Positions 1 through 64,000 of a DNA stretch of 64,000 bases are shown here, piece by piece; position 1 is the first letter of the stretch; each line of letters begins with the position of its first letter. Below the pieces are notes generated by a model. That model was not told where the DNA came from and searched no databases. It saw nothing but the letters and a program-made list of their open reading frames with translations. This DNA comes from Mobula hypostoma (Eukaryota). The stretch is from NCBI RefSeq assembly GCF_963921235.1, contig NC_086120.1, positions 24,862,001-24,926,000 on the forward strand, read 5' to 3'. Made by a program: the position numbers and the translations under genes.

Positions 1-825
1 GTAGGGAGGACAATGTGTTTGGCACAGACCAGATGGGCTGAAGGACCTGTTTCTGTGCTGTTTTCCTCCAACTCAGAAGATACAGACACTGCCTCAAACC
101 AAGTGACTCCAAGAAGAAAGTAGATGTAGCCATTAGTAGAGAGTTGAGGTCATGGCTGGCAAACAAGTGGGAGAGCCTCGCAAAAGGTTATTAAGCTCGA
201 TAATTCACTGCTTCTGGCAAGTGATGGCAAGAGATTAAATTTAGACTGGAATCCTCTGAACCTCAGCCGATTCTGAGCTGGAAAGGACATCATGTCAATA
301 ATAAATGTTCAATAAATCATGTAAATGTGTTACGGTTGGTTTGACTAATTTACATAAACAATGAATTTTTTTGCAGCTATGACAGGTTATCAAGTAAGAT
401 TCAAAAATCTAAAAAACTCTAAATATACATAAAGCATTGAAAGAATTTAAGTAGAATCTCCCAGAGGTTTAACAGCTGAATCCGATTTAAAAGAAAAATC
501 AAGAAGGCATTCCATTGTTCAAAGTCATATGGGTGTCAACTTTCACAGAGCAGAAAAAAATCCCATCAATAAAAACGTAGAATTGCTAGAAAGCACATTG
601 CAAGAGTGGAATTTGAGTAATTCTATCTTAAGATAAATTTCCAGAGGAGTTTCTAGGACGAGATGGAAAATAAGGGCTTCTTGGATGTTGTTTGATAGTA
701 GGGAATGGCTACTGATTAGTTCCTAAGTACAGGTTCCTACAAATGAAAATGGGGAAAAGTTCCCATAAACACAGATTCCTGCAGATGTAAGTGGGCAGTG
801 ATTATAACCTGAGCAAAGATTTCCT

Positions 826-1783
826 ACAACACATATAAAAATTGCTGGTGAACGCAACAGGCTAGGCAGCATCTCTAGGAAGAGGTACAGTCGATGTTTC
901 TGGCCGAGATCCTTCGTCAGGACTAACTGAAAGAAGAGATAGTAAGAGATTTGGAAGTGGGAGGGGGAGGGAGAGATCTGAAATGATAGGAGAAGACAGG
1001 AGGGGGAGGGATGGAGCCAAGAGCTGGAAAGTTGATTGGTAAAAGGGATATGAGAGGATCATGGGACGGGAGGCCTAGGGAGAAAGAAAGGGGAGGGCGG
1101 AAGCCCAGAGGATGGGCAAGGAGTATAGTGAGAGGAACAAGAGGGAGAAAAAGGAGAGAGAAAAAATAATAATAAATAAATAACAGATGAAGTACGAAGG
1201 GGAGGTGGGGCATTAACGGAAGTTAGAGAAGTCAATGTTCATGCCATCAGGTTGGAGGCTACCCAGACAGAATATAAGGTGTTGTTCCTCCAACCTGAGT
1301 GTGGCTTCATCTTGACAGTAGAGGAGGCTGTGGATAGACTTCTCAGAATGGGAATGGGACATGGAATTAAAATGTGTGGCCACTGGGAGATCCTGCTTTC
1401 TCTGGCGGACAGAGCGTAGGTGTTCAGTGAAACAGTCTCCCAGTCTGCATCAGGTCTCACCAATATATAGAAGGCCGCATCGGGAGCACCGGACGCAGTA
1501 TATCACCCCAGCCGACTCACAGGTGAAATGTCACCTCACCTGGGAGGACTGTCTGGGGCCCTGAATGGTAATGAGGGAGGAAGTGTAAGGGCATAGTAGC
1601 ACTTGTTCCACTTACAAGTATAAGTGCAGGGAGGGAGATTGGTGGGAAGGGATGCGGGGGGGAACGAATGGACAAGGGAGTCATGTAGGGAGCGATCCCT
1701 GCGGAAAGTGGGGAGGGGGAGATGTGCTTAGTGGTGGGATCCCATTGGAGGTGGCAGAAGTTACGGAGAATTATATGTTGGTT
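826..1783 (-). mobile_element. Penelope-like retroelement, 5'-truncated (GIY-YIG end plus terminal repeat)
   Basis: Near-identical to the reverse complement of ~10135-11095. It has a 10-bp TSD aagatttcct at 816-825 and 1784-1793. Confidence 0.9.
889..924 (-). ncRNA. Minimal hammerhead ribozyme motif in Penelope terminus
   Basis: The minus strand reads AGTC-CTGACGA-A-GGAT-CTCG-GCCA-GAAA-CA-TC-GACT (stem I AGTC/GACT, CUGANGA and GAAA cores). Stem II is weakened. Confidence 0.65.
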
Positions 1784-2499
1784 AAGATTTCCTTAGACAC
1801 ACTTGAGTACAGACTACTAAAAAATTGAGCAGTGTTCTTTCCATATAGCAAGTGATACCCCACAAGGAAAATTGTCTGCTGCAAAAGTACCCGTAGATAA
1901 TGCAATGCAAAAAAAATCACAAGTAACAGCAGTATGAAGAGATTACAGCAGAGATACCATTGTGTTTACATTTTCCCAAATGAAGGTTAAAAACCACAGT
2001 CAACCCTGAATGTTTCAACCCTCAACATTTTACTAGCATTTTAACAGAGTTGCAAATGATAGTGGTAACATCAGAGTACAATACTGGTAGGTACAGGTCC
2101 ATCATTGGAGTAGCCCTCACAGATACAAGTCTTTTACTGTATAACAGGGATGCAGTACTTAAAGAGACATCTGCCACTACATGGCAATAGAATAGTATTA
2201 ATGGAGTAGGTTTGTCCCATGGCTTTGTAGCCATTTGTACTGCAGCTTGGGGTATCATCTTTTACAATTCCCTCCACTTCTTGAAAACAAAGACCCATAT
2301 AACTTTGAATATTGGAATGCATTTTCTGAGATTTCTCCTTGTGACTTTAAATTGGATTCAGCAGTTGAGAATTACTTGATTTAGTGGATTGTTTCAAAAC
2401 TTTAATTATCTACCCAATATGTTATCAGTGTTGTACAATATTGGAGGCACAGATCTGACACTGTACAAGATATTAATATCAGAATCAGAAATCAAAAAC

Positions 2500-3130
2500 T
2501 ATACCCAACCTTTGCCCACAGATTCCCTGCATCCGTAGCCCTTTTTTCCCCTGATACTTCCCACCTATTCCCTTCCCTTACTCACACTCCTACACTTCCC
2601 CACATACATAGCATTCCTCAACATCACCACTTGTCCACCTACTCACCCATACCGCTTCAACCTCGTCACTCTCTACCCACCAACTACACCCACATTCCTC
2701 CTACCCCCCCCCCCAATTCAAACCTCTTTTCAACCCAGCAGCTGCCCTGATTCACCACGCCCCGGCAAAATACACCAACCTAGTCCACTCCAGCCCCAAC
2801 CTTACCCCATTCCACCCACTCCAGTACCACACTGACGCCATGTCCAACACCCAACCTCCCGCACTCCAGCCCCACCCTAACCCCAATCCAACGCCCCTGC
2901 CCCACATCCCCAACCATATCATGACAATTTACACCACCGCCATTCCTCTATTCCTCCCGCCAATCCTACCCTTCAGCCACTACGCTTCCATTCCCCGCTA
3001 CCCTTCCATACCCCACCCCACTCTCAACCCCCACCTGCAAAACCTCTCTTCCTTCCTTCCTTCCACCCACCGTCTTCCACTACTCAGCTCCATCTCCTCC
3101 GCCGCCACAACCCCTTCGCCGACTCCCACC
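2500..3130. repeat. C-rich low-complexity tract (G-rich on minus strand)
   Basis: Dense CCC/CCA/CCT runs with very few G on the plus strand, directly downstream of the 3300-3560 promoter on the minus strand. Confidence 0.7.
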
Positions 3131-3241
3131 GCCCCGTGTTGCGATTTTCCCAGACACTGTGTCTTCCACTCCGACTCATCCCACCCTGTCAGCAGAGAAA
3201 GGCCCAAGAACAGGGTCTCTCTCCGCGACTCCCTCACTCAC

Positions 3242-3565
3242 CATCTTCTCCAGCTCCGCATCACTCTACCTCTCACACAAACCTGCTAGCCCGTTTACTC
3301 CCGCCTCCATACTAGCGATTGCTCAAATCGCAGAGGACGGAAAAAGTTTTCTCGCTGATTAGTTATTAACCCTGTCAATCAAATGCAGTCTTCCGCCACT
3401 AAGTTTAGTTGAGCCGCAGTGACGGTATTTCCGTTGCAGCAGGTGACTTACAGACGCCTCATCATTGGTGAGCGCATAGCATTCTGGAAATGGTAGTTCG
3501 ATCAGGAGGAATTCGGCGAGAACAATTCATGTCACACTACAACTCCCAGGGGGCGCTGCGGCCGA
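3242..3565 (-). promoter_or_regulatory. CpG-rich promoter and candidate first exon of an unidentified minus-strand gene
   Basis: ZNF143/SBS-type motifs ACTACAACTCCCAG (3536-3549) and GAACTACCATTTCCAGAATGC (minus, ~3479-3499). CpG enrichment, an ATG at 3310 (MEAGVNGLAG...), a strong donor ATG|gtgagt at 3242/3241 and G-skew downstream also support it. Confidence 0.55.
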
Positions 3566-3827
3566 CTATCTCTCCCCCCCCCACGCCCACCCCCACTCCC
3601 TGATATGAACAAGGTTCTGGTGGATTTCCTGGGGTATGTCGTTCAGCTGAAAATTGTCTTGCTCACCATCCTCGCCCACTTCAAGTTCTATCGTGCATTC
3701 ATCTGCTGATTTTATTTTGCGTCTCGGACGATTTGGGGATTTTCCCCCTAGTCTCCAGCACCGGTGCGGAATCACTCTCCCAGACAACTGCATGAATAAT
3801 TTCATCAGTAGCTTGAGACAATTTATT

Positions 3828-4015
3828 CTCTATGAATTGATGAGGAGAATAAGCTGTCTTTTTTTATTATATACTACGTAATAGCTTAATACTATATGAT
3901 TTTGATGTCTTTCACTTTCTGTTTGCATTGTTATTGATATATATACGAGATAATTCTCCTCTTGTTTGTATATATGCTCTTTTTAAATCATAAAAAGATT
4001 AATAAAGAAAAGAAA
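3828..4015 (+). mobile_element. Short 3' fragment of a LINE (L1-like) with A-rich tail
   Basis: Ends in aataaagaaaagaaa and has a 13-bp TSD gagacaatttatt at 3815-3827 and 4016-4028. Confidence 0.7.
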
Positions 4016-7000
4016 GAGACAATTTATTTTAAGGACGGACAGACAGAAGCAGGATGCAGTGTTCAAATACAAAAGACCCTGAAGAGGTCTTGACATGGCG
4101 TTTGTATTTTCTCTCTGCTTCTCTATCCAGATCTGAGGGGCATAATCTCAGTGTTTAAGAATTAAATAAGAAATGTATTCTCTCCAAAGATTATGTCCTC
4201 TACTCGTGAGCTTTAAATGCTAAATCACTCAGTAACTCGAGGCTGTTTTCTGGACGGCAGGGAAAAACCACAGATCTTAAGAACCAGGTCTGAAAATTGC
4301 CCAAGGATCAGACATGATCTTATTGATTGATAGCACAAGCTTGGAGGACGCCTGGCCTATTCCTGCTATTTCTAATTGGTCTCATTCAGCACTGTAAGCC
4401 TTTCCAATATGTAGTATGCTCCTTGCTGATAGGAAATTAAAATGCATAGGTTATTTATTCTACAAACTAGCAAAATTCTGCGCACCTAAGCAGGGCCTGG
4501 CATCTACTGCTTTTTCTGTGCTATGTTCTATGTGCCCTGCATATCTTCCCTCCCAAGCCTGGGACATCTGACTTTGCATTGGCAAACTATACAATGCTTC
4601 AGTGTTATCGATACTAGCTTTGGAAGGCTATGGTAAAACTTACCCTCACCCCACTGAATATCTTGATCCTTGACCTGTAAAGGCAAACATTCTATTAAGC
4701 ATTTTTGCTATTAAATCTCTCATATTAATAAACCTAAATATCTATGGATCAGGCCAACTTTGCTTGTTGTTCCACTACATTTAGTCCTCTCTCCACAGTG
4801 CTGAGACTGTGAGACTGTTCCAGCTGCTCCAGGCTTTGTATCTGCAACTCTTAATATTATCCCTGGGCATTGAAACTCAAAAACCTACTTATAATTCGCA
4901 TTGCCTCTTCAGAATGCTTTTTTTTTTGCATGGAAAGTAAGTTACAAAGCCATCCTGGATTTTTCCAGACCCATAGGGAGGGCAGACAGTGCAAGATTGT
5001 AAGGGAAAAATGTTTGACTGGAAACGTCTTGAGTAATAAAGTGCATTTGTTGACCATTTATAGGATGTGGCAGGTAGAGCATTCTGAAATTAGAGGTATG
5101 AATCTGCAGATGCTGGCATCTAAAGCAACAATGTGCTGGAGGAACTCAGTGACTTAAACAGCAACTGTAGGGTAGCAGAGGGGGAGGAATTATCAACGAT
5201 TTGAACTGTCAAAATACTACTTCTGGAGTAAATTACAGATGGCCAACCCACCTCCAAGTCCTAATGAAAATGTCCTTTTTATATAACATCTCTCATAATC
5301 TGCAAAAGTATCGGCAAAGCCAACAGTTTGTCCTCAGCAATGCTAAACAATATACCAGCCGCAGCCACGTGTGGTCTACATCAATTAAAGGCACGCATTC
5401 CATCTCTCTGTTACTTAAATCAGCAACTGGCAGATTCTTAAAGCTGGCTCCTGATCAGTAAATTCTTGCACAATGCACTGCCCCACTCCCAGAAATGTTC
5501 TGATAGTTGGCCCAGATGTACCAGCTGATACAACAGAGGAACAATTATCAATGACTGATATTCTCAAGCCTTTAAAAATAAATTTAATCAACATATCTAA
5601 TATTTTAATGATTAAAAATAAAATGCTTACAGACACGAGAAAGCACTTAAAACATTTTTCCCTCCAAAAAATTAAATTTACCTGTACATGGTCTCTCTTT
5701 CGAGACCATTCCTCTGCATTGAAACTGCATCATCTAACGCATCACAGATTTCACCAGGAGAAAACCCAATGCCACTACAGGGGAACAAGAAGCTGTTGCT
5801 CTGCAGCTGTAGTCCATGTGGTATCGTACATCAGAGCAAGGTACCGTGTTGGGATGATGATAATGGTAATTTTGGGTCAGGAAGTCCTGCTTCTGTTTGG
5901 AGTACTTTGGGGCACTGGGCATCGGAAAGTTTGGTGAACTATCACCAATCCAGCTCCAATTTCAGAAACATGAGGGGAAACACAAGATGTTCATGTTATG
6001 AAAGACCCCAAGATTTCCCCATTCTATCATGCCAAATTAGTTCTAAATTTATTGACTATTTTGATTTTAAACCCATCTCTTCCTGCAAAAGTGTTCTGCA
6101 CCAAATCCATACTACAAAGAGAAGAGTAATAAATAATCAAAATGACACACTTTTAATGATGTTCTTGAGAGCTAATTAGCTTTGGTAGAATGCGCTCTGT
6201 TTTTCTACCCTGGAGTATTTTAACAATCTATAACAGGACCTTAATTTAACATAAACTCCAAAAGATGAGAGCTCTGACAGGGCTACACGGGAGTCTCAGG
6301 CTTTGTTAGGGACTAGGATAATTTATTGATGAAAATACCTCACTGAGCCAAGGCTAAGATTATACAAGGCAAATATAGAAACTCATTTCAGATTGCAAGT
6401 AGCATTCATGTTCACAGATTGAGCACAAGGATGAATATCATCTTACGCTGATTCACGGTGAAGGTAAAGAAAACCCTGAAGTGGTTTAAAACGAATCTGG
6501 TACCTCAGAATAGAGAAATCTTAGGGTGCTTCACAATGTGAACTAGGATCACTGATATATATCGTGAAATTTATTGTGCTTTCCTTATGTTTCTAATTTT
6601 GGGAGCTGGCCAGGTGACGTTTTGTCTGAACTTCCTGACTCCTAGTGTCCCCGAAGTATTCCAAACAGAAGCTAGATTTCCTCAACAAAAAAAAACCCTT
6701 CTTCCCATCCCGCTACTGCTTTGCCCCCATCTTAGCACTATAATCCCTTTCAACATTACACCTTCTCTCAAACCTCAATTTACAGGCCAAGTAGATCTGC
6801 TGCCTCATGGTTTCAGCAGCCCAGGTTCAATCCCAGCACAGGCTTACTGTGGATGGTCTAGTTTGCTTCCACATCCCAAATATGCAGATTGGTAGATTAA
6901 TTGGCTGTAGCAAACAGCCCCTTGTGTGTATGTGAATGGTATATATGCAGAACGGGTTGGGGGCATTGCTGAGGAAAATTAAATGAATTAGAGTAGGACT

Positions 7001-7383
7001 CGTGCAGTAAAAAAAATGAGAGTTTAACAGAGGAGGTTAAACTGATCCTCTGTTTCTGTGTTGTATCCATGATCAACGTTGACAGTGGTTGTGATTGAGC
7101 AAACAAATCATCAGCAAGATGGATGGGAAGTTTTCAAACAGGACATGCCAACTGGTCTGAGATGAACAGGGGCAGCGGGAAGCTCCCTGGAAACATATAC
7201 AACAGCAACAGAGTGAAACAGTGAATACAGAGATCAGGCAGGTTAAATCAGTTAAGGGTCCATGTGACCTACACCTATTTCATTTGGAAGTAGCAGGGAC
7301 TAGGTAATCCAAGCATCCTACTTCTGTGCTGTACGATCTAGAAATCTTCAATATTAAAAAATACAGAAATTTCTCAAAGTAGT

Positions 7384-7389
7384 TTTATT
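7384..7389 (-). promoter_or_regulatory. Candidate BABAM1 polyadenylation signal AATAAA
   Basis: AATAAA on the minus strand ~710 nt after the BABAM1 stop, at the end of a repeat-free 3' UTR-like stretch. Confidence 0.5.
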
Positions 7390-8098
7390 TCATTTAAAGC
7401 AAACAAAAATCGGCAAAAATGTTTTGCTTCAATACAAGCTTTCATTAAAGAATTATCTTGCCAGTGTTGCTGACTGGGGTTGAAGAGTTGTATTTACATA
7501 ATATGTTATGCATTTGAAAGCACTGAATGCTTCTGAATTCTCATGAATTAACATGAAGTGCAAAGACTGACATACAGCAGCCATTAGGCACAGTAACACC
7601 AAAGGAACAAACAAGTAACAAATCAGGCAGGAACGTAAATTGATCTTGTGCTTTGGATGATAGAAGAACCTGTTCTTCAAAAGCAACACGGAATCGCCAT
7701 TGCCGAATGGAAGAGGCAAGCGAGATCCCATATGTCTGGTCTTAAAGCAATGCAGTTGACCTTCAATACTACATGGTGCAAGAGTTGGAGATTCAGCCTA
7801 CATTTTCCAACCACCATAAAAACTTAATAGTGTGCCACCATGCAAGATTGTGCTCATTTCGAAATGCTGAACAGGATCTATATTCTCCATTTTATAGTCA
7901 GAGCTAAACTGGACTGGAGCTACAGGACGAGGCAGCAGGTGTAGAACCTCATTGAGATGGTAGTCATTTACTGTGAGGCATGAGCGTAAGAACAATAGGA
8001 GAGAAAGACAGACACTGTGTGAAAGGAGAAATAGAGATGAAGAGATTAAGACAGTTGAGAAAGAATTTTAATTTACTTCTCCCAGAAACATCCTTCCA

Positions 8099-8299
8099 TC
8101 AGACAGTCGCTTCCACTTCCACTGAATCTTCATCCTCCAGAAGACTATAAACCGCATGGACCTGGACTGGCCTCTGCAGCGGATGTGCGAGTAACTTGGC
8201 CATGCAGTTATGCAGCTCCACAGCTTGTCCAGTGAGTGACACGTCGTATTTGTAGCCGGTTCCCTTTGTGTCCAAGTTATTGAAAAATGAATGAGCTTC
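8099..8299 (-). CDS. BABAM1: BABAM1/MERIT40 last coding exon (8)
   Basis: ttcttcacacag|EAHSFFNNLDTKGTGYKYDVSLTGQAVELHNCMAKLLAHPLQRPVQVHAVYSLLEDEDSVEVEATV*, matching the MERIT40 C-terminus (LLAHPLQRP...EVEATV). 201 nt, phase 0. Confidence 0.97.
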   Translation of the reverse strand, partial: EAHSFFNNLDTKGTGYKYDVSLTGQAVELHNCMAKLLAHPLQRPVQVHAVYSLLEDEDSVEVEATV

Positions 8300-8659
8300 C
8301 TGTGTGAAGAAAGAAAATTTAATATCACTCAGGAATCTAAAAACAGAATAAAAATAGGAAGTACTTTAATGTATATTTAATTATTCCATTCATCATCCTG
8401 GCCTCAAAGTCAGAATATTCCAGGGGAACTTGAACCTATTCAAAGCTTTTAAAGAATGAAAATTACGCTGAATATCCAGAATACTCAGCTAGAATGCTGT
8501 ATATTACATGTGCTGTGTTGTGGCTGTGACCATTAAACAAGAACCTTCTGCCCAGAGACAGGAAGGACAACAGTTATCTAGTCTCTCAGCCAATATTCCC
8601 TTACAGACAATATTAAGTAAAATACATGAGCCTTAAGCACATTACTTACTGATCCTACA

Positions 8660-8845
8660 GGCAACAATCTGTTGGAAGAACTCAGCAGGTTGAACAGCAC
8701 CTTTGGGAGGAAGGGAATTGCCAACATTTTGGGTGGAAACAATGACAATTTATTTCCTCCACAGATACTGCTCAACCTGCTGAGTTTTTGCAGCAGATTG
8801 TCTGTCGCTCCAGATTCCAACATCTGCAGACACTTGCATCTCCAT
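8660..8845. mobile_element. Older fold-back element made of inverted Penelope-type termini
   Basis: acaatctgttggaagaactcagcaggttgaacagca...tgctcaacctgctgagtttttgcagcagattgt is an imperfect palindrome. Confidence 0.6.
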
Positions 8846-9069
8846 TGTCTGCAAGACCTTGCTGTGTGAAGCTTGACTACTGCATGTCCCAGTCACAGTA
8901 GCTTTGGCTGCTTCAGTCACCTTCTCTCCATAAAGTCAGGCAAGGGGCATTCACGAAGAACCTCTTATTTATCCGTTACCTATGGCTTCTCAGCCATCAC
9001 AGTTGATAGAGCTCTCAACTACATCTGTTCTGTTTGCAATATTGCTACTAGGGGGACTGGTTAGGTCGA

Positions 9070-11095
9070 CTTTATCCGCTCAGGGGATCTCCCATTCACT
9101 GCTACCAACCTTATAGTTCCCACACCTCGCACTTCCCGTTTCTACCTCCTACCCAAGATCCACAAACCTGCCTATCCTGGTAGACCTATTGTCTCAGCTT
9201 GCTCCTGCCCCACCGAACTCATTTCTGCATACCTCGACACTGTTTTATCCCCACTTGTTCAATCCCTTCCCACCTATGCTCGTGACACTTCTCACGCTCT
9301 TTAACTTTTCCACGATTTTAAGTTCCTTGGCCCCCACCACTTTATTTTCACCATGGATGTCCAGTCCCTATATACTTCCATCCCCCATCAGGAAGGTCTC
9401 AAAGCTCTCCGCTTCTTTTTGGATTCCAGACCTAACCAGTTCCCCTCTACGACCACTCTGCTCCGTCTAGCGGAATTAGTCCTTACTCTTAATAATTTCT
9501 CCTTTGGCTCCTCCCACTTCCTCCAAACTAAAGGTGTAGCTATGGGCACCCGTATGGGTCCTAGCTATGCCTGCCTTTTTGTTGGCTTTGTGGTACAATC
9601 TATGTTCCAAACCTATTCTGGTATCTGTCCCCCACTTTTCCTTCGCTACATCGACAACTGCATTGGCGCTGCTTCCTGCATGCATGCTGAGCTCGTTGAC
9701 TTCATTAACTTTGCCTCCAACTTTCACCCTGCCCTCAAGTTTACCTAGTCCATTTCCGACACCTCCCTCCCCTTTCTAGATCTTTCTGTCTCTGTCTCTG
9801 GAGACAGCTTATCTACTGATGTCTACTATAAGCCTACTGACTCTCACAGCTATCTGGACTATTCCTCTTCTCACCCTGTCTCTTGCAAAAATGCCATCCC
9901 CTTCTCGCAATTCCTCCATCTCCGCCGCATCTGCTCTCAGGATGAGGCTTTTCATTCCAGGACAAGGGAGATGTCCTCCTTTTTTAAAGAAAGGGGCTTC
10001 CCTTCCTCTACCATCAACTCTGCTCTCAAACGCATCTCCCCCATTTCACGCACATCTGCTCTCACTCCATCCTCTCGCCACCCCACTAGGAATAGGTTCC
10101 TCTTGTCCTCACCTACCACCCCACCAGCCTCCGGGTCCAACATATTATTCTCCGTAACTTCCGCCACCTCCAACGGGATCCCACCACTAAGCACATCTTT
10201 CCCTCCCCCACCTCTCTGCTTTCCGCAGGGATCGCTCCCTACGCGACTCCCTTGTCCATTCCTCCCCCCCATCCCTCCCCACCAATCTCCCTCCTGGCAC
10301 TTATCCCTGTAAGCGGAACAAGTGCTACACATGCCCTTACACTTCCTCCCTTACCACCATTCAGGACCCCAGACAGTCCTTCCAGGTGAGGCGACATTTC
10401 ACCTGTGAGTTGGCTGGGGTGATATACTGTGTCTGGTGCTCCCGATGTGGGCTTCTATATATTGGCGAGACCCGACGCAGACTGGGAGATCGTTTCGCTG
10501 AACACCTACGCTCTGTCCGCAAGAGAAAGCAGGATCTCCCAGTGGCCACACATTGTAATTCCACGTCCCATTCCCATTCTGATATGTCTATCCACGGCCT
10601 CCTCTACTGTAAAGATGAAGCCACACTCAAGATGGAGGTACAACACCTTATATTCCATCTCCAACCTGATGGCATGAACATTGACTTCTCAAACTTCCGC
10701 CAAAGCCCCACCTTCCCCTCATACCCCATCCGTTATTTATTTATATACACACATTCTTTTTCTCTCTCTCTCCTTTTTCTCCCTCTGTCCCTCTCACTAT
10801 AGCCCTTGCCCATCCTCCGGGTTTTTCCCCCCCTCCCCTTTTCTTTCTCCCTGGGCCTCCTGTCCCATGATCCTCTCATATCCCTTTTGCCAATCAACTG
10901 TCCAGCTCTTGGCTCCATCCCTCCCCCTCCTGTCTTCTCCTATCATTTTGGATCTCCCCCTCCCCTTCCCACTTTCAAATCTCTTACTAGCTTTTCTTTC
11001 AGTTAGTCCTGACGAAGGGTCTCGGTCTGAAACGTCGACTGTACCTCTTCCTAGAGATGCTGCCTGGCCTGCTGCATTCACCAGCAACTTTGATG
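9070..11095 (+). mobile_element. Penelope-like retroelement (RT plus GIY-YIG endonuclease), 5'-truncated and disrupted
   Basis: RT motifs MDVQSLYTSIPH, QTKGVAMGTRMGPSYACLF and RYIDN. GIY-YIG motif VIYCVWCSRCGLLYIGETRRRLGDRFAEH. A pyrimidine-rich 3' region and a hammerhead-bearing terminus follow. Stops and frameshifts are present. Confidence 0.95.
11005..11040 (+). ncRNA. Minimal type I hammerhead ribozyme motif
   Basis: AGTC-CTGACGA-A-GGGT-CTCG-GTCT-GAAA-CG-TC-GACT. Both core boxes are intact, and palindromic ACGT replaces helix III, as known for Penelope-associated hammerheads. Confidence 0.75.
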
Positions 11096-12104
11096 CAGTG
11101 AAATGCGTCATTTCTGTTAACAAATGACACATCTTAGGACGTGCTGGGGTCACCACACATTCTGATGCCAACATAGCATGCCCACAATGCTTGGCAGAAC
11201 AATACAGAATGGAACACGTAACAAATCATCAACAGCAGAACAAGCCTCTTTCCTCCTTCCCACACACACGAACAGTCCTCCAACTCCAGGGTAGGCCTCC
11301 AGTCGCCAGGCTTCGGCCATTGGGCTTTGACTTCCAATTGACCTTTGGGCCTTGATCTGCGGTATCAACCACCAGACAAGAATCCAAACTCCAGGCTCAA
11401 ACTCTGGGCACACCAACTCAGCGTCCTCACGCCCCCTCGTGCCTCCTGCTCACACAAACATCTGATCCCAGGACCCAGCAACCTGGGACTGCACAACATG
11501 CACAGATGTTCTTTGTCACCCATCCACATGGCTGGCCTTTCAGCACAGCACAGAGGGCCTAGAATCCAGATGTCCTCCATTACCAGTTCCAACACACTTC
11601 CTTCACCACTGCGGCCACGTTTCTACTCACAACATCCAACGCCAGCCAAACCCTCTACAATGCTGCCTGACCTGAATACCTCCATCTTCCCTTTCACTCC
11701 AGTGCGCCAGAAGATGCAGTACTTTGTATTTTGTGATTTAATTTCTTATTTCTTGGACAATAGGGTACATTCAGCTCTTTCTATTTACCTCTCTTCCACA
11801 CAGATCAGCTGTTACTAAATCTTTAATGCCACCTATCATTCATCCTCTCGAGCTCCAACCTACCACAGATATTCTCTCCTCTTTTGTCCTCTTCCCCCTC
11901 ATCTCTTAATAGAACTTGAAACATCCCAATTTCTGACAATTGAGATTTCTGGTGAAAGTTCACTACTTCACATTCCACAATGAAAAAGGGATTTGTTTTG
12001 TTCTCTCTTGTACAACTTTATATAATTTATGTTTAACATAAGTTTTCCTTGTGATTGATGTTTCTGATGCTATGTGCCCACGATGTCTCTGCAAGATTTT
12101 CATT

Positions 12105-12342
12105 GGGGCGGTACGGCAGCGTAGTGGCTTGCACAACGCTTTACAGTCCCAGCGACTTGGGTTCAATTCCCGCTGGTGTCTGTAAGGAGTTTGTACGTTC
12201 TCCCCGTGGCCACGTGGGTGCTCCAGTTTCCTCCCACAGTCCACTGGTAGGTTAATTGGTCAATGAAAATTGTCAAATGATTAGGGGTTACTGGCCGGCA
12301 TGGCTCAAAGGGCCTACTCCACGCTGCACCTCAATAAATAAA
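12105..12342 (+). mobile_element. tRNA-derived SINE (V-SINE/HE1-like)
   Basis: tRNA-like head (ggcagcgtagtgg...gggttcaattcccgc), central gagtttgtacgttctcccc...tttcctcccacagtcc domain and aataaataaa tail. Related copies are at ~6810, 35100, 54860 and 63128. Confidence 0.75.
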
Positions 12343-12522
12343 CTTGACTTTGACTTAGGAAGTCCACTGCAATTGCTTGCTGAGATTTCTTTGATGACAT
12401 CTCTCAAAACTTCAGCAGCTAGAAGAGCAAGTTCAGCAATGCACCAGAGCACCACCACCTCTAAATTTTCCTCCCAAGCCATACACCACCTCTCCTTAAT
12501 TCTGCCTGTCTAAACTCGCTTC

Positions 12523-12882
12523 TGTCGAGATTGGTTAGTTTAGACACTGCATTGCTTTTCCCATTGGAGAGCTACCTGGTGTCCAGTTTCAGATATCCTG
12601 GGTATATAGAGAGTACGTGTGGGAGGTTCCTTCCCTCTTCTTTTGTTTCAGGCAAGCAGTGCACATGACCATTGGGAAGGTAAGCGCTGTGTGCGCTTTT
12701 AACTAAGAATGTTTGTTAAATGCACACGTATTTGTTGAGCATTCAGCTTGGTAGTCTCTGTAACTTGGGGAATATGGATGTTTGGTCGAATTTTCACTGT
12801 TTGTAAATAAATGATTAATATACTTATTCCCGTTTTCATTGTTTTCTGTCTCACTTGCCAGACCTGCAAACCTGTTTGAACA
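12523..12882 (+). mobile_element. Putative solo LTR
   Basis: TG...CA bounded ~360 bp with TATA-like gtatatag and AATAAA, interrupting a LINE 3' fragment. No clean TSD. Confidence 0.35.
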
Positions 12883-13073
12883 TTATACCACCCTGACGTG
12901 GAAATATGTCACTGTTCCTTCTTCACCTGAGCTGAAACAAAGCACACTCATCCCAACAGCACTGCATAACATCTTCAGCACATGGAATGCTGTGGGTTAG
13001 GGTTGTGGCTTTTCATAACCTGAGGGGGATTAGAGATTGGCAATAAACATCAGACCGATCAGAAAGGCAACTA

Positions 13074-14510
13074 TAGGTTTCCCCCGCCATCCGAAGGTAG
13101 AGTGTTCCTATGAAACGGTTCGTAAGCCGGAATGTCATAAAGCAAAGAAGCAATTACCATTTATTTATATGGGAACATTTTGTGAGTGTTCGCAGACCCA
13201 AAAATAACCTACCAAATCATGCCAAATAACATAAAATCTAAAATAACAGTAACATATAGTAAAAGCAGGAATGATATGATAAATACACAGCCTATATAAA
13301 TTAGAAATACTTCTCTACAACGATTGCTTGCACTGTTCTCCGTAGCGAAAATCTCACGCAAGCGCTCTCGGCAGAAACACTCTCTCCAGTAACCTTTAAG
13401 CTATGAAGCTGCCAAATCATACCAAATAACACATAAAAATACACAGTCTATATAAAGTAGAAATAATGTATGTACAGTGTAGTATCAATTACTGGAACTG
13501 GGACAGCGCCGAGCACACTGATGATGGTGTGCTAGGCTGAGTCAGAGGTTGGGATGGTGCAATTGCCACTGATCTGGGCCGACATTTACATGCCGGGCGG
13601 CACCTAATTAATTAACTTGTTTATTTCGGCTTTTTTCTTAAAGACGTGCTGAGTGCCTCCCGGTTACCGCTGCATTCTTCACGAATCAGTATCTGTCCGC
13701 GGCCCGGAGGTTGGGACCACTGGGGTGGTGGGACATGGGGGTGTCATCCCATCGTCGATCAGGGCAGGCAGGTCATCTTCTTCTATGTCTGCCTGCCTCA
13801 ATGTCGAAGGTCAAGGTTCGACGTCAGCTGCGGCTGATGTGGAAGGCTTGAAAAACGACGGTATGCTTGACTGCTAGCCTCACACATTTTTCTATCATAC
13901 AGTTCTTTGTAAACCATCTTGCAAGTATGCCCTAAACTGACGTACCCTTTCAAAATTAAAGTCGTACTGTATCATTGCAGCGAAAATCTCACGCAGTTGC
14001 TTCACGTTCAGTTCCTGGACGACTTCACTTTCGGTCCGTTCACTACTGCATTCGGTTTTAATTGTTGTCCTTTCTTCTTCCAATTGCATCAGCTCTTCAT
14101 CTATCAGTTCTTGGTCATGGGATGCCAAAACCTCTTCAACATCATCCTCGTCAACTTCCACAAGCCAAACTCACTTTGTCCTTACTTCGTTCACCATGAT
14201 TGAAACGCCTAATTATGTCTAGTTTTACGCTAACTGCAACACCCTTATGAGTTCTTTTAGGCTTTTCTGATACCTTAGAACTCACCTTGCAAACGGCTGC
14301 TCACAGGCATGTGTTTAAGCAATGCGGGCAAGAATGCCGTTCCGAATCCGGGGGAGAGCGGCTGCTCGGGGTGCGTGCTGATTTTTTTTCGCACACTTCT
14401 TTTTTCTAACAGTGAAAACACCTCCTGTTAGCGAAAACAGGGAACTAATGTAGGTCTTTCGTAACAGTGAGGTTTCGTAAAGCAAACGTTCAAAAAGCGG
14501 GGGCCACCTG
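13074..14510 (-). mobile_element. Tigger/pogo (TcMar) DNA transposon, internally deleted
   Basis: TIRs taggtttcccccgc / gcgggggccacctg flanked by TA. Tigger-type acidic C-terminal fragment EVDEDDVEEVLASHDQELIDEELMQLEEE at 13895-14161. Confidence 0.85.
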
Positions 14511-14859
14511 TACTCCAAGAAGAACGAAAAATATTACGTCTATTCAAAAGTAGTTATTTTGTTTCTGTTGAAGCAACACTACAGAAATACTGGCTATTCC
14601 TGACAGTCTTTAATAATCTGCTCACCAAGATGCAAATTGATCTTTTGTCTGTTTGCTGCAGTTGTATTACTTATCCAGTTAAACACTGCTTGTAATATCT
14701 GAAGCAGTCAAGACCTTGAGGGGGTAATGAAAAGCCAGCTCACCAACTACACATTCATTATCTTAGGTGCTAGAGAAAGATTGTAGAAAAAAAGATACAT
14801 GATTTTAAACAGAATGATAGAACATTCCTCCTATTCCCCTACATTCCTCCTTAGAACTT

Positions 14860-16059
14860 CTGGAGAATAAAGACGCATACGTAAGGCTCCTTTTCATTGA
14901 CTACAGCTCTGCCTTTAATACCATCATTCCAAATAAACTGATTCCTAAGCTCCGGAACCTGGGCCTTAGCATTCAGATCTGCAGCTGGATCTTCAACTTC
15001 CTCACAGACAGGACCCGGGCTATAAAAATAGGGGACAAGCTCTCCTCTACAATCACTCTGAGCACCGGTGCCCCACAAGGCTATGTACTCAGCCCCCTGC
15101 TGTACTCACTGTACACCCATGATTGTGTAGCCAAGTTTCCATCGAACTCAATATATGTTTGCTGATGACACCACAATTGTAGGCTGTATTTCGGGTAATG
15201 ATGAGTTTGAGTACAGAGAGGAAATTAAGAACCTGGTGGCATGGTGCGAAGACAATAACCTATCCCTCAACGTCAGCAAGACGAAGGAATTGGTTGTTGA
15301 CTTCAGAAGGAGTAGAGGACCCAATGACCCAATTTACATCGGTGGTGCACAAGTGGAACAGGTCAAAAGCTTTAAGTTCCTCAGGGTCAATATCACAAAT
15401 GACCTGACTTGGTCCAACCAAGCACAGTCCACTGCCAAGAAGGCCCACCAGCGCCTTTACTTCCTGAGAAAGCTAAAGAAATTTGGCCTGTCCCCTAAAA
15501 CCCTCACTAATTTTTATAGATGCACCATAGAAAGCATTCTTCTAGGGTGCATCACAACCTGGTATGGAAGTTGTCCTGTCCAAGACCAGAACAAGCTGTA
15601 GAAGATCATGAACACAGCCCAGCACATCACACAAACCAATCTTCCGTCCTTGGACTCACTTTACACCGCAGGCTGTCGGAGCAGTGCTGCCAGGATAATC
15701 AAGGACACGACCCACCCAGCCAACATACTTTTTGTCCCTCTTCCCTCCAGGGAAGGCTCAGGAGCTTGAAGACTTGTATGGCCAGATTTGGGAACAGCTT
15801 CTTTCCAACTGTGATAAGACTGTTGAACAGATCCTGACCCGGATATGGGCCGTACCCTCCAAATATCCAGATCTGCCTCTCAGTTTTTTTGCACTACCTT
15901 ACTTTCCCTTTTCTATTTTCTACTTATGCTTTATAATTTAAATTTTTAATATTTACTATCGATTTGTAATCCAGGGAGCATGAAGCGCAGAATCAAATAT
16001 CGCTGTGATGATTGTACGTTCTACTATCAATTGTTTGGTGACAATAAAGTATGAAGTAA
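14860..16059 (+). mobile_element. Rex1/Babar-type LINE, 5'-truncated
   Basis: RT motifs [24 protein letters not shown] and [17 protein letters not shown]. It ends in a caataaagtatgaagta tail, with a possible agaactt TSD. Confidence 0.9.
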
Positions 16060-17040
16060 AGAACTTTATTTTACTGAACAAGATTATTCAGTGTGAACCG
16101 TATCAGATCAATTGTGAGAATGTGGCAAGAGCGCATGTGGCTGATTGATCGCGCAGTGAATTGATTGGGCCTCCTGCACATAGAAGGCTCTCTCTTTTTT
16201 GCGTGGGCTTTCAAGTGCACTTTTTTTTTGTCTCAGCAGGCCCGGTTTGTCACCACCAAACTGTTAAGTTGCCCACTGTGTACTGTTACTAATGTGATTC
16301 AGTAAAAATGTTTAATCCTACTACTCCGTTGTTGGTCTTGCTCTCCGCATATACAACACAGCCCATCATCGAAAAGTAGATATTGAGGCCAATTCTATCC
16401 CAGACAAATGATTATCTAGGTACTTATTTTAAACTTGCTTCTTATCACACTTACAGGCAAAGAATTCCAACTATTCTTTTGGAGGAAAACCATTGCCTTC
16501 CTCCCTGCCCCCTCCCCCACTCCTTCCACCACTCTGAACTCTGACCCTACCACTAAGTAGTGTAAACCTTTATTCCCTGAATAAAGCAACCTCTGATAAT
16601 GCAAGTTCTTGTTACTCATCTCATCTCTGCTATTTATGAATTGTGCCCTCATATTCTTGTTACACAGAAAATATCACAGGCTTTTCTCAAAATGGGTGTA
16701 ACCAATATACAGTGCACTAATGCTTTATATATTCTTAACACTTATGTCTTAATCAATAAGAATGAAGATATATATACCTTGTAATATTTATATGGAGCAA
16801 ATTAGGTAGCACAAACTGTTTTCATTGATTACCTTTAGACTCGATGCATACCTGTCCCACTTTATTGCTTCCCCCTCTCCACATGGGTAAATGTGCTGCC
16901 CCACCCCCCTTGCAAACTATCTGCCATATTTTCTTTACAACAGTAGCTGCACCGCACATTACGAGAAGGTGGACAAAATCAGCAAGACAAACATTGGAGA
17001 TGTTGGGAGGGTGGGGAGGTAGGGGAAAGTACAACACTAC

Positions 17041-17127
17041 CTTGGAACCAGGCTCCTCTTCCATTTCTTCAGTTCTGTTGTAAACATAAATCACATCGAA
17101 GAAAAAATAAGGGGATTGCAGAATTTT
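17041..17127 (-). CDS. BABAM1: BABAM1 coding exon 7
   Basis: ccccacag|KILQSPYFFFDVIYVYNRTEEMEEEPGSK|gtagtg. 87 nt, matches MERIT40 PYFFFDVVY. Confidence 0.95.
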
Positions 17128-18269
17128 CTGTGGGGAGAGGTGTAGAAACACATTGATTATACTGGGCATCAAGTAAAACTGTATATCAACTTAGAAATAT
17201 AATCTTTCTCAGCACATTACATCCCACAGGATGGAACAAATGAAAGAAGTGAAAACTGATGAACTTTGTTAGGGAGGAATATTGAGCAATAATGGAAGTG
17301 AGTCTGTTGAGGTACAAAGTGAACCATTGTCCAACTGGAGTGGATACAAACAACAAAATGAAGCTAAGCAGAAATTAAGTTAGCAGGTTCTCGAGAGGCT
17401 TTAAGGCAGAAATAGATAAAGCAATGTGAAAGAGTACAGATGAAGAGCTAGAGATAATCGGCTAGGAAAAAAAAACTCCAGGCCCAGGAACAGTTGAGGA
17501 CAAATGCAAGAGTGCAGGAAGTTGGAGGGACATGAAGGAATTGAGAAAGTGGGAAGAGGATGACTGCAGGACCAAGTATGAGTGTCATAGGCCTCAGAAA
17601 GTTGGCAATCCGCCCAAAATGACACAAGGTAGAGACTACCTCACACTCTCATTCTAAAACCAAATGCCCAAACCAGACCTCTTTGGAATGATGGGCTTCT
17701 GAGATCTTGCAGATTATTGAACAAAACAAAACAAAACAAAAAAAAACAATTACCCCAGCAATCTAGAATCCTTTCACCCTCAACCCCATCATCCCTTCAT
17801 TTCCAAAATCCCAGATACCCCAATTCCATTCCCCTATTTTATCTCTCAATCCAGAAATACACTATTGTTTTTGGTCACGTTCCCCAGTAATTCTACAGGC
17901 TCTGCTTTTTTCTTCCCAACCCAAGAATTATTTGAATTCATCACAAATATGGATACCTTTTCCCATTCTTCTTCAATTTCGATTTCTCACCTGATCAATG
18001 CACCTTAAATTACAAAAATCCATTACCTCAATTTTGAGTGTATAAACTGAGCACTCCAAACCCTCTGAGGAACAGGATGCTCAGGGAGTTGTGATCCTTT
18101 GAAGGAATTTCTCATGTTGGTGGCTGACCAAAAACATTTTCTAAAATGGATCAAAGTAGCCAAAGGCTGTATCCCATATGCACCCAGCAAGCAGTATCTT
18201 TGTCCCCATTATTGCAAGGGTTGGGGGAGTTACAAATTCAAACAGGAGGCAAAATATCATGCTACTTAC

Positions 18270-18399
18270 GCTGAAGTGCTCCACTGAAACTGACTGCGGG
18301 TTGCAGGGTGTTCGAATGTAGACTAGTATCATCCGTACGATGTATGGAGGCGGGATTGTCTGCACACTTTCTGTCACTGGCAATTCAATTTTCTGTTGT
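18270..18399 (-). CDS. BABAM1: BABAM1 coding exon 6
   Basis: cccag|(V)QQKIELPVTESVQTIPPPYIVRMILVYIRTPCNPQSVSVEHFS|gtaagt. 130 nt, phases consistent. Confidence 0.96.
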
Positions 18400-18917
18400 C
18401 TGGGATCAGATGCTAAAATGAATTAATCTGAGTAATAAGCTCAGCCTAGCAAGGTTATGAAAGGTCACAAAAACTCAAAGGCCTTCCCAAGATGTGGGAG
18501 GACTCTGCCAGTTTTCTATCTGGAATGTGTACAGCACTCACAATTCAATGAAGAACCACAATTGCGCTTGCGTGCAACTGTCACTCACTGGTTAGCACCT
18601 CAGCTCAAAGTCAGGTTGAGGATTCAATACTACTCCAAAATCCCATGCAAAAACACAGTTTGGCACTTCCAGTGCGGGAAGCAAGGGTGTGCAGCTCTAA
18701 TAGAGGTGTCAACTTTCAGGTGAAACACTTAATTAAATCCTTGCCCTCCCTCTCAGGTGAACGCAAACACTCCAATCAATTGAGGAGCAGGGCAACTACA
18801 TTTAGTGCCTGGACAAACTTTATTCCTTTTAGCTGCATCACTAAAGGATTTCTTTTGCAGTCTGTATCATATTGATGTTGTGAGATCTTTCCATGAACAC
18901 CGTGACATTTACAACAC

Positions 18918-20485
18918 TACAACCATCTGTTAGTCTCGCGAGACCATGGATCTGCACCTGGAAAGCTCCAGGGCGTAGGCCTGGCAAGGTTGTATGGAAG
19001 ACCAGCAGTTGCCCATGCTGCAAGTCTCCCCTCTCCACGACACTGATGTTGTCCAAGAGAAGGGCAAGGGCCGATACAGCTTGGCATCAGTGTTGTCACA
19101 GGAGTTGCCAGAACAAGGTTGAAGGCAATGTCGGACTGCCTTAGGGACTCCAGGTCTGGATTTGTCCTCAGGGTTTACTCCTGAAAACCCTGTCCCATGA
19201 GTGGGTATGGCCGGAAGGCAGCGGAGATTTGAAATCAGAGTTTTCCCTCTCTTAGATCAGCGGTCCCCAAACACCGGGCCGCAAAGCATGTGCTACCGGG
19301 CCGCGAGGAAACAATATGATTTGGCGATATGAGTCAGCTGCACCTCTCCTCATTCCCTGTCATGCCCACTGTTGAGCTTGAATGCACGTAAGGTCATTAC
19401 CCGCACGTCATCCGTGTCAGCGCGGGAAGGAGATCAACTCCTCGAGCTTGCAAATGACGGCGGGCTGAAAAGTATGTTTGACATAACATCTCTGCCGGCA
19501 TTCCAGATCAAAGTCAAGGCTAAATATCCTGAGATAGCCACAAAAGCACTGAAAACATTGCTTCCATTTCCAACATATCTCTGCAATGAATGCAACGATA
19601 ACTAAATTGAGGAATAGACTGGACATAAGGTACCCCCTTTGAGTATCGCTGTCTCCCATCACCCCTCGATAGGACCGTCTTGTTGCAGGTAAACAAGCCC
19701 AGCGCTCCCACTGATTCAGCGATATTGGTGTGTAGCAATGATTTTATATGTTCATGCGAGGAAAATATGTGCTGTGTGTTTAATATCCAAACGTTACTTA
19801 AAATGTTATGATGCTGTTGACTTAAAAGTAACTTATATAACCATATAACAATTACAGCACGGAAACAGGCCATCTCGGCCCTTCCAGTCCGTGCCGAACG
19901 CTACTCTCACCTAGTCCCACCGACCTGCACTCAGCCCATAACCCTCCATTCCTTTCCTGTCCATATACCTATCCATTTTTTCTTTAAATGATAATATCGA
20001 ACCTGCCTCTACCACTTCTACTGGAAGTTCGTTCAACACTTACTTCAAGCTCCCCCGTCCTCCCCTGATAACTGACTTATCACTACATTCATGTGAGGAA
20101 AATATGCACTGTGTGTTTAATATTAAATTCACTAGATAAACCCTTTTAGAAACGAAATTGAGTTTATTAGCCACTTATCACCTACATTCCGGTCGTGATT
20201 AACACCCTCCCCCCCCACCCCGAACAGAATTGCCAAATATGATGTGTAGGGAAAAAAAAATCGGCAAGTACACGCATGCGCACACAGGTGCCCGCGCAAG
20301 GCTTCATGGTCATTGTAGTCTTTCTTGGGGTAAGCACAACGTATTTGACTGGTCTTCTTGTCCATTTGCAATGCTACCCCGCCCCCCCCCCCCCCCCCCG
20401 GTCAGCCGGTCTGCAGTGCAAAAAAGGTTGGGGACCCCTGTCTTAGATGGACTGCCTTCCCAGGCTGACGAGCTCCATCTACACT
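18918..20485 (+). mobile_element. RTE-related SINE/LINE fragment split by the Charlie insertion
   Basis: The sequence continues across the hAT TSD (ttttccctctcttagat | ggactgccttcccaggctgacgagctccatc). Family assignment is from recognition only. Confidence 0.45.
19258..20440 (+). mobile_element. hAT-Charlie non-autonomous DNA transposon
   Basis: TIRs cagcggtccccaa / ttggggacccctg and a perfect 8-bp TSD tcttagat (19250-19257, 20441-20448). Transposase fragment QLLELANDGGLKSMF...YPEIATKALKTLLPFPTYLC. It carries a CR1 3' fragment at ~19835-20035. Confidence 0.92.
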
Positions 20486-20836
20486 ACAACAGTGACTAAA
20501 CGTTAAAGTTGCTCGTTAGCCGTACTGCTCTTTCTGATGTCAAATGATTACGACAGGCACTGTAGAAATGGGAATGTCCTGTGCACATTTACAGTGAATC
20601 CTCAGACAGGACTGTGCTCTGAAGCAGCAGTTACTTGCTTACTGCATACCAAGCTGATGCAAAGTACTGCCAGGCTTATTTTCACACTTATTTACAGAGG
20701 AATGTGTCAGTTTCAAAGATTACTCAACCTGGTCTGGAACTCCCCACTCACTGAGAGCTTTCTCAAATATATTTTTTGGATGCATCAGCTCAAGATAGAA
20801 CACATTTTAAAAAAAGTTGGAGTAAGAGCTACTTAC

Positions 20837-20861
20837 ACAAGGTTAAAGAGCCCATCCAGAT
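20837..20861 (-). CDS. BABAM1: BABAM1 coding exon 5 (25-nt microexon)
   Basis: ttccag|ATCTGGATGGGCTCTTTAACCTTGT|gtaagt = (D)LDGLFNL(V), matching NLEGLFSLI. It is needed to keep frame between exons 4 and 6. Confidence 0.93.
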
Positions 20862-21708
20862 CTGGAATTAGACTTTAAGGAAAAAAAATGAAGAATTATG
20901 TAGCATCACAGTACAGAGTGATCACTAGGCCAAATGGAATTATGCTCTACACAAGCCTCCACCCAGTCACCAATAACCTACCATTTCTTTCTCTTTTATC
21001 ATAAACATCGAGCCTGCCCTTTATTCTGTCAAAGACATTTGCAACCAGTCCCTGCATACTCACCATCTGACGTCTGAAGGATGCCTCTTAAGTTTATTTC
21101 TGATTACTGTGTAGCAGCAATTCTTATTCTTGATTTCAACTTTCACATGAGGAAATTGTTTCCAAAAAGCCTATTATTCAAACACTTCTCGATTTGAAGA
21201 TCACTCACTGATTTCCTCTTCATTTTCTTCATCTTGCTGTAACCTTCCAGTTGTGACAACACCTTTGTAAATCTTCCCTACACTTTCTAGTGTTGCAACT
21301 GGCCAACTTGCCCCATCAGTCTCTTAAACACTGTTTTGTACAGGGCCAGGCTATCCAACAGTATTAGAGTGACAGACATATCTCACTATAACTGCACAGT
21401 GCCACTATCACAAAACCCCAGTTTTGTAAACAGCTAAGTACGATCAGTTCTGACTCAAGCCAACTTTAGAAGATGCATATCTCTAATTATATCACTGGAG
21501 AGCTTCGACAGTTCAAGTGAAATACAATATGAAACTTCCTCTTCTATTACAGTTTACTAAGCTCTTAATATTGGACATGGAATCCTCGGTCTGGTTTATT
21601 CATGCCCAAACATCTCTGCAACAGGCACAGAACGTGCCCTGCAGTCTTATAGGATGACAGCAACACAGTCCAATTCAGGACTCATGGACCTCCACAAGAA
21701 AAGGATAC
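20862..21708 (-). other. BABAM1: U12-type (minor spliceosome) GT-AG intron of BABAM1
   Basis: 5' site GTATCCTTTT. Branch-like TTTTCCTTAAAG lies just upstream of the terminal CAG, with no intervening polypyrimidine tract. Confidence 0.88.
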
Positions 21709-21787
21709 CGAAAGACTCACAGACATTTGTATCTAGGTCGTACAGACAGCTGCAAACTTCCCGGGGGTCAGAGGTAAAGCCAGACAG
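21709..21787 (-). CDS. BABAM1: BABAM1 coding exon 4
   Basis: cattccag|LSGFTSDPREVCSCLYDLDTNVCESF(D)|gtatcc. 79 nt. Confidence 0.96.
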
Positions 21788-22150
21788 CTGGAATGAAGGA
21801 AAGAGAAATGGAACATGCATATCAGCTAATAATTCAGATCAATGCTCCAATAGTTCCAATCATCTGCTTGGTTAGTACATAGACTGAATTATATTCTAGT
21901 GCCATCAACTGGCTTACTTTTGGCACTACACCATGGCTGCTGACATGGCAGCGAGAGCCAGTGTGCAAATTCAAAACATGCAGGTAGGGAAAATGGTCTA
22001 AAATCACTCCAGTGATTTGGTTTTTGATCCCGGTATGAACAGTTAAGGATCAATGCTGTTTTGGGCACACAGGGCAATTCCAGTGGTTTGAATGGTACCA
22101 GCTAGGCACACTTTCTTCCCTCCGACCTCAGCTTTAGACTGTACATTGTA

Positions 22151-23185
22151 CACTCCATCGTCCCGCCACCCCACTAGGAATAGGGTTCCCCTTGTCCTCA
22201 CCTACCACCCCACCAGCCTCCGGGTCCACCATATAATTCTCCATAACTTCCGCCACCTCCAACGGGATCCCACCACCAAGCACATCTTCCCCCCCCCCCC
22301 CCCGGCTTTCCGCAGGGATCGCTCCCTACACGACTCCCTTGTTCATTCGTCCTCCCCATTCCTCCCCACCGATCTCCCCCCTGGCACTTATCCTTGTAAG
22401 CGGAACAAGTGCTACACACACTTCCTCCCTCACCACCATTCAGGGCCCCAGACAGTCCTTCCAGATGAGGCGACACTTCACCTGTCAGTCGGCTGGAGTG
22501 ATATACTGCATCCAGTGCTCCCGTCCTTCTATATGTTGGTGAGACCCGACGCAGACTGGGAGATCATTTTGCTGAACACCTATGCTCTGTCCGCCAGAGA
22601 AAGCAGGATCTCCCAGTGGCCACACATTTTAATTCCACGTCCCATTCCCATTCTGACATGTCTATCCACGGCCTCCTCTACTGTAAAGATGAAGCCAAAC
22701 TCAGGTTGGAGGAACAACACCCTATATTCCGTCTGGGTAGCCTCCAACCTGATGGCATGAACATTGACTTCTCAAACTTCCGCTAATGCCCCACCTCCCC
22801 CTTGTACCCCATCTGTTATTTATTTATATACACACATTCTTTTTCTCTCTTTCCTTTTTCTCCTCTGTCCCTCTCACTATACCTCTTGCCCATCCTCTGG
22901 GTTTTTTTCCCCCGCTCCCCCTTTTCTTTCTCCCTGGGCCCCCTGTCCCATGATCCTCTCGTATCCCTTTTGCCAATCACCTGTCCAGCTCTTGGCTCCA
23001 TCCCTCCCCCTCCTGTCTTCTCCTATCATTTCGGATCTCCCCCTCCCCCTCCCACTTTCAAATCTCTTACTAGCTCTTCTTTCAGTTAGTCCTGACGAAG
23101 AGTCTCGGCCCAAAACATCGACTGTACCACTTCCTAGAGATGCTGCCTGGCCTGCTGCGTTCACCAGCAACTTTGATGTGTGTTG
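22151..23185 (+). mobile_element. Penelope-like retroelement, 5'-truncated
   Basis: Near-identical to ~10060-11095. The hammerhead motif at 23088-23123 has GAAA changed to AAAA. It ends ~12 nt from the BABAM1 exon 3 donor. Confidence 0.9.
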
Positions 23186-23197
23186 TATTGTTCTTAC

Positions 23198-23318
23198 CCA
23201 AGTGACTTCATCATTCACCACCACGAGGGCAAACTCATGCCGCTTGTCAATCTTGTGCTTTGTCCTGACAAACATTTCTATCATTTTCTGAGCAATGTTT
23301 AACGCGTTGGTTTTGGAA
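23198..23318 (-). CDS. BABAM1: BABAM1 coding exon 3
   Basis: tacttag|(G)SKTNALNIAQKMIEMFVRTKHKIDKRHEFALVVVNDEVTW|gtaaga. 121 nt, vWA-like domain. Confidence 0.97.
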
Positions 23319-23479
23319 CTAAGTAAAAAAAAACAAAAGAATAAAATCAAATTCAGCAATTCCCAGTACCTAATCAAAGTCAAATCACTACAGTCCCAGT
23401 ACCTGAGTCACAGCCGATCCAATAGCCTCAAGGATAAATGAACTATCAACCCAACTATCACCCAGTACCACAGAAACTT

Positions 23480-24700
23480 GCATTGAATGAGACAGTCACT
23501 TGGCCCACAGTTCCTACTCACCCTCCCACCACACCACCCCCCCCCAGACAGAAGAGGGATAGAGTTCCCCTGGTCTTCCCACCCCACCACCCTACATCTC
23601 CACTACATCAAGCTTCATAACTTCTACCACCAGCCGCAACTTCCCCTCCCCACCCCTTTCCACATGGATCACTCGCTCTGTGGTTCCTCATCTGCTCATC
23701 CTTCCCCAAGCACTTTCCCCTCCAACCATAAGAGGTGTTACCTCTACACCTCCTCTCCTACCATCATCCAGGGCTCTAAACAGCCCTCCTGGGTGAGGCA
23801 GACATTCACATGCCTTAATTATTAAATCTAGTCTTCCTGACGTGGTCTCTTTTACATTGACGAGACCAGGAATAGACCAGACAACAGCTTTGCTGAGCCA
23901 CAGTACTCCGTCCACCATGGATGTCTGGATCTCTCGGTTGTTATTCTCCTTCTCATTTCCATGTTGATATGACTGCCCTCAGCATCTTCCTCTGCCAGGG
24001 TGTGGCTAAACACAAACCAGAGGAATAGCACCTCATATTCTGCCTAAGTAGGCACCCAATGGCAAGAGTACTGAATCCTCCAACTTCCAGTAAACTGCTC
24101 TCCTCCTGATCTACTCACATCAGCCACCATCACGTCGTTTTTTGCCCTTCCTTGAGTCACTCGATCTTCCCATCACCCACACACTCCTCCGCTGTTCCCA
24201 TCTATCTGCCATTCCATGATCCACCTTACTCCCCGCAGCTTCCATCACCTTCACCTTTAGCCTTTTGTCACCCGCCCAGTTTCCACTGCTGCTTTCAATC
24301 TACCTCCCTGCATCTGCTCTTGCTACACCCCTTCCCTCCATCTCTTTAAACCAGCTATCTCCCCTCTATCTTTCAGTCCATAGCAAGGGTCTCAACCCAA
24401 AATGTCAACTCACAAACATGAGAAAGTCTGCAGGTGCTGGAAATCCAAGCCACACATATACACACAAAATGCTGGAGGAACTCAGCAGGCCAGGCAGCAT
24501 CTATGGAAAAAGAGAACAGTCGACATTTTGGGCTGAGACCCTTCTTCAGGACTGCTGCCTGGCCTGCTGAGTTCTTCCAGCATTTTGTGTGTGTCGCCAA
24601 GAAGTCAACTGTCCATTTCCCTCCATAGAAGCTTCCTGACCCACCGAGTTCTTCCGCAATCTTGTGTGATTCTCCAGATTCCAGCACCTACTGTCTCCTG
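23480..24700 (+). mobile_element. Old degenerate Penelope-like copy with a younger fold-back element nested at 24411-24596
   Basis: Decayed RDRVPLV...GIY-YIG homologous sequence. The nested insertion is flanked by ccaaaatgtcaact / ccaagaagtcaact. Confidence 0.75.
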
Positions 24701-25803
24701 TGTCTCCACTTGGCCCACTGTACATGGCTAGGATTTTTTTTAACTACCTAATTAGTTGCCAATTTTTTACTATTCCACAGCTATCATCACCCACAGCCCC
24801 ATCGAGTAGTTATCCAATTCAGCTATTAAACTTGCTTGCACATTCCACATCACAACTCACTGTACAAATACATTCTAATCTTTCCTTTTACCAATTATGA
24901 TAAATCTGTGCTGTCTTTGGTTTTTTTCTTTTTGCTAACTCCTGGAAACAGTAGTCCTTAGTTTCTCCATAAAAACCATAATAACCTTTAATGTTCTTTG
25001 TGAAAATATAAATTCTCCTCTCAGCCGTTTTGCCACCAGATTAATTCCACAGGGACAAAACTTGAAGAGACTAATTGCATTCTCAAAGTCAATACAGAAT
25101 AAAATCCAAAACCCTTCCCTATTGGCCACTCCACTAAACAAAATGTTATGACAAAGCTAAAATTCCTCACATGGAACTCAGCTCTACACTAAACTCTAAA
25201 AACCCAATCAACATCAACTCAACTTACTCTCAAAGCAAAACCTCTCTTTCTTCCTCCTCACCCGCACTGCAGTCCTCCGAGACTTCCATTCCACTCACTC
25301 TGCATGGATTCTGTTAAAACTACAATTCTCGATTAGTCATTCAATCTTACAACCTGCACTTGGACACAAGAAGAAACTGGTCTAAAAGGCTGACTTCCAA
25401 ATCAGATAAAGAATGGCAGCCACACTTGATTCACATAACATTTGCCTCATCCCATCTCAGCTACACAAGCCTCCTCTCACTCAGTCTCACCTTACCTTAG
25501 GAATATATTCTATTGTTTTTAAAGCAGTTTCATTTTAAATACATCTCTGCTTGTTCCCTCAACTACTCCCTGTGGGAACAAATGGTACATTTTCACCACT
25601 GAGGCAAATGTTTCCGCTGATTCTACTTATTAAAGACCCATCTTATCTGTATCTCCTCTAAATAGCACATTAAATAGCTTCATAAAGTTTCAAGCTTCTT
25701 CAGCATTCAGTTTTCCTGCAGAAAGAAAGCGCCAGTCTGCCCAATTTTCTGGCAGATGTTCATAGATGGCAAGCGTCAAAATAATAACATGAAGTATCCT
25801 AAC

Positions 25804-25862
25804 CCATTCATCGACTCTAGTTTCTGCAGTGACATCTCCTCTGAAAGATCCAAGCAGATGAT
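25804..25862 (-). CDS. BABAM1: BABAM1 coding exon 2
   Basis: cttcacag|IICLDLSEEMSLQKLESMN(G)|gttagg. 59 nt. Confidence 0.96.
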
Positions 25863-26968
25863 CTGTGAAGAGAATGAGACAAGACTTGAAGCCAGACCTT
25901 TTGCAGTCTGAGCCTACATGATAGACACATCGCTGACCCATGACCCAGATCTAACCCACTCAGCAAAACATTGCAATGCTTAAAACCTTACTCTAATGTA
26001 ACTAGGACCATCACACCATGACACACAAAACTGGTGCTCAAAAGAAATCACACTTTAAAAATGTCTACAACACACAGAAACCATCTTCCTTGTTAGCGGC
26101 ACTCTCCATAAACTGCAACTTTGTCAGTAATCCAGGATAAACTTTCACTTGGGCTGCCTTCAGTCCTTCAATCTCACTGTCCTACACATGCTTCAACATA
26201 AAATACATTTAAATATATCCCAATCTCCTCATTGTAGATCGTCCCTTCTGCTGTTTCTGATGTATCCTCATCTCTCTGTATACATCCTTCTATGCAACAG
26301 CCATCTGTGATGATCAGAACCCCAATAAAAGGACCTTGGGCTGTAAATCCTTTCCCTGAAAGTTTGCTATACAGTAATCACTATCAAACCTGGCTTTTCC
26401 CCTCCCCACATACAACACCCATTGGGATTATGGAGAAATATTTGTCATAATTTGGATATTTCCATCTACAGAATTAGGTTAGGAGCCAGGATGGAAGTAG
26501 TTTGGGTCACATAATGACTGAGCACTCAACACACCAGCTTCATACCTACAGAGGGATACTGTACTAATAATCCAAGTTGCATAATCCTTATTCCTAATTT
26601 ATTTCTTATAACTCAATTATAATGTAATGAGTGCATTAGCTTTCTAACCTCTCTATACACAAAAGGCCATTTCAAATCTAACTAATTCCCTCCCGCAAGA
26701 CAACCAAATTCCATTTATCAATCAAGGTCATTCAAAACTTCCCCTCCTTTCCAGATAACTCATACATTAAAATGTCTCCAGCTTTCGATTCTACATTACA
26801 TACTCTTCAGATTTTATTACATAGCTTCCTGCAGAACAGAAGTGCACCATCACAAAAGTTTAGTAACTGATTCGGTCAACATGCACTACAATAATTTTCC
26901 CTAATTATATATTTTATTTCCAAACAGTAATTGACCAGTTTTTTAAAAGCAAACACAACAGAACTTAC

Positions 26969-27658
26969 CACTTTCTCTGGGCAGTTAACCTTTGGGGTCC
27001 TGATCTGAATCTCAGGCTGGGGTTGACTTTGGAACCGCAGTTGAGATTGGAATTGGGGCTGACTCTGGGATTGGGGAAGGGCTGAAGACTGACCTTGAGG
27101 CAGGGTCTGGTTTTGAAGCTGAGGTTGGCTTTGAGACTGGGGCAGCGACTGAGGTTTGGACTGGAATTGGGACTGAGACTGAGACTGGGGCAGTGACTGG
27201 GTTGGACACGGGGGTGTAGGTTGGGACTGACTTTGGGTTTGGTTTGCGGTTTGGGGTGGATTGGGGGACTGATTTGAAGACTGGGACTGGAATTTACTCT
27301 GGGATTGAGTTTGAGTTATGGACTGGGGCTGGAACTGGCTTTGAGATTGGGACTGGGGTTGAGACTGGTTCTGGGTCTGGAACGAGGGCAGACTGTGGGC
27401 TTGGGCCTGGGCCTCCTGTTCCTGCTGCCTCCTCCGACTACCCCTGGTCCTTCCCCCGACTCCTGGGCTCTCAGTTCCAGCCTCTCCATCTCCTTCTCTA
27501 CTGCCCGACTGCGCCCCCTGACCGGGCGGATCCTGTCTGTCCTCTGCGCCCTCGGGGTTGGACCGGGTACTCGGCCGCTGAACGCTCGGGCCCGAAGCCT
27601 GGGGCTCGGGTTCAGAACCGGCCGGCGCCTCTCGGCCTTCCTCAACGGGCGCCGACAT
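26969..27658 (-). CDS. BABAM1: BABAM1 first coding exon with expanded Q/S/P-rich N-terminus
   Basis: MSAPVEEG...TRSNPEGAEDR (tankyrase-binding motif)...IQIRTPKVNCPEKV|gtaagt. 690 nt, phase 0. All 8 exons sum to 1392 nt, or 463 aa plus stop. Confidence 0.92.
27011..27382 (-). repeat. BABAM1: Coding hexamer-like repeat (CAGTCY/CAATCY) encoding an SQ/TQ cluster
   Basis: Repeated gactgg/gactga/gattgg units on the plus strand. The protein has recurring LPQSQSQxQFQ units. Confidence 0.9.
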
Positions 27659-27689
27659 TTCTCCACTACAAACACCAGGGCGGAAATCG

Positions 27690-27870
27690 TCCTTAATGGT
27701 TTCTGGGAGATGTAGTTCCTCGTCTTCAGTTTCCGCCTGTGAAATCAAAAGAAGGACTACAATCCCAGAGGAAACAGTGGCGCCGCTATTTTGTAGTTCC
27801 TGATGCCTCTTTCCCATTGCACTCAACGAGAAATAAACTACATCTCACAGAATGCTGCGTGAAACTTCGC
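27690..27870. promoter_or_regulatory. BABAM1 promoter (probably bidirectional) with clustered ZNF143/SBS-type motifs
   Basis: ACTACATCTCCCAGAA (minus, 27701-27716), ACTACAATCCCAG (27756-27768), partial GGAACTACAAAA (minus, ~27789-27800) and ACTACATCTCACAGAATGC (27837-27855), all next to a CpG-rich exon. Confidence 0.8.
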
Positions 27871-28767
27871 CAGAGCATGTCTTTCGTTTTATCATCTATC
27901 TTGTTATATGATTACCGTAAATCAATCTATTTCTAAAAGGCTCATCCATTCCAACACAATGTATGACAACTCATGGATAACCAGAAAATACTAATTTATT
28001 TCCTTTCTTACTTACGAGAAGGGAACGATTTTTTGTTTCTCAACTTTTATTGTAGTGAATTATGGTCAGGGAGGGCAAGTATATCTTTAATTGTAGCTGT
28101 TAACCTCTATATGTGGAAATCTCTCCTAATTTTGGCTGCTTTAGAAATTCGTGTTGGGATTTTAGAAATTCCACTGTTTTATTTCTGCTACTTGATGATG
28201 TGTAAACTATGATTCTAATCAATTAAACCCATTGTTGATTAGATCCCACACACAGACTGGGGTCAAAAGTGTTCCAATCTTCTCCGTCTTCCTCACTGTA
28301 CACCTTACCTTCAACAAGTATCCCGCTGGACTGGGACTGATATACAGAGTGAGCTGGACATTGTTTAAATTTTATTAACACTACTCCAGGACCATTAGCC
28401 ATATCTCATTTATAGTAAACAGACTATACTGATTTGCATAAGTGCATAATTGGAGCTGCAAGTTATTAATCCTTTCATTGGAAAAATAATTAACTCTTTC
28501 ATTTGCCCCGCAATAAAAATTGTTATCTTTGCTGTTAATTTTCATTCTACTTTCTCCTTCACACGTTCTATCTCTGACTCCTTCTTGAATTCTGTCTCCA
28601 GTTCAGCGATAGGTTAACAACTAGATAATCTATTGCAGGCCACAACTCTGTAGCCTGTTTCTACGATTCCTATACTATACCACAAGTTTCTTTGTCTCTC
28701 TCGCTCGGTGCTTCCAAGTTGAAATTCCTTTTTCCACAATTGTGGTTTCTTCTCTGCTCGAGTTGAC

Positions 28768-31407
28768 ATAACTGAAATATTAAATAAACAACACTCCTCC
28801 CTGCTTAGCTATAAACTCCAACTCAACATAGAATGCAAATCAACTATATACACAGTGAAATACAGCTATTATATAGACATCCACAGCATAGTAAGTTTTA
28901 AATTGTCCCATTCAGGCTGGAAGATTTTATTGCTGTGGAGGCTTTCTTACTCTTGTGGGATTACGTTCTTCCTGACAAGGGAATCACTCTGCTCGGCATT
29001 TGAGACAAGGTGGCTGTGAAACAATCTCAGGTTCTGAGGCCTCTTCCATGGTGTTTGTAAAAGTTGGCTCTGAGACTGCAGGAAGTGGTTCTGACAGCTC
29101 AGGACACCCTTCTTCTTCTTTTCTCTCTCTGGGTCCACTTCCATCCCTTTCTTTCTCTTTCTCACGTTTCTTCTTTCCAACTCTTCCTTCCTTTTGTTCT
29201 CATTTATGCATCTTGATCTTGGGAAGGTCTACTTAGTTCACTGGCGTATCCTCTTATATACTTCATTGCTCCCTTTATGATCTGATTTGTTTCCGCATCA
29301 TCTAACAACGTTTTTGTTTCTCCATTGACTCTTTTTGGCCGTCCATTCATCTAGCTGGTCTTTGCATTTACTTTTACAAGCAGCTTTTTGTCTCCCATTT
29401 GAAGTTCATGCAACAACCTTAATGCACCCAGAGTAGATTCTGGTTCTTTACACTCACAAAAGCCGAATGCTTGCAACTTTCCTGAAGCTTGTTAAACTCT
29501 CTTCCAGCTTAAAACCAAGCCACGTTTTGCAAGAAACTGCCTGACTAACGTATCAGAAGCTTTCGCAGACAGGTTGCCTACGAAAACTGTCGTAGTCGGG
29601 CCAGTGCTTTCGTCACTTTCACGCTTCCTCTGAGCAGCAAGGTTGTTCCTTGTTGCAATATGCTTTCCAACCAGAGGCACAGAGGTTGGCACCAACACCT
29701 GCGCTTGTCCTCTTTTGGGCAATGGTGTTTGGCATGGAGACAGTTGTGGCATCATCCTGTATCTTTCTTAATTCACTTTAAGTTGGCTTCATTGCATGGG
29801 ATGTGTCATGCAAATGGTGGATGGATCTTTGATCAAGTTGTAATTGTAGTTGTTTCAGCCAATCATGACCCCACAATGCTGGTCCTTCTGTTTTTACCAC
29901 ATACAAGCTCAATGTGGCTTGTTGGTTGTTGTATTTCACTGTTACAATGTCATTCCCACAGGAGTTATCTATTCTCCAGTGTAAGTCCTTAGTTGGATAT
30001 CTGCAGGCTTCAGTTTAGTATCTTAGAAATGCTTTTCAAACTCATTTTGTGGGATGACTGAAACAGCAGAACCAGTGTCCAATTTCATTTTAATTAATTT
30101 GCCATTCACTTCTGGTGTAAGCCATATTGCTTGTCTATTGTTAGTTTTCAAGGCTCCCTAGTCCTGTATCACTCTCATCATTGTCAGAGTTTTCATCAAC
30201 AGCATAAAGATCAGAGCTCTTTTTGAAACTGCAACTTGACTTTTTAACTTTTTCTCTTCACTGAGCGGTCCATTTATTTTTGTCCGCCTGACATGCTCTT
30301 TATATGTGTCCTACTTTGTTGCATTTTCTGCAAGTTTCACCTTTAAATCTGCATTTGTTTGGTGTATGTGAGCGCCTGCCATTGAGGTGACACAATTTGT
30401 CTGGCCAGCCAGGTTTCTGTTTAGACGTTGCAATTTTTGTTCACGCTCACTTTCATCCCTGACTGCAACTCAGTTGTGTCTCTGTCTGATGTTTCAATTG
30501 ATACAGCAATCTTGACTGCTCTTTTAAATGTAAATTGTGCTCAGTTAGGAGCCATTTTTGAATGCTTTCTTTTAAGATTCCACAAACGAAACGATCTCTT
30601 AGTGTATCATTAAGTCCATTACCGAACTGACTGTACTTAGATACTCTCTTCAATTTTGTCATCTATGCTGAAATGGACTCCCCTTCTTTTTGATCGCACT
30701 TATGAAATCTACAGCATTCTGCAATCAACAATGGCTTTGGTTCTAAGTGTTCCTGCAGTACTTTGACAATAGCAGTGGTTTGGTTGGAGCAGTCAAATGT
30801 AGAAGCAATCTGTATGCCTTTAAACCCATTGCATTTAGCAAAATTGGTACTTGTTTCTCTTTGGTTATTTCATTTGCTTCAAAATGCTGTTCCAATAGCT
30901 CAGTACACATGAACCAATTAATCAAACTCATCAATCTTTCTGGTGTATCCAGCCACGTTTGCTTTTTTTTTTAAATGATTATTATCCGATACTCACTCCT
31001 TATGAACCCAGAATTATTCCACTTACTACCTTTTTTGTTTACCTTGATCGTGTCTTCCCTTCCAAAGACCGACTCTGCACGTGCTGGGCTGCTTTTATTT
31101 TTACTTGCTGCATTTCTTTCTTAGCTTGAACGTCTCACTGCTCTTTAATGGGTCGGCAGCTGTGTCGGGTTAATTCTAAAAGGACCTCATCGCCAAAATT
31201 AAACTAAGTCAAAGGAAAACCCAGGAATCTGGGAATGTGGGTGTAACTTTGTCGAGGCTCGCATGCATCATGTGGTAGCGTGATGACATGCAATTAATGT
31301 ATTTGACAGATAACCTGTAATTAATTACTTAATGGAACAAGAATGCTTAATCAACCAACATGTATACAAAATTGCTCAAATGTTACTGAAATATTAAATA
31401 CACAACT
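28768..31407 (-). mobile_element. Gypsy/Ty3 LTR retrotransposon, non-autonomous and decayed, carrying an RBM25 fragment
   Basis: 5' LTR ~31197-31407, PBS TGGCGATGAGG (~31185-31195), gag (LRDRFVCGI; HFEANEI...LLNAMG) and protease (KLDTGSAVSVIP ~30050-30090). PPT gcagggaggag is followed by a 3' LTR remnant actgaaatattaaataaacaac (28771-28792) matching 31385-31406. Confidence 0.85.
29110..29698 (-). pseudogene. RBM25: Processed RBM25 fragment (RRM region) inside Gypsy element
   Basis: VLVPTSVPLVGKH...GPTTTVFVGNLSAKASDTLVRQFLAKRGLVLSWKRV*QASGKLQAFGFCECKEPESTLGALRLLHELQMGDKKLLVKV...QIIKGAM..IRGYASELSRPSQ is contiguous, with stops and frameshifts. Confidence 0.9.
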
Positions 31408-32264
31408 GCATAACTTCTGATAGTTCATTTCTTCCATTCCCTCCCCCTTTCGACAGCTAGATGGCATCATTCCCTTTGGAACTCTTTGGTTCACACTTGC
31501 ATCTCCTACTTCCCACAGAACTGCAGGAGAAGCAACACCTGCCTTCCCACCAGGTAACCAAACGACTACCTGTGTATCATGTTCATGGTGTGATCTCCAT
31601 TTGAGGAAGCCATTGCCATTAAGAGTGACCTGGAATTTCTGGTTGTCTGTCACTTTGATTTTCCATCCCATTCCTGTTCTGACCTTTCTATCTTTCAGTC
31701 TTTACTGATTCCACTGAAGCACAACATAAGTTCAAGGTGTTCCAGCACGGCATGTTACAGCCCTTGGGAGTGAATAATCTATTCAACAACTTTAATATCT
31801 CGTTCCAATTGTGTACATTTCCAGCATTCCGGTTTCTTTCTTCTGCTAATTTCAGATTTCATACTTCCCCTCTTATACATACACCCTGCAGACATATCTT
31901 TAGTTTCTTACCTGCCTTTACCATCCTTCTCGAGCAGGCATCACCCCCCTTTCATCACTCCAAATCACCAGCTCCAGCACTGCTTCTTTTGGTCTCCAGC
32001 TTAACACAGACCTGCCTTTTGCTCTCCCCACTTCCTTTGCACCTTAAAACAAATTTTAAATTCAAAGTTCTCTCAGTTCTGACAAAAGGTCATCAACTTT
32101 AAATTTATTTTCTTCTCCACAGATGGAACTTGATCTGTGGAGTACTTTCTGTTTGTAATCCAGGAGCCCTTTCCCACCACATCATAACACTAACCCCAAT
32201 TAATATTCTCAATGAATCCCTTTAAAATCTGGAAATTATCCAGTTTCTTGGGAGCCACCTGTCA

Positions 32265-33570
32265 GGACTTGGAGCTTGTCATTGACGTCTTGGAGAGGGT
32301 TCAAAGAAGGTTCACAAAAATGACTCTGGGATTGAAGGGCTTATCATATGAGGAGTGTTCGATGGCTCTGGGCCTGTACTCACTATAATTCAGAAGAATT
32401 GGGGGGTGGGGGGATCTCATTGAAACCTATCAGATGTTGAAAGGCCTCAATAGAGTAGATTTGGAGATGATGCAGACATACCACCTCTCCCGGAAGTTCC
32501 AGGAGTCTCTGGCATATTGATAGTGGCTCCCTGACGCCCGCAAATTATATACAATATCCCGGAAATCGATTTTTTTTAGAGCGAGCGAGAGAGAGAGAGA
32601 GCGAGTGACAGAGAGAGCATCCTGATTGATCTCTCTTTGTGCTAAGTAGACCTATCAGTTTTCTCTGTGGGCGGGCTTTACAGTCGATCTCTCTCTCTCT
32701 TTCATTGTCCATCAGTTCAGTTTAGTGTCCTGCAGCGCCATGGCAGAGTGTTCCAAAAAAAGAAAATATAAAACGTACTTCACCCCAGACTACACTAAAG
32801 TATACTCCTGCCTACTAGGGGTCAAAAATAATGACAGTGTTGCGCACTGCACTGTTTGCAACAGTGACTTTTCTATTGCCCATGGTGGGTTAAATGACTG
32901 TAAAAGACATGTTGGGGTGAGTCCTGGATTATGTCTCAACTAACCTTGAAAAACTGGTGTCAAACTACAAAAGTTTGCCTGTTGATGGATTCTGAGCACA
33001 GGACAGTTGAGATTCAAAGAGCTCTGCCAGTTGATGAAGCTGCTTTTGGTGCTGTCAAATTCTAATTGTGATGTAGAAAGGGCATTCAGCATGGTGCATC
33101 ACATTAAGACAGAACTCAGAAGTCAGCTGTCTCACAAAACACTTGTGATTCTGATGTCTTGCAAAATTAACAAATTCATTGACACAGACTGCTATGAGGT
33201 TGAGACTTCCGGTTGAGACCTCCCTGAAATGAGTTTTTGCAGGGTGGGATGTCTGGGGATGTTTCCTATAGTAGGGGAGTCTAGCACCAGAGGACAGTCC
33301 CAGAATAGAAGGACGTCCATTTAGAACAGAGATTAGAAAGAATTTCTTTAGCTGGAGAGTGGTAAATCTGTGGAATACATTGCCACAGGTGGCTGTAGAG
33401 GCCAAGTCATTGGGTATATTTAAGGCAGAGGTTGATAGATTCTTGATTAGTCAGGGCATGAAGGTGGGAGATTGGGGCTGAGAGGGAAATGGATCAACCA
33501 TGATGAAATGGCGCAGCAGACTCAATGGGCTAATTGGCCTATTTCTGTTCCTAAATCTTATGGTCTAATG
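32265..33570 (+). mobile_element. CR1 (HER1-like) LINE 3' fragment split by a hAT element
   Basis: LERVQRRFT...GDLIETY...FFSWRVVNLWN and a typical 3' end. The sequence resumes at 33256. Confidence 0.85.
32473..33255 (+). mobile_element. hAT transposon, internally deleted (BED finger plus dimerisation domain)
   Basis: TIRs cagacataccacc / ggtgggatgtctg. BED-type AHCTVCNSDFSIAHGGLNDCKRH and hATC-type LLLVLSNSNCDVERAFSMVHHIKTELRSQL. Confidence 0.9.
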
Positions 33571-34586
33571 ATCTATGGGCTACCTTTGGCTGACTAATAA
33601 ACAGGGAGATCAAAGATCAAGATTTAAAGTCATGGTCTACTCGAAGGAAATGATTCCAAAACTGCTGCATACTTGTGAATCACAGTTCAATGTGCAAGAG
33701 ATATACTGCCAAAGCTGTCTCTGCAAAATGCTTCAAATCCATTGGGAGGATGTCTGCATCTTCTTCCAGGTCCACATCCCCCGCTGTGAGGATCAAACCA
33801 TGCGTTGTAGCTAGAGTTGAATAAACATGTGAGGGGAAGGGATAGGAGGCAGTAGTGACTGGAGAAGATGTGAAGGGAAGGGAGAAGGTTAGTGTGGGAT
33901 AGATTCACAAGCATGGAGCAGAGAAGTCACATGATATGTTCAAATTCAAAATCCTGCAGATGCTGTAAACCTGAAATAAAAAGAGAAAATGCAGGGAAAT
34001 ACTCAGCAAGTCGAGTACAGGGAGAGAATTAATGTTTCAAGTTGATAGAATAGGTTTAATGTGACCAAAATGAAAAGACAGGATATCAGTGTTTGTGAAC
34101 TCACGTTGGGCTTCATTGGACTAGTCTGAGAGGCCAAAGACAAAGAGATCAGATTGCAGATGAGGTGGACAATTGAAGTGAATGGTAACTGGAAGCTCAG
34201 GGTTATCCTTGCAGATTGAATGAAGGGGTTTTGCAAAACTCATGCATGCCACTTATAGTACAACAGACTGAAGAATGATCTGTTTCTGTACATGTAATTC
34301 TACTCACTTGACAATTTCTTATGTGTTGCCTTTTGCTCTTTGAGGGTTAATCTGAAAGAGGATGTTAAAATCCAGAGATTGTTGACTTGGAAGCAGCACC
34401 AGAGGAAGGGCACTTCCGACCTTTGCCGAGACAGGAAATCCCAGGGACTGCCAACGACTAGCCTTTTGTTTCACAAATTGAACAAATCTCTAAGTTGAGG
34501 TTGCAACCCAAAAGAGAGTGAAGCCTGGGCAGAGCAACAAACGGCAAGAAGCCATAAAGGCCAACCTCTCCTTTACCTTTCTCCAG

Positions 34587-34622
34587 AACGAAAGGAGTTG
34601 GAGTTTCTGCTCAGGAATGGAG
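34587..34622 (+). CDS. USHBP1: Candidate USHBP1 start-codon exon (ATG GAG at 34617-34622)
   Basis: Strong acceptor ctcctttacctttctccag and donor GAG|gtatgg. Phase 0 joins in frame to the 38272 exon. There is no homology support. Confidence 0.5.
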
Positions 34623-35094
34623 GTATGGTCTTATAGTGTTATACTCTCTGTCACTCAAATTGATCCTGAAGACATAATAGGCTGGGATCAAATGCTGGTA
34701 GATGGGATTAGTATGGATCAGTACTTGGTGATCAAGGTGGACAGACTGGGCCTGTTTCTATGCTGTATTCTCTCATTCGGGGCATTGGTGTCTGATCTAT
34801 TAAAGCCCAATAGCTCTGGCGTGGGGCTCCCATCCTGGGATCGGGGCTAAGCCATGCTGGATTAGCCAAAACAGGGACTGATACAACTCAATTCTACTTG
34901 CAAGTCAGACATTCATGGGTTCAAACCCAACGAGAAAGACAATGTCTAGGCTGACTTTGCTGTTCTGCTCTGTCAGATGCGACGTCTTTCTGATGAGAGG
35001 CTAAACCTGAGGTCCGGTCTGAGAAGAGCAGGTTGGTTCTCTCCGCCCTGCTGCCTACTCTTAATTCCCAAGCATTAGAGCTAAAGAACAGATT

Positions 35095-35385
35095 GTGTTG
35101 TAATGGTGTAGCAGCTGGTGTAGCGTCATTACAACACCAGCAACCCGTGTTCATTTCCACCGCTGTCTGTAAGGAGTTTGTACATTCTCCTCGTGAAGAC
35201 GTGGGTTTCCTCTGGGTGCTCCGGTTTCCCTCCACATTCCGAAGACGTACAGGTTACGGTTGCTAAGCTGTGGACATTCTATGTTGACACTTGCAGGCTG
35301 CCGCCAGCACTTACTTGGACTATGATGATTGTCGAAGCGAACGACATATTTCACTGTATGTTTCAATAAATAAAACTGATCTTTT
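35095..35385 (+). mobile_element. tRNA-derived SINE (V-SINE-like)
   Basis: Same central domain as the 12105 and 63128 copies (ctgtaaggagtttgtacattctcc...ccacattccgaagacgtac). Confidence 0.7.
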
Positions 35386-36714
35386 ACCTTTAATCTTAAT
35401 TCTCTCATTTCTCTTTAAGGGAACTCAATGTATGCAGGTTGTCTGGTGTGAATCACTGTATTCATTTACACGATCACCATTTACTGTCCTTCCCCTATTA
35501 CCCCTCAAACAGAAGTTAAGATTCATGAGACTGGAGTTACTATTACCTCAGTCTGGGAAAGGACAAATTCTGTTCCTTCTGCTTCACCCTTTACCTTTTC
35601 CACCTATCACCTCCCAGCTTCTTACATCAACCCCCTCCTCCACCCACCCACCTATCACCAGCCACCTTGTACTCATTCCTCTCCCCCACCCCTTATCTCT
35701 CCCATTCCCTTCCAGTCCTGATTAAGGGCCATGACCCGAATCATTGACTGTTTATTCCCCTCCATAGATGCTGCCTGATTTGATGAGCTCCTCCAGCATT
35801 TTCTGTGGGTTGCTGAAGTTTCAGGTAAAGGGTGTTGCGGAGCCATTAGGTTATGAAAGCTGATGCATCAGTTCAAATCTTTTCAAGGCTGTGTGTGAAC
35901 TGCTTGAGAGTTGATGTCAGGCAGTGCATTTAGCAATAAGTTTGTTCTCCTCATGTTCCTGTTGATACAAGAAAAAAAGTCAGGGGTATCAGAATGGCAC
36001 GGGACTAGAGGGACTCGATCCACTGAGAGGCTGGAGAAACTGGGTGGGTTCTTCTCAGAGCAGAAGTTGTTAAGAAGAGATTTAAAATAAAGACAAAAAT
36101 TACTGGGAATATGCAACGCACCAGACTGTAACTTCAGGAAGAGAAACCAGAATTACTGTTTTTAGGTCAAACACCGTTTATAAATCCGTTTTCTTAAATG
36201 TTCACTTCAAAAGAGATTTAATGGAGGGGGTAGGGAGGGAGGGAGAGGGGGAGAGAGAGGGACAGTAAGAGAGAATTCCATTTTGTAGAACTTTCACAGA
36301 CTAGTATTGGGTGACAGAGTTGTTCTTGAAATGATAGCACTGTCATGATATTAGAATATGACAGATCCAACATGGTAAAACAATGTGATTTATTGACATG
36401 ATGAAGCTGGAATTGTTCTCTTTAAAACAGAGAAGATTTTAGGGTGAGGTTTTCAAATAATGAGGGGTTCTGACAGATTAACTCGGGTTTGGAGCGGTGG
36501 GAGGGACGAGGATTCAGAGTGATTGGTAGGAGGAGGGGGAGTGAATATAAATGCAGTGAGTGATGTGGAACATGGTGCTTGCACTGGCAGGGGAAGAGGC
36601 TCAACGAGAACCTTCAAAAGGAATTGAAGAAAGAGTTGAAGGATAAAACGTATCATAGAATGGAGGTTATTGGACAGCTCCTTCAAATAGCTGATAGAAC
36701 ATTCTGTGGGAATT

Positions 36715-37205
36715 TTGAATTGAATTTTTAAATTGACTTTAGTCCTTCACATACAAGGAGTAAAAATCCTTATGTTACATCTCCATCTAAATGTGCAATG
36801 TGCAATGTATAGTCATTTGTAGTAAATAGTATGTACAACAGGACAGTCAATATAGCATAGAAATACAATTGTATCAGCATGAATTAATCAGTCTGTTGGC
36901 CTGATGGAAGAAGCTGTCCGGAAGCCTGTTGGTCCTGGCTTTTATGCTACGGTACCGTTTCCCAGATGGTATCAGCTGGAACAGTTTGTGGTTGGGGTGA
37001 CTTGGGTCCCCAATGATCCTTCGGGCCCTTTTTACACACCTGTCTCTGTAAATGTCCTGAATAGTGGGGAGTTCACATATACAGATGCGCTGGGCTGTCC
37101 GCACCACTCTCTGCAGAGTCCTGCGATTGAGGGAAGTACAATTCTCATACCAACCAGTGATGCAGCCAGTCAGGATGCTCTCAATTGTGCCCCTATAGAA
37201 AGTCC
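36715..37205 (-). mobile_element. Rex1/Babar LINE 3' fragment
   Basis: [18 protein letters not shown]...[18 protein letters not shown], the same subfamily as 58548-59840. Confidence 0.9.
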
Positions 37206-38271
37206 TTGGGATTTGGATCATAGAATTTAGATCACACACAGGATCTTCAGGTCATGCTGGCCTGTTACTCAGATCTGTGTACAGAACCATTAGAACCATT
37301 TCACTGCTCCATCACATCTCTTGGTGTCACAGGGCCATCAGTGACATGGAATCATCTTACTGGCTATTGAATAGTCCCATCACAGACATGAACCCGAGTT
37401 TATCACACTACACACTGAGTGAGTCTTCACAGAGTGACAGAACTTTAGAGCCAAGGAGGAGAATTCACGCAACATGTCCATGCTAGGAAATGGATTTTGT
37501 GTTCATCCTATTTCTTCCCCTAGGCCTATAATCCTGTAGAATACAACCCTCTGTGCTTCTTTGATTATATTTTAGACTTCAAACATTTGTTTACTATCAA
37601 AGCATGTATCTGAAGTTTGTCTTCTCCAGATAGCCACGAAAAAAAGAAAGAACATGAAAGTCATTCAGAGATAAAAGGCAAACCCACCCCCCCCCACCCC
37701 CGCGCACACAAAAAATCGGAACAGGAATATTGACCCCACAAAAAACATTCCCTCGCACAACAAAACAGAACAGGAACAGGCAATAAAAAACACAATATAA
37801 AAACTGTAAGTCTGAAAAAGTCCACAGTCCTTAAACACAATAGTCCAATCCATAAGGCAGAACCACGATACCATCCTATGATACCACTGACATTCATCAA
37901 AAGAGAGGGACAGCCCATGAGGCGGAGAGGACTACCTGCCTGCCACAGCAAGCCACACAGTGATAGGCTGCTCACAAACTCCTTCTCCGGTAGTGATCAA
38001 AAGGAAGGCAGTCGGCCTTCCATTTAATGAAGATTTCTACCTCCATTGGCCTCTCAGATAGTGAATAAAAGAGCTTCACCATTCATTCAATGAAATACTT
38101 TTATTTCACCCCCCCCATTCACTACTAATTAACCAAAATCTATGCTCCTAAAGATTGACCACTCGAAAGAGAGGGGAAAAAAGTCATTCTATGTACAGTG
38201 TCCAGGGCACTCAAAACCTTGCACATTTTGTGTTGTGAACATTACTCGACTCTTTTTGTTCTGTCTCACAG

Positions 38272-38432
38272 CTGGAGGTATTGGTAGAGGAGGACGTGGA
38301 GGAGGAGGAGGATGAGGAGGACGAGCAAGAGGAAGTGGCTGTCCTGCGTTACGAGAGGCAGATCACAGAGTTACTTGTTGTTATTCTCAAGCTGAACAAA
38401 AAGATCGACAGATTGACTCTCACCACCAGCAG
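38272..38432 (+). CDS. USHBP1: USHBP1/MCC2 coding exon
   Basis: ctcacag|LEVLVEEDVEEEEDEEDEQEEVAVLRYERQITELLVVILKLNKKIDRLTLTTS(R)|gtaggc, resembling MCC RYEERITEL..IAELNKKIDRL. Confidence 0.9.
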
Positions 38433-39077
38433 GTAGGCCTAGCTAAGGATTCCTGATTTTCCCATTGTTACTGTGAATGGCAGTAAGGAGAGTTTCCTTT
38501 TAATTAATCAGCTATCAAGAAAGCTTTGAAGCTCCCATCTTCATTCCAGCAACCCCCCCCCAAACAGATGGGCAATTCTCCACCGCACCTATTGATAGAT
38601 GATGTCAGTCATTTAAGAAGGAAAGACTCATTTCTGTAACATGTTTTGCATTCCTTTCAAAGATTTCCAGCCAGTGAGATGCTTCCTGAAGTGCACAGCT
38701 GTTGAAATATAAGAATATGAGGTCACTTAGTCCCTTCAGACTGTTCCAACATTCTCCGAGATCATGGCAGGTCTGATGCTTTCACTCTGTGTAACTGCTT
38801 GCCAGCCGAGCGTGACCTGCTTGGCGTAACTGGCTCTGAGTGGCCATTCAGGAGGGCCAAGTCAGCATGGAGTGACTAGACAAGTTTGACCTGCTCAGCT
38901 GGACGATTACTATCCCCTGCCCATAGATGGTAGCTGTTAACCTCAACATGGTCAAGCTGCATGAGGTTCCTCCACCTGCTGCTTCAGATATGTTGTTCCT
39001 TCCTTTTTCCCTCTGGACTCCATCTGGCTGCTCATTAACCTGGCCTCGGTCACTTGCGGGTTCCTTAAACCACTTAT

Positions 39078-39450
39078 TTGGGGTGATCTCATTGAAGCCT
39101 ATCGAATGGCGGAAGGTCTCGATAGAGTGGATGTGGAGATGTTTCCTATGGTGGGAGAGTTGAAGACCAGAGGACCCAGCCTCAGAGTAGAGGGGCGTCC
39201 TTTTAGAACGGAGATGAGGAGAAATTTTTTTAGCCAGAGAGTGGTGAATCTGTGGAATTCCTTGCCACAGGCAGCTGTGGAGGCAAAAGTCTGTATGTGT
39301 ATTTAAGGCAGAGGCTGATAGATTCTTGATTGGTCAGGGCATGAAGGGATCTGAGGGGAAATCGGGAGATTGGGCTGAGAGGAAAGTTGGAATGGTAGAG
39401 CAGACTTGATGGGCCAAATGGCCTCATTCTGTTCCTACACCTTACGGTTT
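39078..39450 (+). mobile_element. CR1 LINE 3' fragment
   Basis: GDLIEAY..., RPFRTEMRRNFFSQRVVNLWNSLPQ. Its 3' end abuts the 39465 acceptor. Confidence 0.85.
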
Positions 39451-39464
39451 TATTCTCCTTGCAG

Positions 39465-39607
39465 GGTAGACGATGAATATCTGGAAACCTGCTCCGATCT
39501 CAGTGACAACCTATACCCAGAGAGCAGGATGTTTCAATTTCCAGACCAGGGCCTCTCCACAGATTCCAGCTGTCCTGGACAGCCTTGTCCAACCTCATTG
39601 CTAGCAG
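39465..39607 (+). CDS. USHBP1: USHBP1 coding exon
   Basis: ccttgcag|(R)VDDEYLETCSDLSDNLYPESRMFQFPDQGLSTDSSCPGQPCPTSLLA(G)|gttagt. Phases 2->1 fit, and it resembles MCC REEDEY. Confidence 0.88.
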
Positions 39608-39743
39608 GTTAGTAGGAAAAGCATTGTCGAGTACCGGGTATTGAACGCCACCACTGGTACAACATCAGAGAATACAATCAGCTCAAGTCTCTGGACTGGC
39701 ATGGTGCCCCAGTAATGAGGGAGTGCTGCACACTCATGTTCTG

Positions 39744-39949
39744 AATGATTGAGGAACTCAGCAAATGAGGTAGCGGCCATGGAGAGGAATAAGCAGTTGG
39801 CATTTCAAGCGAAGACCCTTCATCAGGACTCCTGATAACGTATCTAGGCCCGAAACATTGATAGTTTATTTCCTTCCATTGATGCTTCCTGATTTGCTGA
39901 GTTTGTGTTGATCAATACTTCCAGCATCTACAGAACTGTTTATGTTTAG
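39744..39949. mobile_element. Fold-back Penelope-terminus element
   Basis: Inverted arms meeting at catcaggactcctgat, with TSD tcatgttctg / tcatgctctg. Confidence 0.7.
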
Positions 39950-40282
39950 TCATGCTCTGGCCCTCCATAAGCTTCTCCAGCTCCCTGCTCTGTTCTGATC
40001 CCTAACTAACAGTATGTGGGAACACCATCACCATAAGGGCTATAGGGTCTCAAAATGGCAGCTCATCATCATTGCCTCCCACTACTTTAGACATGGACAA
40101 GCAATGCTGGCTTTCTGTTTGATGTCTACATCCCAAAAAATTAGTAAGTCAAACTGAAAATCCTGGTCACATACAGTAATTGCTCTTTAAATGGTGACGG
40201 TGCCTTCATCCGCCTGAGCCCTAGGCTCTGAAATTCCCTCCCTAAGCCTCTCTCCATCTGTTCCTTAATTAGATTATGGGAA

Positions 40283-40952
40283 CATTCAGTCCTCTTTTAT
40301 TGTCATTTAGAAATGCATACTTGCATTAAGAAATGATACAATGTTTCTCCGGAGTGATATCACAGAAAACAGGACAGACCAAAGACTAACACTGACAGAA
40401 CCACATAATTATAACATATAGTTACAGCAGTGCAAAGCAATACCATAATGTGATAAAGAACAGACCATAGGCACAGTTAAAAAAAAGTCTCAAAGTCCCA
40501 AGTCGATCGACTCCCAAGTTCCTGATAGCAGGCGGCAAAAGGGAGAAATTCCCTGCCATAAACATCCAGGCACTGTCAACTTGACGATACCTTAGAAGCA
40601 GCTGATCCCAGCCAACCCTGAGTCCATCCATCTGAAAATTCCGAGCTAACAAGCAGCCTCTCCGATACAGCCTCCCAAGCACCATCCTCTGCCGAGTGCC
40701 TTCGACCTGTCCCCGGCTGCTGAAACACGCAAAGCCGAGGATTTTGGGGCCTTCAGCTCCGGAGATTCTGGTTACCACACAGTAGCAGTGGTAGCAAAGC
40801 AGACATTTCAGAAGTTTTCCAGATGTTTCGCTGTGCTCTCACATCTGCCTCCATCAAATCAGGATTGTGCACAGTCCCCTACAGATAACAGATATTCATC
40901 ACCGAAGTGGCCGCGCGCGGTGTCGTCGCGCCGCCATCTTCTCCCTCCTCCC
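40283..40952 (-). mobile_element. Short non-autonomous retroelement (LINE-like 5' and 3' ends)
   Basis: The minus strand begins ggaggagggagaagatggcggcgcg (CpG-rich AAGATGGCG head) and ends gacaataaaagaggactga. No RT ORF. Confidence 0.55.
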
Positions 40953-41218
40953 GGGAGAATTAATTAACCCTAATTAACACACTCCTTGAAACCAAATACT
41001 TCATCCAAGATTTTAGTTACCAGCCCTGACAACCCCTTTAGCGGCCTGGCGTCTAATTTAGTTTGATAACATCCTGAGGATACCTAGAGGTGTATAAATG
41101 CAAGGCTCGTCGACTCGAGATTCCGGCCACATTGTGCAGTGCATTGATCAGAAGCACAATTCTCAATCAATACTACCCGTGCGTTGTTTGCTCACTGCTG
41201 CTCCATTTCCTCCTGCAG

Positions 41219-41367
41219 GTGAACCCTGCGACCTCTCGGGGGCGCTGCACCAGGTGCTGACAGAAATCGAGGACACTGTGCACACGTGGAGAGCTGAAAT
41301 CCCACACCGTGGTGACGTCTCTGAGGAAAAGGAGGCTACCCTCGCACGCTGGGAGCTGGTCGCTCAA
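41219..41367 (+). CDS. USHBP1: USHBP1 coding exon
   Basis: tcctgcag|(G)EPCDLSGALHQVLTEIEDTVHTWRAEIPHRGDVSEEKEATLARWELVAQ|gtaggg. Phases 1->0. Confidence 0.88.
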
Positions 41368-42061
41368 GTAGGGATCCAAAAAACCAACCACTGTCCCAAA
41401 AGCTAGACACTTGTCCACAGAGAAGACACTAATCGAACCCTGAGAACTGATACAGACCCTGGAGGTTGTGTCAGAGACTGGCTGGTGGATCAGGGAATGG
41501 TCATTGGGAAAAGACTACTTGCTTCTGAGGATGGAAGTTTTCTGTGTCCTAATGTTGTTGTTGGAGCCTAGTAAAAAAGGAGAGCAGAGAAATCTATTTA
41601 AGTTGATTGGACAATAGTGGAGAAACGGTTTCCTCCTATAGTGAAGTCTGGAACAAAAGGATGTAACTGTTACCCAGTCACTAACATGACATTCAGTAGC
41701 AGATTGGTCCCACAGTGACTGGTAAGAATGTGGAACATGCTTTCACGTGGGGACGTGGGGACTCTAAATCAGACGTCATTGAGTCCTGATGTGAGGGAGG
41801 TAGTGGTAGACAGATAAGCAGGACACCCCAACAGGGAGGGGTCATGTATCGGCCAATAGATTTTTGGGCTGAACATTCTGCTCATTACATGGTTTTATTG
41901 TCTGGAGTTTAAAAGGTTATGATTTTCATCTATTGAAGTTTTCAAGGTTTGGGGATGGTTGCATCCGGGGGTTGGGGGGAGGGGGCATCTCCAGAGGTTG
42001 GACTCAATTTGTTCAAGTGTGAAGTTGGGAGACACAACACTGGGTGGTACAAATTTGGAGC

Positions 42062-42307
42062 AACTCACCCAAAATGCTGGAAGGACTCAACAGGGCCAGG
42101 TGGCATCTATGGAAAAGAGTAAACAGTCAACGTTCCGGGCCAAGACCCTTCTTCAGAATGCCCTGATGTCCTGTCCTGAAGAAGGGTCTCGGCCCGAAAC
42201 ATCCACTGTTTATTCTTTTCCACTGATGCTTCCTGGCCTGCTGAGTTCCTCCAGCATTTTGTGCATGTTGCTTTGGATTTCCAGCATCTGCAGATTTTCT
42301 CATGTTT
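42062..42307. mobile_element. Fold-back Penelope-terminus element with inverted hammerhead motifs
   Basis: Arms caaaatgctggaaggactca...cccttcttcag / ctgaagaagggtctcggcccgaaac...ccagcattttg. 18-bp TSD gtggta(c/g)aaatttggagc (42044-42061, 42308-42325). Confidence 0.85.
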
Positions 42308-42812
42308 GTGGTAGAAATTTGGAGCTCTTCTTCTCCAAACGGCAAATAATGCCTGGTCAATTGTTTAATTTCTTTCGTTGATTCAAGGGACAAAAAGCAG
42401 TGGGAGTAATTCTGTGAGGCCACAGATCAGCCTTGAACTCACTGCGAGTTAGGAGGCTTCCTGTTTCTGTGTTGTACCCCTCTACCCAGTTGCCAGTGCC
42501 AACCTCTTGTTGATTCCACCAGACATCCTACCCCCCACATTCTGACAACCTGCTGCTCGGGTTCCAGATCCCTATGGTTGTACTGGCCTTCCTTCCTTGG
42601 CAAATGCCCACCCCTGTTCACTAATTATACCCCCCCTCCCACCCCAGCCATCAGCAGCACACCCACTGGACTTCATGACAACCAAAAGTCACACGCCAGG
42701 GAAGAAGATGACTCAGTGAATGAGTGAGCACTTGTGTTACCTAGTAGCCCCCACCCCCAACTCAGTATGTCCATGTTACCGTGTCTGCCATAACCTCTCC
42801 TCCACCCCACAG

Positions 42813-43019
42813 ACAATCGAGGAGGTGGAACGGGAGCTGGACATTGACCTGAGCCCAGAGCTACGGGAGGAGAGGACGAAGTGGGAGTTGGACATGGAGT
42901 GCCTGAGGGAGAAGAACCAGCAGCTCAGAGACCAGCTCCACGGGAAGGAGCAGGAGCTGCAGTCTACCATGATGGCTGTTGGCAGGATTCAACGGGAGAG
43001 GGACAAGCTTCGTCTCAAG
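42813..43019 (+). CDS. USHBP1: USHBP1 coding exon (coiled coil)
   Basis: cccacag|TIEEVERELD...LHGKEQELQSTMMAVGRIQRERDKLRLK|gtgagt, resembling MCC SKEEELNRTK...EERDRLRRR. Confidence 0.93.
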
Positions 43020-44048
43020 GTGAGTGCACACTGCCCCACCAGCCAACGTGGCTCCCAATGGATGGGATGGGTGCCTGCTCTGTTGTACTTCGAAAGGGTC
43101 CAGGAACTTACAGAGTACTCCAGAACATCTTAGGTATACTTGATCCATTCAAGAAACAAAAGCTTAACTTTTCACATGAGCTTGTGCCAGAAAGACAGAG
43201 TCAACACTGAACACTCCCAGACCAGGTACAACTTGAGTTAGATTTAGAGTGGAACTCCCTCTGCATTGACCCATCAAATATTCCCTGTCCCTGGACGAGG
43301 ACAGCATGAGCTGTATACAGAGTGAAGCTTCCTATACGCAATCCCATCAATCACTCTGCAGTCATGGAGTCAATCTCTATCTAAACAGACCCATCAAACA
43401 TTGCAAACAGGGGCAGCAGAGGTTAGATACAGAGCGAAGCTTCTTATGAATATCCCATCAGTCATTCACAGAAAAGGGACGGCTGAGTCTATATAGAGAG
43501 TAAAACTTACTCTGCACAGTGGCTTATGAGCATCAAGTGCCTTTCTCCCAGCGTGGAAATTACTAATATGAGGGGACATAACTTTGGAGGAAAGTAGAGG
43601 TGGGATGTCACAGCTATATGCGTTATAAGCATGATACATGATGTCAGGGGCAGTGGTAGAGGCAGATACGTTAGGGACATGGATGAAAGAAAAATGGAGG
43701 GCTGTGTGGGAGGGAAAGTTTGTATTGATCTTGGAGTAGGTTAAAAAGTTGGCACAACATCGTGGGCTTAAGGGCCTCTACTGTGCTGTTCTGTTCTCTG
43801 TTAAAACCAGTCCTTCATGGCTTTGGATTGTTTTTGCATTTCTAGCAGTGTATTATGTTTATGTGTGCATATGTGTATATGATTGTGGATGGTAGTTGTT
43901 CACATAAGAGTTTGCAATGTCTATGTATGTGTATGAGGTAGTTTTTTGTGCATGTTTGCGTCTAGCTGCATGTGTTTATTGTGCTCTTGACTGGGCAGCA
44001 GAGATATTCCATTTGGTTACATCCTGATTGTTTTTGTCCCTGCTTTAG

Positions 44049-44174
44049 GCTGATGAGTTGCTGTCGTCTCTCCAGAACGTGCAGCAGACTGAGAGAGACT
44101 CTTCACCTCCCAGTGTTACAGGCAGCACTGGATCCGACACCATTGGCAATGAGATCGAGGCGCCGGTGAACAAA
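44049..44174 (+). CDS. USHBP1: USHBP1 coding exon
   Basis: gctttag|ADELLSSLQNVQQTERDSSPPSVTGSTGSDTIGNEIEAPVNK|gtaatt. 126 nt, phase 0-0. Confidence 0.85.
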
Positions 44175-44376
44175 GTAATTCTCAGGGCACAGGGTTTCAA
44201 TACTTAACCAGGTGTGCGTCTGTGAATTCCATTCTGTAGGTGATGATTGGGGTGCTGTTACCATGGATACTCCTCAGACCTGATCCAAAGCAGTGGGTAG
44301 TGTTGGTCTCTGTAGGAGGGGTTCTTCCTCCATTTGAGAATGAGCATCTTCATCCCTGCCCTCATCTCCACTGCAG

Positions 44377-44525
44377 GATCCTGGCTTTGCCCTTGAACGA
44401 TTGATGCAGTCATTCCAGAATTGTTCAGGCGTGCAGGAGTTCTCCCGATTCCTTCTGACACACAAATCCAATGTGGTCGGAGTCAGGATTCAAGGCTCAG
44501 AAATGGAAGTGGATCAGCTGAAGAA
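44377..44525 (+). CDS. USHBP1: USHBP1 coding exon
   Basis: cactgcag|DPGFALERLMQSFQNCSGVQEFSRFLLTHKSNVVGVRIQGSEMEVDQLK(N)|gtaagc, resembling MCC HSLQDCSNIQEIFQTL. Confidence 0.9.
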
Positions 44526-45207
44526 GTAAGCAATTGAACTGACGTTGTAGAATTCCCAATGAACCATGTACTTTGGAATCTCACCCACTTCTGTATTTTT
44601 CTAGATGAATAATTTGGAGTAAGATATTTTAATCATTTCATTCTTGGATGTGGATATTTTTGGCATGGCTGGTAGTTATTATCTTAAGATGTTGGAGGGA
44701 GCTATCCTGGCCATTTTCCATGTGCCTTTACTGCAAAATTCATCAAGGAACAAGGATCAATTTTGTTTGCCATATGCATACATTTTCACGGATTGGAAAT
44801 TTTCTGTGGTGTGATGGTCAGGGTGCGATATGCAACACAAAACAACATTCAACTATTATAAAGAGTAAAGAATTATATAAAAATAAAGTTAGAATACTGA
44901 GGTGGAATAAAATGTGCATAAATACATGCAAACAGTGGTTCAAAGTGTTCACAGTGCAGTGCAGTAACAGTAATAGATAGAGTGGGGTGGGGATGGAGGC
45001 TAACTAAAATGGTCGATCAAATTAACTGCACGGGGAAGAAGCTTTTAAGGTGGCATGACATTTTTCTTTTAATAGTCCTATTAGTGCTTTCCAGAAGGGA
45101 ACTTTGGGAAAAGGCAGTTTGTGGGGCGGGATGTCTCCAGTCAAGGTGACTTGGAGGGGTGAAAGATGTCCGTTTTGATTGCTGCTTTGCTCCTTTTCGT
45201 TCTGTAG

Positions 45208-45348
45208 TTCCATCGGTGAGTGGAAGGAACGCAATAACCTCCTGTCCCGGGTTCTTCAGGAGTGCAAGGGTGACTGCGAGAGGCTGAGTATGTTACTGGG
45301 GAAGCACGAATCAAATAGCACTGCACTGAACCTTGCTCTACAGTACAG
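45208..45348 (+). CDS. USHBP1: USHBP1 coding exon (MCC-family conserved domain)
   Basis: tctgtag|[46 protein letters not shown](S)|gtgaga, with the hallmark TALxLALQYS. Confidence 0.96.
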
Positions 45349-45409
45349 GTGAGACCTACACCCCCTCAAGCTGTGAACCTGTAAGGGTTCGAAACTTTTA
45401 TGCACAAAT

Positions 45410-47195
45410 TGTACAAGGGGAAGGAGAATCCTAAGGGATTCTTCAGATATGTTAAGAGCAAAAGTATTGCAAGAGACAAAATTGGTCCTCTGGAACACCA
45501 GAATAGCAAGCTATGCATGGAGTCAAAAGAGATGTGGGAAATCTTAAATGGATTTTTTGCGTCAGTCCTTACACAGGAGATGGACATGGATGAGGCAAAG
45601 CAGCAGCAAGGTCATGGACCTTATACAAAATCAGAGGAGGAGGTGTTTGTTGTCTTGAGGTAAATTAGGGTGGACAATCCCCAGGGCCTGACAAGGTGTT
45701 CCCTCAGACCCTGTGGGAGGTTAGTGCAGAAACTGCAGGGGTTCAAGCAGAAATATTGAAAATATCCGTAGTGATAGGTGAGGTACTGGAGGGTTGGGGG
45801 ATATCTAATGTTGTTCCGCTGTTTAAGAAAGGCTGTAAGAATAAACTAGGGAATAATAGGCCAGTGAGTCAGAGGGGAAGTTATTGGAAGGTATTCAAGG
45901 GGACTGGATATATAAGTATTTGAGTAGACAGGGACTGATTGGAGATAGCATGGCTTTGTGCATGGTATATTATGTATAACCAATCTTATGGGGTTTTTTG
46001 AGTAAGTTACTAGGAAATTTGATGAAGGTAAGGCCATGGGTGTTGTCTACATGGACTTCAGCAAGGCATTCGACAAGGTCCTACATGGGAGGTTGGTCAA
46101 GAAGGTTCAGTCACTTGCATTGAAGATGAGGTAATACATTAAATTAGGCATTGGCTTTGTGGGAGAAGCCAGAGAGTGGTAGTAGATGGTTGCCTCTCTG
46201 ACTGGAGGCCTGTGACTAGTGGTGTGCCACAGGGATCAGTGCTGGGTCCGTTGCTGTTTGTCATCTATACCAATGAACTGGATGATAATGTGGTTAACTG
46301 GATCAGCAAATTTGCAAATGACACTAAGATTGGGGTGTAGTGGACAGCGAGGAAGACTATCAAAGCTTGCAGCGAGATTTGGACCAGCTGGAAAAATGGG
46401 AGATGGAATTTAATGCAGACAAGTGTGAGGAGGACCAGCCAGGGTAGATCTTACACAGTGGGTGGTCGGGCACTGAGGAGTGCAGTAGAACAGAAGGATA
46501 GGGGAATACAAGTCCATAATTCATTCAAAGCGACATTAGAGGTAGGTAGGTTCATAAAGAAAGCCTTTGACACATTGGCCTTCATAGATGGAAGTATTGA
46601 GGACAGGAGTTGGGCTATTATGTTGAAGTTGTATAAGACATTGGACAGACTTAATTTGGAGTATTGCGTGCAGTTTACCTCCCTACAGGAAAGATGTAAA
46701 TAAGGTTGAAAGAGTACAGAGAAAATTTACAAGAATGTTGCTGGGACTGGAGGAATTGAGTTATAAGGGAAGATTGAATAGGTTAGAACTTTATTCCGTA
46801 GAACATAGAAGATTAAGTGGAGATTTGGTAGGGGCATACAAAGTTATGAGGGGTATAGGTACGGTAAATGCAAGCAGGCTTTTTCCATTGAGGTTGCGTG
46901 AACTACAACTGAAGTTCATGGGTTAAGAGTTGAATGTGAAATCTTTAAGGGTGGAGGGAAATTCCTTCACTCAGAGGGACACCAGAGTATGGAATGAGCT
47001 GCCAGTGCCAGTGGTGGATGCAATTTTGATTTCAACGTTTAAGAGAAGTTTGGATAAGTACATGGATGGGAAGGGTTGGGAGGGGTTTGGAGGTTATGAT
47101 TTGCGTGCAGGTCGAAGGGACTAGGCAGTTTAAATGGTTCAGCCTAGATGGACTAGATGGGCTGAGTGGCCTGTTTCTGCACTGTAGTTTTCTAT
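45410..47195 (+). mobile_element. CR1 LINE, 5'-truncated and decayed ORF2
   Basis: KENPKGFFRYVKSK, NVVPLFKKG, YMDFSKAFDKV, SGVPQGSVLGP, KFA.DT and FTQR..RVWNELP, with many frameshifts. Confidence 0.93.
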
Positions 47196-48475
47196 GAGTT
47201 TGTCGTAGGGCACTCTCTCCCTCCACTCCCTCCTCCAATTTGAGGATAATGGTTTAAGGAGGAAAATATAATACTGAACAGGATACTGACTGGTCCCCTA
47301 CAGCCAAGTGAATCAGTATTACTCCTGGGCCAAGGTGCAAAACACAGCTCTCTGTGGTACATCTATCACAATTTGCTTGAGTCTTTGGTGACCCACCAAA
47401 TCTCCTTAAATTCCTAATGAATTATAGCTACTGGCATGCCTTCACCATGATTGCATCAATATGGTGGGCCCAGGATAATGCCACATTGTCCTGGCTCTCT
47501 GGGAAAGGATTTTCTCCTGAATTTCTGACTGGGGATTTAGGAAAAAACACATTTCTGAAATGACAATACTCACCAGGTTAGGCTGTATCTGTGGGAGGAG
47601 GAACAGAGTTCACATTTTAGGATCAAGAACCTTTGTCAGGTGGACGACGCTCTTCAGATCTTTGACTTGAAACATTAGCGCTTTTTCTTCTCCCACAGAT
47701 TCAGCTTGACCTGCTGAGTATTTCAAACATTTTCTATTTCTGACACCTGTTGTTTTAAAAATTTCACCTGTGGTTACGGCTTTTGGTCTCTGGTTACTCC
47801 CATGATAGGAAGAGCTCTTCATCGATCCTATTGATCCCCCTCATGATCTAACAGATCCTTCTTGGGTCATTGCTTATCTTGCAAGAGAAACTACCCCTTT
47901 TGTTCAAACTTGCTTGATAAGTACAACTTCTTGTTTCTGTTATCACCCTTTGCACTTCTCCAGTGTTTTCCCATCCTGCAACGCAGAGGTGAGAACAATA
48001 GGTCTGGCCCAGGTGTTCAAAGGACAGAACTGTGCAAGATATTTCAAGTAAGGTCCAGCCAAGAAATATGGAGGTCAGTTAATGAAAATTTTTGAAAAAA
48101 CTGCAGGTGCTTGAAATCTGAAGTAGAAACAAAAAGTGCTGGAAATACTCAACAGGCCAGGCAGTGTCTGTGGAAAGAAAAACAATGTTAATATTTCAGG
48201 TTGGAGACTCTGAAGTGGGAAAGAGAAGTGTTAAAAATAGCTATTTTAGGTTGTAGTTGTTTTTATTACAGCATCTGATTTTTAAAAATTATTTATTATG
48301 TGAAGAACAGAACTACGCTGTAAATATGTTCTAACTATGGTCTATGCTCTAAATATGACCTGACAAGATATTAGCAAACCAGAGCTGCCTACTGCTTCCA
48401 GTTTTGATATGTTCAACTACTTCATTTCAGTTTGCTTTCTCTAGAAATGACTCGTTGTAAATCGGTTTCTTATAG

Positions 48476-48546
48476 TGAGGACTGCATCGAGGCCTATGGA
48501 AAACTTCTGGTCAAGGCTGAAACCGTAGGAAGACAACCGGATGCAG
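48476..48546 (+). CDS. USHBP1: USHBP1 coding exon
   Basis: tcttatag|(S)EDCIEAYGKLLVKAETVGRQPDA(G)|gtgata, resembling MCC SEQCIEAYELLL. Confidence 0.92.
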
Positions 48547-48919
48547 GTGATACAGTTGCTTGGGTGAATAGTGGGGCTGACCATACCAAGGAAGTGTAGT
48601 CCAAGCTGGAGCCAAGGGAACCCTGTCATCACAGCGCTCAGATCACTCGGCCGTGTTAGCCAGTTCCTCCCACTCTCTGAACAGCTTGCAAATTTAAGAA
48701 GCCTTTGGTTGCAGACTGCAGGCTGAGGTTTTTCGGAGGAGTGTAAACCCACAACTTCCATAGATGTGAGCTAATATGCTGCTCACTGAACCACAGATAC
48801 CTGAGTGAGGGAGTGGTACGTAGTTGATGCATCCTGAATTGGTGTCCCAGTGACAAGCAAGTCAAGACTAGTCCAGTGGTCAGTGGAGATATGAGGTTAC
48901 ATTCCAGTCACTTGATACC

Positions 48920-50435
48920 AATAAGATTGAAAGAGTACAGAGAACATTTACAAGGATGTTGCCAGGACTTGAACAGCTGAGTTATAGGATAAGGTTGGAC
49001 TTTATTAGTATAATCTTCTACAGCTATAAAATACAGAAATTCAGCAAATTAGTATATATATATATATAATTAATAAAGATGAAAAGAAAACATATATATG
49101 CTAATAAAAAAAAATTTTATAAAAGAAAAAGAAGGAAAAAAGAGAACCCCAGCTAACTAAGAAAAAACCCACTAACTATAAAACAAAAAAAAGGGGGGAT
49201 AAAACCATTAGGAACCAACTCCCGGAGCGATACATCTTACAATCATAAAAAAAAGAAAAAGAAAACAACAACCACCAAATCACATTTATATAATATAAAA
49301 TTGGAAGGAAACCATGTAAATTGATTCAAATTAAATGATAATATTTAGCAAAAGAGCCCCACCTTCTCTCAAAATCAAATCGGGGGTCAAAAGTTCTACT
49401 TCTAATTTTTTCCAAGCTAAGACATAACATTACTTGGGAAAACCATTGAGTTAGTGTAGGAGCAGAGGTATCTTTCCACTTCAATAAAATAGCTCTTCTT
49501 GCCAACCATGTGATGAATGCAATTACATGTTGGTTTGAAAATGAAATACCCTGAATATGATGTGGAACTATTCCAAAATAGAACAATGTATTAGGTTGTA
49601 AATTAATTTTCAAAGCTTTAGAAATTGTAGAAAATAAAGATTTCCAAAAAGATTTCAACGAAGGACATGACCAGAACATATGTGACAAAGTAGCTATTTC
49701 ATTTTTGCGCCTATCACAGTAATTATCTATATTAGGAAATATATTGGATAGCCTCTCCTTTGTTAAATAATAACGGTGAACAATTTTAAACTGAATTAAA
49801 CAATAATTGGCACATATTGAAGAAGAATTAACCATTTTCAAAACTCGTGACCAGTCTTCATTAACAAAAGTCATATTAAGTTCTCTCTCCCAATCTTGTT
49901 TAACCTTTAGTGAGAGGTTATCTTTTTGTAGTAAAAATAAATTATAAATTCTACCAATGGAACCTCTCACTAAGGGATTCATATTCAAAATAGTGTCCAA
50001 CAAATCAGATTCTTACATATATGGAAACATAGAAACATACATTTAAAAATGAAATGTAATGGACTTTACTCCCTGGAGCGTAGGGAAATGAGGGAATATT
50101 TGATGGAGTATACAAAATTATGAGGGGTATAGACAAGATAAATGCAAGCAGGCTTTTTTTCCACTAAGATTGGGTGAGACTAGAACTAGAGATTATATGT
50201 TAAGGGTGAAAGGTGAAATATTTAAGGGGAATTTCTTCACTTACAGCGTGGTGTGAGTGTGAAATGTGCTGCCAGTGGAACTGTTGGATGCAGGTTTCAT
50301 TGCAATATTTAGGAGAAACATGGGAGGGTTATGGAGGTCTATGGTCCAGCTGAGGGACAATAGAATCACAATTTGACACGGAACAGATGAGCCCAATGGC
50401 CCGTTTCTGTGCTTAGTGCTCTGTAAGTCTATGAC
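48920..50435 (+). mobile_element. CR1 LINE 3' fragment split by an L1 insertion
   Basis: KIERVQRTFTRMLPGL...ggactttatt | ggactttactccctggagcg continues after the insertion. Confidence 0.8.
49007..50058 (-). mobile_element. L1-clade LINE 3' portion (ORF2 C-terminal zinc-knuckle region plus 3' UTR)
   Basis: ORF 49326-50003 reads LIQFKIVHRYYLT...YCDR...TLSHMFWSCP...ARRAILLKWK. It is flanked by duplicated tggacttta(t/c)t. Confidence 0.88.
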
Positions 50436-50720
50436 CATGACTCATTCACAATCAGAATTTGACACTGAGCCCTGGGCAGCCGACCAAAGGATTGGGCATA
50501 AGGGCAAGATTTTAGAGCGCCAGTGGGAGGACAGAAAGGCAAAGAAATGAAGGGAGAAAATTGCATACCAGGCAGAGCTGCCAGCGGTGAAGTGATGTCA
50601 ATAGTAAAGGAAGAGGCCGCACTTAGAGAAGCATAGAGATCAAAAATTTCTTCATTAAGTGGGTAGTGAACTTTGCAATTCTCTATAAAGGGTGCAGTGG
50701 AGATGCAGTTACTGAATATA

Positions 50721-51280
50721 CACTCGGTGGCCACTTTGGTAGATATAGGGGTGTAGAGGTACTGAGTATATTTCTGTATGTTTGTGGTCTCCTGCTGCTG
50801 TTGCCCATCCACTTGATGTTCAACGTGTTGTGCATTCAGAGATGCTCTTCTGCACACCACTGTTGTAACATGTGGTTATTTGAGTTACTGTCGCCTTCCT
50901 GTCAGCTTGAACCAGTTTGGCCATTCTCCTCTGACCTCTCTCTCTAACAAGCATTTTCACCCACAGAACTGCTGCTGACTGGACTTTTTTTGTTTTTCAC
51001 ACAATTCTCTGTAAACTCTAGAGACGTGCGTGAAAATCCCAGGAAATCAGTAAATTCTAAGATACTCAAACCACCCCATCTGACACCAACAGTCATTCCA
51101 CAGTCAGTCACTTGGATCACATTTCTTCCCCATTCTGATATTTTTTTTCTGAACAACAACTGAACCTCTTGACCATGTCTGCATATTTTTATGCATTGAG
51201 TTGCTGCCACATGATTGACTGATTAGTTTTGCATTATCGAGCAGGTTTACAGATGTATTTAATACAGTGACCACGAAGTA
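50721..51280. mobile_element. Tc1-like non-autonomous DNA transposon
   Basis: Degenerate TIRs cactcggtggccacttt / tacagtgaccacgaagta between TA dinucleotides, inserted in a CR1 fragment. Confidence 0.7.
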
Positions 51281-51307
51281 TATTTTCAAGGTAGAGGTGG
51301 ATAGGTT

Positions 51308-52260
51308 CAAAGTTCAGAGTAAATTTATTATCTATGTACATCTATGTCACCATATACAACCCAAAGATTCTTTCTCCTGCGGGCATTCACAGTAGAAACA
51401 TAATAGAATGAAAGACCGCACCCAACAGGACAGACAAACAACCAACGTGCAAAGAACAACAAACTGTGCAAATACAAGAGAAAAATAATAATAAATAAAT
51501 AAGCAATAGATATCGAGAACATGAGATGAGGAGTCCTTGAAAGTGAGTCCATGGGCAGTGAGAACAGTTCAGTGTGTGAAGTTATCCTCTCTGGTTCAAG
51601 AGCCTGATGGTTGAGGGGTAATAACTGTTCCTGAACTTGGTAATGTGGGTACTGAAGCTTCTGTACCTTCATCCTGATGGCAGCAGTGAGAGGAGAGCTT
51701 GACCTGGATGGTGGGGATTTTTGATGATGGATGATGGATTTGATAATTTGATTTGATGATTTGGATTTGATGATGGATGATGGATGCTGCTTTACTGCGA
51801 CAGTGATCTGTGTAGATGTGCTCAATGGTGAGAGGGGCTTTAGCCGTGATGACCTGGACCGTATCTACAACTTTTTATGGGCTTTTCCATTCAAGGGCAT
51901 TGGTATTTCCATACCATGCCATGATGCAATCAGTCAATATACTCTCCATCACACATCTTTAGAAGTTTGCCAGAGTTTTAGATAACATACCAAATCTTCG
52001 CGAAATTCTAGAAGTAGAGGTGCTGCTATGCTATCTTCATAATGGCACTTGTGTGCTGGACCCAGGGCAGTTCCTCAGAAATTGTAACACTGAGGAATTT
52101 AAAATCGCTGACCCTCTGCACCTCTGATGAGGAGCAGCTCATTGACCTCTGGTTTTCTCCTCCTGAAGTCAATAATCAGCTCCCTGGTCTTGCTGACACT
52201 GAGCGAGAGGCTGTTGTGGTACCACTCAACTACTCAACCAGATTTTCAATCTCCCTCCTA
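51308..52260 (-). mobile_element. Old Rex1/Babar-like LINE 3' fragment
   Basis: Decayed RT C-terminal homology (ELIIDFRR, KFLSVTISE.L.W) and a 3' gataataaatttactctgaactttgaac tail. Confidence 0.7.
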
Positions 52261-52419
52261 TGTGCAGATTTGTCACCACATTTTTTTTAAAGAGAATTGA
52301 GGAAAATGGTGAATGTGTAAGAGAATGACACTGAGATAAAAGATCAGTCATGAATTGATTGGATGACAGTACAGGAATGAGGGCAGAATGGTCTACTACC
52401 TTTTTTTTAACATTCTCAG

Positions 52420-52685
52420 GGGAGCCAGAAGTTGACAGCAGTATCGCCCATCTGAGAGGAGACATTGTCAAACTAAGGCAGGGCTACACTGCCATGAAAC
52501 AGACCATCATCAATCTGGGGGACATTTCACCCGATCTGAAGCGCTACCAGCAAAGTGGAAACAGTGAGATCATGCCAGTGGTGCGGGATCTACCCCCACC
52601 TGGGTTCTGCTCACGTTTTCCTGGCATGCTTCAGCAACAGAATAAAGGGAAGGAAGAACTGCAGCAAGATCTTCTAGCTGTCAGG
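52420..52685 (+). CDS. USHBP1: USHBP1 coding exon
   Basis: ttctcag|(G)EPEVDSSIAHLRGDIVKLRQGYTAMKQTII...KEELQQDLLAVR|gtgagt. Phases 1->0, resembling MCC LKDYIQQLK...LMQELMAMK. Confidence 0.92.
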
Positions 52686-53280
52686 GTGAGTGGCTGGGCT
52701 GGCAGCTGGTGGCTTTTTTTGTAAGATGGGGATTTTACAAATTATAAGATGAAGTTGGTTAAATTGGTTTAAAATTCCGATTACCCATAACGTGATTGAA
52801 TTGGGAGGGGGATCAGGGTTTGTTCAGCTGAATGGCCTCCTCTTGTTATATAATACTACAGCACAGGAGGAGGCCTCGTAATGTTGGAGAGGCCCCATCT
52901 TACTCTTGAACAAAATATTGGCCATCAAATCTGAAAGTTTGAACTGTGGCCTCAGTTTAAAATTTCAGCTAATATGCTCTGAGAGTATATCAATTCCCTT
53001 AGAGGTACCAGTAATCTTAGACTGTAGGTGGAAGCCTTTGGAGGGTTTTGAACCCACAACTTTCTAACATAGGTGTGAAGCAGAACCACAGCTGACACCT
53101 GCGAGAAGGAGTGGAGGACAGTTGGTGTCTCAGTGCCAGCCAGATCAAGGCTAGTTCAGTGGCCTGTCGAGGTTTGAGCTAACACCGTAGAGGTTCAGTA
53201 GTCATTGTCTTATGCATTAGATGGTCAAATGACCCAATAGTAATATATTCTCCGTCTCCCTGGATCACTGTGACTATTAG

Positions 53281-53460
53281 GAAGATATGTCCTGGCTGAA
53301 AAGTCAGCTGAGTTGGATGAAGAAGGAGAAGAAAAGATTGGAGCAGAAGCTACAATCTCAAGACCATCAGGATGAAGCCATAAACCTCCTTCTTACACAT
53401 TGGCAAGAACAGCGGGATGAATGGTTGCAGGAGGACCCCAGGACAGACTGTGTTAGGCAG
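53281..53460 (+). CDS. USHBP1: USHBP1 coding exon
   Basis: tattag|EDMSWLKSQLSWMKKEKKRLEQKLQSQDHQDEA...CVRQ|gtatgt, resembling MCC EEMAELKAQLYLLEKEKKALE. Confidence 0.93.
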
Positions 53461-54149
53461 GTATGTCCATGGATAGAGTCACCAACAATGTGCAGGAATT
53501 TTGCCTATGGATATTAGGACATCGACCAGTCTGTGCAGATACCTTAATTATGGGATGTTTGTGTTCCTGCTCCTGACCACAATCCAATGACCACTGATAC
53601 TCTGCTGGGATCGGTGTTCACTCTTGAAGTCGGGTATAGTGGTGACTGAGGAAGTTATGAAATAGGAGTGGAATGGGGTTATTCAGCTGGCATTTAGTAT
53701 GACTTTGCCAGATCTGAAATCACAATTCCACTTTCCTTGATTCCATGACTGTCCAAAAATCTAACAGCCCCAGCCTCAAACGTTCTCACAGAACTGAGCA
53801 GCCCAGGTCACTGAGGGAGGGAATTCCAAAGATGGACTACCATCAGAAAAAATTCTCAGCCCCAAGTGGCTGACCTGCCTACCCACGGCCCCAGACTCCC
53901 CAGCCTGGGGAGGGAGTGTCTCACCATCTGCTCTTTTGACCCCGCTTGGATCCTCGTGTGCACCAATGGAATCACTCCTCACTCTCCTAAACACTGTCAG
54001 TGCAGGCTGGACCAATAACCTGCTGGGAACCGGAACTTCCCTTCCGAGTCCGGCAGTAGCAAAGAGAGGATAATTTTTTTTAAAAATCAGCATTTTACAT
54101 TCCCTGTGCCAATCCTGCTGAGGTCTGATTGACTCTGCTCTAATTTTAG

Positions 54150-54211
54150 GAAACCAAGTCAGCAATGCATAAGGAGGAGCTGGTGTCTGAACCCACAATG
54201 GTCTCCCTGCC
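54150..54211 (+). CDS. USHBP1: Probable USHBP1 coding exon
   Basis: taattttag|ETKSAMHKEELVSEPTMVSL(P)|gtaagt. 62 nt provides the phase 0->2 shift required before 56693. Confidence 0.7.
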
Positions 54212-54723
54212 GTAAGTACAGAATTCACAGGGCAAAATGTCCTGGGGTTACGCTCAGGGTAAGCTCACATTCTGCCTGCTCCTTAGGGCACACCACTTAC
54301 TTGAGATGCCCCCTAAACCTTTTGTTTTCCTACATGTCTTCCTTTTAGTCAGGCCCTCCCCTCCTTTCCGACCTCTGGATTTACCCCCAGGTCTACTGCT
54401 TCTGGTGTGGGGTAAGAGGGAACAGCAACAGTGAAACCAGTGGCCTGAAGACTGAGGTAGCTCATTCCAACATGCTCCGGCTTCTAGTAGCTTGGCCCTG
54501 GGTCTCGTCCGGAGCGTGTGGCATGCGGACGCCCGAAATGCACAGGTGGAGTGCCCTGTTGGGTCCTCCTCCCACAGCAGCTGGAGAAGAGCCAGATGAT
54601 GGCAAGAATGGATAGGATTGGGGTGACGGTTAACATTGCCTCCCCCCACATCGTGCAGGTGGGGAAGGATGACCATCTCACCAGGACGTTTGATAACATG
54701 ACCCAGTCTATTTTGCTCTCTAG

Positions 54724-54838
54724 GGTTCCACCATCAGAAAGACTGAACCCACAGGGAGCCCTTTACATGGGGTTAAGGCCACTGCCCGCTCCTTCAGAAA
54801 ACACAGAACCTTCCAGTACAGAAGCTCCCTGGGCTTCT
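54724..54838 (+). CDS. USHBP1: Possible USHBP1 exon
   Basis: ttttgctctctag|(P)VPPSERLNPQGALYMGLRPLPAPSENTEPSSTEAPWAS|gtaagt. Open in phase 2->0, but needs a partner exon. Confidence 0.5.
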
Positions 54839-55222
54839 GTAAGTTTGGCATAAAACTGTTACGGTGCCAGCAACCGGGTTTCAATTCAGTCTCTACCCGT
54901 GAGGAGCATGTACATCCTCCATGTGCATTTCCTCCAGTTGCCCTGGTCTCCTCCCACCTTCCAGAAGTGTATGGGTAAATAAATAAGTGGTCACATGGGT
55001 GTAATTGGGCACCTCAGGCTCGTTGGGCCGGAAGGACCTGTATCTCTAAATAAATAAATAGGCTGATTTGATGGGGCTGGGGCTGGGAACAGGACAGGAA
55101 GCCCAAGGAAGGAGGGTGTCTGTAAGTGCCAGATGAGCCCCAGTCTCACCCAAGTCAGCAGGAAATTTTCTGGATCTTTCCACAGTTTAAGGTTTAACAA
55201 CAAACTTCCTTAATCCAGACAG

Positions 55223-55242
55223 TTCCAGCAGATCTGCAGCAG
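55223..55242 (+). CDS. USHBP1: Possible 20-nt USHBP1 microexon
   Basis: cttccttaatccagacag|FQQICS(R)|gtaacc restores phase 2 after 54724-54838. An alternative AG at 55217-55218 would give 24 nt. Confidence 0.35.
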
Positions 55243-55494
55243 GTAACCTGGGCGTGGAGGGAGCTTGTTTGCATCTTCTGTCTCTCCCAAAAGCATCCTG
55301 CATCCAGCAACTTATAATGTATTAAATGATGTTCTTCATTTTCAAAATTAAAATCTCTTCCCTTCCTCTATCCTACCAGAAAATGTTGTTGGAAAAACGC
55401 CACTCTTCTCTCCACAGTTCGTGCCAGGTTTAGAGTTGCCTCTGCATTCATTGCTATCTGGTGTCTGGTGTCTGGACGTGTCCTGGAGCATTTG

Positions 55495-56066
55495 GTGATA
55501 CAGTGCTGAGGTGTACACCCTTCTTCACAGATGTCTAGGATATACTGTAGGAGTTGGGATATTCCGTTAAAGTTGTACAAGGCATTGTTCACCTGCCTAC
55601 AGGAAAGATATCAATAAGATTGAAAGAGAACGGAGAAAATTTACAAAGATTTTGTCAGAACTTGAGGAATTTATAAGGAAAGATTAAATAGCTCAGGACT
55701 TTATTCCTTGGAGCATAGGAGAGTTAGGGGAGATTTGATAGCATACAAAATTATGAGGGTTGTAGAGAGAGCAAATGCAAGCAGGCTTTTTCCACCGAGA
55801 TTGGGTGAGACTAGAACTAGTGGCCATATGTTGAGGATGAAAGGCGAAATATTTAAGGGGAACCTGAGGGGGATCTTCTTCACTCAGAGAGGTGTGAGTG
55901 TGGAATGAGCTGTCAGTGCAAGTGGTGTACGTCGGCTTGATTGCAACATTTAAGAGAAATTTGGTAACTACATTGATGGGAGAAGTACGGAAGGCTTTGT
56001 TCCAGGTGCAGGTTGATAAGACTAATAAAAATAACAGTTCGGCATAGACTAGATGGGCCGAAGAGC
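55495..56066 (+). mobile_element. CR1 LINE 3' fragment
   Basis: KIERERRKFT, RRVRGDLIAYKIMR and FFTQRGVSV. Confidence 0.85.
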
Positions 56067-56067
56067 T

Positions 56068-56552
56068 TTATTGACTTTATTTCTTACATCCTTCACATAC
56101 CTGAGAAGTAAAAATCTTTACGTTGCGTCTCCATCTGAATGTGCAATGTGCAAATTATAATTTGTAATAAATAGTATGTACAGTAAGATATACAACAGAA
56201 CAGTCAGTATAGCTTAGAAATACAATTGTGTCAGTGTGAGTTCATCAGACTGATGGCCTGGTGGAAGGAGCTGTCCCGGAGCCTGTTGGTCCTGGCTTTT
56301 ATGCTGTGGTACCATTTCCCGGATGGTAGCAGCTGGAACAGTTTGTGGTTGGGGTGACTCGGGTCCCCAATGATCCTTGGAGCCCTTTTTATGCAACTGT
56401 CGCTGTAAATGTCCTGAATAGTGGGAAGTTCACATCTGCAGATGCGCTGGGCTGTCTGCACCACTCTCTGCAGAGTCCTGCGATTGAGGGAAGAACAGTT
56501 CCCATACCAGGCAGAGATGCAGCCAGTCAGGATGCTCTCAATTGTGCCCCTG
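56068..56552 (-). mobile_element. Rex1/Babar LINE 3' fragment
   Basis: Near-identical to 36715-37205 and to the 3' end of 58548-59840. Confidence 0.9.
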
Positions 56553-56692
56553 CTGAAAGGTTGTTTGTTCCTGCCTGTTGCAGTGCTGTAGTGCTCTATG
56601 ACTCGATAACATTATTCACTAAAAACAGCTGTTCTTTAACTTGATCTGTTGCAAAGTATTTCAGTGAAAACTCAATCTTAATTGTTTTACAG

Positions 56693-56815
56693 AGAAAAGC
56701 ATCTAAGAGATCATATTGAGGAGTTGGCTACATCACTTGCAAGGCTAATAGAAAAGAACAATAACCAAAAGTATCGGTCTGAGGAGCTGGCCACTGAGCT
56801 GAAGAATACTCACAG
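56693..56815 (+). CDS. USHBP1: USHBP1 penultimate coding exon
   Basis: ttttacag|EKHLRDHIEELATSLARLIEKNNNQKYRSEELATELKNTH(S)|gtacaa, resembling MCC REKKLKARVQELVSALERL...DLKRANS. Confidence 0.93.
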
Positions 56816-57988
56816 GTACAAGGGAACAAGAGCTAAAGCGGGGGCGTTTTATTTAATGCACGACAGGAATATAAGCTGGAGTAGGTCAAACAACCCTTTG
56901 AGTTCAGTAAGATCATGGTTGATCTTACTTTGGCCCAGACTCCACTTTCTTGCCCATTCCTCACAGTTCTAGTCTTCCCTGTAGATAAAAATCGCTGATT
57001 TCAGCCTTAAATAATAACTCAGTTGTTGACACTTCAGAGCTCTCTGGGACAGAGAATTCCAGATACTCATGACCTCCTGACAGGATCAACCCCTCCTCGT
57101 CTCCTCGTCTCCTCGTTGGATGGGAAGCCCCTTATTCTGCCACTGACCTCTAACTTTAGATTGTCCAACACCAGTGTGGTTACTATAAGAGTCCACAATC
57201 AATCTCACGTTTCAGTGTGACAATGCCCCATGCTTCTGAATTCAGATGAGAACCAGTCCAGTCGAAACACCCACCATTAAGGTGCCACTTCTTTTCAGAT
57301 TTACAGATATCGACCACCTGACTCACCAGGTCCAGAGGACCAGTCAGTCCCATTAGTTTATCTGCTACCTTTTCACCTGTGATTGCCATCATTTTAAGTA
57401 CATCCTGCCCCTGGGTTTTCTATTATTATTGGGATATGTTAAGTAGCATCTACTTTCAAGATAGGTAAGATATATCAGTCCAGTCTGTGCTACTCACTTT
57501 TTCCCCTTTATTAATTCCCCAGTCTCACTTTCAAGGGACCAACATTCACTTTATTTTCACCCGTACTTAGATTCTTACTGCCTTTTTTTTTTACTTCTTG
57601 CCAATTTATTCTCAATCTATTTTCCCACCATTTTTAGTCATCATTTTTAATTTCTAAATTGAAAATGAATGAGGGTAAAGGGCAAAAGAGTTGCTGGATT
57701 GATTCATCCTTTTCTATCTGTACCTCCTCCAGACAGATTAGTTGCCATTTACAGGATTTCACTGCCCTCTCACCTGACACCCTTCAATCTCACTCATTGC
57801 TCTCGGTTTGCACCGTAACATAGACAATCTCTTCATCCTCTCTATCTCTGCAACTTAAAATATGCTTGTTTGCTAACTTTTCCTAGTTCTGATTAAAGAT
57901 TATCGATCAGAACAATCAACTCTCCACAGACGCTCCTTGACCAACATTTCCAGAATTTTATTTTAAATTCAAGTTTCCAAGATCAAAA

Positions 57989-58191
57989 CGCAAACAACAA
58001 GAATTCTGCAGATGCTGGAAATTCAAGCAACACACATCAAAGTTGCTGATGAACGCAGCAGGCCAGGCAGCATCTCTAGGCAGAGGTACAGTCGACGTTT
58101 CAGGCCGAGACCCTTCGTCAGGAGTCCTGACGACCTGAAATGTCGACTGTACCTCTTCCTGGAGATGCTGCCTGGCTTTGATGTGTGTTGC
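57989..58191. mobile_element. Fold-back Penelope-terminus element
   Basis: Inverted arms meeting at cgtcaggagtcctgacg, with a perfect 14-bp TSD ttccaagatcaaaa (57975-57988, 58192-58205). Confidence 0.9.
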
Positions 58192-58544
58192 TTCCAAGAT
58201 CAAAAGTTTTTTTTGCTTTTCAATTAGATCATGTTTTTTCTAACACGCCAGATTGCAGCATCTATAGTCTTGTGTCTCTAGATTATCTACTCTCTTTTGT
58301 TATATAGCATTTATCCTCATTACCTAACAAAATCTATCTATTAAACTAATCAATGAGTGAATGAGTCACTCAGGCCCAGATCTACCAGCAGCCTGGCTGG
58401 TTCCCTTATTAAGGACTTCCATTTGAAATCAGAGAAAATTATCTATCTACCCATTAATCAGTCCCTTTCATCTTTCAACATTCTGGATATAAATCCAGGC
58501 TGTGCAACCAGTGTTAATAACTCTTAACCCCTTCCAACCTGGAA

Positions 58545-59843
58545 TAACTGACTGGCGTCCTGTTGCACTCACCTCAATAATAAACAAATGCTTTGAGAGA
58601 CTGGTCAAGGACTACATCTGCAGCATGCTATCACCCACACTGGACCCCCTACAATTCACCTACCAACACAACCTATCGACAGAAGATGCAATAGCCACAG
58701 TTCTACACACTATCCTTACACATCTGAAGAAGAAGAATGCTTATGTGAGAATGCTGTTCTTGGACTACAGTTCAGCATTTAACACTATAATTCCATCCAG
58801 GCTCGACAAGAAGCTCAGAGACCTCGGCCTTGACCCTTCCTTGTGCAGCTGGATCCTGGACTTCCTGTCAGATTGCCGGCAGATTGTAAGAGTGGGCTCC
58901 CTCACCTCCACCCCTCTGACTCTCCAGACAGGAGCCCCTCAGGGCTGCGTACTGAGTCCCTTGCTTTACTCCTTGTATTCCCATGACTGTGCCGCCACCC
59001 ACAGCTCTAATTTGCTAATTAAATTTGCCGATGACACTACACTGATTGGCTTTATCTCAAACAATAATGAGGTGGCCTACAGGGAAGAAGTCATCTCTCT
59101 GACACAGTGCTGTCAAGAAAACAATCTCTCCAATGTCGCAAAAACAAAGGAGCTGGTTGTGGACTACAGGAGGAATGGAGATGGGCTAACCCCTTTTGAC
59201 ATCAGTGGATCTGGGGTTGAGAGGGTGAACAGCTTTAAGTTCCTTGGCATCCACATCACCGAGGACCTCACGTGGTCTGTACACATCAGCTGTGTGGTGA
59301 AAAAGGCACAACTGTGCCTCTTTCACTTCAGATGGTTGAGGAAGTTTGCCATAGGTCCCCAAATCCTAAGAACTTACTACAGGGGCACAATTGAGAGCAT
59401 CCTGACTGGCTGCATCACTGCCTGGTATGGGAACTGTACCTCCCTTAATCGCAGGATTCTGCAGAGAGTGGTGCGGACAGCCCAGCGCATCTGTAGATGT
59501 GAACTTCCCATGATTCAGAACATTTACAAGGACAGGTATGAGAAAAGCACCCGAAGGATCATTGGGGACCCGAGTCACCCCAACCACAATCTACTGCAGC
59601 TGCTACCATCCAGAAAATGTTACCGCAGCATAAAAGCCAGGACCAATAGGCTCCGGGACAGCTTCTTCCACCAGGCCATCAGACTGATTAACTCACGCTG
59701 ATTTGGGTATATTTCTATGTTACACTGACTGTTCTATTTATTATAAATTGCTATGATTGCACATTTAGATGGAGACGTATCGTAAAGATTTTTACTCCTC
59801 ATGTATGTGAAGGATGGAAGAAATAAAGTCAATTCAATTCAAT
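58545..59843 (+). mobile_element. Rex1/Babar LINE, 5'-truncated with uninterrupted RT ORF
   Basis: ORF to 59701 with [29 protein letters not shown] and KFADDTT, followed by a (caatt)n tail. Confidence 0.95.
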
Positions 59844-60061
59844 ATTCTGTACACCCCTTCACTACAATCTCCTTAAGGGGATCCCAAAAATGGACCTCAC
59901 TTTTCACATGGTGGTCTAAATGGGCTCTGTTTTCTCTGACAGGAACTCGTACTCTGGCTCCTGGGTCATTCCAGGGTATTTTTTTAAACTAGCTCCACAC
60001 TCATCCACAAGTTTTCAGTGAATTAAATGTTCATATTATGCAACAGCCTGATTAAAATGCA

Positions 60062-60307
60062 AAGCAAGACACACAAAATGCTGGAGGAACTCAGCAGGCC
60101 AGGCAGCATCTATGGAACTGAATAAACAGTCGACAGTTCGGGCCGAGACCTTTCCTCTGGACTGAGCTCACTCCTGAAGAAAGGTCTTGGCCCAATTTGT
60201 CAACTGTTTATTCATTTCCATTGATGCTGCCTGGCCTGCTGAGTTCCTCCAGCACTTTGTGTGTGTTGCTTTGGATTTCCAGTATCTGCAGACTTTCTCG
60301 TGTTTAT
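60062..60307. mobile_element. Fold-back Penelope-terminus element
   Basis: Long inverted arms (cacacaaaatgctggaggaactcagcaggccaggcagcatc / gatgctgcctggcctgctgagttcctccagcactttgtgtg) and a 12-bp TSD gattaaaatgca (60050-60061, 60308-60319). Confidence 0.9.
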
Positions 60308-60335
60308 GATTAAAATGCACGGTTTCTTTGTGCAG

Positions 60336-60510
60336 CAACTTGTGTGCAGCCTTCAGAAGGACCAAGAAGAAGTACGAGAACCAGCTGAACAAACTGGAGT
60401 CACAGGTGGATGCCATGTCTGAGCGCCAGGCTGCCCAACTTCAAATGCTGGAGCAGAGACTGATGAGCCTTCAACAGAAGCTGGACCATAACAATGGCAC
60501 ACCACTGTAG
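60336..60510 (+). CDS. USHBP1: USHBP1 last coding exon
   Basis: tttgtgcag|(S)NLCAAFRRTKKKYENQLNKLESQVDAMSERQAAQLQMLEQRLMSLQQKLDHNNGTPL*, resembling MCC NLVAAYEKAKKKHQNKLKKLESQ. It ends in a class I PDZ motif T-x-L. Confidence 0.95.
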
Positions 60511-61461
60511 CTGAGATCGAAAGACCACACCTGGGACACCTGGGCAGTCTCCGCACACTGAAAAGTTTGAGTATTTTAAGTTCGCCATCAACAGATTGTA
60601 TGAGAGAGTGACGTCCGTGGGTCTAGTAGGAGATTCAATGAATGAGATAGTGTAGCGTATCCTTGGCCATTAGGGAGAAAGTCAATGACTGGTTTTAGGG
60701 AACAGATTCAAGGGTTGTTCCCTCCCTAAGCCTTCACAATTTTCCCCTTTAAGAATTTATCGAGTTCCATGCAGGAAGTTCTTTTTCTTGAAACCGCATC
60801 CACTGCCAAGCACAGCATTGTGATTTCAACAACCAGCTGTCTAAAACATTTCTCTTTCTCTCCCTTCTGATTCTCTTGCCAATTCCTTTCGATCTGTGTC
60901 CCCTGGTCACAAACCCTTCTACCAATGGAAACCGTTTCTCCCCATTTACTCCAGCAAATCACCATTGATGACATTCAACATCTCAATCAGAATTCCTCTG
61001 GTCCAATAAATGGTCCAGTTTATTCCCTGGTCCACTGTGAAAGCTACTAGATAGTTAAGACAACTACCACATCTAAAGTTACATTGCAAAATAGCCCAAT
61101 AAAGCAGAATTTTAAAATACTTCAGTTTGCAATATATATTTAAAATGTTACATATATTATGGGAGAGGTGGTCTAATAATGCTATCAGCTGGTTTTTTGT
61201 TGGAGGGAAGGCGGGGGTAGAGCCACTAGATGGGATTTTTGATGACCACCGCAATGGGAGACTGCCACAAGCTCTAAGCAGAAGATGCGGCTGGGCTCCC
61301 GGTTGCCAACGACACTCACCCACTGGCTGTTGACAAAAGACTAGCCCACTAGTCATCTGGGAGACCTTTGAACTAAAAACAATTAGACCAGTCACATGAA
61401 TACTTTGCCTGCAAGGGAGAGTAAGAGTTTGCGTACCCTCTGTTAAATAACTCAACCCAAA

Positions 61462-62245
61462 ACTGAGAAGTGGCAGATGGAGTTCAACCCAGAGAAGTGT
61501 GAGGTGGTACACTTTGGAAGGACAAACTCCAAGGCAGAGTACAAAGTAAATGGCAGGATACTTGGTAGTGTGGAGGAGCAGAGGGATCTGGGGGTACATG
61601 TCCACAGATCCCTGAAAGTTGCCTCACTGGTAGATAGGGTAATTAAGAAAGCTTATGGGGTGTTAGCTTTCATAAGTCGAGGGACAGAGTTCAAGAGTCG
61701 AAGGGTAATGATGCAGCTCTATGAAACTCTGGTGAGGCCACACTTTGAGTACTGTGTCCAGTTCTGGTCACCTCACTATAGGAAGGATGTGGAAGCATTG
61801 GAAAGGGTGCAGAGGAGATTTACCAGGATGCTGCCTGGTTTAGAGAATATGCATTATGATCAGAGATTAAGGGAGCTAGGGCTTTACTCTCTGGAGAGGA
61901 GGAGGATGAGAGGAGACATGATAGAGGTGTACAAGATAATAAGAGGAATAGATAGAGTGGATAGCCAGCGCCTCTTCCCCAGGGCACCACTGCTCAATAC
62001 AAGAGGACATGGCTTTAAGGTAAGGGGTGGGAAGTTCAAGGGGGATATTAGAGGAAGGTTTTTTACTCAGAGAGTGGTTGGTGTGTGGAATGCACTGTCT
62101 GAGTCAGTGGTGGAGGTAGATACACTAGTAAAGTTTAAGAGACTACTAGACAGGTATATGGAGGAATTTAAGGTGGGGGGTTATATGGGAGGCAGGGTTG
62201 GCACAACGTTCTGGGCCGAAGGCCCTGTACTGTCCTATGTTCTAA
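61462..62245 (+). mobile_element. CR1 LINE 3' fragment with uninterrupted ORF2 C-terminus
   Basis: WQMEFNPEKCEVVHFG...LVRPHFEYCVQFWSP...FFTQRVVGVWNAL. Confidence 0.95.
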
Positions 62246-63127
62246 AACCTTCCCACCCACTATGTAGACTGATAATAAATTTTACTTTGAACAAGGCATA
62301 GGAGTACTCTCCACCACTCTAGTTAAGTGCAGCCCTAACAGCTCTCAAGAAGGTCAACACCAGCCAGGGCAAGTTTGGTTACCAAACCAAACATTTATTT
62401 CTTCCACTATACTGCTGTGGAGCCCTTCAGCCCATTTGCCTGTGCTGGCTGTGAAAGCTCACCACTTACTTCCAAAGCCCTGAAAATTCTCCCAATTCAA
62501 GGATCTAGCAATGTGAAGGTTGTAGTTGGTCGGGCAGGTAGCAGCGGATTCAATTCTGGAGACAGGGGATTCTGGAGTTGGGGAGTTCCATGTTTGGATA
62601 TGCCTGCTCTGAGATCTCAAGCTTGTGTACATTTAGATGGATAAACGTGCCCTGGAACTGCAAGATTCAGCCCAATTGAATCTACTTCATCACCCTTCAA
62701 ACAATGCACTTTGGACAGCTGGCAGAGCTACTACTCGAGTCTCAACCTGTGCTGTCCATGTGCAATCTGCAGGTTTTTCTGTGACAGTGCGGGCTTCCTC
62801 CACGTGCTCCACTTTCCAAACACACCCCAAAGGCAGGCAAGCTGGGAGGTCAGTTCTTGCATGCAGGTGACTGCTGGAAGCTGGGAGGGGATGAGAATGG
62901 GGGGGGGGGGGAGAGGAATTGACGAAAGTTCCTGGTCAAAAACCCTGAAGCACATCCTTCCCTACCCCCCCCCCACCCCACCACAGACACTGCTCAGCCC
63001 CTGCTGAGTTCCTTCAGCAGACTGCTGTTGCTTCAGGTTTCAGCACCTGCAGTTTCCTCTGTCACCACTAACATTTTTGCATTTTGTTCCGAAATCTTGA
63101 GTATTAAAAAAAATACTGAAGAATTAC

Positions 63128-63410
63128 AGGGCGGTATGGCGGCAGAGCAGTTAGCCTAACAGTTTTACAGCGCTGCTGATCGCCAGTCAGAGTTCGATTC
63201 CTGCCACGGCCTGTAAGGAGTTTGCAATGCTCACCCTGGGCGCTCTGCTTTCCTCCCACATTCCAAAGATGCACGGGTTAGGGTTAGTCAGCTGTGGGCA
63301 CACTATGTTGGCACCAGAAATGTGGCACAATCCTCACTGGTTTGATTTGAAGCAAACAACACATTTCACCGCCTGTTTCGATGTAATGTGACAAATAAAG
63401 CTAATCTTAC
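63128..63410 (+). mobile_element. tRNA-derived SINE (V-SINE-like)
   Basis: A/B-box-like head (ggcagagcagttagc...gagttcgattcc), central domain and acaaataaagctaatctt end. Confidence 0.75.
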
Positions 63411-63512
63411 CTAAACTGGAAATGCTGCTGTGCAAATGGATCTGAGTTTGCAGCATGCAGCCTTTGAAAGCTAATATGTGGATGCAGCTGTTAGTTAGGA
63501 AGGAAAATTGTA

Positions 63513-64000
63513 AGCAACACACACACAACATGCTGGAGGAACTCAGCAGGCCAGGCAGCATCTGTGGAAAAGAGTAAACTGTTGACGTTTCGGGCTGAAA
63601 CCTTCATCAGGACTGGAGGGAGAAAAAGATGAGAAGTCAGAGTAAGAAGGTGGGGGGGGGGAGAGGAAGAAGCACAAATTGGTAGGGGATAGGTGAAAGC
63701 CGGAGAGGGGGAGCTGTGAAGTAAAGAGCTGGGAAGTTGGTGAAAGAGATAAATGGCTGGAGAAGGGCAAATCTGAAGGGAGAGGACAGAAGACCATGGA
63801 AGGAAGGGAAGGGGGAGGAGCACCAGAGGGAGGTGATGGGCAGGTAAGGAGATAAGGTGACAGAGGGAAACAGGAATGGGGAATGGTGAAGGACAATTAC
63901 TGTGAGTTCGAGAAATCGATGTTCATGTCATCAGGTTGGAGGCTACCTACATGGAATATAAGGTGTTGTTCCTCCAACCTGAATGTGGCCTCGTCACGGC
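63513..64000 (-). mobile_element. Penelope-like element 3' end (continues beyond window)
   Basis: Hammerhead-like agtcctgatgaaggtttcagcccgaaacgtc (minus, ~63584-63614), a pyrimidine-rich region and the GIY-YIG C-terminus (RLEEQHLIFHVGSLQPDDMN). Confidence 0.88.

Follow-up and report, generated by a model that had tools for sequence, protein, structure and literature searches.

An S/TQ-Dense, Glutamine-Alternating Linker in Elasmobranch BABAM1, Probably a Constrained Disordered Module

Introduction

Two deubiquitinase complexes are built around BABAM1 (MERIT40) as a core scaffold: BRCA1-A, active in double-strand-break signalling, and BRISC, active in interferon and mitotic signalling. Regulators dock and act on the N-terminal tail of the protein, through tankyrase binding and Akt/mTORC2 phosphorylation. 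In Mobula hypostoma the first coding exon of the gene encodes, within this tail, a long glutamine-alternating tract with 22 SQ or TQ dipeptides. An earlier interpretation of the locus (the sequence-only reading) proposed that repeat expansion had created a lineage-specific cluster of ATM/ATR sites or, alternatively, a phase-separating low-complexity domain. The question is whether the dipeptides mark a kinase-target region or follow from some other property of the tract. If the sites were ATM/ATR targets, they would represent a lineage-specific rewiring of the DNA-damage response; sharks and rays are noted for evolving slowly and living long. Among the ten papers listed for BABAM1 or MERIT40 in sharks and other chondrichthyans, neither name is mentioned. 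All coordinates below refer to the window, the 64,000-nucleotide stretch of M. hypostoma contig NC_086120.1 (24,862,001–24,926,000) that was analysed.

Results

Gene structure and orthology

The 463-residue RefSeq protein of M. hypostoma BABAM1 (P0001) was rebuilt exactly from eight coding exons with GT..AG borders, which bears out the intact frame and the protein length proposed from the sequence:

26969–27658, minus strand: coding exon 1, BABAM1 residues 1–230 (ATG at 27658–27656; GTAAGT donor at 26968–26963)
25804–25862, minus strand: coding exon 2 (gene model; RNA-contig splice joints)
23198–23318, minus strand: coding exon 3 (gene model; RNA-contig splice joints)
21709–21787, minus strand: coding exon 4 (gene model)
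20837–20861, minus strand: coding exon 5, a 25-nt microexon (gene model)
18270–18399, minus strand: coding exon 6 (gene model)
17041–17127, minus strand: coding exon 7 (gene model)
8099–8299, minus strand: coding exon 8, with the stop codon (gene model)

Homology searching gave a 100% match between the window gene and M. hypostoma BABAM1. Residues 212–463, comprising the VWA-like domain and the C-terminal tail, align to residues 77–329 of human BABAM1 (E = 5e-126, PDB chains), and Pfam returned a VWA_2 match below threshold only. These alignments identify the gene as the BABAM1/MERIT40 ortholog.

The human tail contains the tankyrase-binding motifs RSNPEGAE and 48-RSEGEGEA, with arginine at position 1 and glycine at position 6 (PMC9688111), and is known to be phospho-regulated at Ser29 (PMC9724709). 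The corresponding part of the Mobula protein holds the following elements:

27542–27565, minus strand: first tankyrase-binding motif RSNPEGAE (residues 32–39), matching the human motif at residue 28 exactly
27479–27499, minus strand: position of the second tankyrase motif (residues 54–60), reading REGDGEA against human RSEGEGEA
27428–27451, minus strand: basic patch RTRGSRRR (residues 70–77) at the start of the insertion, from sequence comparison
27011–27382, minus strand: the (X-Q)n tract (residues 93–216, 124 residues), in the 3′ part of coding exon 1

RSNPEGAE is invariant across 36 vertebrate sequences. REGDGEA departs from the second-motif consensus in having its glycine at position 5, not 6, as is also the case in all chondrichthyans examined; this shifted motif is an accessory feature, so the orthology is not in doubt. 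The basic patch is nearly invariant in elasmobranchs, and is absent from the chimaera and from bony vertebrates.

The tract is retained in mRNA

RNA contigs from four organisms run unbroken over 26969–27692, with GT..AG joints to exons 2 and 3 (the exon 1–2 joint leading from 26969 to 25862), and in the batoid transcripts L001 and L002, too, the entire linker is spliced to exon 2. Since the contigs hold a complete exon 1 joined to exon 2, the tract is retained in the mRNA, and the concern that it might be spliced out, raised together with the sequence-only reading, was not substantiated. An opposing view sees in the tract an artefact of annotation, or an exitron whose usual removal leaves a mature protein without it. 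This view draws on an older Scyliorhinus torazame model (P0014, 319 residues) that jumps from SPGV to LQTHFQ and omits the tract, and on the potential AG acceptor present in every CAG codon. Set against the full-length joints in the contigs of four organisms and in the two independent batoid transcripts, a frame that is open in 12 of 12 species, and protein-level selection on half of the tract, this view is extremely improbable. A skip of the P0014 type occurs in no contig, which refutes the exitron as the main form; a minor isoform lies beyond the reach of the contigs.

Glutamine alternation accounts for the S/TQ count

A recount returned exactly the 17 SQ and 5 TQ dipeptides that had been counted by hand between RSNPEGAE (residues 32–39) and IRTPKVNCPEKV (residues 219–230), all 22 being confined to residues 93–216 (27382–27011). 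The tract consists of 45 Q, 27 S, 18 P, 8 T and 6 F among its 124 residues (36% Q, 22% S, 15% proline), has no Y and only one G, one R and one acidic residue, and is organized as an (X-Q)n array in which X is mostly S, P, T, F, L or N. By density it formally qualifies as an S/T-Q cluster domain (SCD), defined as at least three S/TQ in 100 residues or, in the stringent form, in 50 residues (PMC4705472, PMC3564818), with 22 S/TQ in 124 residues and a maximum of 11 in 50.

Relative to shuffles of the tract's own composition the S/TQ count is high (22 against a mean of 12.7, P about 1e-4), as are Q[ST] (30 against 12.7) and QxQ (32 against 15.9), while QQ is absent where 16 would be expected. When the Q positions are held fixed, however, 19.95 S/TQ are expected for the 22 seen (P = 0.24), i.e. 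S/T is not over-represented before Q once composition and sequence pattern are taken into account. A preference for the SQ over the QS order was not found either, QS being the commoner (30 Q[ST] to 22 S/TQ). The 22 S/TQ thus exceed the expectation from composition, but are fully explained by the alternation of Q and the serine-rich composition. Because their abundance follows from this alternation, a role in damage signalling is unproven, and the locus is cautionary for motif counting in that a striking S/TQ count arises from dipeptide periodicity.

Glutamine occupies position −1 in 20 of the 22 S/TQ sites and acidic residues are almost absent; this is an unfavoured context for ATM, to which we attach little weight. 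By eye, the tract contains no BRCT-type pS-x-x-F, since Q occupies position −3 relative to every F, and no MDC1-type T-Q-x-F; there is one T-Q-S-L (T153), kept in only 3 of 12 species. The tract had no match in Pfam, and a protein-atlas feature search with it gave no usable look-alike. Of 8000 word-sharing candidates scored in the homology search, only BABAM1 orthologs passed, and the module described below was found in no other family. A comparison of the high-copy intronic repeats with Rfam gave no match.

Distribution across vertebrates

All 12 elasmobranchs examined possess the tract. The linker that separates the VWA domain from the tankyrase motifs measures 126–184 residues with 26–30% Q in 11 elasmobranch proteins, and 191 and 205 residues, i.e. 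14 apart, in transcripts L001 and L002. The chimaera Callorhinchus has a linker of 82 residues with a seed of the tract of ~25 residues and a single S/TQ; tetrapod linkers span 51–58 residues, and those of teleosts, at ~110, are A/T/S/P-rich. The tract is absent from bony vertebrates, where linkers contain 0–2 S/TQ (none in human), and from 107 distant homologues. These comparisons place the origin of the tract in cartilaginous fishes and date the insertion to the elasmobranch ancestor. The proposed comparison of exon 1 across sharks, rays, chimaera and bony fish therefore upheld the tract in every elasmobranch, but showed it not to be specific to Mobula and to be present in the chimaera only as a seed.

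A variable spacer and a conserved module

The tract divides into two halves that differ in conservation:

27191–27382, minus strand: hypervariable N-terminal half, residues 93–156 (dN 0.30; identity to sharks 16–52%)
27011–27190, minus strand: conserved C-terminal module, residues 157–216, 60 residues (dN/dS 0.12)

The N-terminal half holds 12 of the Mobula S/TQ (13 if the boundary is set six residues further on), compared with 1–14 in relatives, and outside Hypanus its identity is 16–64%. Length changes in this half come in steps that are multiples of 6 nt, and serine is freely exchanged for proline. Replacements of serine here yield P, N or A more often than T. The ratio of S-to-T to S-to-P changes was considered as a test for retention of phospho-acceptors, but TCN-to-CCN is a transition, so the ratio may reflect no more than mutation bias; the test was rejected as uninformative.

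The C-terminal module is 72–97% identical across elasmobranchs and 72–85% between rays and sharks. For the one species pair compared, Mobula against the batoid transcript L001, its 60 codons give dN 0.063, dS 0.51 and omega 0.12 (Fisher P = 3e-6 against neutrality), next to a dN/dS of 0.07 for the VWA domain. These rates indicate that purifying selection on the C-terminal 60 residues is roughly as strong as that on the folded domain. Two LPQSQSQPQ[F/L]Q motifs are invariant in the 12 elasmobranchs, as are S175, S177, S197 and S199, all four in SQ context, with S205 and S211 nearly so; the last 66 residues of the linker contain 6–12 S/TQ in each of the 12 species. No Q-to-non-Q change occurs among Mobula-like transcripts, and R208 reverts to Q. 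Retention of SQ in relatives, which the sequence-only reading had made its test, thus holds for the module, with its four invariant serines, and fails for the N-terminal half. Four invariant serines in SQ context and 6–12 S/TQ per 66 residues are also what a conserved target of PIKKs (the ATM/ATR/DNA-PK family) would be expected to show.

Repeat architecture and age

An 11-residue motif, LPQSQSQ[S/P]Q[F/L]Q, occurs three times:

27161–27193, minus strand: copy 1, LPQSQSQSQFQ (residues 156–166), conserved in batoids and most sharks
27113–27145, minus strand: copy 2, LPQSQSQPQLQ (residues 172–182), with the invariant S175 and S177
27047–27079, minus strand: copy 3, LPQSQSQPQFQ (residues 194–204), with the invariant S197 and S199

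Copies 2 and 3 share the codon pattern TCN-CAR-AGY-CAR-CCN, and the TCN/AGY pattern is also seen in a skate-like transcript. At the DNA level the repeat periods are 6, 18 and 24 and all copy spacings are multiples of 6. The tract does not resemble a young coding micro- or minisatellite: the copies are only 60–77% alike, glutamine is encoded by a mixture of 25 CAG and 20 CAA, and serine by both TCN and AGY codons. This heterogeneity of codons implies that similarity is maintained at the protein level and not via recent DNA copying. In-frame 6-nt indels nevertheless occur between close relatives in the RNA contigs. One 6-nt insertion in relatives' transcripts, placed behind 27165 or 27167 (a single event with two placements, in two organisms), falls in the conserved half just outside the hypervariable half, and a second, likewise from a relative's transcript, maps behind 27400, upstream of the tract. 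The proposal of an insertion by repeat expansion stands insofar as the tract is in-frame, repeat-derived, lineage-specific and situated in a disordered linker; it has to be amended in that the insertion is elasmobranch-wide rather than confined to the Mobula lineage, and is not recent, since it goes back to the ancestor of elasmobranchs and a seed of it exists in the chimaera.

Predicted disorder

An AlphaFold2 model built from a 36-sequence alignment has no predicted secondary structure over residues 1–228 (pLDDT 33–45); as the model scores poorly throughout (mean pLDDT 46.8), it argues for disorder only weakly. In the PDB construct 8pvy_M (259 residues), the chain preceding the VWA domain is only about six residues long.

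Discussion

We consider it most likely, with a probability of roughly 0.6, that the tract acts as a disordered linker or interaction module under constraint. This proline-punctuated (X-Q)n segment, disordered by prediction, lies between the tankyrase-binding N-terminal tail and the VWA-like domain that builds BRCA1-A and BRISC. The conserved module may form an extended polar tether carrying a pair of short linear binding motifs, which could determine how far the tankyrase-binding tail reaches or which partners it has, and the variable half may be spacer that is tolerated. Such a module could be modulated by phosphorylation at the four invariant SQ serines, although the data can be explained without it.

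A tentative alternative is that the tract, or its C-terminal module, is a functional SCD in which ATM, ATR or DNA-PK would phosphorylate several SQ serines after damage, and that this phosphorylation would regulate the recruitment, partners or turnover of the elasmobranch BRCA1-A/BRISC scaffold. The density of sites satisfies both formal definitions, the module under purifying selection contains the four invariant and two nearly invariant serines and keeps its 6–12 S/TQ in every species, and BABAM1 acts at double-strand breaks with a tail already phospho-regulated at Ser29 (PMC9724709). However, S/T is not enriched before Q beyond the alternation, QS outnumbers SQ, the upstream sites vary from 1 to 14 among species with serine going to P, N or A more often than to T, and the flanks are rich in Q and poor in acidic residues. 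Moreover, about 25% of the yeast proteome falls under the loose definition (PMC3564818), and bony-vertebrate BABAM1 works without any such cluster. A narrower version appears rather unlikely as a whole: the elasmobranch ancestor would have gained the duplicated LPQSQSQPQ[F/L]Q module, kept since the shark-ray split, with its four SQ serines phosphorylated by ATM/ATR. If true, the BRCA1-A/BRISC scaffold would be wired directly to checkpoint kinases, as in no bony vertebrate BABAM1, and the variable (X-Q)n array upstream would tune the number of sites between species. At the level of sequence, ATM/ATR phosphorylation of the tract is neither supported nor excluded.

That the tract might instead be a prion-like, phase-separating low-complexity domain, condensing BRCA1-A/BRISC at damage sites or in the cytoplasm, is suggested by its Q and S content, its regularly spaced F and L as potential stickers and its predicted disorder, yet seems quite unlikely. 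The absence of QQ and Y, the 15% proline and the single G and R speak against it, as does the lack of a usable look-alike in the atlas search; chains of this composition tend to stay extended and soluble rather than to condense. For Q-rich and SCD segments there are also phosphorylation-independent roles, e.g. as expression-enhancing 'nanny' tags (PMC10942620). More doubtful still is the idea that the whole tract is neutral filler, a hexanucleotide coding repeat expanded by slippage in a tolerant disordered linker and drifting freely. The period-6 architecture, the 6-nt indels between close relatives, the 14-residue difference between L001 and L002, the variability of the N-terminal half in length and S/P content and the independent expansion of the same linker in teleosts, with a different composition, all fit this idea. 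It does not account for the ray-shark identity of the C-terminal 60 residues, the constancy of Q among Mobula-like transcripts with R208 reverting to Q, or similarity kept at the protein level with heterogeneous codons; for residues 157–216 it is refuted by the dN/dS of 0.12 together with the two motif copies invariant in 12 species.

The constrained-linker reading makes the BABAM1 tail a test case for a repeat expansion in a disordered linker that turns into a constrained functional element. The insert would be half spacer and half selected module, with four serines and two 11-residue motifs as candidates.

Comparison with known systems

Among known systems, the nearest to the Mobula protein are its human and mouse orthologs (MERIT40/NBA1; PDB 6H3C, 6GVW, 9SQY), with which it shares the disordered N-terminal tail. 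Human BABAM1 (329 residues) lacks any such tract, as the sequence-only reading stated: ~15 human residues (62–76) correspond to ~145 in Mobula (67–211), where the insert comprises the basic patch, a QEQEAQAQ stretch and the 124-residue (X-Q)n tract. The two proteins also differ at position −3 of the Akt site, which is arginine in human and serine in Mobula. The teleost BABAM1 linker is an independent, lineage-specific lengthening at the same site between the tankyrase motifs and the VWA domain but, unlike that of Mobula, it is alanine/threonine/serine-rich, with 3–7 Q, 0–2 S/TQ and no dipeptide periodicity.

With the SCDs of BRCA1, 53BP1, Chk2 and Rad53 (SCD1) the tract has in common a high density of S/TQ in a disordered region of a damage-response protein, and a cluster partly kept in relatives. 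In those SCDs the sites are scattered in mixed sequence, whereas in Mobula they arise from a regular dipeptide alternation with Q on both sides, lack S/T enrichment before Q once the Q positions are fixed, and are putative as phosphosites. Like polyQ and Q/N-rich prion-like tracts, the Mobula tract is glutamine-rich, of low complexity and repeat-grown, and varies in length between relatives. In contrast to the uninterrupted Q runs and low proline content that characterize such tracts, it has no homopolymeric Q and combines strict alternation with 15% proline and heterogeneous codons; its repeats are old and degenerate, and half of its sequence has been conserved over the shark-ray split.

BABAM1 carries a transcribed insert in Mobula

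The gene is beyond doubt BABAM1/MERIT40: eight exons in the window, with canonical borders throughout, give the annotated Mobula protein residue for residue, and human BABAM1 chains (solved, 329 aa) match its C-terminal 252 aa end to end (E=5e-126). In the same alignment human residues 62–76 are replaced by Mobula residues 67–211, a net gain of ~130 aa. The insert is lineage-wide and constrained over half of its length, and its S/TQ richness is explained by periodicity. None of the ten papers listed in a literature search combining BABAM1/MERIT40 with shark or elasmobranch terms contained either name (a weak negative); the protein sequences are already in public databases.

Features of BABAM1 (window coordinates)
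27658 to 26969, minus strand: coding exon 1, from the ATG at 27658 to the GTAAGT donor after 26969, encoding 230 aa
27382–27011, minus strand: the 124-aa tract (aa 93–216), comprising an N-terminal half (aa 93–156) and a C-terminal module (aa 157–216)
20837–20861: 25-nt microexon encoding part of DLDGLFNLV, missed by tblastn and required for the 463-aa protein

Logan contigs from four runs, each of a different organism, were placed on window 23100–27900. In the run with zero differences to the window, a single 2152-nt contig spans 26969–27692 without a gap and links 26969 to 25862, and 25804 to 23318; the segments it skips are bounded by CT..AC in plus-strand reading, hence by GT..AG in the orientation of the gene. 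Contigs of the remaining three organisms have an identical exon 1-2-3 joint structure. These spliced joints identify the four runs as RNA assemblies, and therefore the tract, whose presence in RNA the sequence-only reading had wanted confirmed, is wholly kept in the mRNA. The skate-like batoid transcripts L001 and L002 likewise have a linker, longer than that of Mobula, spliced onto exon 2. That the tract is an annotation artefact or an exitron removed from the mRNA would accord with P0014, an old Scyliorhinus torazame gene model which omits it (SPGV joined to LQTHFQ), and the contig data are compatible with a rare isoform without the tract; however, no contig supports a junction of the P0014 type, and we regard this explanation as extremely improbable. 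In P0012 (Rhincodon isoform X4), the C-terminus is frameshifted beyond ESFN. To judge from their sequences, P0014 and P0012 look like annotation or isoform oddities, not biology.

Two intronic segments in the same region are repetitive. A fold-back element in intron 2 (24460–24610) has two ~33-nt inverted arms and a core containing CAGTCGACATTTTGGGCTGAGACCC; it resembles the fold-back Penelope-terminus elements at 42044–42325 and had no match in Rfam at the gathering threshold. RNA-contig word depth over it sums to more than 100,000 in the four organisms, and loose ends number in the hundreds; it is thus a very high-copy expressed repeat. Directly downstream of exon 3, summed contig depth over an intron 3 fragment (23100–23185) is likewise very high, about 1,600 to 170,000 depending on which of the four runs is taken, and many chimeric joints connect the fragment with the 24460–24554 repeat; the two probably belong to one interspersed repeat family or to related ones.

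Glutamine alternation accounts for the S/TQ density

Between RSNPEGAE (aa 32–39) and IRTPKVNCPEKV (aa 219–230) there are 17 SQ and 5 TQ, every one inside aa 93–216, so that the place and count from the sequence-only reading were exact on recount. The LPQSQSQ[S/P]Q[F/L]Q duplications that it described were also recovered, as three copies (aa 156–166, 172–182, and 194–204). The DNA of the tract consists of degenerate arrays of period 6, 18, and 24 (63%–77% matches), with direct repeats that are 60%–74% alike and always spaced by a multiple of 6.

Compared with shuffles of its own composition (45 Q, 27 S, 18 P, 8 T, 6 F, 6 L), the tract is enriched in S/TQ (22 versus 12.7, P about 1e-4). The enrichment of the reverse order, Q[ST], is greater (30 versus 12.7). 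With QxQ also enriched (32 observed versus 15.9 by shuffling) and QQ absent (0 versus 16 expected), the tract is organised as a strict (X-Q)n alternation. Shuffling the remaining residues around fixed Q positions abolishes the enrichment (19.95 S/TQ expected versus 22 observed, P=0.24). The S/TQ density is therefore a by-product of Q alternation, serine being the commonest partner.

The insert arose in chondrichthyans

Linker length and composition among 122 orthologs (RSNPEG to RTPKVNCPEK, except where stated)
Elasmobranchs (4 batoid and 7 shark proteins): 126–184 aa, 26%–30% Q, 5–20 SQ, 0–7 TQ
L001 and L002: 191 and 205 aa (basic patch to VWA start), N-terminal half PQ/PF-rich, few SQ
Chimaera (Callorhinchus): 82 aa, short seed LPQSHSQPQLQPQPQAQSPFQFQ, 1 SQ
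Tetrapods, coelacanth, and lungfish: 51–60 aa, 0–2 S/TQ
Teleosts (P0055–P0122): about 110 aa, A/T/S/P-rich, mucin-like, not Q-rich, almost no S/TQ

This distribution shows the tract to be a chondrichthyan invention, fully formed before the sharks and rays split roughly 250–300 million years ago. It is not confined to the Mobula lineage: all elasmobranchs compared carry a Q-rich linker, and the chimaera has a seed. Among 107 further distant homologues with an N-terminal extension, found by a library-wide phmmer search, none exceeded 20% Q or 2 QxQ. Teleosts have lengthened the same linker independently and with a different composition (A/T/S/P as opposed to the elasmobranch Q), and the BABAM1 linker is a hot spot of lineage-specific low-complexity growth.

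A conserved module adjoins a variable half

The linker alignment and segment identities place a sharp boundary near aa 156. C-terminal to it, aa 157–216 are 72%–97% identical across elasmobranchs (close to the 88%–99% of the VWA domain) and evolve under constraint between Mobula and L001 (dN 0.063, dS 0.51, omega 0.12, Fisher P=3e-6; omega 0.07 for the VWA domain plus C-terminal part). The two copies of LPQSQSQPQ[F/L]Q in the module are essentially invariant, the exceptions being SHSQ (Narcine, copy 2), L to T (Rhincodon, copy 1), and L to M (L001, copy 2). Ser175, Ser177, Ser197, and Ser199 are invariant in 12 species, and Ser205 and Ser211 nearly so. A TCN-CAR-AGY-CAR-CCN codon pattern is common to both copies, in L001 as in Mobula, which marks them as old duplications of a longer unit rather than products of recent hexamer slippage. 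Mixed codons for Q (CAG:CAA, 25:20) and Ser (six different codons) in the tract likewise point to an old repeat maintained at the protein level.

N-terminal to the boundary, aa 93–156 are 94% identical to Hypanus and 16%–52% to sharks, with many indels, and the S/TQ count upstream of the module is as low as 1 in Scyliorhinus and as high as 14 in Hypanus. L001 and L002, the skate-like transcripts, have a PQ/PF-rich version of this half with scarce SQ, and it contains the 14-aa difference between their linkers (191 versus 205 aa). The separate runs gave identical 270-aa C-terminal parts, from tract end through VWA (L001:2–688 and L002:1–555). The difference is a length polymorphism within a species or between very close species. 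Exon 1 transcripts of close Mobula relatives have in-frame 6-nt insertions at 27165–27167, just within the conserved half, and at 27400, upstream of the tract; their non-synonymous changes in the tract, among them two S-to-P replacements as well as P-to-S, S-to-N, and R-to-Q, involve no loss of Q.

Possible roles of the tract

The tract had been proposed to be an S/T-Q cluster domain (SCD) undergoing damage-responsive ATM/ATR phosphorylation. The conserved module retains 6–12 S/TQ in each elasmobranch, and the proposal therefore survives the comparison with relatives, in which SQ loss was to count against it; retention does not extend to the N-terminal half (1–14), which holds most of the sites found in Mobula. 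Moreover, the S/TQ enrichment is gone once alternation is allowed for. Of the 22 sites, 20 are preceded by Q at −1, only one residue of the tract is acidic, and Q-S-Q flanks without acidic or hydrophobic neighbours are not known to be favourable for ATM. Published definitions of an SCD call for three or more S/TQ in 100 aa (PMC4705472) or in 50 aa (PMC3564818), and the tract falls within both, but the definition is loose, the 100-aa version fitting about 25% of yeast proteins (PMC3564818). S/T/Q-rich segments can also work without phosphorylation, e.g. by raising protein level (PMC10942620). The sequence-only interpretation is borne out in part. We consider a functional SCD possible but doubtful, and the phase-separating domain proposed alongside it improbable. 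That the whole tract is fully neutral filler is contradicted by its C-terminal half, and is thus very unlikely.

Conservation of aa 157–216 argues for a sequence-specific function there, and the independent extension in teleosts argues that linker length is free to vary. An AlphaFold2 model (36 orthologs) was poor overall (mean pLDDT 46.8), with strands and helices alternating as expected over aa 229–446 and no secondary structure for aa 1–228 (pLDDT 33–45), and one BABAM1 PDB construct, 8pvy_M (259 aa), starts only about six residues ahead of the VWA domain; both observations are weak but consistent evidence of a disordered tract. As the most likely reading we propose that the constrained module is a disordered, proline-punctuated polar tether with a pair of short linear motifs that would govern how far the tankyrase-binding tail reaches relative to the complex arm, or which partners it has; the variable half would be a tolerated spacer, lengthened or shortened by slippage in 6-nt multiples. 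The 60-aa module, with its four invariant SQ serines, offers a clean experimental target, a damage-responsive role being hypothetical.

Comparison with mammalian BABAM1

In human MERIT40 the second tankyrase-binding motif reads 48-RSEGEGEA (PMC9688111). At this position (27479–27499, aa 54–60) all chondrichthyans compared have REGDGEA, with the glycine one residue nearer the arginine, whereas bony vertebrates retain R-x-E-G-E-G; given this shift, REGDGEA is probably unable to bind tankyrase. Human Ser29, in RPRTRS, is an Akt/mTORC2 site of R-x-R-x-x-S consensus (PMC9724709); chondrichthyans have RPSTRS (27560–27577, aa 28–33), with serine for arginine at −3. A basic patch, RTRGSRRR (27428–27451, aa 70–77), which precedes QQEQEAQAQ, hardly varies among elasmobranchs and was absent from chimaera and bony vertebrates in the ortholog comparison; possibly it is a nuclear localisation signal gained together with the tract. 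Mobula BABAM1 thus differs from its mammalian counterpart in four respects: the insertion, the second tankyrase motif, the Akt/mTORC2 site, and the basic patch.
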